From Camelus dromedarius (taxonomy: Eukaryota): 64,000 nucleotides of DNA. The position numbers and the translations under genes are program-made. The notes beneath the pieces were generated by a model. The model saw only the letters and a program-made list of their open reading frames with translations, did no database searches and had not been told where the DNA came from. This document shows, piece after piece, positions 1-64,000 of the stretch (its first letter is position 1; each line of letters begins with the position of its first letter). Location: NCBI RefSeq assembly GCF_036321535.1, contig NC_087447.1, positions 372,001 through 436,000 on the forward strand, read 5' to 3'.

Positions 1-368
1 AGTGATTTCCTAAACCCCAGGTCTGCCCGCTGTGTGTGATGGCCGCCAGGTGCCCGCGCTCTTCGGAGGGGTCCCTGCGGCCTGGCGGGCGGGCGACCCC
101 GCCTAGCGCCATGGTCATGGGCGGGCCTCGGCTCGCGGGCACCCAGCGCACAGCCTGAGGGCACTAGCCGGGCCCCGGAAGACAGGGCCCGGGACACGGA
201 GCCCGAGGGGATGGCCAGGGCGAGGCAGAGCGGACCCGGGGCCGCCCGCAGCCCCAGCCGCAGGGCCCCGCCCGCCGCCGCCCGCGGCTCACCTGCGCCC
301 CCGCGCGCCCGCGCGCACAGAGAGGATCGCAGGCCCCCCGCCCGGTCCCCGGCCCCCGCCGCACTCAC

Positions 369-560
369 CGCTCACGGGCGCGTTTGCCCCCGGGGCCGGG
401 GCCGGGGCGAGGGGGGCGGCGCGGGCCGGGGCCAGGGCGCACGGCTCGCCCGGCGCATGGGCTCCGTCCGCGGCGGGTGCGGCTCCGGCTGCGGGCGGCG
501 AACACTCGACCGGGCCCGAGCACGCCCCGCCCCGCCCCGCGCCCATCCGTCAGCCCGACG
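369..560 (-). other. HRAS: HRAS non-coding first exon (coding exons lie left of the window); TSS approximate
   Basis: Minus strand reads GAGCCGCACCCGCCGCGGACGGAGCCCATGCG...GCCCGTGAGCG|GTGAGTGC, matching my recollection of the human HRAS 5' exon and donor. Synteny with LRRC56 agrees. No HRAS codons are in the window. Confidence 0.8.
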
Positions 561-2339
561 AGCCTGCTATTGGCCGCGCGCGCCGGGACCCGCCCCACAG
601 CGCCTTAGCCCCGCCCCAACCCTCTCAGATTGGTTGAGCGGCCCGTCCGTCAGAGGCCGCGGCCGGGCGGGGCTTCCGGGAGCCGTTCAAAGGGCGATGC
701 CGGCCCGGGTGGCCCTCGTGGGCCGCGGCCTGCGGGACTGGATCTGCCAGGTACACGGTCTGGGGGAGACAGCTTCCCTGGGGACGGCCCGGACTTTCCC
801 GGAAAGAGGCAGGACTCGCGGGGAGATAGAGACCCCGCTGTAAAGTGAGTCCGCGGCGGTTGTGGACTGGGGCGGGGTCGCAGGGGTCAGACTAGAGCTC
901 CTGCACTGCACGGGGTCTTGCGCCGGGCCCCTCCGCACCTCGACGGCGCTCACAGTTGCGCCCACGCCTCCCTGCGCCTTCGGGGGGCATACCACCAAAG
1001 GGGGCCCGGAGGAGAGGTGACTCGGAACGGAGGAGACAGCACTTCCAAGCCTCAGGGAGGGTGGGGTCCGCGGGGTCAGCACTATGGACATCCCCTGGAC
1101 CTGGGGCTGGAGAAAAGCGGAGGGGTCGCCAAGACGAGGGTCCGGCGCTTGTGACTCCTGTTCCCAGGACGCCTAGCAGCTTCGGCTGGGTCCTCGGGGG
1201 CGGCTCAGTCTTGCATCTTGGGCCTGGCAGGGCAGGGGCTGTGAGGGGACGTCTGAGCTCGCGGAGCATCGAGTCCGGCTCAGTCTTTTTACCCAGCGGG
1301 GTGCGTCTTGCTTCTCACTCACTTAGCGTGCAGCCTCGCCCGGAGCTCCGGGGAAGGCCCCTCTCCCGCATCCCCTCATCGCCAGCATCCCCCACCTTGG
1401 GCAGGCCCTGCAGACTACCCGCCCACGGAGCTCCTCACCAAACCCTGAGATCCCAGCCCTCCCGCAGCGCACCGTGAGGCCCAAACAACAAACGGTACCC
1501 TCCCAATTCAACCCAAAAGTTACCATGGGGGTTGAACTGAAGTCTCCCCCACCCCAAGCACAAACATGCACATCGTGTCCTTTCAAGGCTCTCAGAAAGG
1601 CATGTTTTTAACATTTAAAAATTTGTCAAAGTAACGCATAAACACATCCTCCTTATTTACCAGAAAAGACTGTTCATTACCCTCTTCCATTCCATACCTC
1701 TTCCAAGACATTCGGCCCCCTCCCGCGCCGGCTCTGTGCTGTTCCCCTGAGTTCACCCCACTGCAGGCCTTGGCCTTGGAGGGCCCCTGGGGGCCACCCC
1801 CCGCCCCCACGGTGGCGGCGACCCCCCTTGCCGAGGCTGTGTCGGGCTGGCACGGCCTGAGTCGCGCCTGACGCGCGTAGACGCGAAGTAAAGGCGGAAA
1901 GTGAAAACGGGTGGAGGCCACCCTCACCGGCGCGCTCACTCTGGACTCCCTTCCAGGTGTCCAGGTCGGCATTTCCCTCGTCCTCAGACGGTCTTTTCCC
2001 AAGGCGCTTCCTTCGGTCGAGGCATCGGCCACACTTGCAGGCGGAGGTAAATCCCGCAGGGCCTCCGGGACCCTGCACCGGTGCCTCCCACCTTAGAAAG
2101 GTGGGCGCGTGTCTCCAGCCCAGACCTCCTTTGAGGAGGCCGACACCTGGCCCCGCTGCGCCCCCCTGGGTCGACGGCGTCCCACTTCCCCAGCTTCCCT
2201 CCGGGTGGAGGGGCGCCCACACGCCCGCACCCCCAGGTGGGCTGGCTACCGCCCCGCTTGCCTGCCAGCCGGCCCTAGCAACCGTTGCTGAGGGGCGTGG
2301 CTCGGCCGCGCGGCGCCGGGAGGACGCTGCGGCTCAAGA

Positions 2340-2500
2340 ATATTTGCGTATTCAGCCGAGGCCCCGCCCCCGTTGCCTTGGCGCCCAGGGCTCTCAACCC
2401 CGCCGCCGGAAGAACCGCCCCGAGTCGAAGAGAGTGCCCGGCGGAGGAGGGCGCCCAGGGCCGAGCCCCCGGGGCCGGAGCACCGGGGCCGAGCCCTCAG
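2340..2500 (+). other. LRRC56: LRRC56 probable non-coding first exon
   Basis: Ends in a strong donor CAG|GTGAGA at 2500/2501 at the island edge, downstream of X-box-like and GC-box motifs. TSS inferred. Confidence 0.55.
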
Positions 2501-4217
2501 GTGAGAACTGAGTTTGCCTTTGGGTCCAGGGCCACAGGCCTCGCTACCTACCCAGTGCCAGGGGGTAAACAGGCCGAGGACGAAGCAGCAAAGCCAGTGG
2601 GGTCCCAGTGATGCCCCAGATGTCAGATCAGGTCCCCTGGGGACCCTGCCCACAACCCCTGGCCGTGCGCTGAGGCGCTCCCAGTCACCTGCGCAGAGAC
2701 CCAGACTCTGGGGGGTTCTGTGGTGGGGACCTAGGAGTGGAGCCGGCCATGCCCTCAGAAGGGATGGCAGGTGGAGAGGACCCAGAGAGCTGATGGTCCA
2801 GGCTGGGAAATGGCCTGAGCTATGAAGAGGGAATGGCCCCCAGGTTTCCACCTCAGGGGCTCACAGAGTGGTAGGGCAGGATGGCATCAGGTCCATGAAC
2901 AGTGTGGTCCAGGCCCGCGAATGGATGTGAGGGGACAGTGTCTAGATGGGAGCTGCAGCCCTGCTCCTTGGACCTCAAGACCTTGGGGCTAGACTGGACC
3001 TGTGCTCTGGGCCTAATCGCAGACAAGATCTCAGGTCAGCTGTTCTCAGGCACAGAGGAAAGAGGGTGGCGTACCGGCTCCCCAGGGCCACGGCCTGGCT
3101 AGCCCATACCTTCCCCATAGCCCACAGCTCGCAGCATCTCCCCAGGGGGCCCGATGGTGGGGCCCTCCTCCAAGGTTTGGGGCCTTTCACCAGTGAGAGA
3201 AAGGCAGGCAGGAGAAGAACTTTTGGGAAAAAATCCTGGCCACAAACTCCATGAGGTGTTAACCTCCATGGGTCCTTGGTGTACGGGTCACTTTCCACAT
3301 AGGGGCACTCCCAAGGCCCAGTACTGCCTCACATCCTCTCTGTCAGAGCCTAGTGGAGAGCTGCCCCGGCCGAGGGGGGCGTCTCTAGACTTGATGGACA
3401 GGATGAGTGTTGAGTGTCCACAGGGGCTGGTAGATAAGAACTGGCCAGAGGCTACACCTGCCACATTCACTGATTTTTCAGGGGTTATTTTAGAGCCCAT
3501 TCTGCACACCATGGGCAGGGCAGGACATGGCACAGGGCACACGCACGCACTCGGGGCAAGACACGCACTCAACTGAATGAGTTGTGAAACACAGAGGGCT
3601 GTGGGAGGGGCCAGTCTTAAGAAGTAAATCCAGGAAGGGCAGGAGGAAGCTCAGGAGTAGGGGGGTCGGCGAGGCCCTGACCTGAGGTGGAGGCAGGGAG
3701 GATGTTCCAGCAGGCCTCTGGCTCTGCCCCCAGAGATGATTCCAGGGTCTGGGGCCAGGCCCAGGCATCTGGGTCTCTGAGGAGGGGTGCCAGGGGAGCC
3801 TGGTGCAGATAGTCCTGGACACAGCGGACAGCCTGCCCTGGGGCCTGGGGGGCGATGCTCAGGAGGGATGGGGTGCCAGGGAGGCCTGTGCACGGGAGAT
3901 GGTCCAGAGTGACAGGCTGGGGACCTCTTTTGGAGAAGTTGCAGTCAGAGATGGAAGGAAGTGAGGATTTGAATGAAGACAAGGCATTTGCTCTGGAGGG
4001 ACCCCAACATCGGTCACCCACATGGCTGTCTTCCTCGTCAGCCGGGTCAGGGGCCCCATCAGGATGACCAAAAGGACCTAGGACCAGGCCCTAGGCCAGC
4101 AGCCCCTACAGCCTCTGCACCTGCTTGCTGCTGGGCCCTGTGACCTTGGCCCAGCCTGTCCCAGGTCCCTTAGGCACAGTGGCCCAGCCAGGAGGCCAGC
4201 CTGACTCTCTCTAACAG

Positions 4218-4290
4218 GTGCCGCCTGGGACCACATGCTGCTCTCTTGCCCAGGTGTTTGACCCCGGTGAGAAAAGGCAGCTGCCTCCAG
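4218..4290 (+). other. LRRC56: LRRC56 candidate 5'UTR exon
   Basis: Acceptor ctctctctaacAG at 4217 and donor CAG|GTGAGG at 4290/4291 (alternative donor at 4266). Confidence 0.4.
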
Positions 4291-4759
4291 GTGAGGGGGC
4301 TCGCTGGGCACAGGGGTGGGATGGCAAAAGGCCTGAGACCCCCGGACTCAGAGCCCATCCAGTAGAGAAAGGCACAGCACAAGGCCTGAGGCAGAGGCTT
4401 ACTGCTGGTCTCAGCGGGCAAACAAGCAAACAGGACCTGGAGGCCGCCCCCTGGACTCACAGCCTACATGGGCCTCAGAGGGGGAGGCTGGCACCAGCAC
4501 CCCTCGTGTGGACCCGGAAGGATGAGCAAAAACCCATGGAGAGTGGCCTGCCCAGGCTCAGGGAGGGGGCTGCGAGGCCCTCAGGCAGGCTGTTACTAAG
4601 TGGTGAGGGCAGAGCCTTCCCGGGGCCCAGAGGGGATCTGGGGGCTGGCTGTGCAGACACATGTCCAGGCTGTGCAGGGTCTCTGCTGTGCTGCATGTCA
4701 GAGCAAGAGCAGAGGCTCACAGCTGTGCCCTCTGCCTTCGTCCAGCACATTGGATGTGA

Positions 4760-4936
4760 ATGGACCAGGCCTGGGACAGAGGCCCTGGGCCTCGGCCAAG
4801 CACAGCCAGGATCCGAGTGCGGGAGCTGAGTTGGCAGGGCCTGCACAACCCCTGCCCCCAGAGCCAGGACCCAGGTGGCCATGGCAGGGACCACGGCAAG
4901 CAGCTGCTGGAGGAGTACCTGTCACCTGCCCGACTG
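4760..4936 (+). CDS. LRRC56: LRRC56 coding exon 1
   Basis: Acceptor at 4745; ATG 4760 MDQAWDRGPG...EEYLSPARL; donor CTG|GTGAGT. Confidence 0.92.
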
Positions 4937-7900
4937 GTGAGTGTAGGGGCTGGGGGCTGGGGCTCAGGCGTGGGCCTGCGTGGCCGATGTCCCGGGGCTG
5001 CTGTCCGGCCAGCCCTCCGTCCCCAGCCCTCGTGGCCTAGCCTGGCTGACAGATGCCCTCACCCCCTCTGCCCCCTGCCCCTGCTCCACGCTCAGGGCCA
5101 GTCCTGGGTGTTTGGTGGCGCAGACCTCTCCCAGGCACTCAGGCCACAGAAGGGCCTGAGCCAGGCCCTTCCACAGGTTTGCTGAGCACACACTGTGCGC
5201 GGAGCTCCAGGGGTCCCTCCTTGAACCATTCCGTGACCCAGAGAGGAGGCCCCTCGTTCTCACGGGAGACAGGGTGATAGACCTTCAAAGTGTGTGGCCC
5301 ACAGAGTGGATGAAGAACCCGGGCGGGAGTCCACTGGGCGGGCAGGTCAGGTAGGGCATCCTGCCATCCCGCTGACCGTGTCTGGGGCAGCTGTTGAAGC
5401 CTCTCTCCCAAACCTGGGCCTCAGGGCTGCTGCCGCTCCCCCACCCTCACCTTGAGACCCAGCAGGTTCTGCAGAGACCTCTTGTCTGCAGGTTCCCACC
5501 CAGTGACCCCAGCGTGCGACCCCACACCTCCCAGCCATCTCACCCCTTCCCTACTGGCTGAGCCCCTTGCCACCACTGGCCACGCGGAGGGTCGGGCAAC
5601 CCCTACCACGGGGCCCTCCGGCCTGCACCCACGCTAGCGCCGGGGTGAGATGCATACAGGGAGGGGCCTCTTGGAGACTCCAGGTGACTCACCCAAACAC
5701 TTGGCTGAAGGTAGTGGCCCGACATCCCCACCCACCTTCCTGACCAACACGGAGAAGCATCCTCACTGTCTGGTCACTGCAGGTGGGCGAGTCATTCCTG
5801 CTGGCCCCCCTCCCCGTGCCCCTGGCGGCCCCGTGTGTGCAGCCCTCCAGCCGGGCCTACAGTGTATGCACCTCCCCAGGCCCCTGTGCTGGGAACACAC
5901 CCTGACTGCAGCCACTCTGTCAGCCCTGGGCCCTCCCCCTTCTCCCCAGCTCTTTGCTGGAGAGAGCCCGATGGCCACGGTCAGCCTCAGGCCAGGCCAT
6001 GGCACTCTGGCTGTCAGCAGTCCAGAGCCACACATGCTTTCTAATGTGTGTGAGTCTGGGGCACACCACACCAAGAACCACACCTGTGGTTGTTTCTGAA
6101 AGCATTTCTCCCCTCCCAGAGCCTCGCGCTTGTGGCGGGCACACAGCAGCCTGGCTTCTCCTGGAGGCTGTCTTCCTGGGTCATTCTAACTTCAAGCCCT
6201 GGTAGTTTTACTGATTTGAGCGAAGAAACCATTTTATTGTTCAAGCCCACAAGTTCCACGGGTCCTGGGCCCTCTCCATCCCCTCTGAACTCTGTCTCCT
6301 ATAGCACCTCATCAACACACCACCGCGGCCAGCTCACTGCCACATCTTGCTTAGGACTTCTCCACCCAGTGCCACAAGTTCACTGTGTGCTTTTTCTGCC
6401 ATCCAGGTTACTAAGGAGACCCTTCTACCAAAATTCCGTCGTCACAGGACAGGGGGTCTCCATCTTTCTGGCTCCAGTAACACTCACGTCAGTCCCCACT
6501 CCTGACCCCAGTCCCCAGTCCAAGGTCACATTCATTCTTCTTGTTGTGGTACCTGTTGGAATTGCGTCTAGGTCCCGAGTTTTGTATGAGTCAGCTATTG
6601 CTGCAGTGATGTTAATGACCAACGACCCCTAGACTTATGGGTTCACAGCACAAGTGTACTTGTCCCTGGGGTTGAGGCAGGCTGGGGCACAGCCATGCTC
6701 AGCAGAGCTGGGCTCTAAGCTGTGAACTGCACTGGGTCTGTTCCGTGGGGCGCATTTGTACACTGGCACCCTCAGGGCAGGCCCTTAGCTGGCAGTGGCC
6801 CCACTGGGCATACACGATTGTGACCTCTGCTCCCACCACATCACGCATATCCCCCAGCCAGAGCTAGTCCTGGCCAGGGTCAGTGTGGGCGAGGCAAGGG
6901 AGTGTCTGCCACCTGCTCCAGTCTTGTGGCCCAAAACAGGGGTATCCCTGTGGGTGGGGGGGGGTGACCACTGTCCAGTCCCAGAACTGACTGCCCCCTG
7001 ACATCCGCAGCACGCCCTGGCTCAGGCAGATGACCTTGGGCTGGTGAGCAGGCTGGAACTGCGTGTCAACACCCGCGAGAACAGCCTGGGGAACTTTGGT
7101 GAGAGCCCCGCCCTGCCTGCACCCACCACCATCCAGGCCAGACCGCGCAGGTCCCCCGCCAGGCCCTGGTCTTTGGACCACTGCAGCCCTCCTCCAGGGA
7201 CTGAGGACTCTGTCTCAGTGCCTTGTACTCCACGGGAGGCAGTGACTAAGAACCCTCCTTGGTTGCACAGGATGATGGCTGGGGGCTCCCAAGCTCTAGA
7301 CCCCAGTGTGTGAGCTGATGGAGGCTGTGGTCTGGGGTGCCAGCAGTGCTTGTGGCCCCGCCGTGGGAGGTGGCCTGGGAGCAGGACCCAAGGTCTGGCC
7401 ACACCTACGCCAGCCAGGCTCCCCTCTCCCCTGGAGTCCAGTGGCCTCGTGGCCTTGGGCGTGGCCCTGTCCTCTTGGGGCACCTTCTTCCCCTGCCCTG
7501 CATGACATAAGCCTGTGTCCCCAAGGCTGCACTGGGCTTTGGGGCAGTCATCGGACAGCAGGGGCTAGGGGCAGGCCTGCACTGACCTCTCCTTCCTGTG
7601 GCCCCACAGGGGTACACCTGCCCAACCTCAGCCAACTGAAGTTGAATGGCAGCTGCCTCGGCTCCCTGCGGTGAGTGCCCTCAGGGCCCCTGGAGCGCAT
7701 CCTGCCAGCCTGGGTGGGGTCTCCCTGGGCAGCCTGCTGGCTCCAGCTCCCAGCCCTAACGCCCACCCTTCCAGCCCGGCTCTGCCACATCACCCACCCC
7801 CGGTCAGCTGGATGCAGCTGCTGAGGGTGACGCACGCCACTTGGGGCCTATGGTCAGGGTTGGGCTGGTCGCACCAGGCTGTGTGGCTGACAAGGTCTCC

Positions 7901-10900
7901 AAGGAGCACCCAGAAGGCACCCACTGGCCTTCAGCAAAGGGTCCCCAACCAGCGAGCTTGCACGGCTCAACACCAGCGGGTTCCAGGCATCCCTGCTCCC
8001 CTCACCACAGCCCAGGGTGGACCCCACACTAGGTGGCCGGGAGCTTAGGGTCCCTGTCAGCAAGAAGAGGGATGGGCGAGGCCAGACCGCGGGGCCCGTG
8101 TGAACATAGCAGCATTTCAATACTTAACCTAGAAGATGAAAGTCAAAACTCAGGACAGCTTAAGGCTTTTGTTTACTTGATCGGGCTGGAAGAACAAATC
8201 TGAGGTCACACCAGCTTGTTCTGGGTGTTTGAACAACATGGGTTTCAGGAAGACACTGCTGGTTTTATGCAGCCAGGCCAGCCATCCGAAGGCAGTGGGA
8301 GTCCAGTCCCAAGTCTAGAAAGTTCTCCAGGTGTTTTAAATGGGCTATGAGGGTCCAGTCATTTGCAGGTGAGATGGTAAAGGTAGTTTTTAAGCATCCT
8401 CGCTTGATTTTCCTTATTTATACTGCTGTTTATCAAATAATAAGCTTCAAAAAGAATTTAATAAAACCTGGAAAACCTGGAAATGGAAGAGGCTATGTGG
8501 CCCCAGCGGGAGGCGCAGAGTGGGGCAGGGATGAGGCAGGCGACACCGGCTCCCAGGGAACCCCGCATCCTGCAAGTAATCTGGCACTCGGAACCGGCTT
8601 TAGTACGTGATTCAGCAATATTCTGACAGATATCAGTGCTTTATTTAATTGAACAGAGACAAAAAATCATGTTTGTTTCGTTATGAAGGCTTACAAATTA
8701 GCTCAAAGAATAATAAAAATATACAGAAAGATCATAAAACAAGGATGAAAACTACAGAGAGGAGCGGAAGGCTTTATAAAGGTAACATGACGCACCGTCC
8801 ATGACAAAACAAAATGTTTAATTCCAAGAAGACAGAAAGAAACCCAATTCCAAGAAAAAATTAGATCAGAAATTGTATGAAAAGGTATTCTGTTCCTTGA
8901 AAACAACAGTGAAACATATAAGGAGTGTTTAAATTTTCTGTTATTGAATCCTGAAACTTGGCCAAACGATGGTTGCAGATCTCCAGGGACTGAAAGTGAA
9001 TAAATATTTGTAAAAGGAACCTGATTAAACATGATTAAATATGACAGTTCAATAAAGTCACATTACAGCTTAGGTGATGACAATGATACTGAAGACATTA
9101 AAATCTCAGGCAGTGTTATATGGGCTGGAACGTAATTTTAAGGTAATGGCTGTCAGTTCTTCAGAGTCTGGGAGAGAATTCAGCACCTGAAAGTGTCGCT
9201 GCCGTTAAGACTGTGTCCCACGTGAATGGGGCTGGTTCCCAGAGGGCTGCTCATCCATCCACTGGGAGAAAGGCACCGACGGCCCTGGTGTCCCCGCCAA
9301 GCCAGCCTTGGACCGGACAGCCTTGACTCAGGACAATCGTGTGGGGAAAACCACACTAACCATCTGGGAAACGCAACAGCTCATTTGGAAATTAACGTAC
9401 TTGAAGGGGCAGCTTTCACTACAGCACGGCCGTGCGCGTGTCCCCAGGTGCTGGTTTTCAGCTGGGTTCTATCCTCTCCCTGTTCATGCCTGGGAGTTCT
9501 TTGTAGAGCCGGGGTGCGTTTTAGACCCCATAGGCCTCTGCACCCCGCCTTCCCCCGCTAACTCTAACCAGGGTGCTTTTCACTAAAACAGTGATCCCTC
9601 GTTTGCACTGTTCCAGTCCATCCGTTCTGGCTGGTGCTTTGGGTGTTTTTTTAGGACGTTGGTCTACACCCCCAAGGTCTTGGAGATACTCTGCTTTTTC
9701 ATCTGTCTGCTTGTGGTCTCACTGTTTACTTTTGGGTCTTTAATCCAGCTTCTCTGTGAGGTTGCTGCCACACAGAGAACAGGTTGTGGTACCAGACTGA
9801 GGCCCCGTTGTGTTTTCCACTATGTGGTGAGGCGGTGTTCCCGACCTCCTCCACCGGCAGTCCACCGGCGTCCTCCGGGCCATTCTCCAGGCCCATGCGG
9901 GTACGCCTGCGTGTTCCCCGCTCTCCGTCTGCAGCCTGCACTGGTGCAGCTCTGCGCTAATGTGTGAGTATCTGACACCTCATCTTGGTTTTCCTTTTTC
10001 CACACTGACTCAGCTATTTCTGAGCACTTGCATTTGAGTTTTACAATCAGTTTTTTTTGGATTTCACACACCCTACTCCTTCTGGGATTTTTTTTTAATT
10101 AAAAAAGATTCATATGCTAATTTGGGTTAATTTTTAAGTTACATACATCCACAAATATGGTATAGCTCTCCATTCTGTGTTCTTTTATGTTTTGAATAGA
10201 GCCTTTAGACTCCCTCTGTAAGGTTCGTTATCAGAATGCTGTCAGCTGCAAGGCACAGAAGCCTGTGTCCAGCTGGCCCCAGCAGCAAGAGGTTATTCCT
10301 CCCTTTTGTGGGTACACACCTGGGCCAAGCCCATTCTAACCACGGAGGATACATCAGTGACCAGAACAGGTGAGAACCCCGTCTCCGGGACAGTCAAGGG
10401 CAAGTCCCCTCGCGTGCTCGGCATGGCTACAGCCATGTTGGCAGGCCAAGGAGTGTGTCAGTCCTCTAGAGTTGCTGAACAAAGCACCACGAGCCAAGCG
10501 GCTTGAACTGACTCTTCAGTTCTGGAGGCCGCAAGGCAGGATCTGGGGTCGGAAGCGCCGGTTCCCTCTGAGGCTGAGGGAGGTCCTGTTTCATTCCCCT
10601 CTCCTTGGGCGGTGCTGGCCACGTTTGGGGTTCCTTGCCTGGCAGACTCATCACCCCAGGCTCTGCCTCCACACTCATGTGACCTTCTCCCCATGTCCAA
10701 ATTCTCTGTTTATAAGCTCACCAGTCGTACTGGGTGGTGTGACTGCATCTCACATAATTACGTCTGCAGAGGCTAAATTAACTCCCATCTGTTTGTAGTA
10801 TCTCTGTAATCACGGATGGAGCTCTGTCTCTGTTGTGTTTTCCGGTTGAGTATTGCCAATGAAGAGAAGCATTCTGTTGGTTTAGAATAGATGTGTTAAA

Positions 10901-13900
10901 TCAGGAAGACACCACTGACCTCTATAACTGGGTCTGTCACCTCTGACAGCTCTGTCCCTTTACTGTGTATTTGTGATATCGCCAAGCTCGCAGTAATTCA
11001 GGTAATCGGTCGATTCCATTGGGGTTTCTGTGCTGACGGCCGTACCATCAGCAAGCAGTGGGCACTGCCATTCGCTCTGGCCCCCCCGCTGCTTTCTGCC
11101 TTACTGCCTGGCCAGGGCCTGTTGGCCAGCCCGCCGTTAACCAGCAGCAGTGACAGTGGCAGGCAGGCTTGGTTTGTCCTGACCTTGGTGGGCACGTGTC
11201 TGAGTCTCTGTGCATCTACTGACAGGATCATAAAATGACACTTCTCCTTTGGCCTATTAACCAACTAGACTCCAGTGACAGATTCTGTGATGGTCATTCA
11301 CCCTTCCATTCCTGCACTGACATACCTGCTGGTGATGAAGTATTTAAAAATCACTGTAACTTTAAAATAATATTTGCTCAGCAGTTTTCACCTGTTTTCT
11401 TGGGTGACAGCCCTTGAATTCCCTCGTTTGCACTTCTCTGGTTCTGGAATCGAGGACCGACTCAAAAGGGACCCTCCCTCTCACTGTTCTTCTCAACTGC
11501 TGGGTTGTCTGACGCTCCCTGCACAAGAAATGACTGTAAGAGACAGAAGCCGTCTATTCCATGATCAAACTTCCTTTTAAAACTGGCCCAGACCTGTGGG
11601 CTTGGCGGCGTGGGGAGCGTTAATCTCCATTTGATTTCTTTAGTGGCTATTAGCCCAGTCGAAGTTTTCTCTTTGGTGCCCAGCTTGCCTGGGTTTTCCA
11701 GACTGTGGGCACATAGTTTGTTCATAGTGGTCTTTTATTGTCTTAAATCTCTGCTGTGGCCGTAAGTGTTCCCCTTCTTAAATTTCATGTATTTATTCAT
11801 ATCGTCTCTCTTTTTATCCCTGAGCAGTCTTGCCAGAGGATCCTCTGTCAATTTTGTAAAGAGTCGCTCTGGGCTCTTTGATTTTTCCAGTTCCTACTGC
11901 TTTCATCCTGATCTTCGTCAAGTCTTTCCTTCTAGCTCTTTTTGTTATTTACTGTTGTTCTTTTTCTGGCCCCCTGAGCTGAATGCTGAGCTTAATTGTT
12001 CTAATCCTTCCAGTTTTTCGGTAAATATATTCAAAATCTAACTTTCTGTGTACAGCCTCAGGCAGGGTCCCAGAGATTGCATGTGCTTTGTTTTTTTCAT
12101 TAGTTCTATGTATCTGGTAACTTTTTTACTCAATCTGCGATGATGCAAAATCTACTGATCATCTGCACCTTTATTCTTCTACCATCATTGGGTCCCCGTT
12201 TTCCAAGGGCACAAAGCCACCCAGAGGAAGCCTGGGGCTCCCGGCCAGGCAGCCAGGTCCAGGCCAGCTCTCAGGCTGAACCACAGGCCACAGGCAGGAC
12301 GAGGGACGGGACTCTCGAAGACATGGAATCAAACAAGAGGACCGTCAGGGAAATGAAGACAAGCTTGAAAGAAATACCACAGGAAACCCCATCTGAGACA
12401 CTGTGGGCAAGACGGGGGTGAAAACATGAGTAGAACCCCGTGGCTGCGAATGGGGTTTGAAAGAATCCCGGAGGGGGCAGACAGATGGAGGCACGTGCCT
12501 AGTCTCTGCAGAAGCAAGTGGAAGCGACAGGTCAGAACCAATGTCTAAAACGTAAAGAAAATTTGTCGGACATAAAAGCAGCCTTTCATCTACGGACCGA
12601 AAGGAAACTGAAACTGAACCGCCAACACTGAAACATACCCTAATAAAGGCACTGGGCTCCAAGATAAAGACAAAATTGGGGGGCAGCCAAGTAAAGAGAT
12701 CAGGTCTTCCCTCAAGCAGAAAAAAATGAAGTTCCCCTCAGACTTGCACACAGACATACTCAAGGCCAGAAGACAGTGGAGTGACGTCTACATGCCCAGT
12801 GGGAAGAAGGCGTGAGCCGAAGGTTTCCCACCAGCCGGCATCCCGGAAAGCGTCAGAGACGGGGAAGACAGTTGATTCGCCCCTTTTAAGGAAATCACTG
12901 GACACAAATTTCAGCCACTTAAGAGGTGATTGGAAAATCCCTTTAAGGCAGTAGACGGGGCTACACCTGGAATCTCTGTAACTAAAGGACAAAGGCTAAG
13001 GTAAAGGTAGAGATTGCAGAGCAGAACAAAACCTGGAAATACAGAGCGCAGGTTAAGTGGTGGATGAGACATAACTGAAGGGGAATTTGCGAACCAGATG
13101 AATGGAAGGATTCACCAGGCCATGCAGAAATGTGAAGCTGCCAGGAACACCTGAGAGGTGAGGGCCCCTCCGCATGGACCAGGGAGGAGGCAGAGCCCTC
13201 CAAGCAGGAGGAAGGGAAAGTGCCAAGTCCACAGGTGCCAAAGTGTGGGTGTGATTCAGGGTCTCTGGGGGGTCAGCGCGGCTGCAGCCGGGCGGCAGAG
13301 GCAGGGTGGCCAGCACAGCAGAACCCATTTGGGGCCATGTGGGGTCCCTCACCACCCCCACCGACTGGTACCCCCAGGGAAGCCACCTCACCCCCTCATC
13401 ACTGTCCCCAGTTGCTCAGCGCTTCCAAGCAACATTTCAGACCCTCACTCCCAATCTGAGTGCCCGAGAAGCTGTCAACAGTATAATTAGAAATATTGCG
13501 GCACGTGTAGCATGACAGGGACATGTCAAAGCAAACCCAAAGACCCCTGGGAGGAAAAAGACAGTGCCAGGAGGGGAGTGCCGTCCGAGAGCCTTCAGTG
13601 AGAGTTCCAAGACGTGGAAGGGGATGTGGCTCCTCTGCCTCTTCAAACAAGAACGGCAGGCTATGAACAAAGGTCAGAGAGCAAGAAGGGCTCTGAGGAG
13701 TTAAACGTGTGAAGGCCAACAAGAAAGTTACTAGCAGCGTTGGAAGACAGGGAACTCTCCCAGAAAGCAGGGGAAAGGCCAAGATGGAAGTGGGAGGGAG
13801 AAGGGACGAGAGCAGGTCCTTCCCAGAGAACGTGGGATTGGCCACGCTCCCGGTGTGAGCACAGAGACCTCGAGGAGAGGAAACACAAAAGCCAAGCCCT

Positions 13901-16900
13901 TAGGCGCATCCCAGGAGCCAGTGGACAAAACACAAAAGCCAAGCCCTCAGGCCCATCCCAGGAGCCAGTGGACAAAACACAAAAGCCAAGCCCTCAGGCG
14001 CATCCCAGGAGCCAGTGGACAGGACATGCTGTGGTGGTCAAGTGTCCTGACAGGAGAGGAGGGACGCCCAGGCTGAGAGGACCTTGCAGTGTCGGGCCTG
14101 GGGGCCCAGAGGGGCCGGGGGCAGGAGGTCTGCTGTTTTAGGGTGGGAAAGCCCCGGCCTGCCCCAGGGAAGTGGCAGAGACTAGTCTGGGGCACCGGCA
14201 GGTGGCAGGGGACAGCCTGCAGGCACAGCTGGGCAGGGGGAGGGCCGGGGGAGAGGGGAAGGAAGGACACCCTGGCTGACCGCCCCCCCCAGGAAGGGGA
14301 CGCCTCACCCACCCCCACAGAAGCAGGCAGTAGCTCTCTGGCACCAGAGCAGCTCCCCACAGCTGTGGCCGGCCCCAGCCCCCCAGGGGGTGGACAAGAT
14401 AAAGGAACTTCTGCCCCTGCCGAAGGCCAGGCGGCTGCAGCAAGGAGGGAAGGCAGGGAGTGGGAACTCTGCCACAGGCCAGTCGCAGAGCCCCTGGGCC
14501 TGGAGACAGCCGATGTGGGTGGTGGTTGGGCTCAGACGTGGCACAAGGCCTTCATGTCCACAGATGCCCGTCCCTCCACCCAGGACGGCACTAACCAGCC
14601 AACCCTGCCCTCTGCAGAGACCTGGGCACCTCCCTGGGCCGCCTGCAGGTGCTGTGGCTGGCTCGCTGTGGCCTGGCCGACCTGGACGGTGTCAGCTCCT
14701 TCCCGGCCCTCAAGGTGGGTCTGCGGCACCGTGGGCTGGGGGGCGGTACCAGGCCAGGCCCTGCCCCCTGCCTGGCTGAGGACCCCGTCCTGCCCCAGGA
14801 ACTCTACGTTTCCTACAACGACATCTCGGACCTGAGCCCGCTGTGCCTGCTCGAGCAGCTGGAGGTGCTGGACCTGGAGGGCAACTGCGTGGAGGACCCG
14901 GGGCAGCTGTGCTATCTGCAGCTGTGCCCGAGGCTGGCCACGCTCACCCTGGAGGGCAACCCCGTGTGCCTGCGGCCGGGCCCAGGCTCCTCCAACGAGG
15001 TGTGCGCACACAGGACGGGGCAGGGCTCTGCGGCTCCAGCCCGCGGCCCTCCCGTGGACCCCCGTGGACCCGGGGACCTCTTTGCCCATCTGACCCCGCG
15101 GCACACCCCCAGGGCACGCCCTCCTGCACCCTGTGGCTCACTTACTGTGAGCTCATTCTCCCGTGTTGCTGGAGGCCCGGCAGCTGCCAGGACGGGACTG
15201 CAAAGGGAATGCCAGGCCCCTGAGGTCTGTGCACGTGCCACGTGGAAGCACATGTATTCTCTACGGTCTCCACACAGAGTTGTGTACACAAATACATACT
15301 CTCATACACACACTCTGCAGACCCCGTCAGAGCCCCCCATCCCCTGCAGAAATGCACTGATATGTCGAGGGCCTGTTCACAGCCTCCACCGCTGCATGCA
15401 CCCCTGCACTGCTCACACACGCCTGGAGATAACACATCCTGCCCAGCTGCTCCCCGGTGCCAGTGCAGAGTGGCCGCCCACTGGGCCAGAGCTCAGAGAG
15501 CTCAGGGCGGCTCCACAGTCCAGAGGGCACCCCTGGACCCTGGCAGTGAGCCTGGAGAGTGCGGTCATCTATGGGTGGGAGCCCAGGGTTGCTGCGGTCC
15601 CTGGTGTCCCAAAGTGACCCAGGCCAGCCTGACAGCCTGTCCAGAGTGGGGCAGCATCAGCAGCCCCCAGCTCCCCTGCCCACAGCGGGTCTGGGGGAGG
15701 CAACTGCAGGATGATGCTAGCCTGGTGGCCCCCCTGCCCGACACTACAGGCACCCCAGGGCTACGACTACCGGGCAGAGGTGAGGCAGCTTATCCCCCAG
15801 CTGCAGGTCTTGGACGAGGTGCCAGCCGTGCACCCAGGCCTGCCGACCTCGTGGAAACTGGACCAGGACTGGCTCATGGTGAAGGAGGCCATCAAGGAGG
15901 GCAGCGCCCTGGACAGCCTGCTTCCCAGGCTGGTTGCGGCCACCATCCACCTGGCCTCCGGTGAGGGCTGCCCCACCCTGCCTAAAGACCTCACCTCTGA
16001 GGCTCAGAGGAGGTCCCTACTCCCTGACACCCCCAGCAGGAGAGGTCTCCACCTTCAGCCACTACCCCCTCCCCCCGCCACAGGCCTCTCAGAGACAGCT
16101 GCACCTTCTGTCCCTTCTGAGCTTTAGCCCCTCATTCTCAGAGCCCTGCATACCTGCCCTGGGGCCAGGACAGCCTCCCCATTAGCCGCACCTGGTGGGT
16201 GCCTCCCCCACCATCCAAAGAGGGAAAGGAAGGCTGAACCTGCCGCTCCATGGCACTGGGCTTAGGGCACACAGATGCTGGGTGGCAGGGTCCCTGCTCT
16301 GTGGACAGAGGTCAGTTGGGGGCTCCCAGGCTGGCCAGCTGGTGTGGGCCTTGGTGACCTTTGATTTTCACCCTTGGGCAGATCATCCCTACGGATCCCC
16401 CAGTCGAAGACTCGGCCCTGACCCGTGCCTGCCTGAGATCCAGCCCCTGGCCCCGAGGCCCTGGCCCCTCTCCCTGCTGGTCCCTGGGGGTCCCCTGCCT
16501 GAAGACCTTCTTCCCAAGAGCCAGGCCCCAGAGGACCATGCCAGCAACCTTACCCACGGTATCTGACCCACCTGGGCCCAGAGCTGACCCTGGAGCCCCT
16601 CGGCCCCAAGCCAGGACTAGCCACACCCTCTTCTCCAGGCACCGGCCGAGTCCTCTGCGGGAACCCCAGCAAAGGCCTGCAGGAACGCCGGCACCAGGGC
16701 CAGGTACACCCTGCCTCCGCAGTGGGCCAGCATCCTGGGCCTGGGCTCCCAGCTCCTCACACCCTCTACAGCCGAATAAGGCCTTCTACCTCCAAGCCGC
16801 TGCCCACCAGCCTCCTCAAAGGCAGTGCCCCTAAACCAGCCCTTTCCCTTCCCAGGCCTGGGTGCACCCAGAGAAGCTGCCCCCATACAGACCAGAAGGC

Positions 16901-18977
16901 CTAGCCACCAGGGCTTCCAGCCCAGCACCTGACCCTGCAGACAGTTGTGACCTCCTGGCCAGGCTTCAGGCTTTGAGGGAGCTGTGCATGCGGTGGGTGC
17001 TCCTCACCATCCCCACCCCAGCCCCACTACCTCGTGTGTCCTGTCTGGTCGGGGCTCATGGCTGGAACCTGCTTTGGCTAAGTGGTCCCTGGTCCCCCAG
17101 GTGGCTGGAGGGGCTGGTCATGGGAGCCTAAGACTGAGGGACCATCCCAGAGTCACACTCACTTGGAATTGGCTCCAAAGGAGGGCAGGGCTGCAGCCTT
17201 TCCCCCTCCCCGCACCCCAGACCTCTCCCCCATAGGTGCCTGGAGTCCCAGAAGGCAGTGGCCACAGTTCCTGGGGGCCCACAGAGGGGCCCTGAAGAAC
17301 AAGAGGACAAGGCTGGGCCCAAGACTCCCCCTCGCCCCTCAAGCCTGGGCACAGGTACCCAGAGTGACCTCACACCCTTCAGACCAGCTGCACTAACTCA
17401 GTGCCTCGCTAGCCAGGCTCTGACACAGGTGTTACAGGGAGGGCCTCTCTTGGGGGTAGAGGCACACAGCCAAGGGATTCCAATCCCAAGTCCTCCTTCT
17501 CTGAGCCATGGGACCACAAGGCCACTACTAGGCCACCAGGGCTGGGTCACAGAGAGGGAGGGAGAGGGCTCTCCGGAGAAGGGCAGTGTAAGCAGAGGCC
17601 AGAGGGGCCCAGACTGAAAGAGGGTGCCGCGAGGGCCCAGGACAGGCCCGCCGGGAAGTTCTTGGGTGGGACAGAAGGCCAGCAAAGGGAAGGGGGCCGC
17701 CAGGTGGGCAGGAGACCAAGGCGGAGGGGCCACCCTTCTCCTGCAGACGGGGTCTGTGCCCGGCTTGGAACACAGAATTAAGCCAGGTGAGGCTGTCCCT
17801 CAGGGACCCTGGCTTCAGAGTGACCACGGCTGAGTGGAGCAAGCCCAGGGGCTGTGAGGCAGAGAGGCCCCGCACCCAGTGGGGCCCAGGGAAGCTTCCT
17901 GGGGGAAGGGTCTGCCCTGACTGTCAGAACAGCTGGGTTGGCAAACCTGGGGAGGTCTTTGTAAGCAGGGGCGGCAGGAGTGTAGGCTGAAGGGTTGGCC
18001 GAATGACCATTCTGTGGAGGGGGGCGTCAGGGGGCCAGGATGGAGCAGGGACAGGCCCAAGCTCTGCACATCCACGTGCTGGCTGGTGCCTTGGGGCCGG
18101 GCTGGAGAAAGGGGGCCCCGAGAACAGCTGGTTGAGAGGGGTCCACAGCCAGCTACCCTGTGGAGGGTGGAGGGTGAGCCAACAGGCAGCCAGGAGGAGG
18201 CGTGGCTGAAGTAGTGACAGCCATTGAGGGACGAGGGGCACCAGGGCCTCCTACTGCAGTCCAGGTCCAGGTGGGCACTGGGTGACCATGGCCATACCCA
18301 CCTAGCCTGCCCTCAGGTGGGTACCAGGGCCTCACTCTCTATAGGAGACGTTTGGGAACTGGCCCAGGGCCACCAGCCCATGAGCTCACCCTTGGGGATG
18401 GGGCCCAATGACCCAAAGCCAGAGCCCAACCTTGTGGCCTCTGCCTCCCCAGAGGTGGGTCCAGCTCAAGCAAAGGTCAGAAGTCACAGGGCTGAGGGCC
18501 ACAACTTCCCTGGGGAGCACAGGAAGTGGGGCAAGGGTGCTGCCTTGGGAGGGGGAGTGAAGGCCTAAGGGAGGAGCCACAGCGGACACTGCAGCCCTCT
18601 GGCCACCCCTATTATGATTCCCCGGGGCCTCTTGTCTGACATGCTGTCTCTTTCCTTGTTTTCCAGAGCCTTCCAGGACTGTAGGGTACAACCTGATCCC
18701 CTCTCCCCCCAAGTCCCTCATGTCACCTGACAGGGGCAGCAGCTCCTTGGGGTCCACAGATCTGCAGTTCCGGGGGCGTCGGCTCAGAGCCCTGGGTAGC
18801 TTGGGGCCTGGACAGAGTGGGGGGCTTGGCCTGGGTCGGGGGCTGGCTGCAGTGAGTGCTCTGAGAGCCCTGGAGGTGGCCTCAGGCTCCAGCCCTTCAG
18901 CCAAAGGACGTCCAGGCCCTAAGCCAGCACCGGATCCAGCAGCCAGACCCCCAGCCTCCAGTGCGTGTCGCACCTGA
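4760..18977 (+). CDS. LRRC56: Leucine-rich repeat-containing protein 56 (motile-cilia / dynein-arm transport factor), 11 coding exons, 552 aa
   Basis: Exons 4760-4936, 7011-7098, 7610-7670, 14618-14714, 14799-14999, 15750-15960, 16382-16558, 16639-16703, 16856-16992, 17221-17354, 18667-18977 (1659 nt, phases consistent). Contains RVRELSWQGLHNPCPQS, LRR strands LQVLWLARCGL and LEVLDLEGN, and the LRRcap YRAEVRQLIPQLQVLDE. Confidence 0.93.
6583..6800. mobile_element. MLT1-type (ERVL-MaLR) LTR fragment, possibly with an internal remnant to its left
   Basis: Begins TGTATGAGTCAGCTATTGCTGCAGTGATG, resembling MLT1 LTR ends; degenerate. Confidence 0.5.
7011..7098 (+). CDS. LRRC56: LRRC56 coding exon 2
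   Basis: cgcAG|HALAQADDLGLVSRLELRVNTRENSLGNF-G|GTGAG. Confidence 0.92.
7610..7670 (+). CDS. LRRC56: LRRC56 coding exon 3
   Basis: cacAG|GVHLPNLSQLKLNGSCLGSLR|GTGAGT. Confidence 0.92.
8140..9210 (+). mobile_element. Possible ancient hAT DNA-transposon remnant
   Basis: AT-rich block; 9145-9190 translates to MAVSSSESGREFST, like the hAT dimerisation motif xPVSSAxCERxFS. Weak. Confidence 0.3.
9640..10060 (-). mobile_element. Old L1 (L1M) ORF2 fragment
   Basis: Degenerate match to antisense L1 ORF2 3' sequence (ttttgggtctttaatccagctt...). Confidence 0.45.
10454..10775. mobile_element. MLT1 (MaLR) solo LTR
   Basis: cagttctggaggcc...gttccctctgaggct...ttataagctcaccagtc...attacgtctgcagagg, characteristic of MLT1B/C. 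Confidence 0.75.
11200..12130 (-). mobile_element. Old L1 ORF2 (endonuclease region) fragment
   Basis: T-rich antisense L1-like text, e.g. gcagtcttgccagaggatcctctgtcaattttg. Confidence 0.6.
12310..13100 (+). mobile_element. Old L1/HAL1 ORF1 fragment
   Basis: A-rich; tcagacttgcacacagacatactcaaggccagaagacagtggagtgac resembles the ORF1 SDFS..ARRQW motif. Confidence 0.55.
13881..14021. repeat. Minisatellite, 3 x 47 bp
   Basis: Unit AAACACAAAAGCCAAGCCCTCAGGCGCATCCCAGGAGCCAGTGGACA at 13881, 13928 and 13975; copies 1 and 2 each differ from it at one position. Confidence 0.95.
14618..14714 (+). CDS. LRRC56: LRRC56 coding exon 4
   Basis: tgcAG|DLGTSLGRLQVLWLARCGLADLDGVSSFPALK|GTGGGT. Confidence 0.93.
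14799..14999 (+). CDS. LRRC56: LRRC56 coding exon 5
   Basis: cccAG|ELYVSYNDISDLSPLCLLEQLEVLDLEGN...GSSNE|GTGTGC. Confidence 0.93.
15750..15960 (+). CDS. LRRC56: LRRC56 coding exon 6 (3' boundary uses a downstream donor)
   Basis: tacAG|APQGYDYRAEVRQLIPQLQVLDE...LLPRL-VAATIHLAS; the phase-1 donor CCG|GTGAGG at 15960/1 restores frame. Confidence 0.75.
16382..16558 (+). CDS. LRRC56: LRRC56 coding exon 7
   Basis: ggcAG|(D)HPYGSPSRRL...PEDHASNLTHG|GTATCT. Confidence 0.88.
16639..16703 (+). CDS. LRRC56: LRRC56 coding exon 8
   Basis: tccAG|(G)TGRVLCGNPSKGLQERRHQGQ|GTACAC. Confidence 0.9.
16856..16992 (+). CDS. LRRC56: LRRC56 coding exon 9
   Basis: cccAG|AWVHPEKLPPYRPE...PDPADSCDLLARLQALRELCMR|GTGGGT. 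Confidence 0.88.
17221..17354 (+). CDS. LRRC56: LRRC56 coding exon 10
   Basis: cccAG|PLPHRCLESQKAVATVPGGPQRGPEEQ...SLGT|GTACCC. Confidence 0.85.
18667..18977 (+). CDS. LRRC56: LRRC56 last coding exon
   Basis: tccAG|(E)PSRTVGYNLIPSPPKS...STDLQFRGRRLRALGSLGP...LRALEVAS...PKPAPDPAARPP; stop TGA at 18975-18977. Confidence 0.88.
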
Positions 18978-19585
18978 ACCTCATCACCCCGGCCCAATCC
19001 CACCCCCACTGGAAACTCCCACCTACTGCCAGGCTGGCCTGGGGGCTGGTCAAGAGGTCCCACTGTGGTCATGGGAGCACCCACTTGAACTCTAGCCTCA
19101 CAGCTTGCAGAGCATCTGGGGAAGTGTGCTGGAGGGGGTGGGGAGTGGACCTAGCACAGGAGAGGATCCTCTTGGAGTGAAGTCAGGAGTTGGGACTGCC
19201 AGGGGGTGGGCAGAGGGAGAGCCCAGGACAGGACAGCCCAATGCCCTACTGCTGGCCCAGCTACCCACTCCTTCCGTGTGGCCTGGCCTTCCTAAGAGGA
19301 ACAGGCCTAGAAGAGGGAAGGTTGGGCCCAGACCGAGATGGTTGGAGCTGGGCCCTGTCCATTTCCTGGCCAGCCCTCCAGCTGCCCCAGGGGTCTGAGC
19401 CACGCTCAGGCTGCTGTGGTCCTGAGTGGAGGCGCTTGCCCCAGGCAAACCAGGGTGCAGCCAGATCTCCCATCCTGGTGGACTTGTGGGTTCTCCCGCG
19501 GGGATGGGGTAGCCAGTTCCCTCCTCTTGGGGCAGGACACCCGGAAACCAAGGGAATCGTTTTCGACTCAGGTACAGAAATGTAG

Positions 19586-19591
19586 TTTACT
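19586..19591 (-). terminator. Variant polyadenylation signal AGTAAA, probable for LMNTD2
   Basis: TTTACT on the plus strand, about 140 nt past the LMNTD2 stop. Confidence 0.45.
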
Positions 19592-19610
19592 TGGGAGGCG
19601 GTGTTGATTC

Positions 19611-19616
19611 AATAAA
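19611..19616 (+). terminator. Polyadenylation signal AATAAA of LRRC56
   Basis: First canonical AATAAA I found after the stop codon (about 630 nt downstream). Confidence 0.75.
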
Positions 19617-19729
19617 TTATGCAGCCAGCAACGCCGGCCTTCGGCGCTTTCTTCCCGGACCACCCTGCCCTGCAGTCACGGAGACGGCTGGGGGGAGCCA
19701 GTCGCCTGGACGGCCGCTCCCCACCGGCC

Positions 19730-19861
19730 TTACACCGGCCAGCCGGCGTCCGCGATGATGGGTGGGCAGCTGAGGAAGCGGAAGCCGAACCTGCTCTCGG
19801 CGGTGCTCTGCACCGACAGCGCCACCATGGGACAGCCGCGGTCCACGCTCTTCCGGCACAC
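19730..19861 (-). CDS. LMNTD2: LMNTD2 last coding exon
   Basis: cccAG|VCRKSVDRGCPMVALSVQSTAESRFGFRFLSCPPIIADAGWPV*. Confidence 0.92.
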   Translation of the reverse strand: MCRKSVDRGCPMVALSVQSTAESRFGFRFLSCPPIIADAGWPV

Positions 19862-22800
19862 CTGGGGGGGCGGAGCCTGAGAGGCGTCCTGGGCGGGGGC
19901 GGGGCCTGTAGGACGAGGGAGGGGCCGGGGCCTGTAGGACGAGCGAGGGGCCGGGGCTGCCGGGACCCCCGCGTCCGCACTCACCCGGACCTTGCATTCC
20001 TTCCTAGCCTGGCCGTCATCGAGGCCCGGCTTCGCCTCTGCGCAGGACAGTGATGGGGTGGGGTCGTCGCCGGCGCCCCCTCCTCGCTGTCCGCCCCCTC
20101 TCCACGTCCCTAACCCCCGGCGCCCTCACCGAGGATGGCGGGCAGGAGCTCTAGGTGGGTCTCGGCGCCCTCAGGTCGCACTGACACCTGCCGCTGGCAG
20201 AAGAGCTTGCTGGTGCTCAAGCTTGGCAGCTGGACCCGGGTCCTGGGGAGGGGAGAAGGGGTGGTGAGGGACAGAGACCACCCGCGGGAAAGGGTGGGCC
20301 TGGAGGGGCGGGACTTGGGGAGGTGGGGGGCCCGGAGAGGTCAGGAACGGGCCTAGCAGTGGGGTGGGGTCTTTGCTGATCGGGGCCTGTGGGGGAGGCA
20401 CGGACCGAGGAACCCAAGGTCCCCACACCGACTTCTGGCGCCCGGCCCGGGCCTCCCGCGCCCGGCCCTTTCGCGGGGGTCGAGGCTGGAGCCGTTGCCC
20501 GACGAAGTCGGCACCAGGCCTGGCCTCCAAGAGCGGAAAACGGTCGATGGACAAGTCGGTGTTGTCGGCGAAGACCTTCGAGACGGGGGGCCCGCAGTGC
20601 GGAGCCTGGTGCTCGCTGAGGACCTGCGGGGCCATGAGGGCATGGTGGTCACCCCTACCCCGCAAGGCCAACCCTGTCCTCGCGGGATCCGCACTGACCT
20701 CGCCTTGGAGGTTCAGAAGGAGGGTCACGCAGCCCCGGCTGGAGTGGAAGCGGACGGGCTCCCGGCCGAAGGAGGAGGACGGCTGTTGCTTGGTGCTGCC
20801 GGGCGCCTCGCCCCACACCTGGGAAGGGCGCGGGCGGCGGGTGAGGGGCGGCGGGGGCCGGGGCGGGGCCGCGAAGGGCGTGAGGAGCCGAACGCACCGT
20901 GACGTGGTGCTGTGGCGCCAGCAGGGTGCCAGGCGGGAAGCGGTACATGCACACAGGGAAGTCGCGCACCAGCTGCCGCAGCACGAAGCCGCTCAGGTCG
21001 GCAGTCTCCTCCAGCGACTGGTTGAGGATGCGCACGAACCTCTGGCGGCGGCTCACGGCCACGATCTTCAGGCAGGAGCCGGTGGGGCTGGGGCAGCAGC
21101 ACCGTGCAGAGAAGTTTGGCCACTCCAGCCCTGGTCCCGCTAGGAGACCCGCTCCCAGCGCCTGGAGGTGGGCGGGGTCCCCTTCTCACCTGAGACAGCG
21201 CCCGGGCTCCTGGGGGTGGGGATCCTCACTGGACTCCAGCACCTGGACTGTCTTGCCCTGCTGGCCCCAGTGGGTTTTCCGGAGATCTGCAGAGAGAAGG
21301 CCTGTCCGGGAGGGGGAGGGGGACCGCCCCAATGGAGCATCCACTGGGGACATCTCCTGTGAGGCCACACCTGGCCTGCAGCACCCTGAGGGTCCAGGCA
21401 GCAGAAGAGCAGTGCTGGGGGGTCAGATCCTGGGCAGGAGGGATAGCTGGACCATGGTGGCTGACGGAAGCAGAGACGTAGCTTGCTGTACTTGTTGGTG
21501 GGGGGGGGGATGGATTTGAGCCAGAGCACCAAGGCAATGGCAGGAGCCCTCCAAGACCACCCTAACCCCTAGGGATGGGGCTGGAGAGGCCCTCGACTGC
21601 CTGGCACCTGGCTACTATGAAGGCCTGGAGGCTGGGGGATGTCCTTTATAGCTTTGGGCAGAAATCACAGGCCTGGGGAGGGGGGAGCCACCAGAGGAGA
21701 CCCATCCCACTTCACCTTCAGATATTGCCTGACTGTCCTCGCAGAGGCTCCATGCCTGTGCTTCCATCTGCTCAGAAGTGCAGCCTGGTGCCTGGGGATG
21801 GTCACCTGTCACTTTCTGCACGCAATTACACGCAGCCAGCTGGCAGCTACTGGATTCGGAGCCAGTGCTCCCTGAACTGCTGGTGCCAACCAAGGGCAGG
21901 GAGCTCCACTGTACACTCTTGAGATGCTGTTCCCTGCGCCGACAGCACAGCTCCGAGCTCCGCTGGTCAGATAGTGTGGCTGGTGGGAGCTGTGGGGGCG
22001 GTGGGGCCCAAGGGCGCCTGTGGGCCAAGATCAGCTCGCTGTCCACGGCTCTGGCTCCTGGACACCAGCCCACCCCCACCCAACCTCCCCAAGGTGGGCA
22101 GAGCACACCAAGCTGTGGTCCCTATCCTGAGGACCTTGCATGGGGAAAGGGCTCATGGCTGGACAGAGATGGCCCCAGAGCCTTTTCTCTTCATCCCTAA
22201 CCCATCATACAGCTCAGAGAATGATGCTTGGAAGGTTTAAGTGACCTGTCCAGGGACACTAAAGGGTAGAACTGGGATTGTGGTCCACACCTGCCAAAGC
22301 AAGCCCTCTCCTTGCCCCTGGGGGGGTCCCCACACAGTGCAGTTACTTTTGATCTGAGTTGGACTCGATGTTGGTGAAGAGGTTGGGGTACTGGTGAGCG
22401 ATGCTGTTCCAGTCCACATCCTCCAGCCGGAAACTCTGGCCAAAAAGCAACAGATATGTGGCACTGCCCCCCCTGCTCCCACAGGATGGCAGAGCCATGA
22501 ACACACTTGGAGGGCTTGCTTACCTCCCCAGCAGTGGGGGCCTGATCGCTCTCAGAGAGGTCGCTGGGGTCCATCAGGGTCTCTGCAGTCACCACCTGCA
22601 AAAGGGGACAGGAGGCCACTGAGCAGGGGCTTGGGGGAAAGGGCACCCCTCCACCCAGCACAACTCTCCACTTTGACCTCACTAGCACCTGAGGCACACA
22701 ATTGCCAAGTGTCAGGTGGGTGGGACCACAGGGCTTGTAGTTCCTCCCAGTCCCAGACCAGCCAGGGCCCCCCAGCAGCACCAGTCTGAAGGAGACATGC

Positions 22801-24080
22801 CGGCTGTCCCAGGGAAAACCAAGGAGGGCGGGCTGAGTAGGGCAGGGCCCCAGGGGCACAGGCTCACCTCCACACTGCCCGTTGAAGATCTCAGTATGCG
22901 GCCCACCCAGGAGGAGCGGGCCAGCTGCAGGAGGCAGGACTTCCGGAGGGCCTGCAACTCGGCCTCCATCTGCTGCAGCGTGTTTCGCATCTGCAGCAGC
23001 CGCTCCTCCAGGCGTGCCTTCTCCTGCTCCAGGACAGCCCGTCGGTGGGCGGGGCCTTCTCCAGACCCTGGCCCCCAAGGCTACCCCTGCCTGGCCCCAG
23101 ACCCTCACCCCAGCTTGGGTCCCATGCCCAAGCCCTGGATTCCCCGACAGCCCTTACCAGCTGGGCCTGTTCCTTCTGCCCTTTCAACTGCAGAGTCAGC
23201 TTTTGGACCTGATTTTGCAGGAACTTTTCCTGACTGCGTGAGCTCCTGGGGGAAGGGGCAATCTCAGCGGCCACCCCCCGCCCCCCCCAGCAGCCAAGGA
23301 GGAGAGAAGGAGGAACTCCTCCTCACTGTCATTAGGGTTCTGAGGGCACAGACTGTGACTGGGTCAAGCTGTCAGACTCTGAAGAGGTCTGAGTCGGAGG
23401 TGGAGTCTAGGTTGGGTTTAGTACCCACCGAAATGCTCAGAGTTCGGGTCTAGGTGGGTTTACAGTATAGTGACTTCTTCAGGATTAGGTTGGGGATTAC
23501 GGTCAGGTAAGGACTGGGGCTAGAGTCCAGGTCTGGGCTGGGGTCAGGCTGGAGTGGGGCTCAGCAGTTGAGGTTGGAGTCAGACATAAACCAGGAGTTG
23601 GGCCAGGGCAGGGACTGGGTGGGGCCGGAGGACTAGGGCTTCACTGCTGACCTCTCAGGTGGAAGCCCAGCCACCTCCCGCAGGATATGGTAGTGCCGGC
23701 CATTCCGGGGGTTCTGGATGGCCCACCGCAGGGCCTGGATCTCCAGCTCCCGCTGCCCCCACAGCAGCCGCAGAGTGTGCGGGTCCAGGGACTCCGGGGC
23801 CAACCTGGAATGCCAGCGCCCCTTCCTCTTGATCGGACCCTGCTCTCTGGCTGGCCTGGCCCGAGTGGCTGACCACCCCCTCCCCTCCTTACTGCAGGTT
23901 GATGGAGAAGACCACCCTAGTGGAGCTACACTTGGTGTCCTGAGGGTGCGCAGGAGCCACCGGGTCAGCAGGTGCACCAGCTGGAGGCCCTATGTGGCCA
24001 CTGACAGGTTCTCGGTCCACCAGGACTGGGAGAGCCTCCTTCTCGGCTCCTTCAGCCTCCTGACAAGACTCGGGGGCCAT
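19730..24080 (-). CDS. LMNTD2: Lamin tail domain-containing protein 2 (C11orf35), 14 coding segments, about 658 aa
   Basis: Segments 24080-23893, 23804-23652, 23245-23158, 23023-22868, 22595-22524, 22435-22347, 22017-21716, 21286-21190, 21087-20898, 20818-20699, 20623-20433, 20242-20130, 20070-19985, 19861-19730. Shows a coiled coil (LDPHTLRLLWGQRELEIQALRWAIQN), the LTD (LKIVAVSRRQRFVRILN...YRFPPGTLLAPQHHVTVWGE) and C-terminal VALSVQSTAESRFGFRFLSCPP. The 20130/20070 junction is not canonical. Confidence 0.88.
19985..20070 (-). CDS. LMNTD2: LMNTD2 coding segment 13
   Basis: (G)DDPTPSLSCAEAKPGLDDGQARKECKVR|GTGAGT; there is no canonical AG at the homologous 5' boundary. Confidence 0.6.
20130..20242 (-). 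CDS. LMNTD2: LMNTD2 coding exon 12
   Basis: TRVQLPSLSTSKLFCQRQVSVRPEGAETHLELLPAIL; the 3' boundary is uncertain. Confidence 0.65.
20433..20623 (-). CDS. LMNTD2: LMNTD2 coding exon 11
   Basis: VLSEHQAPHCGPPVSKVFADNTDLSIDRFPLLEARPG...GRQ-K; phase-2 donor AA|GTCGGT. Confidence 0.82.
20699..20818 (-). CDS. LMNTD2: LMNTD2 coding exon 10 (LTD)
   Basis: VWGEAPGSTKQQPSSSFGREPVRFHSSRGCVTLLLNLQGE|GTCAGT. Confidence 0.9.
20898..21087 (-). CDS. LMNTD2: LMNTD2 coding exon 9 (LTD)
   Basis: PTGSCLKIVAVSRRQRFVRILNQSLEETADLSGFVLRQLVRDFPVCMYRFPPGTLLAPQHHVT|GTGCGT. Confidence 0.92.
21190..21286 (-). CDS. LMNTD2: LMNTD2 coding exon 8
   Basis: (D)LRKTHWGQQGKTVQVLESSEDPHPQEPGRCL-S|GTGAGA. Confidence 0.82.
21716..22017 (-). 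CDS. LMNTD2: LMNTD2 coding exon 7
   Basis: RPWAPPPPQL...KSVQWSSLPLVGTSSSGSTGSESSSC...SQAISE|GTGAAG. Confidence 0.8.
22347..22435 (-). CDS. LMNTD2: LMNTD2 coding exon 6
   Basis: SFRLEDVDWNSIAHQYPNLFTNIESNSDQ-K|GTAACT. Confidence 0.9.
22524..22595 (-). CDS. LMNTD2: LMNTD2 coding exon 5
   Basis: VVTAETLMDPSDLSESDQAPTAGE|GTAAGC. Confidence 0.9.
22868..23023 (-). CDS. LMNTD2: LMNTD2 coding exon 4
   Basis: EKARLEERLLQMRNTLQQMEAELQALRKSCLLQLARSSWVGRILRSSTGSVE|GTGAGC. Confidence 0.9.
23158..23245 (-). CDS. LMNTD2: LMNTD2 coding exon 3
   Basis: SSRSQEKFLQNQVQKLTLQLKGQKEQAQL|GTAAGG. Confidence 0.9.
23652..23804 (-). CDS. LMNTD2: LMNTD2 coding exon 2
   Basis: LAPESLDPHTLRLLWGQRELEIQALRWAIQN...VAGLPPER; GT-AG. 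Confidence 0.9.
23893..24080 (-). CDS. LMNTD2: LMNTD2 first coding exon (acceptor at 24100)
   Basis: MAPESCQEAE...VSGHIGPPAGAPADPVAP...SINL-Q; donor CA|GTAAGG. Confidence 0.8.
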
Positions 24081-24237
24081 TCTTGATGTTCTTGGGGGAG
24101 CTGAGAGGAGGGGTGGTGGGGCTGTCTGCCCTGCGTCCTGTGTGTGGGCACCCCTGCAGGGCTCTCCTTACACATGTGTGTGTACGACAGCCCCAAAGGG
24201 TGCCGCTGGCTCACAGGGCATCACCCTCCAAGAAGGG

Positions 24238-24275
24238 GTGTGCGTGTGTGTGTGTGTGCGTGCGCGCGTGTGCGC
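24238..24275. repeat. (GT)n/(GC)n alternating purine-pyrimidine tract, 38 bp
   Basis: Read directly from the sequence. Confidence 0.9.
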
Positions 24276-25649
24276 CCCACGGGACAGCAAACTGCCAGTT
24301 ACGTGGGTGTCCACATCTGCATGTTTCTGACCAGGCCAGGACAGCAGGTCACCCCCCACCAGGCTCCATGTCACCTGGGTATTCACACATTCCCTGTTGT
24401 CTCCTCCCTGTCACCCTGGCCCTCTAGGGCCCAAGCTCCTACCCCTCGGCCTAGAGCAAGGGCCCCCAGAGGTGCTAGTCCTCTGCCAGTCAGACCCAGG
24501 GTCCTCCCACAACATTCACCTGAGGCCTGAAATCCAAGCAGGCTTGGGGAGAGAAAGGCTCCGCAGTGTTGCCATGGATACTAGCACTCAGAGGGGAGGG
24601 GCTGTTTGTTACCAGGAGCTTCCTGGGCGACACCAGACCAGGGCCCCAAGTGAACCCTGGGCCCACCTCCTGGTCCAGCCTGAAGGAGCAGCTGTGAGAG
24701 GTCGAGCTACTGCCCAGCTAACCTCAGCAGGCCCAGAGGACACAGAGAGTGACTAACACGGCCTGCCATGGTCACCCACTCAGCACAACACCCCCAACCA
24801 ACCCTGGGGGAGGCTCCCACAGTCCCTCTCCAGCCTGGTATGGCAGTCGGTGGCTATTATCGGCATTGCTGCCCTGTGAGTGTGTCCACAAGTCAGTGGA
24901 TGGCACTCCAGGGCACGTGGACCTCACTGGGGCCTGAGCTGACTGAGGGGGTGGGGTGGGGAGGAGGAACCAGGGGAGATCCCAGAGAACCTGGGAGAGG
25001 GGCCTGCTGAGTGCTACCCAACAATGGGCCCCCATTTACTTAGGCCCAAGACAGAAGCCTCACCTTCTCCCCTGCCTCCATCACCTAAGCCACTGCAGGG
25101 GACCCTGGGGACACATATAATGATGATCATGGTTCCCTCCGCCCAGGTCAAAAGTAAGGCACCGGACATGATCCACAAGACCCATGCCCTCCTGCTTTGC
25201 CCCACCCCACCCCATCTTCATTCATTCACCATTCATTTGTTCAGGCTTTCAGCCTCTGCTCTTGTCGGGCTTGTGGTGGAAAGATGCCCTTGTGGCCCAG
25301 TGTGATTGGGGCAGACAGGCTCTGAAGGCCTTTGCTGCTGTTCCACACAGGTAGCATAGAAACTGTGAGAGACTCTGGCGGTGGTGCTGACTTGGGTTCT
25401 CCCGATGGAACAGCCGGACTGGCCGGCGGGGCAGAGGGGTGTGTCCACACTCGGGCAGGCATTGGGCCCCACTGGGGGCAGGAATTGGTGGGAGAAAGGA
25501 GCCTCACACAAAAGAGCCCAGGGCCTTTGTCCCAGGCAACCTCAGGTCGGCCCCTTCCCCCAAAAGAACTGTCAGTCTGGCCGCAGCCAGAGTGGCCGGT
25601 GGCCAACCAGCTCCACTCCCTCCAGCTATGAGCCCCGCCCCCCGACCCC

Positions 25650-26750
25650 TGTGCGTCCGACCTGGGTCTAACAGGGGGTGGGGAGGCTGTGGCCCCGCTG
25701 CTCCTCTGGACGCTGGCCGCGCTGGCGGGGTCCCAGGCCAGCGCCTCCTCTCTAGGCGAGAGACTCATCAGACTTGGCGGCATCTGCGGAAGTCGGCCCG
25801 GGAGCGCGGCGCCAGACACCTGCCCCACGCTCTGCCTGGGACCGCGGGCCGGGACGAGCTTCCGCGTTGTTTGCGTGATTGGGGCGTGCGTGGACCCGGG
25901 CTCTTGCAGCCCCTCCTGGCTGCCGAGCCCCGCCCACACCTGGGAGCCTCCGGGGGCGGGGCGGGCGGGGAGCCAATAGGGAGGGCCAGGGGCGAGACTC
26001 AGAGAAGGTGGCTAATGGGTGCTGGCGAGGGGCGGGCCATGCGCGCCGAGGAGCCAATGGGTGCTTGCGGGGCGGGGCACGCGGGCTGTGGGCCAATGGG
26101 GCGGCGGGCCGGGGCGCTCCCGCGGCACTGGAGGCGGCAGGTTGCGGCGGCGCCGGGCTCCCGGCAGCGGCCGGCTGGTTCCTGAGTTCCGGCGCCCCTC
26201 GAGCGCCTAGGTGAGCCTAGGTGAGCCGCGCCGGGCCCCAGAGCCTCTAGAACGCAAGGCGCAGCCCGGGACGGCAACTCCGACGGCAGGGCGCAAGCCG
26301 GGCCGGCGCCGAGGCCGCGCCGCACCTGCACCGCCGCGGGCCGGGACGGCGGCCTCGCGAACGAGCCCGGGGACGGGCGGGAGTGGGGAGGGGCCGCCCG
26401 CGCCGGGTGCGGTCTGTCCCAAGGGCCGAGGTCTGCGCGCGGGCGCCCCGCGGGAGGGGCTGTGCCTTACGAGCCAGGTGACCAGGTCTGGTTAATAACT
26501 CGCCCTGTTCCGGGAGTGGGGCGGGGCGAGAGCAGGCTTGGGAGTAGGGAAGCCTCTGAGCCCTGCGCGAGGGCACACTGCTTCGCCGCTTTTGGGGGAC
26601 GCGCGGGTCTTTACTACCCCACCCCCAGGAATGTGCGGCCTGCGGGTGGGGCTGGGCACCGGACGCTGAGGGGCAGCAGTCCTGAGCCAGTTCTGGGGGT
26701 GAGAAGCAGTCCTGGAAGAGGAAAAGAGGAGCCAGGCTGTGTTGGGGCCA
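25650..26750. promoter_or_regulatory. CpG island / bidirectional LMNTD2-RASSF7 promoter
   Basis: CpG-dense; CCAAT at 25973, 26054, 26093, CTAAT at 26012, ATTGG near 25878; multiple GGGCGG boxes; lies between head-to-head genes. Confidence 0.85.
26130..26220 (+). other. RASSF7: RASSF7 non-coding exon 1 (two tandem donors at 26210 and 26220)
   Basis: Downstream of the CCAAT array; ends in CCTAG|GTGAG twice. TSS approximate. Confidence 0.6.
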
Positions 26751-26795
26751 GGCAGGGCCTGACCCTGTGGCCTTCGCCCTCCCTGCAGGACAGGG

Positions 26796-26919
26796 ATGCT
26801 CTCAGGGCTGGCAGCCATGGAGCTGAAGGTGTGGGTGGACGGCATCCAGCGCGTGGTCTGTGGAGTTTCAGAGCAGACCACCTGCCAGGAAGTGGTCATC
26901 GCGCTAGCCCAAGCAATAG
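26796..26919 (+). CDS. RASSF7: RASSF7 coding exon 1 (acceptor 26788)
   Basis: [16 protein letters not shown]...LAQAI-G|GTGAGG. Confidence 0.94.
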
Positions 26920-28356
26920 GTGAGGCCCTGAGTCCCAGATGGGCCCAGCAGGTGCACTGGGGGTGGGGCCTGACCCTCTGGCCCTTCTTCCCCCAAGGAG
27001 GCTGGGGCTGGTGCTCATCCCTCTTGCCCCCCGACCCCAGCTGCTCAAGCCAGGTGGACAGAGGGTAGGGGATATGGGCTGACTGACACCTCCTCCTACC
27101 CTAGGCCAGACAGGCCGCTTTGTGCTGGTGCAGCGCCTCAGAGAGAAGGAACGGCAGCTGCTACCCCAGGAGTGCCCAGTGGGTGCCCAGGCTACCTGTG
27201 GACAGTTTGCCAGCGATGTCCAGTTTGTCCTGAGGCGCACAGGGCCCAGCCTTGCTGGGAGGCCCTCCTCAGACAACTGCCCGCCCCCTGAGCGCTGCCC
27301 AATCCGAGCCAGTCTCCCCCCGAAACCTCGACCAGCACTGGACCGTGAACCCCGCAAAGCGCTGACCTTCAGCCTGGGGTGCCCTGGCCTGGCCCCCGGC
27401 CCTGTGGCACCCGAGCCTGTGGCCCCCGTAGCATCACTGCCAGGTTGCTGCACAGATCTACAGGGCTTGGAGCAAAGGGTGCGGAGGAATGCAGCAGAGC
27501 TGGGCCAGGAGGCCTTCTGGGAGCAGGAGCTGCGGCGTGAGGAAGCCCGCGAGCGTGAGGGGCAGGCACGCCTGCAGGCGCTGAGTGTAGCCACTGCCGA
27601 GCATGCCGCCCGCCTGCAGGCCCTGGATGCCCAGGCCCGTGCCCTGGAGGCTGAGTTGCAACTGGTGGCAGAGACCCCTGGGCCCCCCTCACCCACGGTG
27701 TCTGCCTCGGAACGCCTGCGTCAGGACCTAGCAGCCCAGGAGCGGCAGAGAGTGGAGGTGCAGGGCAGCCTTGTCCTGGTGGGCCGGGCACTGGAGGCCG
27801 CCGAGCATGCGCTGCAGGTGAGCCCACTGGACCCCACACCCCTGCCAGTTTCCCTGATACATGGCTGGACTTGGATGTCAGTCTCTGGGGGATGTGGGAG
27901 GGCACAAGGCTGTGGAGCTCCCTGGGCAAGTCCCTGAGGGTCCCATATGCCCCAGGCCCAGGCCCAGGAACTGGAGGAGCTGAACCGGGAGCTCCGTCAG
28001 TGTGACCTGCAGCAGTTCATCCAGCAGACAGGGGCTGCACTGCCACCGCCCCCACGGCCGGACGGGGTTCCCCTCAGCACGCAGGTCAGAGCAGTACTGG
28101 AGGGAGGCCAGGTCGGTGGGGAGCCTGGCCCAGCTCCAAGCTGACTTGCTCTCCCCACAGGATCTTCTGCCTCCAGCCAGAGAAGAGCCCCTCACAGGAC
28201 CCCCCCGGAGTCCTGCCCTAGTGTCCAGTCTGAGCCCAGAGAGTATGTCTGTCCCCCCATCTCTGGGTGGGATGAGGCCCTCCTGTGGCCCTCTCAGCCC
28301 TCTCAGCCTGTGTCCTCCCCACAGTTGCCCCCATGAGGCAGAACTCCTGGAGGTAG
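26796..28356 (+). CDS. RASSF7: Ras association domain-containing protein 7, 5 coding exons, 359 aa
   Basis: Exons 26796-26919, 27105-27817, 27956-28084, 28161-28242, 28325-28356 (1080 nt). N-terminal RA domain [45 protein letters not shown], coiled coil, C-terminus [10 protein letters not shown]. Confidence 0.95.
27105..27817 (+). CDS. RASSF7: RASSF7 coding exon 2
   Basis: cctAG|[16 protein letters not shown]...LEAAEHALQ|GTGAGC. Confidence 0.95.
27956..28084 (+). CDS. RASSF7: RASSF7 coding exon 3
   Basis: [26 protein letters not shown]...PLSTQ|GTCAGA. Confidence 0.94.
28161..28242 (+). CDS. RASSF7: RASSF7 coding exon 4
   Basis: cacAG|[27 protein letters not shown]|GTATGT. Confidence 0.88.
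28325..28356 (+). CDS. RASSF7: RASSF7 last coding exon
   Basis: cacAG|(I)APMRQNSWR* with TAG at 28354-28356. Confidence 0.8.
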
Positions 28357-28783
28357 CAGTTCTTGCCCCAGACTGGACATCCACTGCCAGCCCAGCCCTG
28401 GATTCTGATGAGCGAAGGCAGCCAAGGCCAGCCCAGCCTGGACGACAGAAGAAGAGTCCGTGGTCGCAGAGGACTCCTTCCCCCATGTGGTGGGAAGCCC
28501 CGGTACCCTGGGTCTGAGACAGGACATCTCAGAGCCCTAGGATTTCTGCCACAGGGGGCAGGGGGAGACTGAGGACTCTCACCCTAGTCCTTGTCAAATC
28601 TGCCAAGACCCTCAGAGAAGCACGGGACATGGCCAGCTCAGAACTCACTAGGCCCCAAAGGCCACAGCTCCTTTTTGGAGACAGGAGGTGCACAGAACCC
28701 GTGTGAGTACATGCTTACCTGTGGGAGGTATCCTTCCCCACATGTGTGTGTGTGATGTCTCCCTACCCCAACACTAAAACCTC

Positions 28784-28789
28784 AGTAAA
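28784..28789 (+). terminator. Variant polyadenylation signal AGTAAA, probable for RASSF7
   Basis: About 430 nt after the stop; I saw no canonical AATAAA earlier in the UTR. Confidence 0.45.
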
Positions 28790-30600
28790 CTGCCCCACAT
28801 GGCTTGAGTGTGTCCTGAGGCTGCACTGGGCAGAGTCTCTGGGGTCTAGAACTTAAGACTCTTCCAGGGACACTGGGGAGTACCCTGAGCTGCCTGGGGC
28901 TGGCCACAGCCAGGGGTCCTGAGATAGGGGTCTCCCAGGGACCCGTGGTCAGTGGGTCCAAGGCTGGGGCTCCCAGGGTGTCGCATTTCAGGCTGCTGTG
29001 TCCATCCACACAGAGGAGAGGGGCAGCTTTCCTCTTTTGGGGGTGGGGCTCTCCTTGGCAGCATGAGCCTGCGGTTGAAGTTGGGATGGTCTGGGGGCTG
29101 AAGCAGCCACAGCAATGACCTGGGATTCTGTCTGGACCCCTTTCCTGCCTGGCTTCCCCTCCCTGGCCTGCTCCCCACCAGCGGCGGCAACTGCTGCTCC
29201 CTCTAGGGTGGCTCCTAGATTTGAGGACTCAAGGACATGCCAGACCCGTCCATCAGGTTTCCTGAGTTTGAGAGCTTGCGGGGGCAGGCCCCAGAGTCCT
29301 GGGGCTGCCAAGCTCAGGGAGCTTTGCTGGCCCCTTGAGGGTGTGGCCACCTCCGTTCCGACACCCCACCTCCATTCCCCAGGTGGGCACGAAGCCTGTG
29401 CTGCCTGCCTGCAGTCTTGGAATTGGGGCAGGGCGAGGTCCACATCATTTCTGGTCCTCGGTGGGCCACAGGCTCTCTGCTCTGAGAGCTGTGGCTGGAC
29501 TGGAGATCTCTGTGATGACAGAACCTGGGGGGCTCTGAGGCTGGGTTGCAGCATGCATATTGAGGAACAAAGTGTAGGGCACCCTAAATCATCAGAATCT
29601 TCGTGCTTAGTTTGGGGGTGGGCAACTTTGGGATGAACTCAACCTCCTCCTGGAGTGGCCCCTGTGCTGGGCCTGGTGTTCCCCACTTCCTTTGGGGTGG
29701 CCCAGAGGGAACACGAAGTCCTGAGCTCAAGGAGCAAGGAAACCACAAAGAGTACACAGCTCATGGGTGTAAACAGGACTGGGTACCAACTGCCTAAGAT
29801 GGAGCAGGGACAGGAGTGGCTGCACAGGCCAGTGGCAAAAGGAATCTAGTGTCAGAGGAATCCGCCCCAGCTTCCTCTGCAAAGCCCCCAGCCCAGTTCT
29901 GTGCCTGTCCACACTCCTGTGCCAACCCGCTGCCCAGCTCACAGCAGCCTGTACCCAAGGGCTGGGAACGGCCTGACCCGTGGCTCCAGATAGGGCCAAA
30001 CACAGGTCACACGGGGTATAGCCTCGAGTGTAAAGACTGATGGGGCCTCGCCCTGGGTGGGAGAGTGGGGACTGGAAGCAATCACTGCCAGGTCCGAAGG
30101 GACCTGTAGCCCCAACCTGTGCTCAGCAGGGTTGGATGTACCTCTGGGCACCAGCCCCGAGTCTCAGCAGGGGGTTATCTCCCAAGCTGAGCACAGGCCA
30201 TCAGTGGCTGGGCCAGATGCCATCCAGGGACCACCCTCCCACGCCCTTCCCAGTGTCATGCACACCCTGTCCCCAACCCCCCCCAAAGGGAAGTTGGCAC
30301 ACCCTGGTCTCTTGCATGTTTTCAGGGAACACCTCTTCCTTCCAAAGCCAATGCCAGGGACCTGTCCACCTCAGAGGGGATCCTCAGGCCACCACTGTGT
30401 TCTGGGGTGGGGAAAGGGGCAGAACTTTCTTCCCCTATGACTGTTCCAGGTGAACAAAACCCAACACCTCCCAAAGTTGCCAGAAGTGCATCAGATCACG
30501 GAGCAAATCTGAAAAGTTTACTTCTGAGTTTTAAACTGTGCTTTGAAAACTATGTGAGATGTGCTGAGGAGTGGAGAGGCCCAGCTCCCCCAGGCCAGGG

Positions 30601-30640
30601 CAGGGCCAGCCAAGCCAGGCCAGGGCCAGCCAAGCCAGGC
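30601..30640. repeat. Perfect 20-bp tandem duplication
   Basis: CAGGGCCAGCCAAGCCAGGC x2. Confidence 0.9.
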
Positions 30641-31693
30641 CAGCTCCCTGGAGCTGAGGCAGCACCCAGCCAGGGGGATGTCGAGGGCCGCCATCCTCAC
30701 TGTCGCTCCACAGGGCCAGGCTGTCGGTGGGCTGACCTCAGAGTGTCTGCTCACCCCCAGCATGGAAGTGCCCTCAAGGGCTGGCTGAGAACAGCAGGGT
30801 TCACTGAGGATCTCGCAACATAAGTCATCAACCGGTGGCAGCAAGTCCGCTCCACTGGTTCTCACCCCCAAGGCCACCCACAGCTCCCTGCGAAGCCGGC
30901 TCGGTGTGACACGCAGCACACCACATCGACCATTAGGACAGGGTCCCTCCGAAGGGGAGTCTAAGTCCACTTGAGGCCCTGACTAAGCCCCCCCTCCCCA
31001 CCAGGCTGCTCCACCCTCCACCCTCCACCCCCACGCCTGGGAGAGGAGATGAGGCCTGCCGAGGCGTCCTGGCATCTGCCCGCCCAGAGGCCGCTCTGGG
31101 CCTGCTCCACGACCAGATTTTCACAGTGAACTTGAGAATACACAACAGTGAAGGCGGGCCTGGGGAACCTCCACTTCTGGGAGGGGCACATCATTGGGCA
31201 GCACAAATGGGCCTTCAGAGTCCTGACTCCAAGAGTGGCCTTGCTGAAGGGGCAGAAGTGCACAAAAAAGCCAAATCTGCTACTGTCCTCCTCAAGAACG
31301 TTCCCAGAGGTGTCCCTCAAGAGGGTGGTTCTGGAGGTTCCGGTCCTGATGTCCCAGGGTCTGACCACAACACCCGTGCCTGCCCAGGGCTGCCTTCAGC
31401 TTGGCGGACATCCAGCAGGCCGTCCCAGGAGCCCTGCATATCCTGGCACCCTGAGATACACAGGGAAAAAAAGAGTTCCCTCCAAGAGAGCATCTGGGCC
31501 TACCCGAGCCCCCTCATGGGAGCAGCGAAGTCCTCTGACTGTCCCCCATTTCCCCCTCCCACCCCACTGCTGGGTGCAGACCGGCAAGCCCAGTCCATAG
31601 GGAAGCCCTGGCCTCCCACCCACCTAGGCGAGCACCCTCGACCCTGTATGGCCGTCCCCTGCCGGACAGAGAAGGGTCACTGAGGGGCCAGGG

Positions 31694-31803
31694 CGGTCGC
31701 GCTGCCCAGGGACAGATCAGCCGCTGTCACACGCACAGTGGGTCCGGAGCAGCGCAATGTGCAGTGGGCAGTGGCTGCCCTGCGCCTGGAGGGACCGCCG
31801 GCA
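31694..31803 (-). ncRNA. MIR210: pre-miR-210 hairpin; mature 3p at 31717-31738, 5p at 31755-31776
   Basis: Minus strand contains CTGTGCGTGTGACAGCGGCTGA, identical to miR-210-3p as I recall it, paired with 5p AGCCACTGCCCACTGCACATTG in a 110-nt stem-loop. Syntenic position. Confidence 0.97.
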
Positions 31804-31924
31804 GGGCGGAGGGGTCGTCCCCCACCCCAGACCCCTTCCTCTCCTCCAAACTGGCTGTCCGAGCCCGCTGCCCTTGCTCGGCCCGAGGTCCCGCCCGCCA
31901 GCCTGGGACCCCCTCGCGCGTCAC

Positions 31925-32330
31925 CTGCGACCCTGGCGCGGGGCCGTCGCCGGCTCTCGGCCCAACTTCGGTGGCGGCCGCGGCCCCCTCGCGCCCCCCG
32001 TCATCCTCGCGCCCCGCGCCCCGCGCCCGGCCCGTATGCAAATACAGAACTCCCGCAGCCAATGGCAGGCCGAGCCGGGCCCGCCCTGCCGCGCCGCAGC
32101 CAGTGGGCGCGAGCCGGGGACGGGTCGCCACGCCCACCGCCGCGCGGCCCCTCGCGGGCGCGGCCGGCGCGTTCTTTTCCGCACGTCGGCCTCGGGGCGG
32201 GGCCGCCACCTGCCGGGCGGGGCCTGCGGGCGCCGCGCTGCCGCCTGGCCCCGAAGCCGCTCCCCCGCCGGCAGAAGCGGGTGGTACGACCCTGGGCGCT
32301 ACCCCGAGGGCCCCCGCGGTGGAACAGCCC
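31925..32330 (-). ncRNA. MIR210HG: MIR210 host gene first exon (5' end approximate)
   Basis: Donor CAG|GTGACG at 31925/31924 just upstream of the hairpin (intronic miRNA). CpG island with HREs upstream. Confidence 0.5.
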
Positions 32331-33611
32331 AGCCGCCTCCTCGCAGCCGGATCCCGCCGGGCTCCCGGGCACGTAGCCCGGGCATCGCCCTCGAGATCAC
32401 CTGCTGCCCGCACCCCCTGCACCCACTCCGGGGCGGTCCGGCTGGCGGCAGGGGGCTCACACAGGCCGACCCAGGGGACTCCTGGTCACTCCTGTGGGAC
32501 CTGTCGCCATTAAAGGCTCTAGTGCGAGTCCAGAGGGTCGACCGCACCGGGCACAGGGCCCTGGGCGGCTCGTCTGCATCCTTTGCCCCATCCTATTCGG
32601 GCATTGAAAAGGGGTAAATCAAGGGAACAGACTGTTTCAGATTTGGAGTTACCAACTTCTGGTGGCGCCCCCTTCTCTTCACACTCTTCTCCTGGCCTCC
32701 GGAGGCCGAATTATGGGTCACTGGGACCCCTAATTGGGCAGAGAAGTGCCTGATCCCCTTTGTTCCTGGCACAGAGGTTCTCATAAGACGCTTGTGTCCC
32801 TCTCCTCAAATAAGCAAGCGCTCCCCTCTTCCCCAACCTCCCACAAATCAGCCAGAGTCTCTGGCATCTGCCTCAGAGCCTGGTCTTCCCTGGAGGACCC
32901 CATTCTCCTGGCTCCAGGCAGCTCCAAAGGACACTTCTGCCCCCACTGTCAGACTGGTCCTTGGCCCAGGGGCAGCACCTTCTCAGCCTCAGCCACCCTG
33001 GAGGTTCTCCTGTAGCCCTCCTGCCCTTCAACTCACCGCCCTACTCCTTGTCCCCACTGCATCCCACTTAAGCCTGGGCTGGAGCCCACCAGCTGCCCTA
33101 AAACCAGCCTGATCCTCCTGCACCCTTTCCACCATCTCAGTCATTTCATTTCTTCCTTCAGAACTGTTGCCCAGGTGGCTAAGTGCTGAGGCTCCAGGGA
33201 TGCATCTGGCCCTGCCTGGGACCTCAGGAGCATGAAGCCTAAATGTAGAAATTCAAGTGCAGTGTGTTGTGGGGTTTGGTCCTATGGATGGGGAGGGAGC
33301 ACAAAGGAACAAGGAGCCGGAACAGTTCTATTGGGGTCAGAAGTTGAGGGGTTTGCAAAGCCTGGACTGTGTGGGTCTTGAAGGAACACTTAGGAATCTG
33401 TGGGATCCCTGAGGAGGCCCACACCTTCAGGACAGGGCATGACTGGAGATTCACAGACAGGGCAGAGGTCTGGAGAGAAGAAGTCTAGGATTCAGGGACA
33501 AGGACAGGCCAGAAGTCAGGGTGACTCCAAGTTCCTATCTTGTCCTGCTGGTATGACCCCCAATAGTGCCCCCCAGTCCTGCTGGTTCTGACTTCACCCC
33601 TTATCACTCTC

Positions 33612-34157
33612 TGTAGTAGGCTGAATGGTGGTCCCAGACAAATTTATGTTATATCCCAATGCCTAGACCCTGTGAATGTTGCTTTACATAGAAAAAGGGT
33701 CTTTTCAGCTGTAATTAAGTTACAGATCTTGATGAGATCATCCTGGATTATCTGAGTGGGTCCCGATCCAATGATGAGTGTGCTTATAAGAGACAGAGGC
33801 AAGAGACAGATACAGAGGGAGGAAGGTCATGTGGAAACCAAGGCAGAGATTGCGGTGAGGCTGCCGCAAGCCAGGGAAGCCTGGAACCAAAAACCAAAAG
33901 CAGCAAGAAAGGATTCTCTCTCTAGATTTCAGAGTGAGCACAATGCATGGGAATAGGGCTCAGAGGTACAGTGTGTGCTTGGTGTGCAAGAGGTCCTGGG
34001 TTCTAACCCCAGGGCCTCTGTGGCAGAGGGAGGGAAGACACAGCTATCAGCCTAGATTTTGGACTTCTGGCCTTCAGGAATGTCAGAGAACAAATGTGTT
34101 GTTTTAAGCCACCCAGTCTGTGGTCATTTGTTATGGCGGCCCCAGGACACTGATACA
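33612..34157. mobile_element. MLT1 (MaLR) solo LTR interrupted by a SINE
   Basis: TGTAGTAGGCTGAATGGTGG...gagatcatcctggattatc...ttttaagccacccagtctgtggtcatttgttatggc...CTGATACA. Confidence 0.85.
33949..34040 (+). mobile_element. tRNA-derived SINE (camelid-type as I recall it)
   Basis: GGGAATAGGGCTCAGAGGTACAGTGTGTGCTTGGTGTGCAAGAGGTCCTGGGTTCTAACCCCAG with Pol III A-box and B-box (GGTTCTAACCC). Confidence 0.7.
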
Positions 34158-35079
34158 CCAACCTTCCTAAGTTACGGAATGCAGACCTGTGCATTTGCAC
34201 AGGCCTGATGACAGGGGAAAGGGCTGGCCAAGGGAGCTCCTTGTGCAGCTCCACCCTTCCATACACACATGGGAAGGGGCATGCACACAGTGTCTGGGCC
34301 AGCACACACCTGGGACCCAATGAGGGCTCAGGGTACAGGTCTGTGAGGGGCATGTGGGCAGAGCACACATGCGTGTCCTTGCCTGGCACTAGCATGAGAA
34401 GCGGCAGTGAGTGGCCAGCCATTGTGCCTGGGGGCGACAACACTGAAGGTGGAGTACACAAGGAAGGTGCATACATGCACGTGGGAGGTGAGTTGTTTGT
34501 TGGGTGGGTGGGTAGAGGGTGTCAGGTGGGAGGTACAGATATGTGCCTATGCTCCCAAGAGGTAGCAGCTTTGCTGAGTTTAGGACCAGACCAGTGGTTC
34601 TGGCAGTTCCCTGGGGACATATCTCGGTCTGCGCAAAGGATGGCATGGCTGGGTAGGTTGTGCACTGCGGACATGTTTGCAGCTCATCACGGATACACGT
34701 TTCTCATGACAATTTTCCAGCAACCCTGAGGAGCAGCTGCAGATGAAGGTGGGAGGGGCTGGTTCCTCTCCAAGGGTGCTCCAAGTTGGCCATAAGCTGC
34801 TTGTCCCAGACCTTCTCAGGAGCTTCAGTGGAGTGATGCCAACCCACCCCCATTTGGGACTCTCCACTGTACAGGGTCCTTACATCTCGTGGTCTCTGGC
34901 AGGAAGGCATGTGCGTGTAGAAGGGCTGGCACAGACCAGCCACTCCCCCCACCCCCAACAGAGAAGATTTTTCTCCAGGCTCCCTCACTTCTCTGGCACC
35001 ATCCACACCCATGCTTCCTTTCTGCAAAGTCCTTTCTAGAACTTGTAAGCATGGGGATTATTTCTCCTGTTGCAAACAG

Positions 35080-35925
35080 AAAAAACAAAACCACCCTCTC
35101 TTGGTGGGATACTTCTTAGTGGCCTCCACTTTTGTTTCCCACTCGGTGCTGCTGTCTGATTATTCTCCTCCCATTCTCTTTAAACTCTCTCCAGCTCCCC
35201 CACCCCCAGCGCTGCTCTGCGCCTGACCCCCATCTCCCTCCACTCAGAGGTTCTCCTGGATGCGCCTTCTCCTTCTGGCTTCCAGAAACCCTCTCCTGGT
35301 TTCCCCCTTTTATCTGGCATCTCATATCTAACCCCTCAGCAAATTCGCTTCAGTTCTGCCTTCAGAATCTACCAGGAGCAGATAGCTTCCCACACAAGCG
35401 CTGCCCCAACCTGAGCCCGCACCACGGTGGCCCCTGACTCACCTAAGTGGCTTCCTGACTGGTCCCCCAGGTCTGCCCCAGCAGCTTCAGTCTGTTCACA
35501 CGCTGCCGCCCCCGGGGACTCTATAGGCCAGCACCTGTCATCCCTGCTCATTACCCTCCAGTGCCCCCGGAGCCTCTGGCCGCTCCCCGCCTGGGCCCAC
35601 CCTCGTGGGCCTCCCTTGTGGGTTCCCGGTTGCTTCTCCGAGATCTCCCCACGGCTGCCCCTCTCTGCTCTCACGTCTTGGCCATGTCCATCCTCACCAG
35701 CCACCACTGGCCAGTCCTCTCTGCTCCCGCCGCGGATCCTGCTCTGCTTTATCTTTTCATCAGAGCACGAATCAGCTTCTCACACACCACGCGGCGTAGT
35801 GATTCGCAGCGTTCATTGTTTACTGTGTCTGGACCGGACTGGACACGGGTCTGGGGGCTCGTCCTCGCTGCGCCCAGCGCCGGGGAGAGCCCGCGCAGAG
35901 GGCTCCATCAGTTTGGCCAGAGTGT
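35080..35925 (+). mobile_element. L2 LINE 3' portion
   Basis: cagcaaattcgcttcagttctgccttcagaatct...ttcctgactggtcccc, and an L2-type tail near 35880-35925. Confidence 0.6.
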
Positions 35926-36369
35926 ACGGACGGCGCGAAGCCGCTGGTCCCGAGAGCGCCACCACAGCGGCCAGGCCGGACTGTAGGCGGCTCGCGCTCT
36001 GGGTCTGGCGGATGGAGAGGTGGGCGGCGGCGATGGGGGCGGGTCACCGAGTGGGGGCGGGGCCCGGGCTGTAGGCGGGACCCTAGGTGTGCAAGACGGC
36101 CGCTCCCATTCGCTCCGGGCGGCCGGCGAGGGTCGGACTATGCCATCTTCCTGACGGGGGAGGACAGCCCGGCACAGCCCCCTAGCGGGGGCTTAGATAC
36201 CTAAAGTTCTCCCAGGAAACTGGTCCCCTTGGAAAATGCTAACGCTCTAAACTGTATTTCCAAGTCTTGAGATCCCCGACTGCAGGGAGTGGCTCCTTCC
36301 TCCACCTCAGGCCCTTTTTCCCCGCCCGGGTCCCAGTGGTTTCTGCCAACGGGAGGGGCGGGAGGGCCC

Positions 36370-36529
36370 CGGAAGCCGGCTCCATGCACTTCCGGGTCGA
36401 GGAGCGCGCGGCGGCGGCGGCGGCGGCAGCGGCGGCGGAGGCGGCGGCGGCGGCCGGGCCTAGTCGTGGCTCTCGCTCGGGCGGCGGCGGCGAGCGTCCA
36501 GGAGCGGCCAGCGGGGCTCGAGGTTCCGG
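36370..36529 (+). other. PHRF1: PHRF1 exon 1 (nominally non-coding, contains GCG repeat)
   Basis: Donor CGG|GTATGT at 36529/36530. TSS approximate. Confidence 0.7.
36408..36455 (+). repeat. Interrupted trinucleotide repeat (GCG)6 GCA (GCG)3 GAG (GCG)4 GCC
   Basis: Read directly from the sequence. Confidence 0.95.
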
Positions 36530-36934
36530 GTATGTACGAGGGCTGCGGCCTCCCGGGGTCCCTGCCGCTCCCCGTCCGGAGCGCCGGCCCGGGCGCCGCG
36601 CGCTTTGTCTGCGGCCTGCTCGGCGGTGCGAGGCCTGCGCCGCGCTGGCCCCGGGCGGGCGGCAGCAGCAAGGTGCCCGGGCGGGCGCGGGGGACCTCGC
36701 GCAGAGGCTGGGAGTCCCCGAGCCTGCAGGCGGGTTTCGGGGGTGGCCGCCTTCCTGTTCCTGGTCGTGGGCATCTCGCCGCCTGGTCCTGTGACACCCG
36801 CCTCTGCGCTGTCGCTTTCCCCGCGCTGAGCGTGACCCTTTGCCAACTCGTTTCCGGCTCCTGGTCGTCATGCTTTTATCGGCTTCGTCTGTGTTTTGAC
36901 AGGCCCTTGTGGTTTACAGGGTGGTTTCCCGTTC

Positions 36935-37100
36935 CTTAACTCACGTAGTCTTCACAGCAGTCTCTCGGGAGTAGGTATTGGCCTTCCTGTTTTACAGCTA
37001 AATAGATTGGAGCCCAGAGAGGTTAAGTAACTTGCCAACGTCACACAGCTACTGAGCGCAGAGCCAGGGCACTGTGTTAACCCAAGCCTTGATTCCTGGT
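36935..37100. mobile_element. MIR SINE
   Basis: Core gcccagagaggttaagtaacttgccaacgtcacacagcta. Confidence 0.85.
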
Positions 37101-37101
37101 C

Positions 37102-37123
37102 CTTTTTTTTTTTTTTTTTTTTT
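37102..37123. repeat. Poly-T tract (about 22 nt)
   Basis: Read directly from the sequence. Confidence 0.9.
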
Positions 37124-40104
37124 AACGAGACTTGTAGCACTGTCAACGTTGGAGTTTATATATTCTTGTTTCTTCAGCATCAGAGTAGTAGTCGGCCTGG
37201 TGAGCCACATTTTGGCCAGTGGTTGGCTGGACAGAACCTGAAGCTGAAGTGAGATTTGACCTGGGACTTGGCACACCTTCCCTCTCCCTGGACCACTCGG
37301 CATTTTTTCTTACGGGAAGAATGTTGAGTCAGAATGACAGCAGCTGGTTCTTTCTTTGCACCTGGCTGGTGGCGAGGCCCTGGCTGGGCCAGCCTGGCTT
37401 TCGTTTTCTCAGCAGCCCTCCAGCATGGACTCCTGGTGTCCATCCCAGCCCTGCAAAGACATTTATGGCCCTAGCTTATTGACTTCCGCTGCAGATTACA
37501 GTTTTGAGGTCTTGTAGCCTCTGTGGAGACGATGAATGAAAAATGACAGTGGGCCTGGTGTGAGGTGTGGGACCAGGCAGGCTTATTCAGGGCCTGGCAG
37601 TGGGCACTCAGGTTGTGGTCCTGGCACAGTTGCCAGTCACCACACCAGGAACCTTTTGGTTCCTTAGCAATGGCTGGAATTGCAGGTGTTTTGGGTGTTG
37701 GAATTTGGAAAGAGAAATAACTCTTTCTGGCATAAAATTTCCCTCTAACTCCCCCAAATCGGGAGGCGGAGCGGGAAAACCACAGAGCACTGCCAGCGCT
37801 GACAAAGGTGGCCAGCAACCGAGAAGGGCAATGGGCTTTACTGACCATTGGTTTGGAACATCTGAGCAGAGGTGGCAGGCATGTCTGAGCTGGGGCTGCT
37901 GGTGGGGCCAAGAGGTCCTAAGTGGGGGTCCCCATTAACACTTGCTCTGACGAGAAAGGGGGTGCTGGGGGTTGCTCACTGTGGTTTCCTCCTCAGTATT
38001 TGTACAAGTGCTTGCTCTGGAAGGTACCTTTGGAGGCCCCCGGGCGCCGACAGAAGTTACTCTTGTGTGACTACACGGGAAGGGATGCTGCTCCCCCCAC
38101 ATGACTGAAGCTTGCCTGCTGCCTGGGGGAGGGTGTGAGGAGGCCTTTGGAGATTTTCTCACCATCTATGATGGGGGTGTACATGGCTCTCGGGACTAGA
38201 CCCCCCAGCTGTGGGGACACGGGGAGTTGAGCCTCATTCCTGAGCTGTATTTCTGGCAAGCCCAGTGTGCCAGAGCCAGCGGGCCTCACTGACCTCTGCT
38301 GGCAGTGCTGTGATGCAGGCCCTGCCTCTCACTGCCCCTCACAGGCAGACCTAGGTCTCAGTCACCCAGGAAGAAGCTGGGGCTGTTTGTACTTTTGACC
38401 TTGTGTGTGTGAACTGTCCCTAGCAGGTTACGTGTTCTGAAGTTTTCCCTGTTAGCTTCATGGGTGTGAGCACTTATCTCCCTCAGTAGGTTGTGTTTCT
38501 CCAGGGCAGGAACCATGCTGCACACCAGTAGGGGCAGAGCGGGTGTTAGAGCAGGTGTCCCAGAATGACGCTGTCAAGTCCAGTCACAGCTGCAGCCAGA
38601 GGGTGACAGGTCCTCTTACATGCAGTGGTGCTGCAGCCATTGTGCTCACGGGAAAGGCGTCATCCTCCTAGACAGATGGTGGCACCATCATGTCCATTAG
38701 TCTGTGTTTCTCTAGCAGGAGTTGTGGCCAGGACGCAGGTGTGGGGCAGGTAGGGCCCCTGCTGTGTCGCTGATCCGTCAGGTGTTGGGGGTGCAGACCC
38801 TTAGCGGGTCTGTGGGCTGACTGTGGTGGATTTTCTTAATCTTAGGGTACTAGGAAGAAGAAAAGTGGGAGCTTTAGGAGGTCAGTAATTCCACAAAACC
38901 TCCTTAGTTTACTTTTTCCAGATAGAAGTTGCCCTCACCATTTAGAAAACATCTTCCTAGAATCCAGGCTTTGTATGGGAAGCGAGGCCCTCTGGGGTCT
39001 GAATCTGGCCTCAGCACCACCAGGAGACTGTCCTTTGGGGGAACCTGTACAATCTCTGCTGATTGCCAGGTGCACGGGAAGCGTGTATGGCCCACGGGAG
39101 AGGAGCCTGCCTGTGGAATGAGCCTTTCCTGGTTTCTGGGCACACCACTGTCAGCTCAGCCCCCTACCCCTGGTTCTTGCTTTGCCCCTCTGCCTTCTGG
39201 TCTCTCCTGTGACCCCTTTCCTTTGACCACGGAGACCAGACTTGGTCGGAAGCACACTCTGACAAGGAGAGGCGTTTCTTCCCTGTGTTGTTGTTGAGAA
39301 GGGTTTCCTCTCAGGGTCACCTGGAAAGTGAGGTGAGCAGCACTGATGGGAAAGGAACCCTGATTAGGAGACCAAAGTTGGAGGCCCTGGTGTGGGAGGG
39401 TGTTTGTGTCTCACTACAGTCTACATCTGTGAGGGCATTTGTCCAGGTTCTCTGCGTTGTCCTTGCAGTGGCCTTGCGGCACAGACAGGACAAGTGTCCC
39501 CACTTGGAGATCAGGAGCCTAGGAGCAGGTGCACACGGCAGCTGAGAGCCAGACCTCTGCTCACCGTGGGCCTGTGCGGCTCCTGGGCAGTCAGGTGACT
39601 CTTCCATGCCCCGTGGACACTGGGGCGAGGTCGGGGGGCCTCCCAGCGGTAGTCAGGTGCACGAAGGCTGGCTGACTGGCCTTGGCTGAGGGGGGTGTGC
39701 TAGGGGATGCGGGGAGAGGGCTCTGCTGGTCACCTGGGACCTTCTGATGACCCCCTCTGTTGAGGTCCTGCTTTGCCTCAGCTCGTGATAGGCCGTTTCA
39801 CTGGCGCCTGGCAAGGGGGTACCCAGGGAGAGTTGAGGTGTGGCAGGTGCCTGATTGAGCAAGAATGCCGCCAGTCTGAGGCTAAATTAGCTTCGTTGTA
39901 AGTTGAGATCTGGCTCTGAATGTGGCTCTGTCGATAGGAGCCGTCTGCATGTGTCCATGTACAGTTCTGTGTGCACTATGTCTCCCTGTCCTGGGGTGGA
40001 TGCATGTCACCAGGCATGCCGTGTGTACAGAGTGACTGTCGCCTGGGACGGTGCAGAATGATTTGACTCTGGTTTCTTTCAGAGCTGAACTCCAATGTCC
40101 AGCA

Positions 40105-40198
40105 ATGGATGACGACAGCCTGGACGAACTTGTTGGCCGAAGCCGAGGGCCAGATGGACACCGGAGACTCAGTCCTGCTGGCCCGGCCAGTGATGCTG
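40105..40198 (+). CDS. PHRF1: PHRF1 coding exon 1 (acceptor 40082)
   Basis: [31 protein letters not shown]|GTGAGC. Confidence 0.93.
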
Positions 40199-43100
40199 GT
40201 GAGCCCCTCCGCCTCTTGCACCCAGAGCTGGGGGAGAGCAGGGTCACCTCACGTCTTCTCCAGGTTGGCTCTCAGAGAAGCCCAGTTCCTTTTGGGGGGT
40301 TATCTACACGTGTTGATTTTCAGCTTTCAATCTGTGAAAGATTACTTATCCTTTGCTTTTAAAGTGCGGAAGTGGTGCTTTTTTTTTTTGTCTTTACGTT
40401 GAATGCAATCACTGCAAATGTAAATTGAGCCAAAGGCTGCTGCTTTTCCCTGTGACCACATACGTTTGCTGGGAACCCTGTTGGTAGGTGCCCTCTGAAC
40501 TGCCCCTGGGCCGTGTTTTTCTCTGCTGATCTAGAAGGAAGCAGTGAGGACCGCAGTGGAAGCTCCGAGGACGACACGGGCAGTGAGCACAGTGATGAAG
40601 ACGAGGAGGGGGACCTGGAGGACGGATCTGGTGAGAACGCTGCCCTGGGTCTCTTCACTGTGGCAGGGTTGCTGTTTACCTGGCGTCCTCGGGAAGTGGT
40701 TGTCTTAAACCACACTGGCCAGCTGAGGGCTCTGAAAGGCTGGGTCTTGCCTGCTGGTCCCCTGCAGCAGGCCTTCTCTTCAACTGGAAGGTGGCTCGCT
40801 GGGTGGTAGTCCTTACTCTGGAGTTCAGCTGATGACACAGTGGGAGGCCTCCTTTCTGGTGGCGGCAGGAGGGTAAACGCCTAAGAATATGGAGCAGCAA
40901 GAAGGGGCGTCCAGGGAGAGCACAGCCAGACTGGCCTGGCAGGACAGGACCGGGTTAGCATGAGCTGAGGTTTGTGAGGCCCGAGGACCACTTGCCCGGG
41001 ACTCTCGCTTGTGTTGCTGTGTGCTGAGTTTCTGACTTCAGATGTTATCTGTTCAGGCCTTGTGGTGAAAGGTGAGAGCTTAGGGCCTGACCTGCAGCCC
41101 CATCCCAGCTCCCCAGGCGGCATGAGCTAGGACCTGTGGCCTGCTTGGCGTGCGGCCCTCCATGCTCAGCCTTGTCCTCTGGGTGCCAGGCCCCAGCTCG
41201 CGCCCATCTCTTTCCAGCGTGCGCACCCTTGTCTGGTCGGGACCTGTCTCCAGCAGCCTCGAGACAAGTGAGGGGTGGGTGGCTCTGGGTCTTGTGCACC
41301 TGCCTGTGTCTTTATCCGCCTCGCCTTTGTGGTCACTGCTCCTTGGAGACATCAGAGACATCCTCTGTGAGCCAGGACCCTGCAGATGGCCAGCTTCCTG
41401 CCTTCCCTTCAGTTCCTGAGCCTTCTGGAACTCCAGAGGAAGAACCAGGCCACCTGGCCGCAACCTGCTGTGGCCTTTAGCCAGGCAGGAAGTTGAACAG
41501 GGTCAGCTCTCGTCACTTTGCCATGCTCCACAACTCTGTGACACGAGTTTTGTTCTCTTCCTTGCTGGGAAGTGGGCTGTCACAGACACAGTGGCCGAGG
41601 GCAGCACGCATGTTCTCAGTTTTGTGGGTCAGCCCTGTAGGCACCTGGTCGTCCGCTGGGGTCTTGCCTCATGGACATCGAGGGTCATGGGGCCACAGTC
41701 CCATCAGAGGCCCAGGCTTCTCCCCCAGGGTCTCTGCTTGTTGGCTGAGTTCAGATCCTCGTGAGTGTGGGGCTGAATCCTGTTTTCAGGCTGGCTGTTG
41801 GGTGGAAGGCCCTCCTCACTCGGAGCCTGGAGGCCACCCCCTCTGGGGACCGTTCACATCAGCTGTTTTCTCTCTTGCATGCCAGCAGGGGCTCATCTGT
41901 CTGGCTTCTTTCTCTGCAACCAGCCAGAGAAAAAACTGCTTTTAAAGAGCTCAGCTGATAATGTTGAGCTGACTGGGATAATTTTCCTCTGCTGTATGCT
42001 TCAGGGTCATAAGGTCCTTGCCCACTCTCAAACGGATCAGGTGGGACTGAGTCTTGGGGGCATGTGAGAGCCCTGCCTGCCACACTGGAGTCTGCTCTCT
42101 GCATCCGTGTGAGCGCGTATCTTTACTTTAGTAGGGTTGTGGTGGGGAGAAAACTAATGGAGAAAAAATGTCTCCTTACTTTCCTGCTGGTCAAGCCCCA
42201 GTCTCAAAGCCTTTCAGAAATTGGTGAGACCTGTTGTGGCCAGATTGCCTAGTCAGCGGTCTTTGCTGTCTGCATCCCAGCAGGAAGGGAAAAGAAAAAC
42301 CTAAGTTGGGGGGTTCTTCCTGAAGGCGTCCAGCTCTCTGACACTGTGCCCGCAGAAGGGTGCTGAGAGTGCGTGCTGGGAGAGGCTTCAGCAGTTCAGC
42401 CTCCTATCTGGTGGCGGCTGGCGTCACCCCTCAGGCTCTGCTGCTTGGGGAGGGGAGGGGTTGCTGGTGTGGCTGCTCAGCCTGGGTTGCGTCCTCTTAG
42501 CTGGAAGCAGTTCAGGTGAGATGCCCGCTGAGGTCTGTCCCTCAGGGTGGACTTGGAACCCCACATTCCTGGGTGCGGCTGCAGCTTCCAGCGCTCCATC
42601 CACCAGTCGTAATCTCCTCTCTCAAGGCTCGGAAGGCTCCGAAGAAGACGGTGATGACGTGGACACGTTCACGACCGTCACGGACACTCAGGGGAAGCTG
42701 GAAGCCGACTGTGCGTTTAATTCTGATGATGATTCCGAGAGCTGCCCGATTTGCCTCAACACTTTCAGGGACCAGGCTGTGGGGACACCTGAGAACTGCA
42801 CCCATTACTTCTGCCTCGACTGCATCTTGGAGTGGTCCAAGGTGAGCAGGCGGCTTCTCTCCAGGGTCTTCCTCCCTCTGGGATGGCTTCTGTGGCCCAG
42901 CCTGTGGGCACCTCTTGCTGGACTCCTCAGCAGCAGCAGTTGGAGCCAGGGGGTGGGGTCCCGGCTCAGTCTTTGCTCCGTTTCACTCTCTGGCTCTCAG
43001 GCTTGTTGGTGAAGCTGGCTGAGGGGCCGTGTGCTCGTGGAGCAGGGTGAGGAGGTGCTCCCTTGGGGACCTGGCTGCAGAAGTCCTGAGTGACCTAGGG

Positions 43101-46100
43101 TCAGCCTGCCCTGGCAGAGTTGGCCCTGGTGCTCATGTGCCGAGGTGTCATCCGTTGACACGGGGACCTGAGTCCTGCAACCAATAAAACGTGAGGGGGA
43201 CTCCCCAGCCAGCCGCCAGCACAGCTGTGTCCACCAGCCGCTGGCCTCTCTCTCCACGCATTTCTCTGCCCCCTTGCTTCTCGGTCCTGGTCTGTGGTGG
43301 TGGAGCCACAGCCTTGGTTAGTTCAGGCTTAGACGTCTTGGGTTTTTGTTTTTGGTTTTGTTTTTTTGTTTGTTTGTTTTTTTGGCAAGTAAAGTGTTCC
43401 TTTAAATTGAGCAATAAGACAGGGTGTTTGCTGTTAATCTTCTAGTCAACATTGTATCGGAATAATCGGAGAAGATAAAGGCTTAAACATTTGATTGGAA
43501 AAGGCGTTATTTGCACGTAATAATTTTATCAGCGTAGGTGTTTTCTGAATGAACTGTTGGAATGGTAAGTTTAGCGAGATTGCTGGATGCGAGTTTAACA
43601 AACATTAAAAATTACAGTGCACTTAGAAATAAGACATAAAAAGATATACAAGACATTTAAAGAGCTTTTCTTAAATGCCTGAGACTGAATGAAGAAACAC
43701 CACTTTCTGGAGGGAGTCTTATTCCAGAGATAGCAGTGGCCAGGCAAGTCTAGCAAAACCCTCACTGGGATGTTCGGGGCACTTGGTGGCTTGTGAGGTT
43801 CACACCAAGCTAATTGGGAACAAGGGAACAAGGGAACAAGGGAGAGGCCCCTTACTGGATGGTCTAAGTTTCATACGATAGTGAATGCGCTGGAGTCGGT
43901 CTCAGAATGGGAGCTAGACCCTAGGCATGTGGCGGAGAGCCTGATGGGGATGGGCGTGCACAGCGGACGGCGGGGACGGGCTGCTCTCTGAGTGTGTGAG
44001 CCAGGTCAGGGGGCTCGGCCCACGCCCCACACAGTCCCCGTGGACTCAAGGTGGGACGTCAGCTGCACTCTTGAGACCTTCAGAAGGAAAGGCAGGTGGC
44101 CCTGTCGGAGGATGGGCAGCAGCTGTCACGGTGCATGCACCAAGAAAAGACTTGAGCCCGACCCTGCCTCCTTGGCACCACCACGAGTGGCCCTGCCTGG
44201 CCCCTGGGAGGCTCAGAAGAAAGGCGAGTGCCTGTGCGTGGGGGTGGGAGCCCCGACTTCTCCAAGGGTGGGGATGTGCTATGTCCAGCCCTGAGGCTGT
44301 TGTGCTGTTCCCCTGTGAGCTGGCGGAGTGAGCCTGGAGGACAGGCCCGCGTGCACACAGCATTCCTTGTGCCTCCCAGACCAGAATGTGTGCCCAGTTG
44401 CCCCGGGACCTGCCTGGCTGCCAGGAGCAGGTGCAGCCCAGCCCTGCCTAGGCCTTCAGTAAATACTGATTTGTAGTGTGAAAGGAATTTTTGACTTTTA
44501 AGTGAATTCTTTGTTTTGAGACAATATTAATAATGGAAATGATTCTATAAGATTTTCATATGATTTTTATTTCTTACAGAATGCCAACTCCTGTCCAGTT
44601 GATCGAACTACATTTAAAAGTATTTGTATTCGAGCTCAGTTTGGCGGTAAAATTTTGAAGAAGGTGAGTGTAGGTGCTGCAGTGGCACCCCGCACCCCCC
44701 ACCCCTACCCCCGAGTACCACCCTGGCCCCATCTCGTGAGAAAACATGCTTGCAGACAGCGATTGGCTTTCCTGAAGCGAGTGAGCACTGGCTTTTCAGA
44801 AACCCATTGAGATGCCGTTTGCAGCTTCCTCTCCACTCCTGCTCGCCTTGCTGCGCTCGGAGCTGCTTCCCTCTTGAGCCGCAGCAGGAGGTGGTGTCAG
44901 GGTGGGGCTGGGCCTGGGAGAGGAGACCAGCTCCCCAGGGCCAGATTTCTGAGGGCTCGCGGCAGAAGTAGGAAGGCGGGGGAGGAGAAGGAAGGGGCCT
45001 GGTTCTTAATGAGAGAAGAGGCCTGCATACATCTGCTCTCGGTGAGAAGTGTGCTGGACACTCTTAGAAGTTGCACCTCACATCTCGCTGCGTCTTGTAG
45101 CCATAGCGGCTTGGGGCCCTGGCTCCTGGTGTGCAGACCTCTCCTGAAACTGGTGTCCTCCTAGCCATGCTCCAGGTCTATGCTGGTGACAGCAGCTTTG
45201 GTCTTGCTGACTTGGGCCTCCGGCCGCCTGTCCCGGCTGCTCTGCTCTCCTGCCCGGAGGCCTCTGTGGTGTGCGGCCGCGTCCAGTAGGCAGGCCGTGT
45301 CTACTCAGGCACCTGCTGGTGAAGCATGTGACCCTGAACGCTTCTCCTCCACCAAGAGGCCACTCACACACAAGCTCCTCCAGCTGGAGAACTGCGTGGT
45401 TCCAAGTCCAGCAGAGTCCAGGAGGCCAAGGAGGTCCCGAGTGTCCGCCTGGCGATAGGACAGAGGCAGAGTGTCACCTGCCATGAGCTTAGCGGAGGAA
45501 GTGTGGAGTGGAGGCCGTGGGCCTCAAGTGGGCTTGGGGGTGGCCCAGGCTCGGGGGGGCACATGCTGGCGAGCGTAATGGAGCTGGTTCAGGTCCCCAA
45601 CACCCCTGTGAGGTGGGCTCTGTGCTTGGCGTGACGGTCACAGCTGTAGCACCTTCAGCGTCGTTCTTAAGGAGCCGCGTGTTTGTGTCTCGGCCAGGTT
45701 ATGTGACAGTTGCTGTCTTAACGCTGCTCCCTGTCCCCCGCCCGCCTTGTCTGTCTGGCGCTGCCAGTGCTCGGTGTCAACGCTGGGACCCTTCTGTGGG
45801 TCGTGCTTTGTTTTCTGTTGGATCCCTTTTTTTCTCAGGGCTGAGCTCCAGCGACAGTTAGAAAACGCAGTGATCACTGTGTGTGTGTCGGTCCACACCT
45901 CTGGGCCCAGAGCCCGTGCGGCTCTTGGCCTGCTCTGGGTCAGCTGCAAGTGGTGATCTGAGCGACTTTGGGATTCGGGTCCCATGGCCCTGTGGTCAGC
46001 AGTGCTGTTCCGGTTCAGATTCCAGTGGAGAATGCCGGAGCTGGGGAGGACGAGGAGGAAGACCCGACCTTCTGTGAGGTGTGCGGACGGAGTGACCGGG

Positions 46101-49100
46101 AGGACCGCCTGCTCCTGTGTGACGGCTGTGACGCCGGGTAAGCCTGCGGCCCATGTCCCGTCAGCTCGCGAGTTCCTGAGCCAGCCTCCAAGGCCCCGTC
46201 CTTAAAGCAGCCTGCTCCAGGGTGTCCTGGGGCTGCACCACTGTGCTCAGTGACACGAAGTCCCCCAGAGGGGACAGCGGGGCCCTGGCACCCAGTGGTG
46301 TGCCCTTCAGCCCTCCGCACAGTGGCCGCAGTATGCTGCTTTGATTACTGCCACCTGTGCCCTCCCCGTCCCCGGATAATACCCTGAGATCATCTACAGA
46401 GATGCAACTAATACCTCAAGTGAGAAAGAAAAGGGGGCACATGAGAAGGGGCGGTGTGGGCGGGACCATGGGGGAACCACCCTTTCTTCGAGGCCAGGGC
46501 TCCAGGTGAAGCTTCCAGCCAGTGACACCCATGCACCCTGGGCCCTGGCGGCAGGGAGACTTTCACTCTCATCTCTCGACACTGGTCGGTCCCTGCTTCT
46601 AGTCAGACCCTCTCCTTGCCCTGGAGGTGGGGCACCTGTGGAGTGCTTGCATGTCCCAGTGTGGATGGTCAGCCCCACCAGGGCCCCCCAACCTCCCCTC
46701 TCCCCCTCCACCTCTCTCAACCTCCCCACACCTCTCGGCACCTCCCCACAACCCTGCACTGCCTTGCAGCCGCACACTCAGTCTCTGGCTCACACTCGTC
46801 TTCCTGTGGCAGCAGGCCAGCCTCCCCAGCATCTTGGCAGCATCTCCCACCTTCCTCCCCAGCTCCACCCCTGGGCTCACACATCGGAGATGAGGGTCTT
46901 CCTCGTTCCTCCGGAGTCTCAGATGGTACCCACCCTTTATGACAATTTCCTGAATGCTCGACCTCGGTGATCTTGCCTCTTGCGACTCCCAGAAGGTGGC
47001 CGTGTCTGAGTGGTGGTCCACAGCACGTTGTCACCCTGGGTCTGGACGGCAGAAATGGTGCCTTGGGTGTCCCGCAGGCTGTGCAGGCGCTGCACTGCTG
47101 TGGCATCACACTCCGTGCCCGGGTGGGGACACAGGGCTCCTGTATGGCTGCACCCCAAGCTCTGCTCCCACACAAATGCACCTTTTCTCCTGGAGCTGCG
47201 ACAGCTCGGGGCCTGTGAAGGAAGGGCTGGGAATAGCTGGACGCTGCCCAAGAGGCCACACATGGTGGGAAAGTGAGACCAGGCCCTGGCTGCCGCACCC
47301 TTCACCTGGCTGGCCCCCGCCACCGGCCTGCCTGCTCTGCCCGGCTTACCCATGCTGGACAACGAGCCCAGTGCCTGGTGGCCACGTGGACGAGGCTGAT
47401 GGAACTTCCGCTCACAAAGCGCTGCTCTCCCCAAGCTTCTGAATGGAGCCCGCGGTTGTTCTTTTTATTTTTTAAGTAGGTTTTATTTTTTAGAGCAATT
47501 TTAGGTTCATAACAAAATTGAGTGGAACAGAACGTGGTTTTTTTTTTAGTTGAGGTCCAGTTGGTTTACAATTCTGCTTTCAGATGTGCAACACAGGGAT
47601 TCAAACTTCTTGTGGGTCGTACGCCACTGAACGTTACAGACTGTCAGCTCCATTTCCCTCTGCTGCACAGCACACCTGTGTGTCTTTGTTTATAGAGTGC
47701 TTTGTACCTCTTCATCCCTCACCCTGGCCCCTCCCCCGCCGAGCTGGTAACCACTGGTTTCTTTTCTGTCAGTGAGTCTGTGGGTGTTTTTTTATACCTT
47801 CCGTTTGTTTTATTTTTTTAGATTCTGCATGTAAGTGATAACATAAAGTATTTGTTTTTCTTTTCTGACATTTCATTTAGCATAATACCTTCCAGGCCCA
47901 TCCATGTTTTTGGAAATGGCAGAATTTCATTCTTTTTTTATGGCTGAGTAGTAGTCCTCTGTGTGTATGTGTGTGTTTGTGTAAAATCACATCTTTATCC
48001 ACTTGATCAACTTGTCTGTTGATGGGCACTTTGTGTTGCTTCCGTATCTTGGTAATTGTAAGTAATGCTGCCGTGAACATTTGAGGTGCACGTACCTTTT
48101 CAAATTAGTGTTTCATTTTCTTTGGTTAAATACCCAGAAGTGGACTTGCTGGATTATGTGGCAGCTCTGTTCTTAATTTTTTGAGGATTCCCCCTGCCAT
48201 TTTCCACAGCGGCCGCACCAGCTTACATTCCCAGTGCCGGATCCCCTCCCTCGCTTGTTGTCTGTTTTATATACATTAACCCCAAACTCCTAACTTATCC
48301 CTCCACCCCTTTCTCCTTTGGTAACCGTAAGTTTGTTTTCTATGTCTGAGAGACTATTTCTGTTTTGTAAATGAGTTCATTTGTACCTTTTTTTTTTTTT
48401 TTAAGATTCCATATATAAGTAATATGTGATATTATTAGTCTTTCAGTGTCTGACTTACTTCACTTAGTATGATAACCTCTGGGCCCCCTCCATGTTGCTG
48501 CAAATGGCATTATTTTATTGTTTTTTGTGGCTGAGTAGTATTCTACTATATAAATATACCACATCTTTTTTATCCCAGTCATCAGTCGTGGACATTTAGG
48601 TTGCCTCCATGTATTGGCTATTGTAAATAGTTCTGCTATGAACATTGGGGTGCATGTGTCTTTTCAAATTAGAGTTTCCTCCAGGTATATACCTAGGAGT
48701 GGGATTGCTGGATCCTATGGTAAGTCTATTTCTAGTCTTTTGAGGAATCTCCATACTGTTCTCCATAATGGCTACACCAAACTGCACTCCCACCAACCTC
48801 GTAGGAGGATTCCCTTTTCTCCACAGGCTCTCCAGCATTTGTCATTTGTGGACNNNNNNNNNNNNNNNNNNNNNNNNNNNNNNNNNNNNNNNNNNNNNNN
48901 NNNNNNNNNNNNNNNNNNNNNNNNNNNNNNNNNNNNNNNNNNNNNNNNNNNNNNNNNNNNNNNNNNNNNNNNNNNNNNNNNNNNNNNNNNNNNNNNNNGG
49001 TCTTCTGCCCATTTTTTGATTGAGTTTTTGTGTTTCGTTTTGTTTTGTTTTTTTTGAGTTGTATGAGTTGTTTGTGCATTGTGGAAATTAAGCCCTTGTC

Positions 49101-52100
49101 AGTCTCATCGTTTGCAAATATTTTCTTCCAGTCTGTAGGTTGTCCTTTTGTTTTATTCATGGTTTCCCTTTGTTGTGCAAAAGCTTTTAAGTTTAATTAG
49201 GTCCCATTTGTTCATTTTTGATTTTATTTTCCTTACTTTAAAAGACGGATCCAAAAAGATAACTGCTGCGATTTATGTCAGTGTTTTGCCCATGTTTCCC
49301 TCTAGGAGTTTTATAGTACCCAGTCTTACGTTTAGGTCTGTAACCCATTCTGAGTTTATTTTTCTACATGGTGTTAGAGAGTGTTCTAGTTTCATCCTTT
49401 TACATGAAGCTGCCCGGTTTTCCCAGCATCGCTTGTTGAAGAGACTGTCTTTTCTCCATTGTGCATTCCTGCTGCCTGTCATAGATTGACCACAAGTGCG
49501 CGGGTCTTTTTCTGGGCTCTATTCTGTTCCATTGACCCATTTGTCTGTTTTTGTGCTGGTACCGTGCTGGGGCGGGTGTTTGTTTTGGGGGGTTTTGGGG
49601 GTCTTTTGGGCTTTTACCATGGCAGAAGGCGTTTTTGAGTTCCAGATTTTCTAAACACTTTTAAGAGGCTATTGAAAATGACACACAACAACTGTATCTC
49701 AGAAATCAAGGTTCGTAAGCAGGAGCACTGAGGGCCCTCCAGTGGCAGTCAGGGAGCCCCATGCCCCTCGCAGTTACAGGTGTGTGATGTAACACGAGTT
49801 TCACGGGAGGGCGGCAGGCTGTAGTCGTTAGTTTGGGGATCTGCCTGTGCCGTGTAGGCATCAGCTCGGCACCCAGGTGCCCTTTCGTTTTCCACATGTG
49901 CGCACCCAGTTGGTTGTCCAGCTGCTGCTTGGTCAGTACGGGGCAAGCTAGGGCACCTCTCCCTCGGCCTCCAAAGCCCCTTCCTGCCCCACCTCGTACC
50001 CCAGCCTCAGCAACACCCCACCCACGTAGTCCTCCTCTGGGCAGGCCCCTCTGGATTACAGGCAGGCCTCATCCTCCGATGGCGCCCCAGGCCAGGGCCC
50101 CGGTGGGTCGGCCTAACCGTATCTGGATGTTACGGTGTCGACGGAGTTGACAGTGGAGGTGCTTGGGTTAACTTGGTGAGCGGTTAGATGTGTAAAGCAG
50201 TAGAGTGCTGGGTTGGTTTGCTGCAGTTGGCTGGCTGTCCGGTCAGCTGCCTGCTTGCCCGGCCTGCCTTTTCCTGTCTTTCTCCACAGCTGCTGCCACC
50301 AGCTCCCACTCGGTGTCCAGAACAAAGAATCAGTACCATGCTGTTTTGATGACTGTAGCTTTGTGGTGTAATCTGAAGTCAGGGAGCGTGATTTGCCAAC
50401 TCCATTCTTTTTCAAGACTGGTTGGTCTGAGCCTACAGTTCTTGATTACATTAATCCTTTGCATCAAGATCCATTTAAATTCTAGTAACTTATAACAGTG
50501 ACCCTTGGGGGGTTTTACAACTTCGTTAAAATTCCTTTACTGTAAAGTACATTTATAAATTTAATATGATGTCTTTTCTTTTTGTGTGCTTGAATTCAGT
50601 GGAGAAAAGAACTCAAGTACACAAACTCCTGCTGGATCTGGAGCGTTAAAACTTGATAAATGCAGTGATCCATATGCTTTTAGACATCCTCACTGGTACA
50701 TTCGCAGTTAGCTGAATTTTCATATAGTTGTCTTTCAGTTAAGATCACAAGTCTAAGATCACTCACATAAATGAGTGAATTTCAAAGCTCTCTTGTGGTG
50801 CCTGAATACGCTAGATTGTTTGACCGTCACACGAAACACAGAGTATTTGTGATTTACGTAAAGGTAGTTATTCCCGAGCGAGGCACCTGGGACCTCCCTT
50901 GCCACCCAGCTGTGCCATCCCTGTTGGAAGTGGTCATCTCGGTGCTTATGTAAGCATGGGGTCCGCCCTGGTGGCGGTCGTGCGGCTCTCCCTTGTCCCA
51001 TGGCCTCAACCACAGCCAGCCTTCTCTCTGGAGTGACTTGTGGCTGCAGTGGCTAGGCAGTCACCTGTCACACCTGCAGGCCTCTGCTCAAGGCCCTGAA
51101 ACTTGGTGGCAAGAACAGGGCGGAACCATACTGGATCCTTGGAATGCTCTGTAAGAATCTACCACTCAGTTCTTGATTTCCTTCCCGAGACCATGTGGGG
51201 CGGGGGAACCTTCTCAGGCTGGAATCTACTGGGGCTTCGGGGCCCCACAGTACTCTGTGTCCCAGGGAGGGTGGCCTCCCCACCCGTCCCCCTGGTCTCA
51301 TGTGAGTTCCCAGCGTCAGGTTGTGGTGGGCTTCTTGCTGTCAGCCGGTGGCTTCCTGGACCCTCACATGCTTCATTGCTGTGAGTGGCACACAGTTTTG
51401 AAGTGGAGTTGGACCTGGGCTCGGGTGTGCGGCGCGGGTCAACATTGGTTCCACCTGGCTCGGCACTGTCTGGGGCCTCAGGGTGAGGTTTGGAGAATTC
51501 TGGCTCAGGCAGCCCAGCCCAGCATGCCTTCCCAAACTGCTACCCTTGAAGACAAGTTAGAAGCAGCTGAAGGGCAGGCGTGGTGAGGCAGCCTTTCCAT
51601 GCTTGCAGCCAACAAAATGCCCTCCGGCAGCTCCTCAGGCTGGACTGTGGGGCACCAACGCCTGAAACTTGGCAGGGGGCTGGACGGACCAGCTGACGAC
51701 CTTCGGCCTCGGAGGCCAGCCTCCCCGGGATGTCGGCCCTACCCCTGCGCCCGTCTTCTGCAGACCCCACGCCCAACGAGCCGCTCGGGTCCAGCTGTCC
51801 TTCCTCAGCTCCGTCCCTCCAGATAGTATGTCTCCCATGGAGGGGTTGGGGGCCGTTAGGGCCCCTTTGGAGGGCGGAGAGGCCCAGAGGTCTGCAGTGG
51901 GCCTGTCCTCCCAGAACGCTGGCGGGTAGGGCTGCGGGCAGGTTAGAAGAGCAGTGTCTCGAGCTCCAAGTGCCTGGACTTAGCTGGCTGGCTCCCCTGT
52001 GTCCTCTCGAGTCAGCCCAGGCAGGCCCTTCCCAGCTGCAGATGTGGTGCCTTCTCCTTGTGCCTCCCTCTTCCAAGGACGTGGATCAGGGATCCCTGCC

Positions 52101-55100
52101 ACAACCTCACTGAACCTTAATCGCCCTTCAAAGGTCCCATTTCCAAGTGCAGTCACATGGGGGTAGGGCTCCAACACGTGGGTTTGGGGGACACAGTCCA
52201 CTGCAGGGTGCGCTGTGGTCCTGGGGCTGGTTGGGACAGTGAGGCTGGGGACACTCTTGTTCCCCTAGGTACCACATGGAATGTCTGGACCCCCCTCTCC
52301 AGGAGGTGCCAGTGAACGAGTGGTTCTGTCCAGAATGTGCTGTCCTCGGAGCTGCCCCTGCCACTGGTAATGCTCTGGCCCTGCCCGCAGGGGCGGCGCC
52401 CATCCATGGGGAGAGCATATGGGGCTTGACAGCAGGGCGGCTCCCTGTTGCACTCCTGGCCGGGCCAGGGGGCACAGCTGCTTGAGGCTGGACTGGGGTT
52501 GGTTGACTGGGGCTTCAGGGTCTGGAGGCCCGGGCTCCAGGGAGGTGACCCCGCATCCTGGTACTCAGCACTTGGCGGAGTGCATGTCAGCCTGGGTGTC
52601 TCCTTCCAAGATGTGGATCCTGTGAGCGAGGAGGAGGTCTCCCTGCTCTTGGCCGACGTGGTGCCCACTACCAGCCGGCTTCGGCCCCAGGCAGGGAGGA
52701 CCCGAGCCATCGCCAGGACGCGGCAGAGTGAGAGAGTCCGAGCCACCGTGAACCGGAACCGGATCTCCACGGCCCGGGGGGTCCAGGTAGGTGCTCATGC
52801 TCTCAGCGGCGGGACACTGTCGGCAGTGTGGGGTTTGTGTCTGTAGGCCCTGCGTTCTGGCCCACATGCAGAGAACAAAGCCCAGCAGACCTGAGGCAGC
52901 AGGAGCAGAGAGCTTGCCCCAAGGGTACCGGGCTGGGCCAGTGGCTGGGGGCCCGGCCCGCAGGTGCGCCATGAAAGCTGCCCGGGAGGCTTGGGCCCCA
53001 GGACCCGGTCACAGATGCCACACCCATCACACGGGTTCTCAGGGCAGATGCCTGCAGTCCTCCTGACTTCCTGTCCCCTCCATCCCCTGGTATCCCCGAG
53101 ACCCAGCCACACCCCTCGTCCCTGCCGCCCCCACTGGCTCTGCGCCTCCACTGTCAGCTCCTTGAGGTGCACCCAGCCCTCTTTGTTGCCCATTCTTGCC
53201 TGACCTGCACCTTGGGAAGCCTCCCAAAACCCCACTTCCCTCCGGGCCCCTGGAAGCCCCCAGCAATCTGTCTGTTTTCTGCTGCCGCCGGCTAAGGGTA
53301 TCCAGCTTCTGGGGCAACCAGGGGCTCCCTCACTGACCAGCACCTCCCTCTGCCGTATAGCACGTCCCAAGGTACCTCATGTCTTCCCTGCTGGATGAGA
53401 CCATCGAAGCCGTGGCCGCTGGCCTGAGCACTGCTGTATACCAGTGCCCCATGACGCCGCGAGCCCCTGCCCGTCGGAGGAGGAAAGCAGGTACATGGGG
53501 TGGGGGCTTGGCTGCAGGCAGCTCCCCGAAGGCCAGCATGGTCACTTCTGTCTCTGCACCTGGTTTTCCAGGGTAGCCAGACCTCCACAGGGCAGCCCCT
53601 CCAGCCGCGGGGCCCGAGGCTGGTTCCTCCTCTGAACACCCCGTGGGCAGTGCTGTTTGTTCAGCCACAGCCTCTGCACGTGCGTCGAGTCACAGCCTCG
53701 TGTAGCTGGACAGGAGTGTCCCAGAGGGCTTGGTGGGGAAGTGGCGCTGTCACTTCTCTGAGCCTGGTGGCTCACAGTGAAGCCCTGTGCCTGGGCTTTC
53801 CTGGGTGGGAACAGCTGGAATGGTCAGTTCAGTGTCCTGTGTTGTTTTGGTGCTGTTGGAGTTTCTAGTTCTCTCTGTGTTAGTTTTGGTCCCGGTAGGT
53901 TTTGTCTTTCTCTAGTAGTGTGGTCCCTCCCGGGGAGAGGCTTTTAGCCCTCGTAACCCCGCTGACGACCTCTAGCTCTGCTCCGCCGTTGTTTGTTGGT
54001 TGGCGTTCAGCTCCAGAGAAGAGCTTTCCTCTCCCCTTGGATTGTCTGTTTAAGGCGGCAGACTTAGTGGATCGCTGTTTCAGTCCGTGGGTTACACTCT
54101 GGGGTTTTCTAAAAACTGACTTGTTGAGATGGCACTGGTGCCCGTGGCCTTCCTGGTGGCTTGCTGTCCCTGTAGCGTCAGGAGCTAGTTTTTGTCTGTC
54201 TTCGAACTTGGCTCTTAGGAGGTTCTGCGTGTGTGCTCTCGTTTGTGTCTCAGCAGTGACTTTGGCGTCTGTGCTTGATTTCAGTGTATCGCTGAGGAAG
54301 ATGCCTGTTGCAGGAACACACCTCGGTGTATCCGTTTACCCATGAGAGGGGTTTGGGTTCCTCTGTGTAGAGGTGCTGCGAACGGTCTTGTGGCTGCTCT
54401 TCCCTGCAGGCGGACGTTTTGTTTCTCGTGGCCGCAGAGCAGCAAGGACTGGCTGCACCATCAGTAGACGTGTGTCTGAGGTCACAGACCACGTCATGCC
54501 CCGGTAGCACAATGAGAGTTGGGGCCTCGTCCTTGCCACGCTGGGGTGTGCGGGGTGCCTCATGAAAGTCTCCAGGAGTGTGCGGACCTGTCTTCCTGTG
54601 CCTCGTGTGTCCTCCTGTGGACTCAGGCCCTTCCTCCCAGTAGGGGCTGGAATTCAGAGGCTAGACCTGAGGTCTGTTGAAGGTTGGTCCGTGTTTCTGG
54701 CCCTTTCAGTGCACAGAGCTGGAAACTGCATCCTAAGATCATACTGATGCTCGACTTGAAATTCAGGATGATAGAGGTTGTCTCCTTATGTCTTAGGCCT
54801 GAGTCTCCTTTTTTCAGGTCAAGAATCACGCTTCTCAGTCCTGACAGCACCTAGGCTGTGCAGAGAGCCATCTCAGAATAAGAGCCTGAAGGCGCTGCGG
54901 CTCCTGGGGGAGACAGGGTCGGCTCTCCCTTTGTCTGAGCGGCTCGCGGTGAACACTCCTGGGTCTGGTTATTGCGTGTCCTCTGCTGTGGATTTCTTAA
55001 GCTGCTTACAGCCGTGTGTCAGGCCTGTGACGCACAGGGAGAAAGGAGCAGTGCCCATGTAGCCATCTCGTCGCTGGCCCGGTGATTCCTGGCCAGCGTT

Positions 55101-58100
55101 GGCTCGTCCATCTGCCTCCGCCACCTTCTGTGTTATTAGGAAGCCGATCCTCATTTTACCTACAAGCGTTTTGCAGTGTATTTCTGAAAGAGGGAGTCTT
55201 CCTTTTAAGTTCATCACAATCCCATTGTTACACCTGAGAAACAAGCAGAAATTCCATAACACTGTGAAATGGCCAGTCAGGTTCAAAAGTTCTAATTGTG
55301 TCATAAATGTGATGGAATTTTTAAAAGTAGCTTATTTGAATCCAGAGCCAGACGAGATCTGTGTTGCCCTGGTGGCTGCCTGTCCAGTGTCTCTGGGTCC
55401 TCTTGAATGTGGGAAATCGGGTCTTCTGTCCAGCGCTTCCCTCCTGGGCAGTTCTTGCCCGCACACTAGCAGACAGCAGCACCCCTTGCCTGTCACAGCC
55501 GGGTGGTTAGAGCTTCAAGGCTCACTCAGGCGCAGGTGGGGGTTTTGTTTGCTTACAAGTTGCTGGCCGGTGTTGGGGGTCCTCCAGCAGGCAGTTCCTC
55601 CAGGCTCCCTGTTCGCAATCAGGCAGCCATGGGGCTTGGGGTTCAGCTCCATGAACTCACTGGGAAGGGAAGGAGAGGCTTCCCTCCTGTACCGGCTGCT
55701 TCCAGGAGTGGGGTTTTCATGGACAGCACGAGTTAACTAGCACCTTCGTCTGTTTCCTGCGCTTCCCAGTTCTCGGAACCTCCGGCCTGCTCAGAGTGCC
55801 CCTCAGGGGAGATCAGGTGGGGCTTGTGGCTTCATCTTGCACCTGTGGCTGAGACCTGTTGGGTGTGCTTTCATAGCACACATCACGAGGGCCAGTCTCT
55901 CTTCTTGGAACCCCTCTTCTGTGCCAAGGCTTCTGAGGGCCCCAGGGGCGTCGGGGCATCCTAAAATTAGGGAGCCACGTGGCTGACGTGGCTCATCCCC
56001 AGTAAGCCTCGAGCACCTCAAGGTGGCTGAGGAGGACAGGGCGCTGGTGGTTTTGCAGTTGAACCTTCAGGATCTGTTTTACTAGAAATGTACCATGAAG
56101 TCACTCGTTTCCAGGCCTCTGGGAGATCTCTCCTCTGTGGTGAGACCACCAAGTAGATACAGAGCTGGGGTCCTTTATTTCCTTTTACTCTTGATTCTCA
56201 GGGTTTGTGTTTTCTAATTTAATTTTGTTTCATAGTTATGTAGAATACCTACAGGTTCTAACAGGTTTACAAATCAGAGTAGACTCAGACTCACTCTGTC
56301 CTCGCTCTGCACTGCCTTCTCCCCTCCGTCCTCTGTGGGTTTATTTTCCGTGTAAAGACCCCAGGCCACACCTGAGACTAACACGATGCTGTCTGTCAGC
56401 TGTTCTTCAATTTAAAACTTGCGACCAAATTAAAATGAAAAGATAATCACACCCGAAACTGGGATGGATAGTTATTGTAGGCTGGGTCCTGGGGGGAGGG
56501 GGCACGCAGGGATGGGGCGGGGGTCCGTGCACACAGTGACGCGTGTGCTCGCAACGTGCTCCTTGTAGGAAGACGGAAGAAAGCGTCGGGAAGAAGGAAG
56601 ACCCAGCCCAGGTCATCTGTGAAGAGCAAGAACTCGGGGACGAGGCTGAAGAAACGCCAGGGTCGTGGGAAGAAGAGAAAAGGGAAAAAGATCAAGGTAG
56701 CATTTGATGGGGGTTCACACTTGGCAAACTTTAAATCCTTTGTGTAGGTGCATAGTAAGAGTCACAGAAATAGCCTCTTCTCTGTGTTTACTTGGAGATT
56801 CCCAGATAAAAACACGTTTCTGCAGTGTGGGTTGGAGATGGGACTGACAGGACATGTCCAGGACCGCATGGAGCCGGCTGTCCTGAGGGACTAGGTGCCA
56901 TTCCTGGGACCGCAGGGGTATGCAGAGGGGCCACCCCTCGTCAGGGCTCCAGACTGATTGTTCCCTGCCAGGGGCGGGGCGGGGGGCCAGGTATGAGCTG
57001 GGGAGGGGGAGTTGAGAGAGGCCAGCAGCAGGAGTCCTCCGGCAGGGCCTATGCCCTGGTGTGAGCAGCAGGGTCCAGGCTGTGTCTGGTGAGGTGGCTC
57101 GCGTGCGACATGCGTGGACACTGTCCCCTTCAGGCCATTCCCGCCCTCAGATTGGTCTGCTGGCGAGCCTTCAGGGCCCCTCTCCCATGCACATGGCGGC
57201 CTGTGTGACATGGGCTTTTCTGAAGTACTTTTCCTCAACCCTGCTCTTGGACTGGCTCTTTAAAACATTTTAACACGACAGACAGGTAGAGCTGGGTTCG
57301 CGCTGTCGTCCACGTGTCTGCTATGTCTTTATGCGAGTTCACAGTGGAGCTCGCTCCCGCTGCCCAGTCGGCGTCGGCTCACGTGTACTTGTGTGAGAAC
57401 ACATTTCAGCTTTAAGTGGAGTGCGTGGACATCTGGTCAGCCTGTTTGTTCAGATGGCCATCCCCGCCGTCTCCCTGCCGCTGGGCCTGAGCCTGGCCTG
57501 GTTGTGTTCCCACAGTCACCAGAAGGACGGGGTGTTTTCCTCTTTGTGATTTTCTCTCAGAGCCAAGACCAGAGGTGACAGCCCTGCAGTCGTGCGAGGT
57601 GTGGGACTCTGTTGGGGAGAGGCCCGTCCGTGCAGCCCTTGGGCTGATCAGTGGTTGAAATCTGGACCCGTAGACTCCAGCCTGGTTGACCACTGTCTCT
57701 TTCTCTGTCCTATGAGTTCAGTGTGAAGCCACAGCTCGTACCCGCCTCGCGCGGACACTGGGCCTCCGGAGGCCAGCCCATGGAGCCTGCGTCCCCTCGG
57801 TGTACAAGCCCGCGGACCCCTCTCTGGGGCTGATGCGTGCGGACATCGGGGTAGCCTCTCTCTCCCTGTTTGGAGACCCCTATGAGCTGGACCCCTTTGA
57901 CAGGTGACTGTGGCGGATGGGGCTCGGGGGGGCCTCCTTTCTGGGGGTTGTGTACACCCGCAGAATGCGTGTTTGTGGAATTTCTGCCTTAGTCGTTCCC
58001 AGACTCCGTTAGGTGGTGAATAGGAAGGACATTGTGCCTTCTTGTCCCCTAATTTGGAGAAGGGTCTGCCCCCACCCCATCCCTGCTCAGAGGTTCGGGC

Positions 58101-61100
58101 CACCCCAACACAGAGCCGCCGCGGGGTCCTGGTTCAGTGTTGCCTCTTGAGTGCTGCCACGTGGGACCGTGCTTAGCCCACCCTGCCAGGTGCTGTGGAG
58201 AGGGCTGGGGTGTCTCCCTGGGCCTCAGGGTGCAGGCTCACCCATTCCCTTTGGCCTCTGTCCTCCGTCCAGCAGTGAAGAGGTGCCTGCAACCCCTGCT
58301 TCCCCTCTGAGTGCCAAGAGGAGGGTTCTGTCCCAGTCAGCCCTGCGCTCTCACCAGCCTGTGGCCAGGCCTGTCTCCATGGGGCTCTCCAGGTGTGTCT
58401 TGTGGGGACAGGATGGCCGGGGGTGGCGGTGCCAAGGTAGGGCCACCGGCCAATGAGGACCATCTGGTCTCCGTATTGGTAACCTTTGTGGCCTCTTCCG
58501 TGGCTCCTGGATGAGGAGGTGCTGCAACCCGTCCCTAGCCAAGGGCACGGGGATGAAGGGGAGGCCGTGGCCCCCAGAGGCTGCCTCCACATCCCACCTC
58601 TGCCTCAGAGCCCACCAGCAGGGCTGGTAGGGAGTCAAGCTTCTCTTCTATTTAATTCTCAAAAAAGGAACCAGCAAAACCAGTAGAGCTGTTGCTCACC
58701 AGCTTCTGCTGGTGGCGTCCCGTGGGGGAAAGCATCAGATCATCCATCCCCAGACACCCTCTACCCTTTCGTCAGAGCTGCTGGCTGGGGCCCACTCCTT
58801 CCCTTGGGGGCCCCTGCCTGCTGCCAGGCTGGGTCTGGGGTGCAGAGGCGCTGATGGCAGGGCCTGCCCCGGGTCTGCCCTGCAGGAGGAGCGCTCCTGC
58901 CCCGGTGCCCCAGCCAGAAGTCCACGAGGACGCCGTGCCTGACCTGCTGGGCAGCATCCTGTCAGGCCAGAGCCTCCTGATGATGAACAGCGCCGACATC
59001 ATCATCCACCGGGACGGTTCCCTCAGCGCCAAGAGGGCAGGTGAGGCAGCTCTGCCAGCGCCGACCCCCAACCCCGAGTCTGCGACCCACAGGTTCCAGT
59101 TGTGGGCAAGGGTGCTGAGCTTCTGAAGATGCGTTTCCGTCACTGAGTTTCCGAGCTGATGACGTACAGATGGATGGAGTTTCCCTGCAGCCCGCAGGCC
59201 CTCCTGCCGTCACACAGCTGCCTCGAACCTCACGGCCACGGGAGCCAGCCCTGGGCCTCTGCACAAGTCGGCATTGGCGGGTTTCAGGGCGGCCTGGCTG
59301 TGCAGGCACGGTCGGTGATAGGCCAGGGTGCTGCCCCTTTTCAAGTGTGCATTACAGGCTCAGGCCATTTTTGATCCAAATAGCGTAAAAGTAGCAGATG
59401 AAGCAGAAGAGAACAGTGGGCAGCACCACAGGGGCCTCAGGCCCTGCCGGAGGGCAGCCAGGCAGCACTGAGTAGAAGGGATTTAAAGTGCATGGTTTCA
59501 GAGAAAGGCACTCTGGCAAAGGTTGAACTTTTTAAAGACGTGGATGGGAACTGATGGCTGTTTGGCTTTTTGTCTTTATAGCTCCAGTTTCTTTTCAGAG
59601 AAACTCAGTTGGTCCACCTGGAGAGGGAGAAGACACCGGGTCTGGGCCCTGTCTGCAGCCCAGAGTGACTCACTCAGGAAGCAAGCCACAGAGCTTAGGG
59701 TCCAGGTGTCCGGGCAAGGCCACCCCAGGCACACCCCCGGCTTCACCTGGCCCTGCCTGTGTTCCTGCGCCTGCATCGGGGGCCCCTGTGAGACTAGAGT
59801 CCTTGGTGACCCCTCAGGCGGGCCAGGCCCAGAACTTGTCCAGCGTGAGCAGACCCGGCTTAAAACAGAGTGACGACTCACGATTGAACGGCGACGCCAG
59901 GCGCTCTATGCCTCTGAGATCAGTGTCGTCGAAGGCCTCGGGTGGTCGCTCTGACTCGCCCCCTGGAAGCATGGTGCCAGCACAGGCCCCGAGACCCGCT
60001 CCCAGGAGAGCTGACATCGCCAGGCTGCCCAGGATACCAAAGATCAGGAGAGATGAGAGCTGCGGCCGGCGGGAGGACAAGGTCCCCACGGGCGGGCAGC
60101 ATGTCGACATCCCCAGCTCCTGCATCAGCCGGCTCACGGGCCGGGAGGGCCCCGGGCAGCCCAGCTGCGGTGCCCGGGTGGAGGGCGAGCCCAGCAGCAG
60201 GGGCACGCAGGAGCCCAGCACACCTTCCGGGGGTGGCCCCCAGCCCCCCGCTCTGCCTGGCCCCTCCAGGGGGAAGGGTGTCGGCTCGACCTTTGAGAGC
60301 TTCAGGATCAATATTCCTGGGAACACAGCCCACTCCAGCAGACTCCCCAGCCCTGGCTTCTGTAACACCTTCCGGCCTGTGGATAGCAAGGCGCAGAGGA
60401 GAGAGAGCCCCTCGCCCCTCTTCGCCGTCAGGAAGACGAAGCAGCTCAAGAGCGAGATCTACGATCCTTTCAACCCCACGGGCTCCGACTCCAGCTCCGC
60501 CGGCAGCAGCCCCGAGCGCCTGGGCTCCAGCCTCCTTCCCTCTGAGATCACCCGGACCATTTCGGTGGACAGTCCGAGGGCCCCAGCTCGGCCGCCCGTG
60601 CGTTGCGTCACCTCCTACACAGTGCAGACTGGCTTTGGGAAGGAGCCCCAGCCCCCCCAGGGGCCCTCTGGGCAGCCTGAGCTCCAGGACAAGGAGGAGC
60701 CCACTGAGGGCCAAGGCGCTGCCACACAGGTGCAGGGGGCGTCCCCGCCCGAGCCCTGGGGGGACGAGGACCGGCCACCCCGCAGCTCCTTCTTTGGCTC
60801 TGAGGGGCGGACAGTGACCTGTGTGACTGTGGCGGAGCCGGACGTGCCACCCAGCCCCAACGCCTTGCACACAACCACCCACAGGGTCGTGGAGCTGCGG
60901 TCCCCCACCCGCTCCCGCTCCACGTCCAGCTCCCGCAGCAGGAAGAAAACCCAGAGGCAGCAGGCCGCCAGCAGGGAGCATGGGAGGGCCCGCTCCGGTT
61001 CCCGTTCGTCCCACTCTGGGGACAGGAGCTCTCGGTCGGCATCGCCACCAGCAGGTGAGGACCCGGCTAAGAGGCACCGACCCAAGGTCCGGAGCCGGAG

Positions 61101-63756
61101 GTCTTCCAGTGACCGCTCCAGCAGCCATGAGCGAGCCAAGCGGAAGAAGGCCAAGGACAAGAGCCGAGAGAGGAGGAGGGGCACCTGGGGCCGAGGCCGG
61201 CGCAGGTCCCGCTCCGGCAGCCCCGGCAGCTCCTCCTACGAGCACCGCGAAGGCAGGAGGAAGAAGAGGCGGAGGTCCGGGTCCAGGTCTCGGGGGAGGG
61301 AGTGCTCGCCCCCCAGCAGCCTGGAGAGGTCCCGTAGGCCCAGGCACCCCAGGGAAAGGAGGGACCGGCCCCGAGAGAGGCGTGGCTCCCGGGAGAGGAG
61401 GAAGCGCAGGTCCAGGTCACCGAGCCTGGAGCACAGGTCCCGGGAGCACCGGCGGCCTCGTTCCCGTGAGAAGCACCCACGGCCCCGCCCCCGCTCCCCG
61501 GAGAGGAAGCTGGCCCCGAAAGAGGCTTCTCCGGTGCCCCCTGTCCCAGAGGAGCCCAGGCCAGACAGGGAGCACTTGGCCAGGCCCCCGGCCTCAGCAG
61601 GAGCAGACGCCTTGCCGGAGGGGGTCGAGACGGACAAGGGCCCCCCAAAGGCCGCCCCAGTCCCAGAGGCGCCAGCCGAGTGTCCACTCGAGGACCTGGA
61701 TTACGGCGACTCTGTCGAGGCGGGCCACCTCTTTGAGGACTTTTCAAGTGAAGCCATCTTCATGCAGCTTGATGACATGAGCTCTCCGCCCTCCCCTGAG
61801 AGCACGGACTCCTCCCCAGAGCGAGGCCTCCTGCCCAAGCCTGCTGTGCCTCCAACCAGCCAGCAGCATGACGCCAGCCTGGCCATGGCCACGGCCGCCA
61901 TCAGGAGGGAGGTGTCGCTGATCCACAGTGAAGATGCCACACAGCTCCTGCCCCAGACAGAAGGCCCCCAAGAGAAGCACTTGCTCCCGCAGGACATGGC
62001 TGAGGCCACCACAGTGCCCAGCACCCTGGGTGGCCAGGCCGTGGGTGGGGCGCCCGTGGTGAAGGAGGAAGGTCCTTCTCAGAACCCCTTGCTACGGGCT
62101 AAGGCTCTGGTGAAGAGAGTCACCTGGAACCTCCAGGAGGCAGAGAGCAGTGCCCCAGCCGAGGACAGAGGCCTGCGTGAGTAGGCACTTCCCAGGGTGG
62201 GGGGTTGGCGTGTGGTCTTCTCCCTGGGTGGCTCACGGGCCTCCTTCACACAGAGGGATGGCTGCGGCCTGACCAGTGGTCCTTGCTGCTGGGATGCTTT
62301 TCTGGAACTTTCTAGCCAGGAAGCAGCCTTCTGGCCTGGGGTGGCCACAGAACACTCACCCCTGCTGTTTTGGCCCTCAGGGATGCCGCTCCACAGACCA
62401 CAGAAGCCCCGGGAAGGGGTCCGGGAAACCGAGGACGTGGGCCCCATGGCTGCGTTCCAGCAGGCACCTTTCTCTGAGTCCCTTCCCCCTGGTTACGTGC
62501 TTCCGGACTCTGGCTTTCCCGATGCCAACCCCTCTCAGGTGGGCGCCTAGACTGGAGGGACGTGGCCTCGTGCCCAGGCCATGCTGGCTGGGCCAGGTCG
62601 GGGCTGAAGACCTCATAGTGCCACCCCCTTTCTGCCATGGCTCTGACTGGGGAGTAGGGTGGCGAGCGCGGTGCCGGGAGCTCTACAGAGGCTGAGTGGG
62701 ATTTGTTCTTGCCCAGGTATATGGCCCTAACCTGCCTCCCGCCCTGGCTCTGCCTCTGAGCATCCCGCCCTACGCACCTGTCAGCCAGCCCATGGTCCAG
62801 TTCATCCTGCAGGGGAGCCTTCCCCTGGAGGGCTGTGGGGTGGCTCAGAGCCCAGCCCCTGTACCCGCCATCCTGACCACAGCCTCAGAGCCACCTGGCC
62901 ACGCGGCCGCCACTGCCACCACCACTGCCAACAACTCTGAGGAGAGGACAGCTGCTCCCAGGCCAGCCTCAGAGAAGGCCAAGAACGAGGAGGTGAGTCC
63001 TGCCCCCCTCCCTCCAGGGGCAGGATGATGGGAAGCCTTGTGCCTCTGGCCAGAGGGCCCTCTAGGCCTCTAGGTGGGTGTCACATGCATGTTCTCACTC
63101 CCAGTACATGAAGAAGCTGCACGTGCAGGAACGGGCCGTGGAGGAGGTGAAGCTGGCCATCAAACCCTTCTACCAGAAGAGGGAGGTGACAAAGGACGAG
63201 TACAAGGACATCCTTCGCAAGGCCGTGCAGAAGGTGGGCTTGGCAGTCGCCACCTGGGGGGCCGAGACCCTGCCTGCTGACACTCTCGGGGGTCCGTGAG
63301 CATGGAGAAGGGTGCCCCAGGCCAGCCCGTCTCCCTGTAGCCGCACCGCATAGGCGGTCATGGGGGCTCACGGCAGTGGTCTCATGACTTGTTAAATAGA
63401 CCGAGTAGCATGAGGTGTGGGAAAGCAAGACTCCGAGAGATGACCCGTTCTCCAGCCCAGGGTGGGGTTCGTGGTCATGATGTGCTGGCCCGGCTCTATG
63501 GAACCCTCAGGCTGCCCATTGTCCCTCACGTGGTCCCCAGGGCCCAGTCACTGTGGTCACTGAACATGTGGGGTGTGAAAGGACATCTGTGTAACTGGCC
63601 CCCCCCCCCCAGATCTGCCATAGCAAGAGCGGGGAGATCAACCCGGTGAAGGTGGGCAACCTGGTGAAGGCCTACGTGGACAAGTACCGGCGCATGCGCA
63701 GACACCGGAGGGCCGAGGCCAGCGAGGAGCCGCCTGCCCCGGGCCCCGAGGGCTAA
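40105..63756 (+). CDS. PHRF1: PHD and RING finger domain-containing protein 1 (E3 ligase, RS-rich, C-terminal CTD-binding SRI-like domain), 17 coding exons, 1632 aa
   Basis: Exons 40105-40198, 40535-40630, 42627-42841, 44580-44663, 46019-46137, 52269-52366, 52611-52786, 53361-53490, 56569-56696, 57722-57903, 58273-58392, 58886-59040, 59582-62176, 62381-62538, 62717-62992, 63105-63233, 63613-63756 (4899 nt, all phases consistent). RING CPICLN...[24 protein letters not shown]; PHD CEVC...[15 protein letters not shown]...WFCPEC; C-terminus [23 protein letters not shown]...YVDKY. Confidence 0.96.
40535..40630 (+). CDS. PHRF1: PHRF1 coding exon 2
   Basis: tctAG|(E)[31 protein letters not shown]|GTGAGA. 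Confidence 0.88.
42627..42841 (+). CDS. PHRF1: PHRF1 coding exon 3 (RING)
   Basis: SEGSEEDG...[42 protein letters not shown]|GTGAGC. Confidence 0.95.
43338..43385. repeat. (TTTTG/TTTG)n simple repeat
   Basis: Read directly from the sequence. Confidence 0.8.
43440..43920 (+). mobile_element. Old L1M ORF2 (RT region) fragment
   Basis: gtcaacattgtatcggaa...gattggaaaagg...ttatttgcacgtaat resembles the RT LFADD region; includes (GGGAACAA)3 at 43816-43839. Confidence 0.55.
44580..44663 (+). CDS. PHRF1: PHRF1 coding exon 4
   Basis: tacAG|[28 protein letters not shown]|GTGAGT. Confidence 0.95.
46019..46137 (+). CDS. PHRF1: PHRF1 coding exon 5 (PHD N-half)
   Basis: [40 protein letters not shown]|GTAAGC. 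Confidence 0.95.
47460..48240 (-). mobile_element. L1 3' end(s), intermediate age
   Basis: Antisense L1 3'UTR/ORF2 end: tttagcataataccttccaggcccatccatgt...atggctgagtagtag...ttttcaaattagtg. Confidence 0.85.
48265..49570 (-). mobile_element. Younger 5'-truncated L1 (ORF2 C-terminus plus 3'UTR), spanning the N gap
   Basis: Minus-strand peptides [26 protein letters not shown] and [15 protein letters not shown] are typical L1 ORF2. Confidence 0.92.
48854..48998. other. Assembly gap (145 N)
   Basis: Run of N. Confidence 1.
51955..52205. mobile_element. MLT1A/B-type LTR fragment
   Basis: ttaatcgcccttcaaaggtcccatttccaagtgcagtcacatgggggtagggctccaacacgtgggtttggggggacacagtcca. Confidence 0.75.
52269..52366 (+). 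CDS. PHRF1: PHRF1 coding exon 6 (PHD C-half)
   Basis: [32 protein letters not shown]|GTAATG. Confidence 0.95.
52611..52786 (+). CDS. PHRF1: PHRF1 coding exon 7
   Basis: (D)[25 protein letters not shown]...RISTARGVQ|GTAGGT. Confidence 0.94.
53361..53490 (+). CDS. PHRF1: PHRF1 coding exon 8
   Basis: [43 protein letters not shown]|GTACAT. Confidence 0.94.
53860..55060 (-). mobile_element. Very old L1/HAL1 ORF1-region fragments
   Basis: T-rich degenerate antisense L1-like text; boundaries vague. Confidence 0.35.
56170..56460 (-). mobile_element. Old L1ME 3'UTR fragment
   Basis: T-rich L1 3'-like text; weak. Confidence 0.3.
56569..56696 (+). CDS. PHRF1: PHRF1 coding exon 9 (basic, NLS-like)
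   Basis: [42 protein letters not shown]|GTAGCA. Confidence 0.92.
57722..57903 (+). CDS. PHRF1: PHRF1 coding exon 10
   Basis: [18 protein letters not shown]...[27 protein letters not shown]|GTGACT. Confidence 0.92.
58273..58392 (+). CDS. PHRF1: PHRF1 coding exon 11 (NAGNAG acceptor)
   Basis: [40 protein letters not shown]|GTGTGT. Confidence 0.92.
58886..59040 (+). CDS. PHRF1: PHRF1 coding exon 12
   Basis: [51 protein letters not shown]|GTGAGG. Confidence 0.93.
59582..62176 (+). CDS. PHRF1: PHRF1 coding exon 13 (2595 nt, RS/RE-rich region)
   Basis: Within the 876-aa ORF; atAG|(A)PVSFQRNS...[17 protein letters not shown]...RSRSPS...[12 protein letters not shown]...DRGL-R|GTGAGT. Confidence 0.96.
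62381..62538 (+). CDS. PHRF1: PHRF1 coding exon 14
   Basis: [12 protein letters not shown]...[21 protein letters not shown]|GTGGGC. Confidence 0.9.
62717..62992 (+). CDS. PHRF1: PHRF1 coding exon 15
   Basis: [13 protein letters not shown]...[11 protein letters not shown]...SEKAKNEE|GTGAGT. Confidence 0.92.
63105..63233 (+). CDS. PHRF1: PHRF1 coding exon 16
   Basis: [43 protein letters not shown]|GTGGGC. Confidence 0.95.
63613..63756 (+). CDS. PHRF1: PHRF1 last coding exon
   Basis: C12-AG|[33 protein letters not shown]...PEG* with TAA at 63754-63756. Confidence 0.95.
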
Positions 63757-64000
63757 GGCCTGCCCAGCGCCGTCCTGGCTGGAGTGGAGGAAGCAGAAAA
63801 TTCTGGGGACACCCAGAACTGTTTTCAGGGTTCCTGTGATCACACGTGGTCTGTGCACCTGTCCTGTTCACAGTTTAAAACTAGACTTTTTTTATTTGTA
63901 CATTATAGATACACACTGTTCCCACTGTGTTCTAATTTATCAAAAATGGATTATCTTTAGAGATGTCTCAGTTGGCTCAGTACTTGAAAGGTGAACTTTG

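What the first reader, a model, noticed from the sequence alone, without database searches (positions are those of the whole stretch)
36384..40107. Hidden in-frame polyalanine N-terminal extension of PHRF1 across the exon 1-2 junction
ATG 36384 in exon 1 reads MHFRVEER-A10-E-A5-GPSRGSRSGGGGERPGAASGARGS, then GG|A across the 36529 to 40083 splice, then AELQCPA, running with no stop directly into the annotated ATG 40105 (MDDDSL). That is a 56-aa extension exactly in frame (146 nt + 22 nt = 168 nt). The upstream ATG has weak context (TCCATGC), so leaky scanning would give long and short proteoforms. Initiating there would also bypass the uORF that overlaps the main ATG. The Ala tract is encoded by the GCG repeat, so repeat length would tune the protein directly, as in polyalanine transcription factors and 5'UTR-CGG uORF genes such as NOTCH2NLC. 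I know of no annotated PHRF1 isoform like this. It depends on the TSS lying upstream of 36384, which the sequence alone cannot show.
Basis: partly seen in the sequence, partly recalled or inferred. Interest (0 to 1): 0.75.

Follow-up and report, generated by a model that had tools for sequence, protein, structure and literature searches.

The report
Unconserved upstream start in PHRF1 leader
The upstream in-frame ATG and its alanine-rich 56-residue extension of camel PHRF1 are really in the sequence, but gene-finding software already lists this isoform and related mammals keep neither the ATG nor the reading frame, so it looks like an ordinary GC-rich promoter and leader, not a hidden protein part.

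Summary
ATG 36384, the GT donor at 36530, the AG acceptor at 40081-82 and the 22-nt exon-2 leader give an open 168-nt frame, a 56-residue extension, into the main ATG at 40105.

It is not hidden. The window is a camel (Camelus). RefSeq model XP_032346234.1 (PHRF1 isoform X6, Camelus ferus, 1702 aa; the UniRef entry covers 4 Camelus sequences) has exactly this N-terminus. Homologous extensions are modelled in minke and blue whale, and in older marmoset releases; a later marmoset version lacks it.

- Dog, elephant and one unidentified mammal have GTG at the site.
- A pig-like mRNA has no ATG and an in-frame stop.
- Musk deer and deer mouse keep the ATG but are out of frame.
- Substitutions show no third-position bias and are mostly non-synonymous.
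- The exon is no better conserved than the flanking promoter and intron.
- 66% of dinucleotide shuffles stay open.

The ATG lies between two ETS-type promoter motifs that are invariant in 8 of 8 genomic sequences, inside a CpG island.

Verdict: an ordinary, already annotated, lineage-specific upstream ATG in poor context, which gives at most a minor proteoform.

The parts
36321..36364 (+). Promoter-proximal GC boxes (CCCGCCC at 36321, GGGGCGGG at 36355) and a CCAAC/CCAAT-like element at 36345-36352
   Evidence: Motif positions. The block aligns across 8 mammalian genomic sequences. It lies in a CpG island with GC 0.72-0.80 and CpG o/e 0.9-1.0.
36369..36379 (+). ETS-type site CCGGAAGCCGG, GGAA core on the + strand
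   Evidence: The core CCGGAAG is kept in 7 of 8 genomic sequences; the whale-like one has CAGGAAG.
36384..36386 (+). Upstream ATG in weak context (T at -3, C at +4)
   Evidence: ATG in camel, whale-like L007, L001, Moschus, Peromyscus and marmoset. GTG in dog, elephant and L003. Absent in the pig-like mRNA L010.
36387..36398 (-). ETS-type site (C/T)ACTTCCGGGTC, GGAA core on the - strand. It also holds an initiator-like TGCACT with its A at 36388.
   Evidence: ACTTCCGGGTC is invariant in all 8 genomic sequences aligned. Initiator-like match. The functional role is inferred.
36408..36454 (+). GCG trinucleotide repeat, read as Ala10-Glu-Ala5 in the frame of ATG 36384
   Evidence: Tandem Repeats Finder, period 3, 15.7 copies. 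Its length differs widely between species.
36384..36529 (+). Exon 1 part of the possible extension (146 nt); the rest of exon 1 is 5' leader
   Evidence: Identical to the first 48 residues of RefSeq model P0172.
36530..40082 (+). Intron 1 (3553 nt), GTATGT donor and polypyrimidine-AG acceptor.
   Evidence: The junction is implied by the exact match of the spliced translation to P0172. The same exon 1 to exon 2 junction is seen in an RNA contig of a pig-like species (L010).
40083..40104 (+). Exon 2 leader, 22 nt, open in the main frame (AELQCPA)
   Evidence: It is 22 nt and open in camel, dog, elephant, Peromyscus, Moschus and the pig-like mRNA. It is 21 nt with an in-frame TGA in an old macaque assembly.
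40095..40112 (+). Six-codon uORF (MSSNG*) overlapping the main ATG
   Evidence: The uORF ATG is present in 7 of 7 mammals with DNA in hand, and the stop is kept in 6 of 7.
40105..40198 (+). Main PHRF1 start codon (strong context ccagcaATGg) and the coding part of exon 2
   Evidence: Most of the 120 listed PHRF1 proteins begin at this methionine (at least 71 by motif, and nearly all of the rest on reading), against about 18 with extra residues in front of it.

Best explanation
This is the CpG-island promoter and GC-rich 5' leader of camel PHRF1. By lineage-specific accident it carries an ATG in poor Kozak context in frame with the main start. The frame stays open because 80% G+C sequence and a GCG repeat hold almost no stop codons. 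The sequence around the ATG is conserved because it is a pair of ETS-type promoter motifs, not because it codes for protein. Shown: the ORF, its existing annotation, and the lack of ATG, frame and codon conservation. Inferred: most ribosomes, if the ATG is on the mRNA at all, scan past it to the conserved uORF and the strong main ATG, so the 1702-aa form is at most a minor, unselected proteoform.
For: The ORF is real but not unusual: 66% of dinucleotide shuffles stay open and two of three frames of exon 1 are open. It is already modelled: P0172 = XP_032346234.1, Camelus ferus X6, 1702 aa, first 87 residues identical to the window's spliced translation. The codon at the site and the length to the donor (which must be 2 mod 3) vary across species. 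Camel has ATG/146, whale-like L007 ATG/176 and L001 ATG/134, all in frame. Moschus has ATG/121 and Peromyscus ATG/126, both out of frame. Dog has GTG/121, elephant GTG/115 and L003 GTG/123. With the 22-nt leader, the same ATG gives an extension in camel, an ORF of at least 79 codons overlapping the main start out of frame in Moschus, and a 43-codon uORF in Peromyscus. A pig-like spliced mRNA contig has no ATG and an in-frame TGA. Substitutions against camel fall evenly on codon positions, for example 6/8/6 and 3/5/6, and changed codons are mostly non-synonymous: 13 of 16 against L001, 12 of 13 against Moschus, 7 of 12 against the whale-like sequence. Exon identity (0.77-0.90) resembles that of the 60 nt upstream (0.59-0.89) and the first 130 nt of the intron (0.67-0.85). 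ACTTCCGGGTC next to the ATG is invariant in 8 of 8 sequences, even where ATG is GTG. ATG versus GTG after a C is a CpG transition, so recurrent gain or loss is cheap (inference). NCBI replaced the extended marmoset model XP_035119792.2 (1675 aa) with version .3 (1624 aa).
Against: Four lineages (camel, baleen whale, marmoset and the ruminant-like L001) do keep ATG and frame. In a fifth (L003) a different ATG 2 nt upstream restores an in-frame open reading. That is somewhat more than the one in three expected, though GCG-repeat indels are multiples of three by nature. Gnomon chose this CDS for one camel transcript model, which may reflect RNA-seq cover over the ATG. RNA-Seq runs hold 42-50% of the sampled words of 36150-36700. 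If all those words are exonic, a TSS upstream of the ATG would follow. No ribosome profiling, CAGE or MS data could be consulted.
Confidence: 0.75

Rival explanations
1. A real but minor lineage-specific proteoform. In camels, and independently or ancestrally in baleen whales and marmoset, a share of PHRF1 mRNAs start upstream of 36384. A small share of ribosomes initiate at the weak ATG, producing a 1702-aa PHRF1 with an Ala-rich N-terminal tail, which is neutral or has a small lineage-specific effect.
For: Open in-frame ORF. Gnomon model X6 in Camelus, and X1/X2 in minke whale. ATG and frame kept in 4 lineages. RNA-Seq runs hold 42-50% of the sampled words of 36150-36700. A pig-like mRNA contig extends 405 nt upstream of the exon-1 donor, so long leaders occur at this gene.
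Against: Weakest possible context (T at -3, C at +4). The ATG sits inside the core-promoter motif cluster, where TSSs usually lie at or just downstream (general knowledge of ETS/SP1 CpG-island promoters, not tested here). Gnomon may extend an ORF that is open at the 5' end of a transcript model up to the next ATG, so the model may not prove the ATG is transcribed (own knowledge). No coding signature.
Confidence: 0.2
2. One reading: a conserved, functional polyalanine N-terminal extension whose GCG-repeat length tunes PHRF1, comparable with polyalanine transcription factors or translated 5'UTR repeat ORFs such as NOTCH2NLC.
For: Only the sequence-level possibility and the presence of a GCG repeat.
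Against: ATG absent in dog, elephant, L003 and the pig-like species. Frame broken in Moschus and Peromyscus. No third-position bias, and mostly non-synonymous change. Repeat length ranges from near zero (Moschus, elephant) to long and interrupted (whale) with no constraint visible. Most of the 120 listed PHRF1 proteins (at least 71 by motif, nearly all the rest on reading) start at MDDDS or a near variant. No paper links PHRF1 with an N-terminal extension or CGG repeat, and the single papers that mention it beside uORF or polyalanine do so only in passing and were not read.
Confidence: 0.03

Closest known systems
RefSeq model XP_032346234.1, PHD and RING finger domain-containing protein 1 isoform X6 [Camelus ferus] (UniRef100_A0A8B8TVA9, 4 Camelus sequences)
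   Same: First 87 residues identical to the window's spliced translation from ATG 36384. Length is 1702 = 1646 + 56 aa.
   Different: Nothing at sequence level. It is a computational model without experimental support for the start codon.
PHRF1 isoforms X1/X2 of Balaenoptera acutorostrata (XP_057408090.1, XP_057408091.1), the B. musculus UniRef entry A0A8C0HY69, and Callithrix jacchus XP_035119792.2
   Same: Homologous extension starting MHFRVEER / MHFRVGDR, reading through the same exon 1 to exon 2 junction into (A/Q)LQC(P/A)AM.
   Different: Ala tract replaced by Ala/Val mixtures, and length 51-66 residues. The blue whale model has an extra insert. The marmoset extension is absent from accession version .3.
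Conserved N-terminal extensions from upstream in-frame starts (for example PTEN-L, or the conserved non-AUG extensions catalogued from mammalian alignments; own knowledge)
   Same: An in-frame upstream start, leaky scanning proposed, two proteoforms possible.
   Different: Those cases are defined by conservation of frame and by codon-level purifying selection. Here both were tested and not met.
Translated 5'UTR GGC/CGG-repeat ORFs (NOTCH2NLC uN2C polyG, FMR1 FMRpolyG; own knowledge)
   Same: A GC-rich trinucleotide repeat in the first exon, downstream of a possible start codon.
   Different: Here the repeat would be read as Ala, in frame with the main protein. No expansion, no translation evidence, and a short repeat (about 16 units).
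TATA-less CpG-island promoters driven by SP1 and ETS-family sites (own knowledge of the class)
   Same: GC 0.72-0.80 and CpG o/e about 1. GC boxes and an inverted pair of ETS cores within 45 nt, conserved across orders.
   Different: TSS positions were not mapped here, so the promoter role of these motifs is inferred.

Membership tests
Conserved N-terminally extended proteoform (selected upstream in-frame initiation) | Upstream start codon in frame with the main CDS, with no stop between | tested here: met
   168 nt open from ATG 36384 to ATG 40105 across the splice.
Conserved N-terminally extended proteoform (selected upstream in-frame initiation) | Start codon and reading frame preserved in related species | tested here: not met
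   In frame with ATG: camel, whale-like L007, L001, marmoset. ATG but out of frame: Moschus (121 nt), Peromyscus (126 nt). GTG: dog, elephant, L003. No ATG and an in-frame stop: pig-like mRNA.
Conserved N-terminally extended proteoform (selected upstream in-frame initiation) | Codon-level purifying selection (third-position bias, excess of synonymous change) | tested here: not met
   Substitutions by codon position are about even, and changed codons are mostly non-synonymous. Exon identity resembles flanking non-coding identity. Samples are small (12-19 changed codons per pair).
Conserved N-terminally extended proteoform (selected upstream in-frame initiation) | Start codon lies on the mRNA (TSS upstream) and ribosomes initiate there | not testable with these tools
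No CAGE run was listed. The word shares of RNA runs cannot separate exon from retained intron.
Polyalanine-tract regulatory proteins (PHOX2B, HOXD13, ARX type) | Ala tract inside the constitutively translated, conserved coding sequence | tested here: not met
   The tract lies upstream of the start used by most listed PHRF1 proteins. It is short or absent in Moschus, elephant, dog and L003.
Translated 5'UTR trinucleotide-repeat ORFs (NOTCH2NLC / FMR1 type) | GC-rich trinucleotide repeat in the leader, downstream of a usable start codon | tested here: met
   GCG repeat 36408-36454, 24 nt after ATG 36384.
Translated 5'UTR trinucleotide-repeat ORFs (NOTCH2NLC / FMR1 type) | Demonstrated translation of the repeat, and length polymorphism or expansion with an effect | not tested
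   No ribosome-profiling, MS or population data within reach. The UniRef entry groups 4 identical Camelus sequences, so no length difference is seen among those.
CpG-island SP1/ETS promoter | CpG island with conserved GC box and ETS cores next to the first exon | tested here: met
   GC 0.72-0.80, CpG o/e 0.91-1.01. ACTTCCGGGTC is invariant in 8 of 8, and CCGGAAG is kept in 7 of 8.
CpG-island SP1/ETS promoter | Mapped transcription start sites within or just downstream of the motif cluster | not testable with these tools
   No reads could be laid.
Conserved regulatory uORF overlapping the main start | uORF start codon kept across species at the same place | tested here: met
   ATG 10 nt before the main ATG in camel, dog, elephant, Peromyscus, Moschus, macaque and the pig-like mRNA. 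A 6-codon ORF ending in TGA in 6 of 7.

The most novel reading that the evidence does not exclude
In camelids, baleen whales and marmoset, a fraction of PHRF1 is made from the weak upstream ATG as an Ala-rich, N-terminally extended form. It bypasses the conserved start-overlapping uORF, so the ratio of long to short protein responds to TSS choice and to scanning stringency. The same ATG acts as a repressive overlapping ORF in musk deer and as a plain uORF in deer mouse, so one promoter-embedded ATG has been rewired three ways during mammalian evolution.
Probability: 0.12. Interest if true: 0.4.

Novelty: already known. Interest (0 to 1): 0.12.

Why it matters
It matters little for biology as it stands. 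It shows that an attractive 'hidden extension' in an 80% G+C first exon can be a by-product of composition plus a promoter motif, and that public gene models already hold it. The case is useful as a calibration. The better-conserved feature at this locus is the six-codon uORF overlapping the main ATG. It is the more promising target for anyone studying translational control of PHRF1.

Tried and rejected
**Reads**
There is therefore no direct evidence on the TSS or on splicing from reads.

**Run searches**
- A search for CAGE libraries listed none.

**Metagenome scans**
- Two scans found nothing: one with the conserved ETS-ATG block and one with the spliced exon 1 to exon 2 junction.

**Protein searches**
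- A search with residues 1-200 of the extended camel protein found N-terminal fragments from RNA contigs. None carried this extension: coverage stopped at 72%, which corresponds to the part from MDDDS onward. One fragment, P0230, carries a different short extension that reads through the exon-2 leader. This is weak negative evidence only.

**Locus look-ups**
- Look-ups for Bos indicus X3 and Vicugna pacos X8 failed, because only the longest product of a gene is on record. The nearest camelid relative therefore could not be compared.
- The macaque locus has exon 1 inside a run of N. I did not fill it.

**Papers**
- Searches for PHRF1 with 'N-terminal extension', 'CGG repeat', or 'ribosome profiling' plus 'extension' gave nothing.
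- 'uORF' and 'polyalanine' each gave one paper that holds PHRF1 only once or twice. I did not read them.

**Readings considered and rejected**
- That the RefSeq model proves the ATG is transcribed. As far as I know, Gnomon can extend an ORF that is open at its 5' end.
- That the 42-50% word share of RNA runs fixes the TSS near 36240-36280. Retained intron would give the same share.
Full report
**1. The observation**

- ATG 36384 sits in ggctccATGc, with T at -3 and C at +4.
- Exon 1 ends at 36529 before GTATGT.
- The acceptor AG is at 40081-82, and exon 2 begins at 40083.
- 22 nt later the main ATG at 40105 sits in a strong context (ccagcaATGg).
- 146 + 22 = 168 nt without a stop gives MHFRVEER-A10-E-A5-GPSRGSRSGGGGERPGAASGARGSGAELQCPA, followed by MDDDSL.
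- The next in-frame stop upstream is TAA 36240, with no other in-frame ATG in between.
- The short uORF (ATG 40095, MSSNG*, ending 40112) overlaps the main ATG.
- The Ala tract is a GCG repeat of 15.7 units at 36408-36454.
- The region is a CpG island: GC 0.72-0.80, CpG observed/expected 0.91-1.01.

**2. Is it more than chance?**

No.
- Two of the three frames of this part of exon 1 are completely open.
- 66% of dinucleotide-preserving shuffles of the 165 nt after the ATG have no in-frame stop.
- An ATG is in frame one time in three.
- Long open frames also run on the opposite strand through the same island, at 198 and 210 aa. This is the usual picture for such composition.

**3. What organism, and is the isoform unknown?**

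The large PHRF1 exon (59536-62181) is 99.5% identical in protein to Camelus bactrianus PHRF1 isoform X1. The window is therefore a camel.

In the 90% cluster of that protein there is a member of 1702 aa, which is 1646 + 56. It is XP_032346234.1, 'PHD and RING finger domain-containing protein 1 isoform X6 [Camelus ferus]'. Its UniRef100 entry stands for 4 Camelus sequences. Its first 87 residues equal the window's spliced translation letter for letter. The extension is therefore already in public gene models of this genus.

The homologous extension is also modelled elsewhere:
- Balaenoptera acutorostrata X1/X2: MHFRVEERAAAVVAVAVV...GSGAELQCAAMDDDS.
- A Balaenoptera musculus UniRef entry.
- Callithrix jacchus XP_035119792.2 and its siblings: MHFRVGDRLAAAEAAVV...SGAQLQCAAMDDNS.

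The marmoset accession in version .3 is 1624 aa instead of 1675, so the later model lacks the extension.

Most of the 120 best PHRF1 proteins listed start at the MDDDS methionine or a near variant of it (at least 71 by motif, and nearly all the rest on reading). About 18 have extra residues in front of it. Most of those extensions come from other, unrelated first exons. These read through the same exon-2 leader, which is why '...AELQCPAM' turns up in sloth, sperm whale, lemur and even bird and lizard models.

**4. Cross-species test of ATG and frame**

A protein search with the unspliced ORF over exon 1 found three ORFs called on host DNA in metagenome and Logan assemblies:
- L007 is whale-like. 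Its ORF nearly equals the minke whale N-terminus.
- L001 is ruminant-like. It shares ATGTACTTCCGGGTCAAGGAG with musk deer.
- L003 is unidentified.

NCBI loci with 10 kb of upstream flank gave exon 1 of dog, Asian elephant, Peromyscus leucopus and Moschus berezovskii. For an extension, the length from the site to the donor must be 2 mod 3, given the 22-nt leader found in every species except macaque. Results:

| Species | Codon at site | Length to donor (nt) | Outcome |
|---|---|---|---|
| Camel (window) | ATG | 146 | In frame |
| Whale-like L007 | ATG | 176 | In frame |
| L001 (ruminant-like) | ATG | 134 | In frame; leader not in the contig |
| Marmoset | ATG | protein only | In frame |
| Moschus | ATG | 121 | Out of frame; the ATG opens an ORF of at least 79 codons that runs over the main start |
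| Peromyscus | ATG | 126 | Out of frame; a 43-codon uORF ending at TGA in the leader |
| Dog | GTG | 121 | No ATG |
| Elephant | GTG | 115 | No ATG |
| L003 | GTG | 123 | No ATG at the site; an ATG 2 nt upstream reads another frame and, thanks to a 1-nt insertion near the donor, would also arrive in frame (125 nt) |

Two further cases:
- A spliced RNA contig of a pig-like species (L010) joins exon 1 directly to exon 2 at the homologous junction. It has no ATG and has a TGA in frame upstream of the homologous GSRSGGGG...[11 protein letters not shown] stretch.
- In an old macaque assembly exon 1 lies in a run of N, which I left alone. The leader there is 21 nt with an in-frame TGA.

So the same promoter-proximal ATG is an extension start in some lineages, an overlapping out-of-frame ORF in another, a plain uORF in another, and absent in several.

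**5. Coding signature**

Against camel, substitutions in ungapped codons fall evenly on the three codon positions: L001 6/8/6, whale-like 3/5/6, dog 5/8/9, Peromyscus 8/9/11. Changed codons are mostly non-synonymous: 13 of 16, 7 of 12, 11 of 15 and 16 of 19 respectively.

Identity to camel is similar in all three compartments:
- ATG to donor stretch: 0.77-0.90.
- 60 nt upstream: 0.59-0.89.
- First 130 nt or so of the intron: 0.67-0.85.

The samples are small, but nothing points to selection on a peptide.

**6. Why is the neighbourhood of the ATG conserved?**

The ATG lies between CCGGAAGCCGG (36369-36379) and CACTTCCGGGTC (36387-36398). This is an inverted pair of ETS-type cores, 15-30 nt after a GC box (36355). 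ACTTCCGGGTC is invariant in all 8 genomic sequences, including those with GTG in place of ATG.

After a C, ATG versus GTG is a CpG transition, the commonest mutation in mammals. Repeated gain or loss is therefore to be expected (inference).

Such SP1/ETS clusters are core-promoter elements of TATA-less CpG-island genes, with start sites usually within or shortly downstream of them (my own knowledge, not tested). TGCACT at 36385-36390 fits the initiator consensus with its A at 36388, four bases past the A of the ATG. This is a weak hint that part of the transcripts may not even contain the ATG.

**7. What could not be settled**

The TSS is unresolved.
- No CAGE run was listed.
- RNA-Seq runs from two studies hold 42-50% of the sampled words of 36150-36700. 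This would fit an exon 1 starting near 36240-36280, but it would fit a shorter exon plus retained intron equally well.
- The camel RefSeq model shows that Gnomon accepted this CDS for one transcript. As far as I know, Gnomon can extend an ORF that is open at the 5' end of a transcript model up to the next ATG, so this is not proof either.

**8. Verdict**

The feature is already annotated, it is not conserved, and it carries no coding signature.

The most likely account is an ordinary promoter and leader with an accidental weak in-frame ATG (0.75). A minor, unselected long proteoform in camels remains possible (0.2). A conserved functional polyalanine extension is very unlikely (0.03).

The better-conserved translational feature here is the six-codon uORF overlapping the main ATG. 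Its start codon is present in 7 of 7 mammals examined.

Noticed in passing
window 40095-40112: The six-codon uORF overlapping the main PHRF1 ATG (MSSNG*) has its ATG at the same place in camel, dog, elephant, Peromyscus, Moschus, macaque and a pig-like mRNA. Its TGA stop is kept in 6 of 7; elephant reads on for 32 codons. Bird and lizard PHRF1 models that read through the leader (DLQCPAM, NSKCPAM) suggest the leader is conserved across amniotes.
   Followed up: partly
window 31695-31790 (- strand): mir-210 precursor between RASSF7 and PHRF1 (Rfam RF00679, 81.5 bits, E 6.6e-20), as expected from synteny.
   Followed up: no
L008, L009, L011 (RNA contigs of a pig-like species): Alternative 5' leaders of PHRF1. 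Exon 1 is spliced to one or two extra non-coding exons before exon 2 (L008 with an in-frame stop, L009 open), and L011 has an unrelated upstream sequence joined at the exon-2 acceptor. The blue whale protein P0174 likewise has a 16-residue insert between the extension and AELQCAAM.
   Followed up: no
L016 (Macaca fascicularis, GCA_000230815.1) around 9979-10000: The exon-2 leader is 21 nt instead of 22, which puts a TGA in frame just before the main ATG. The region of exon 1 is an assembly gap (2564 N in the 10-kb flank), which I left unfilled. It could be a true 1-nt deletion in catarrhines or an error of an old assembly.
   Followed up: no
Protein cluster of P0053 (Callithrix jacchus): Accession XP_035119792 changed from 1675 aa (with the MHFRV extension, version .2) to 1624 aa (without it, version .3). 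The models of this start codon are therefore unstable between versions.
   Followed up: no
window 36201-36871 (- strand): ORFs of 198 and 210 aa run antisense through the CpG island. This is typical open-frame noise of 80% G+C sequence, and a reminder that openness alone means little here.
   Followed up: no
window 48854-48998: A run of 145 N inside the PHRF1 gene body. Left as it is.
   Followed up: no
The Rfam scan stopped at 36900, and every later search used other stretches.
   Followed up: no
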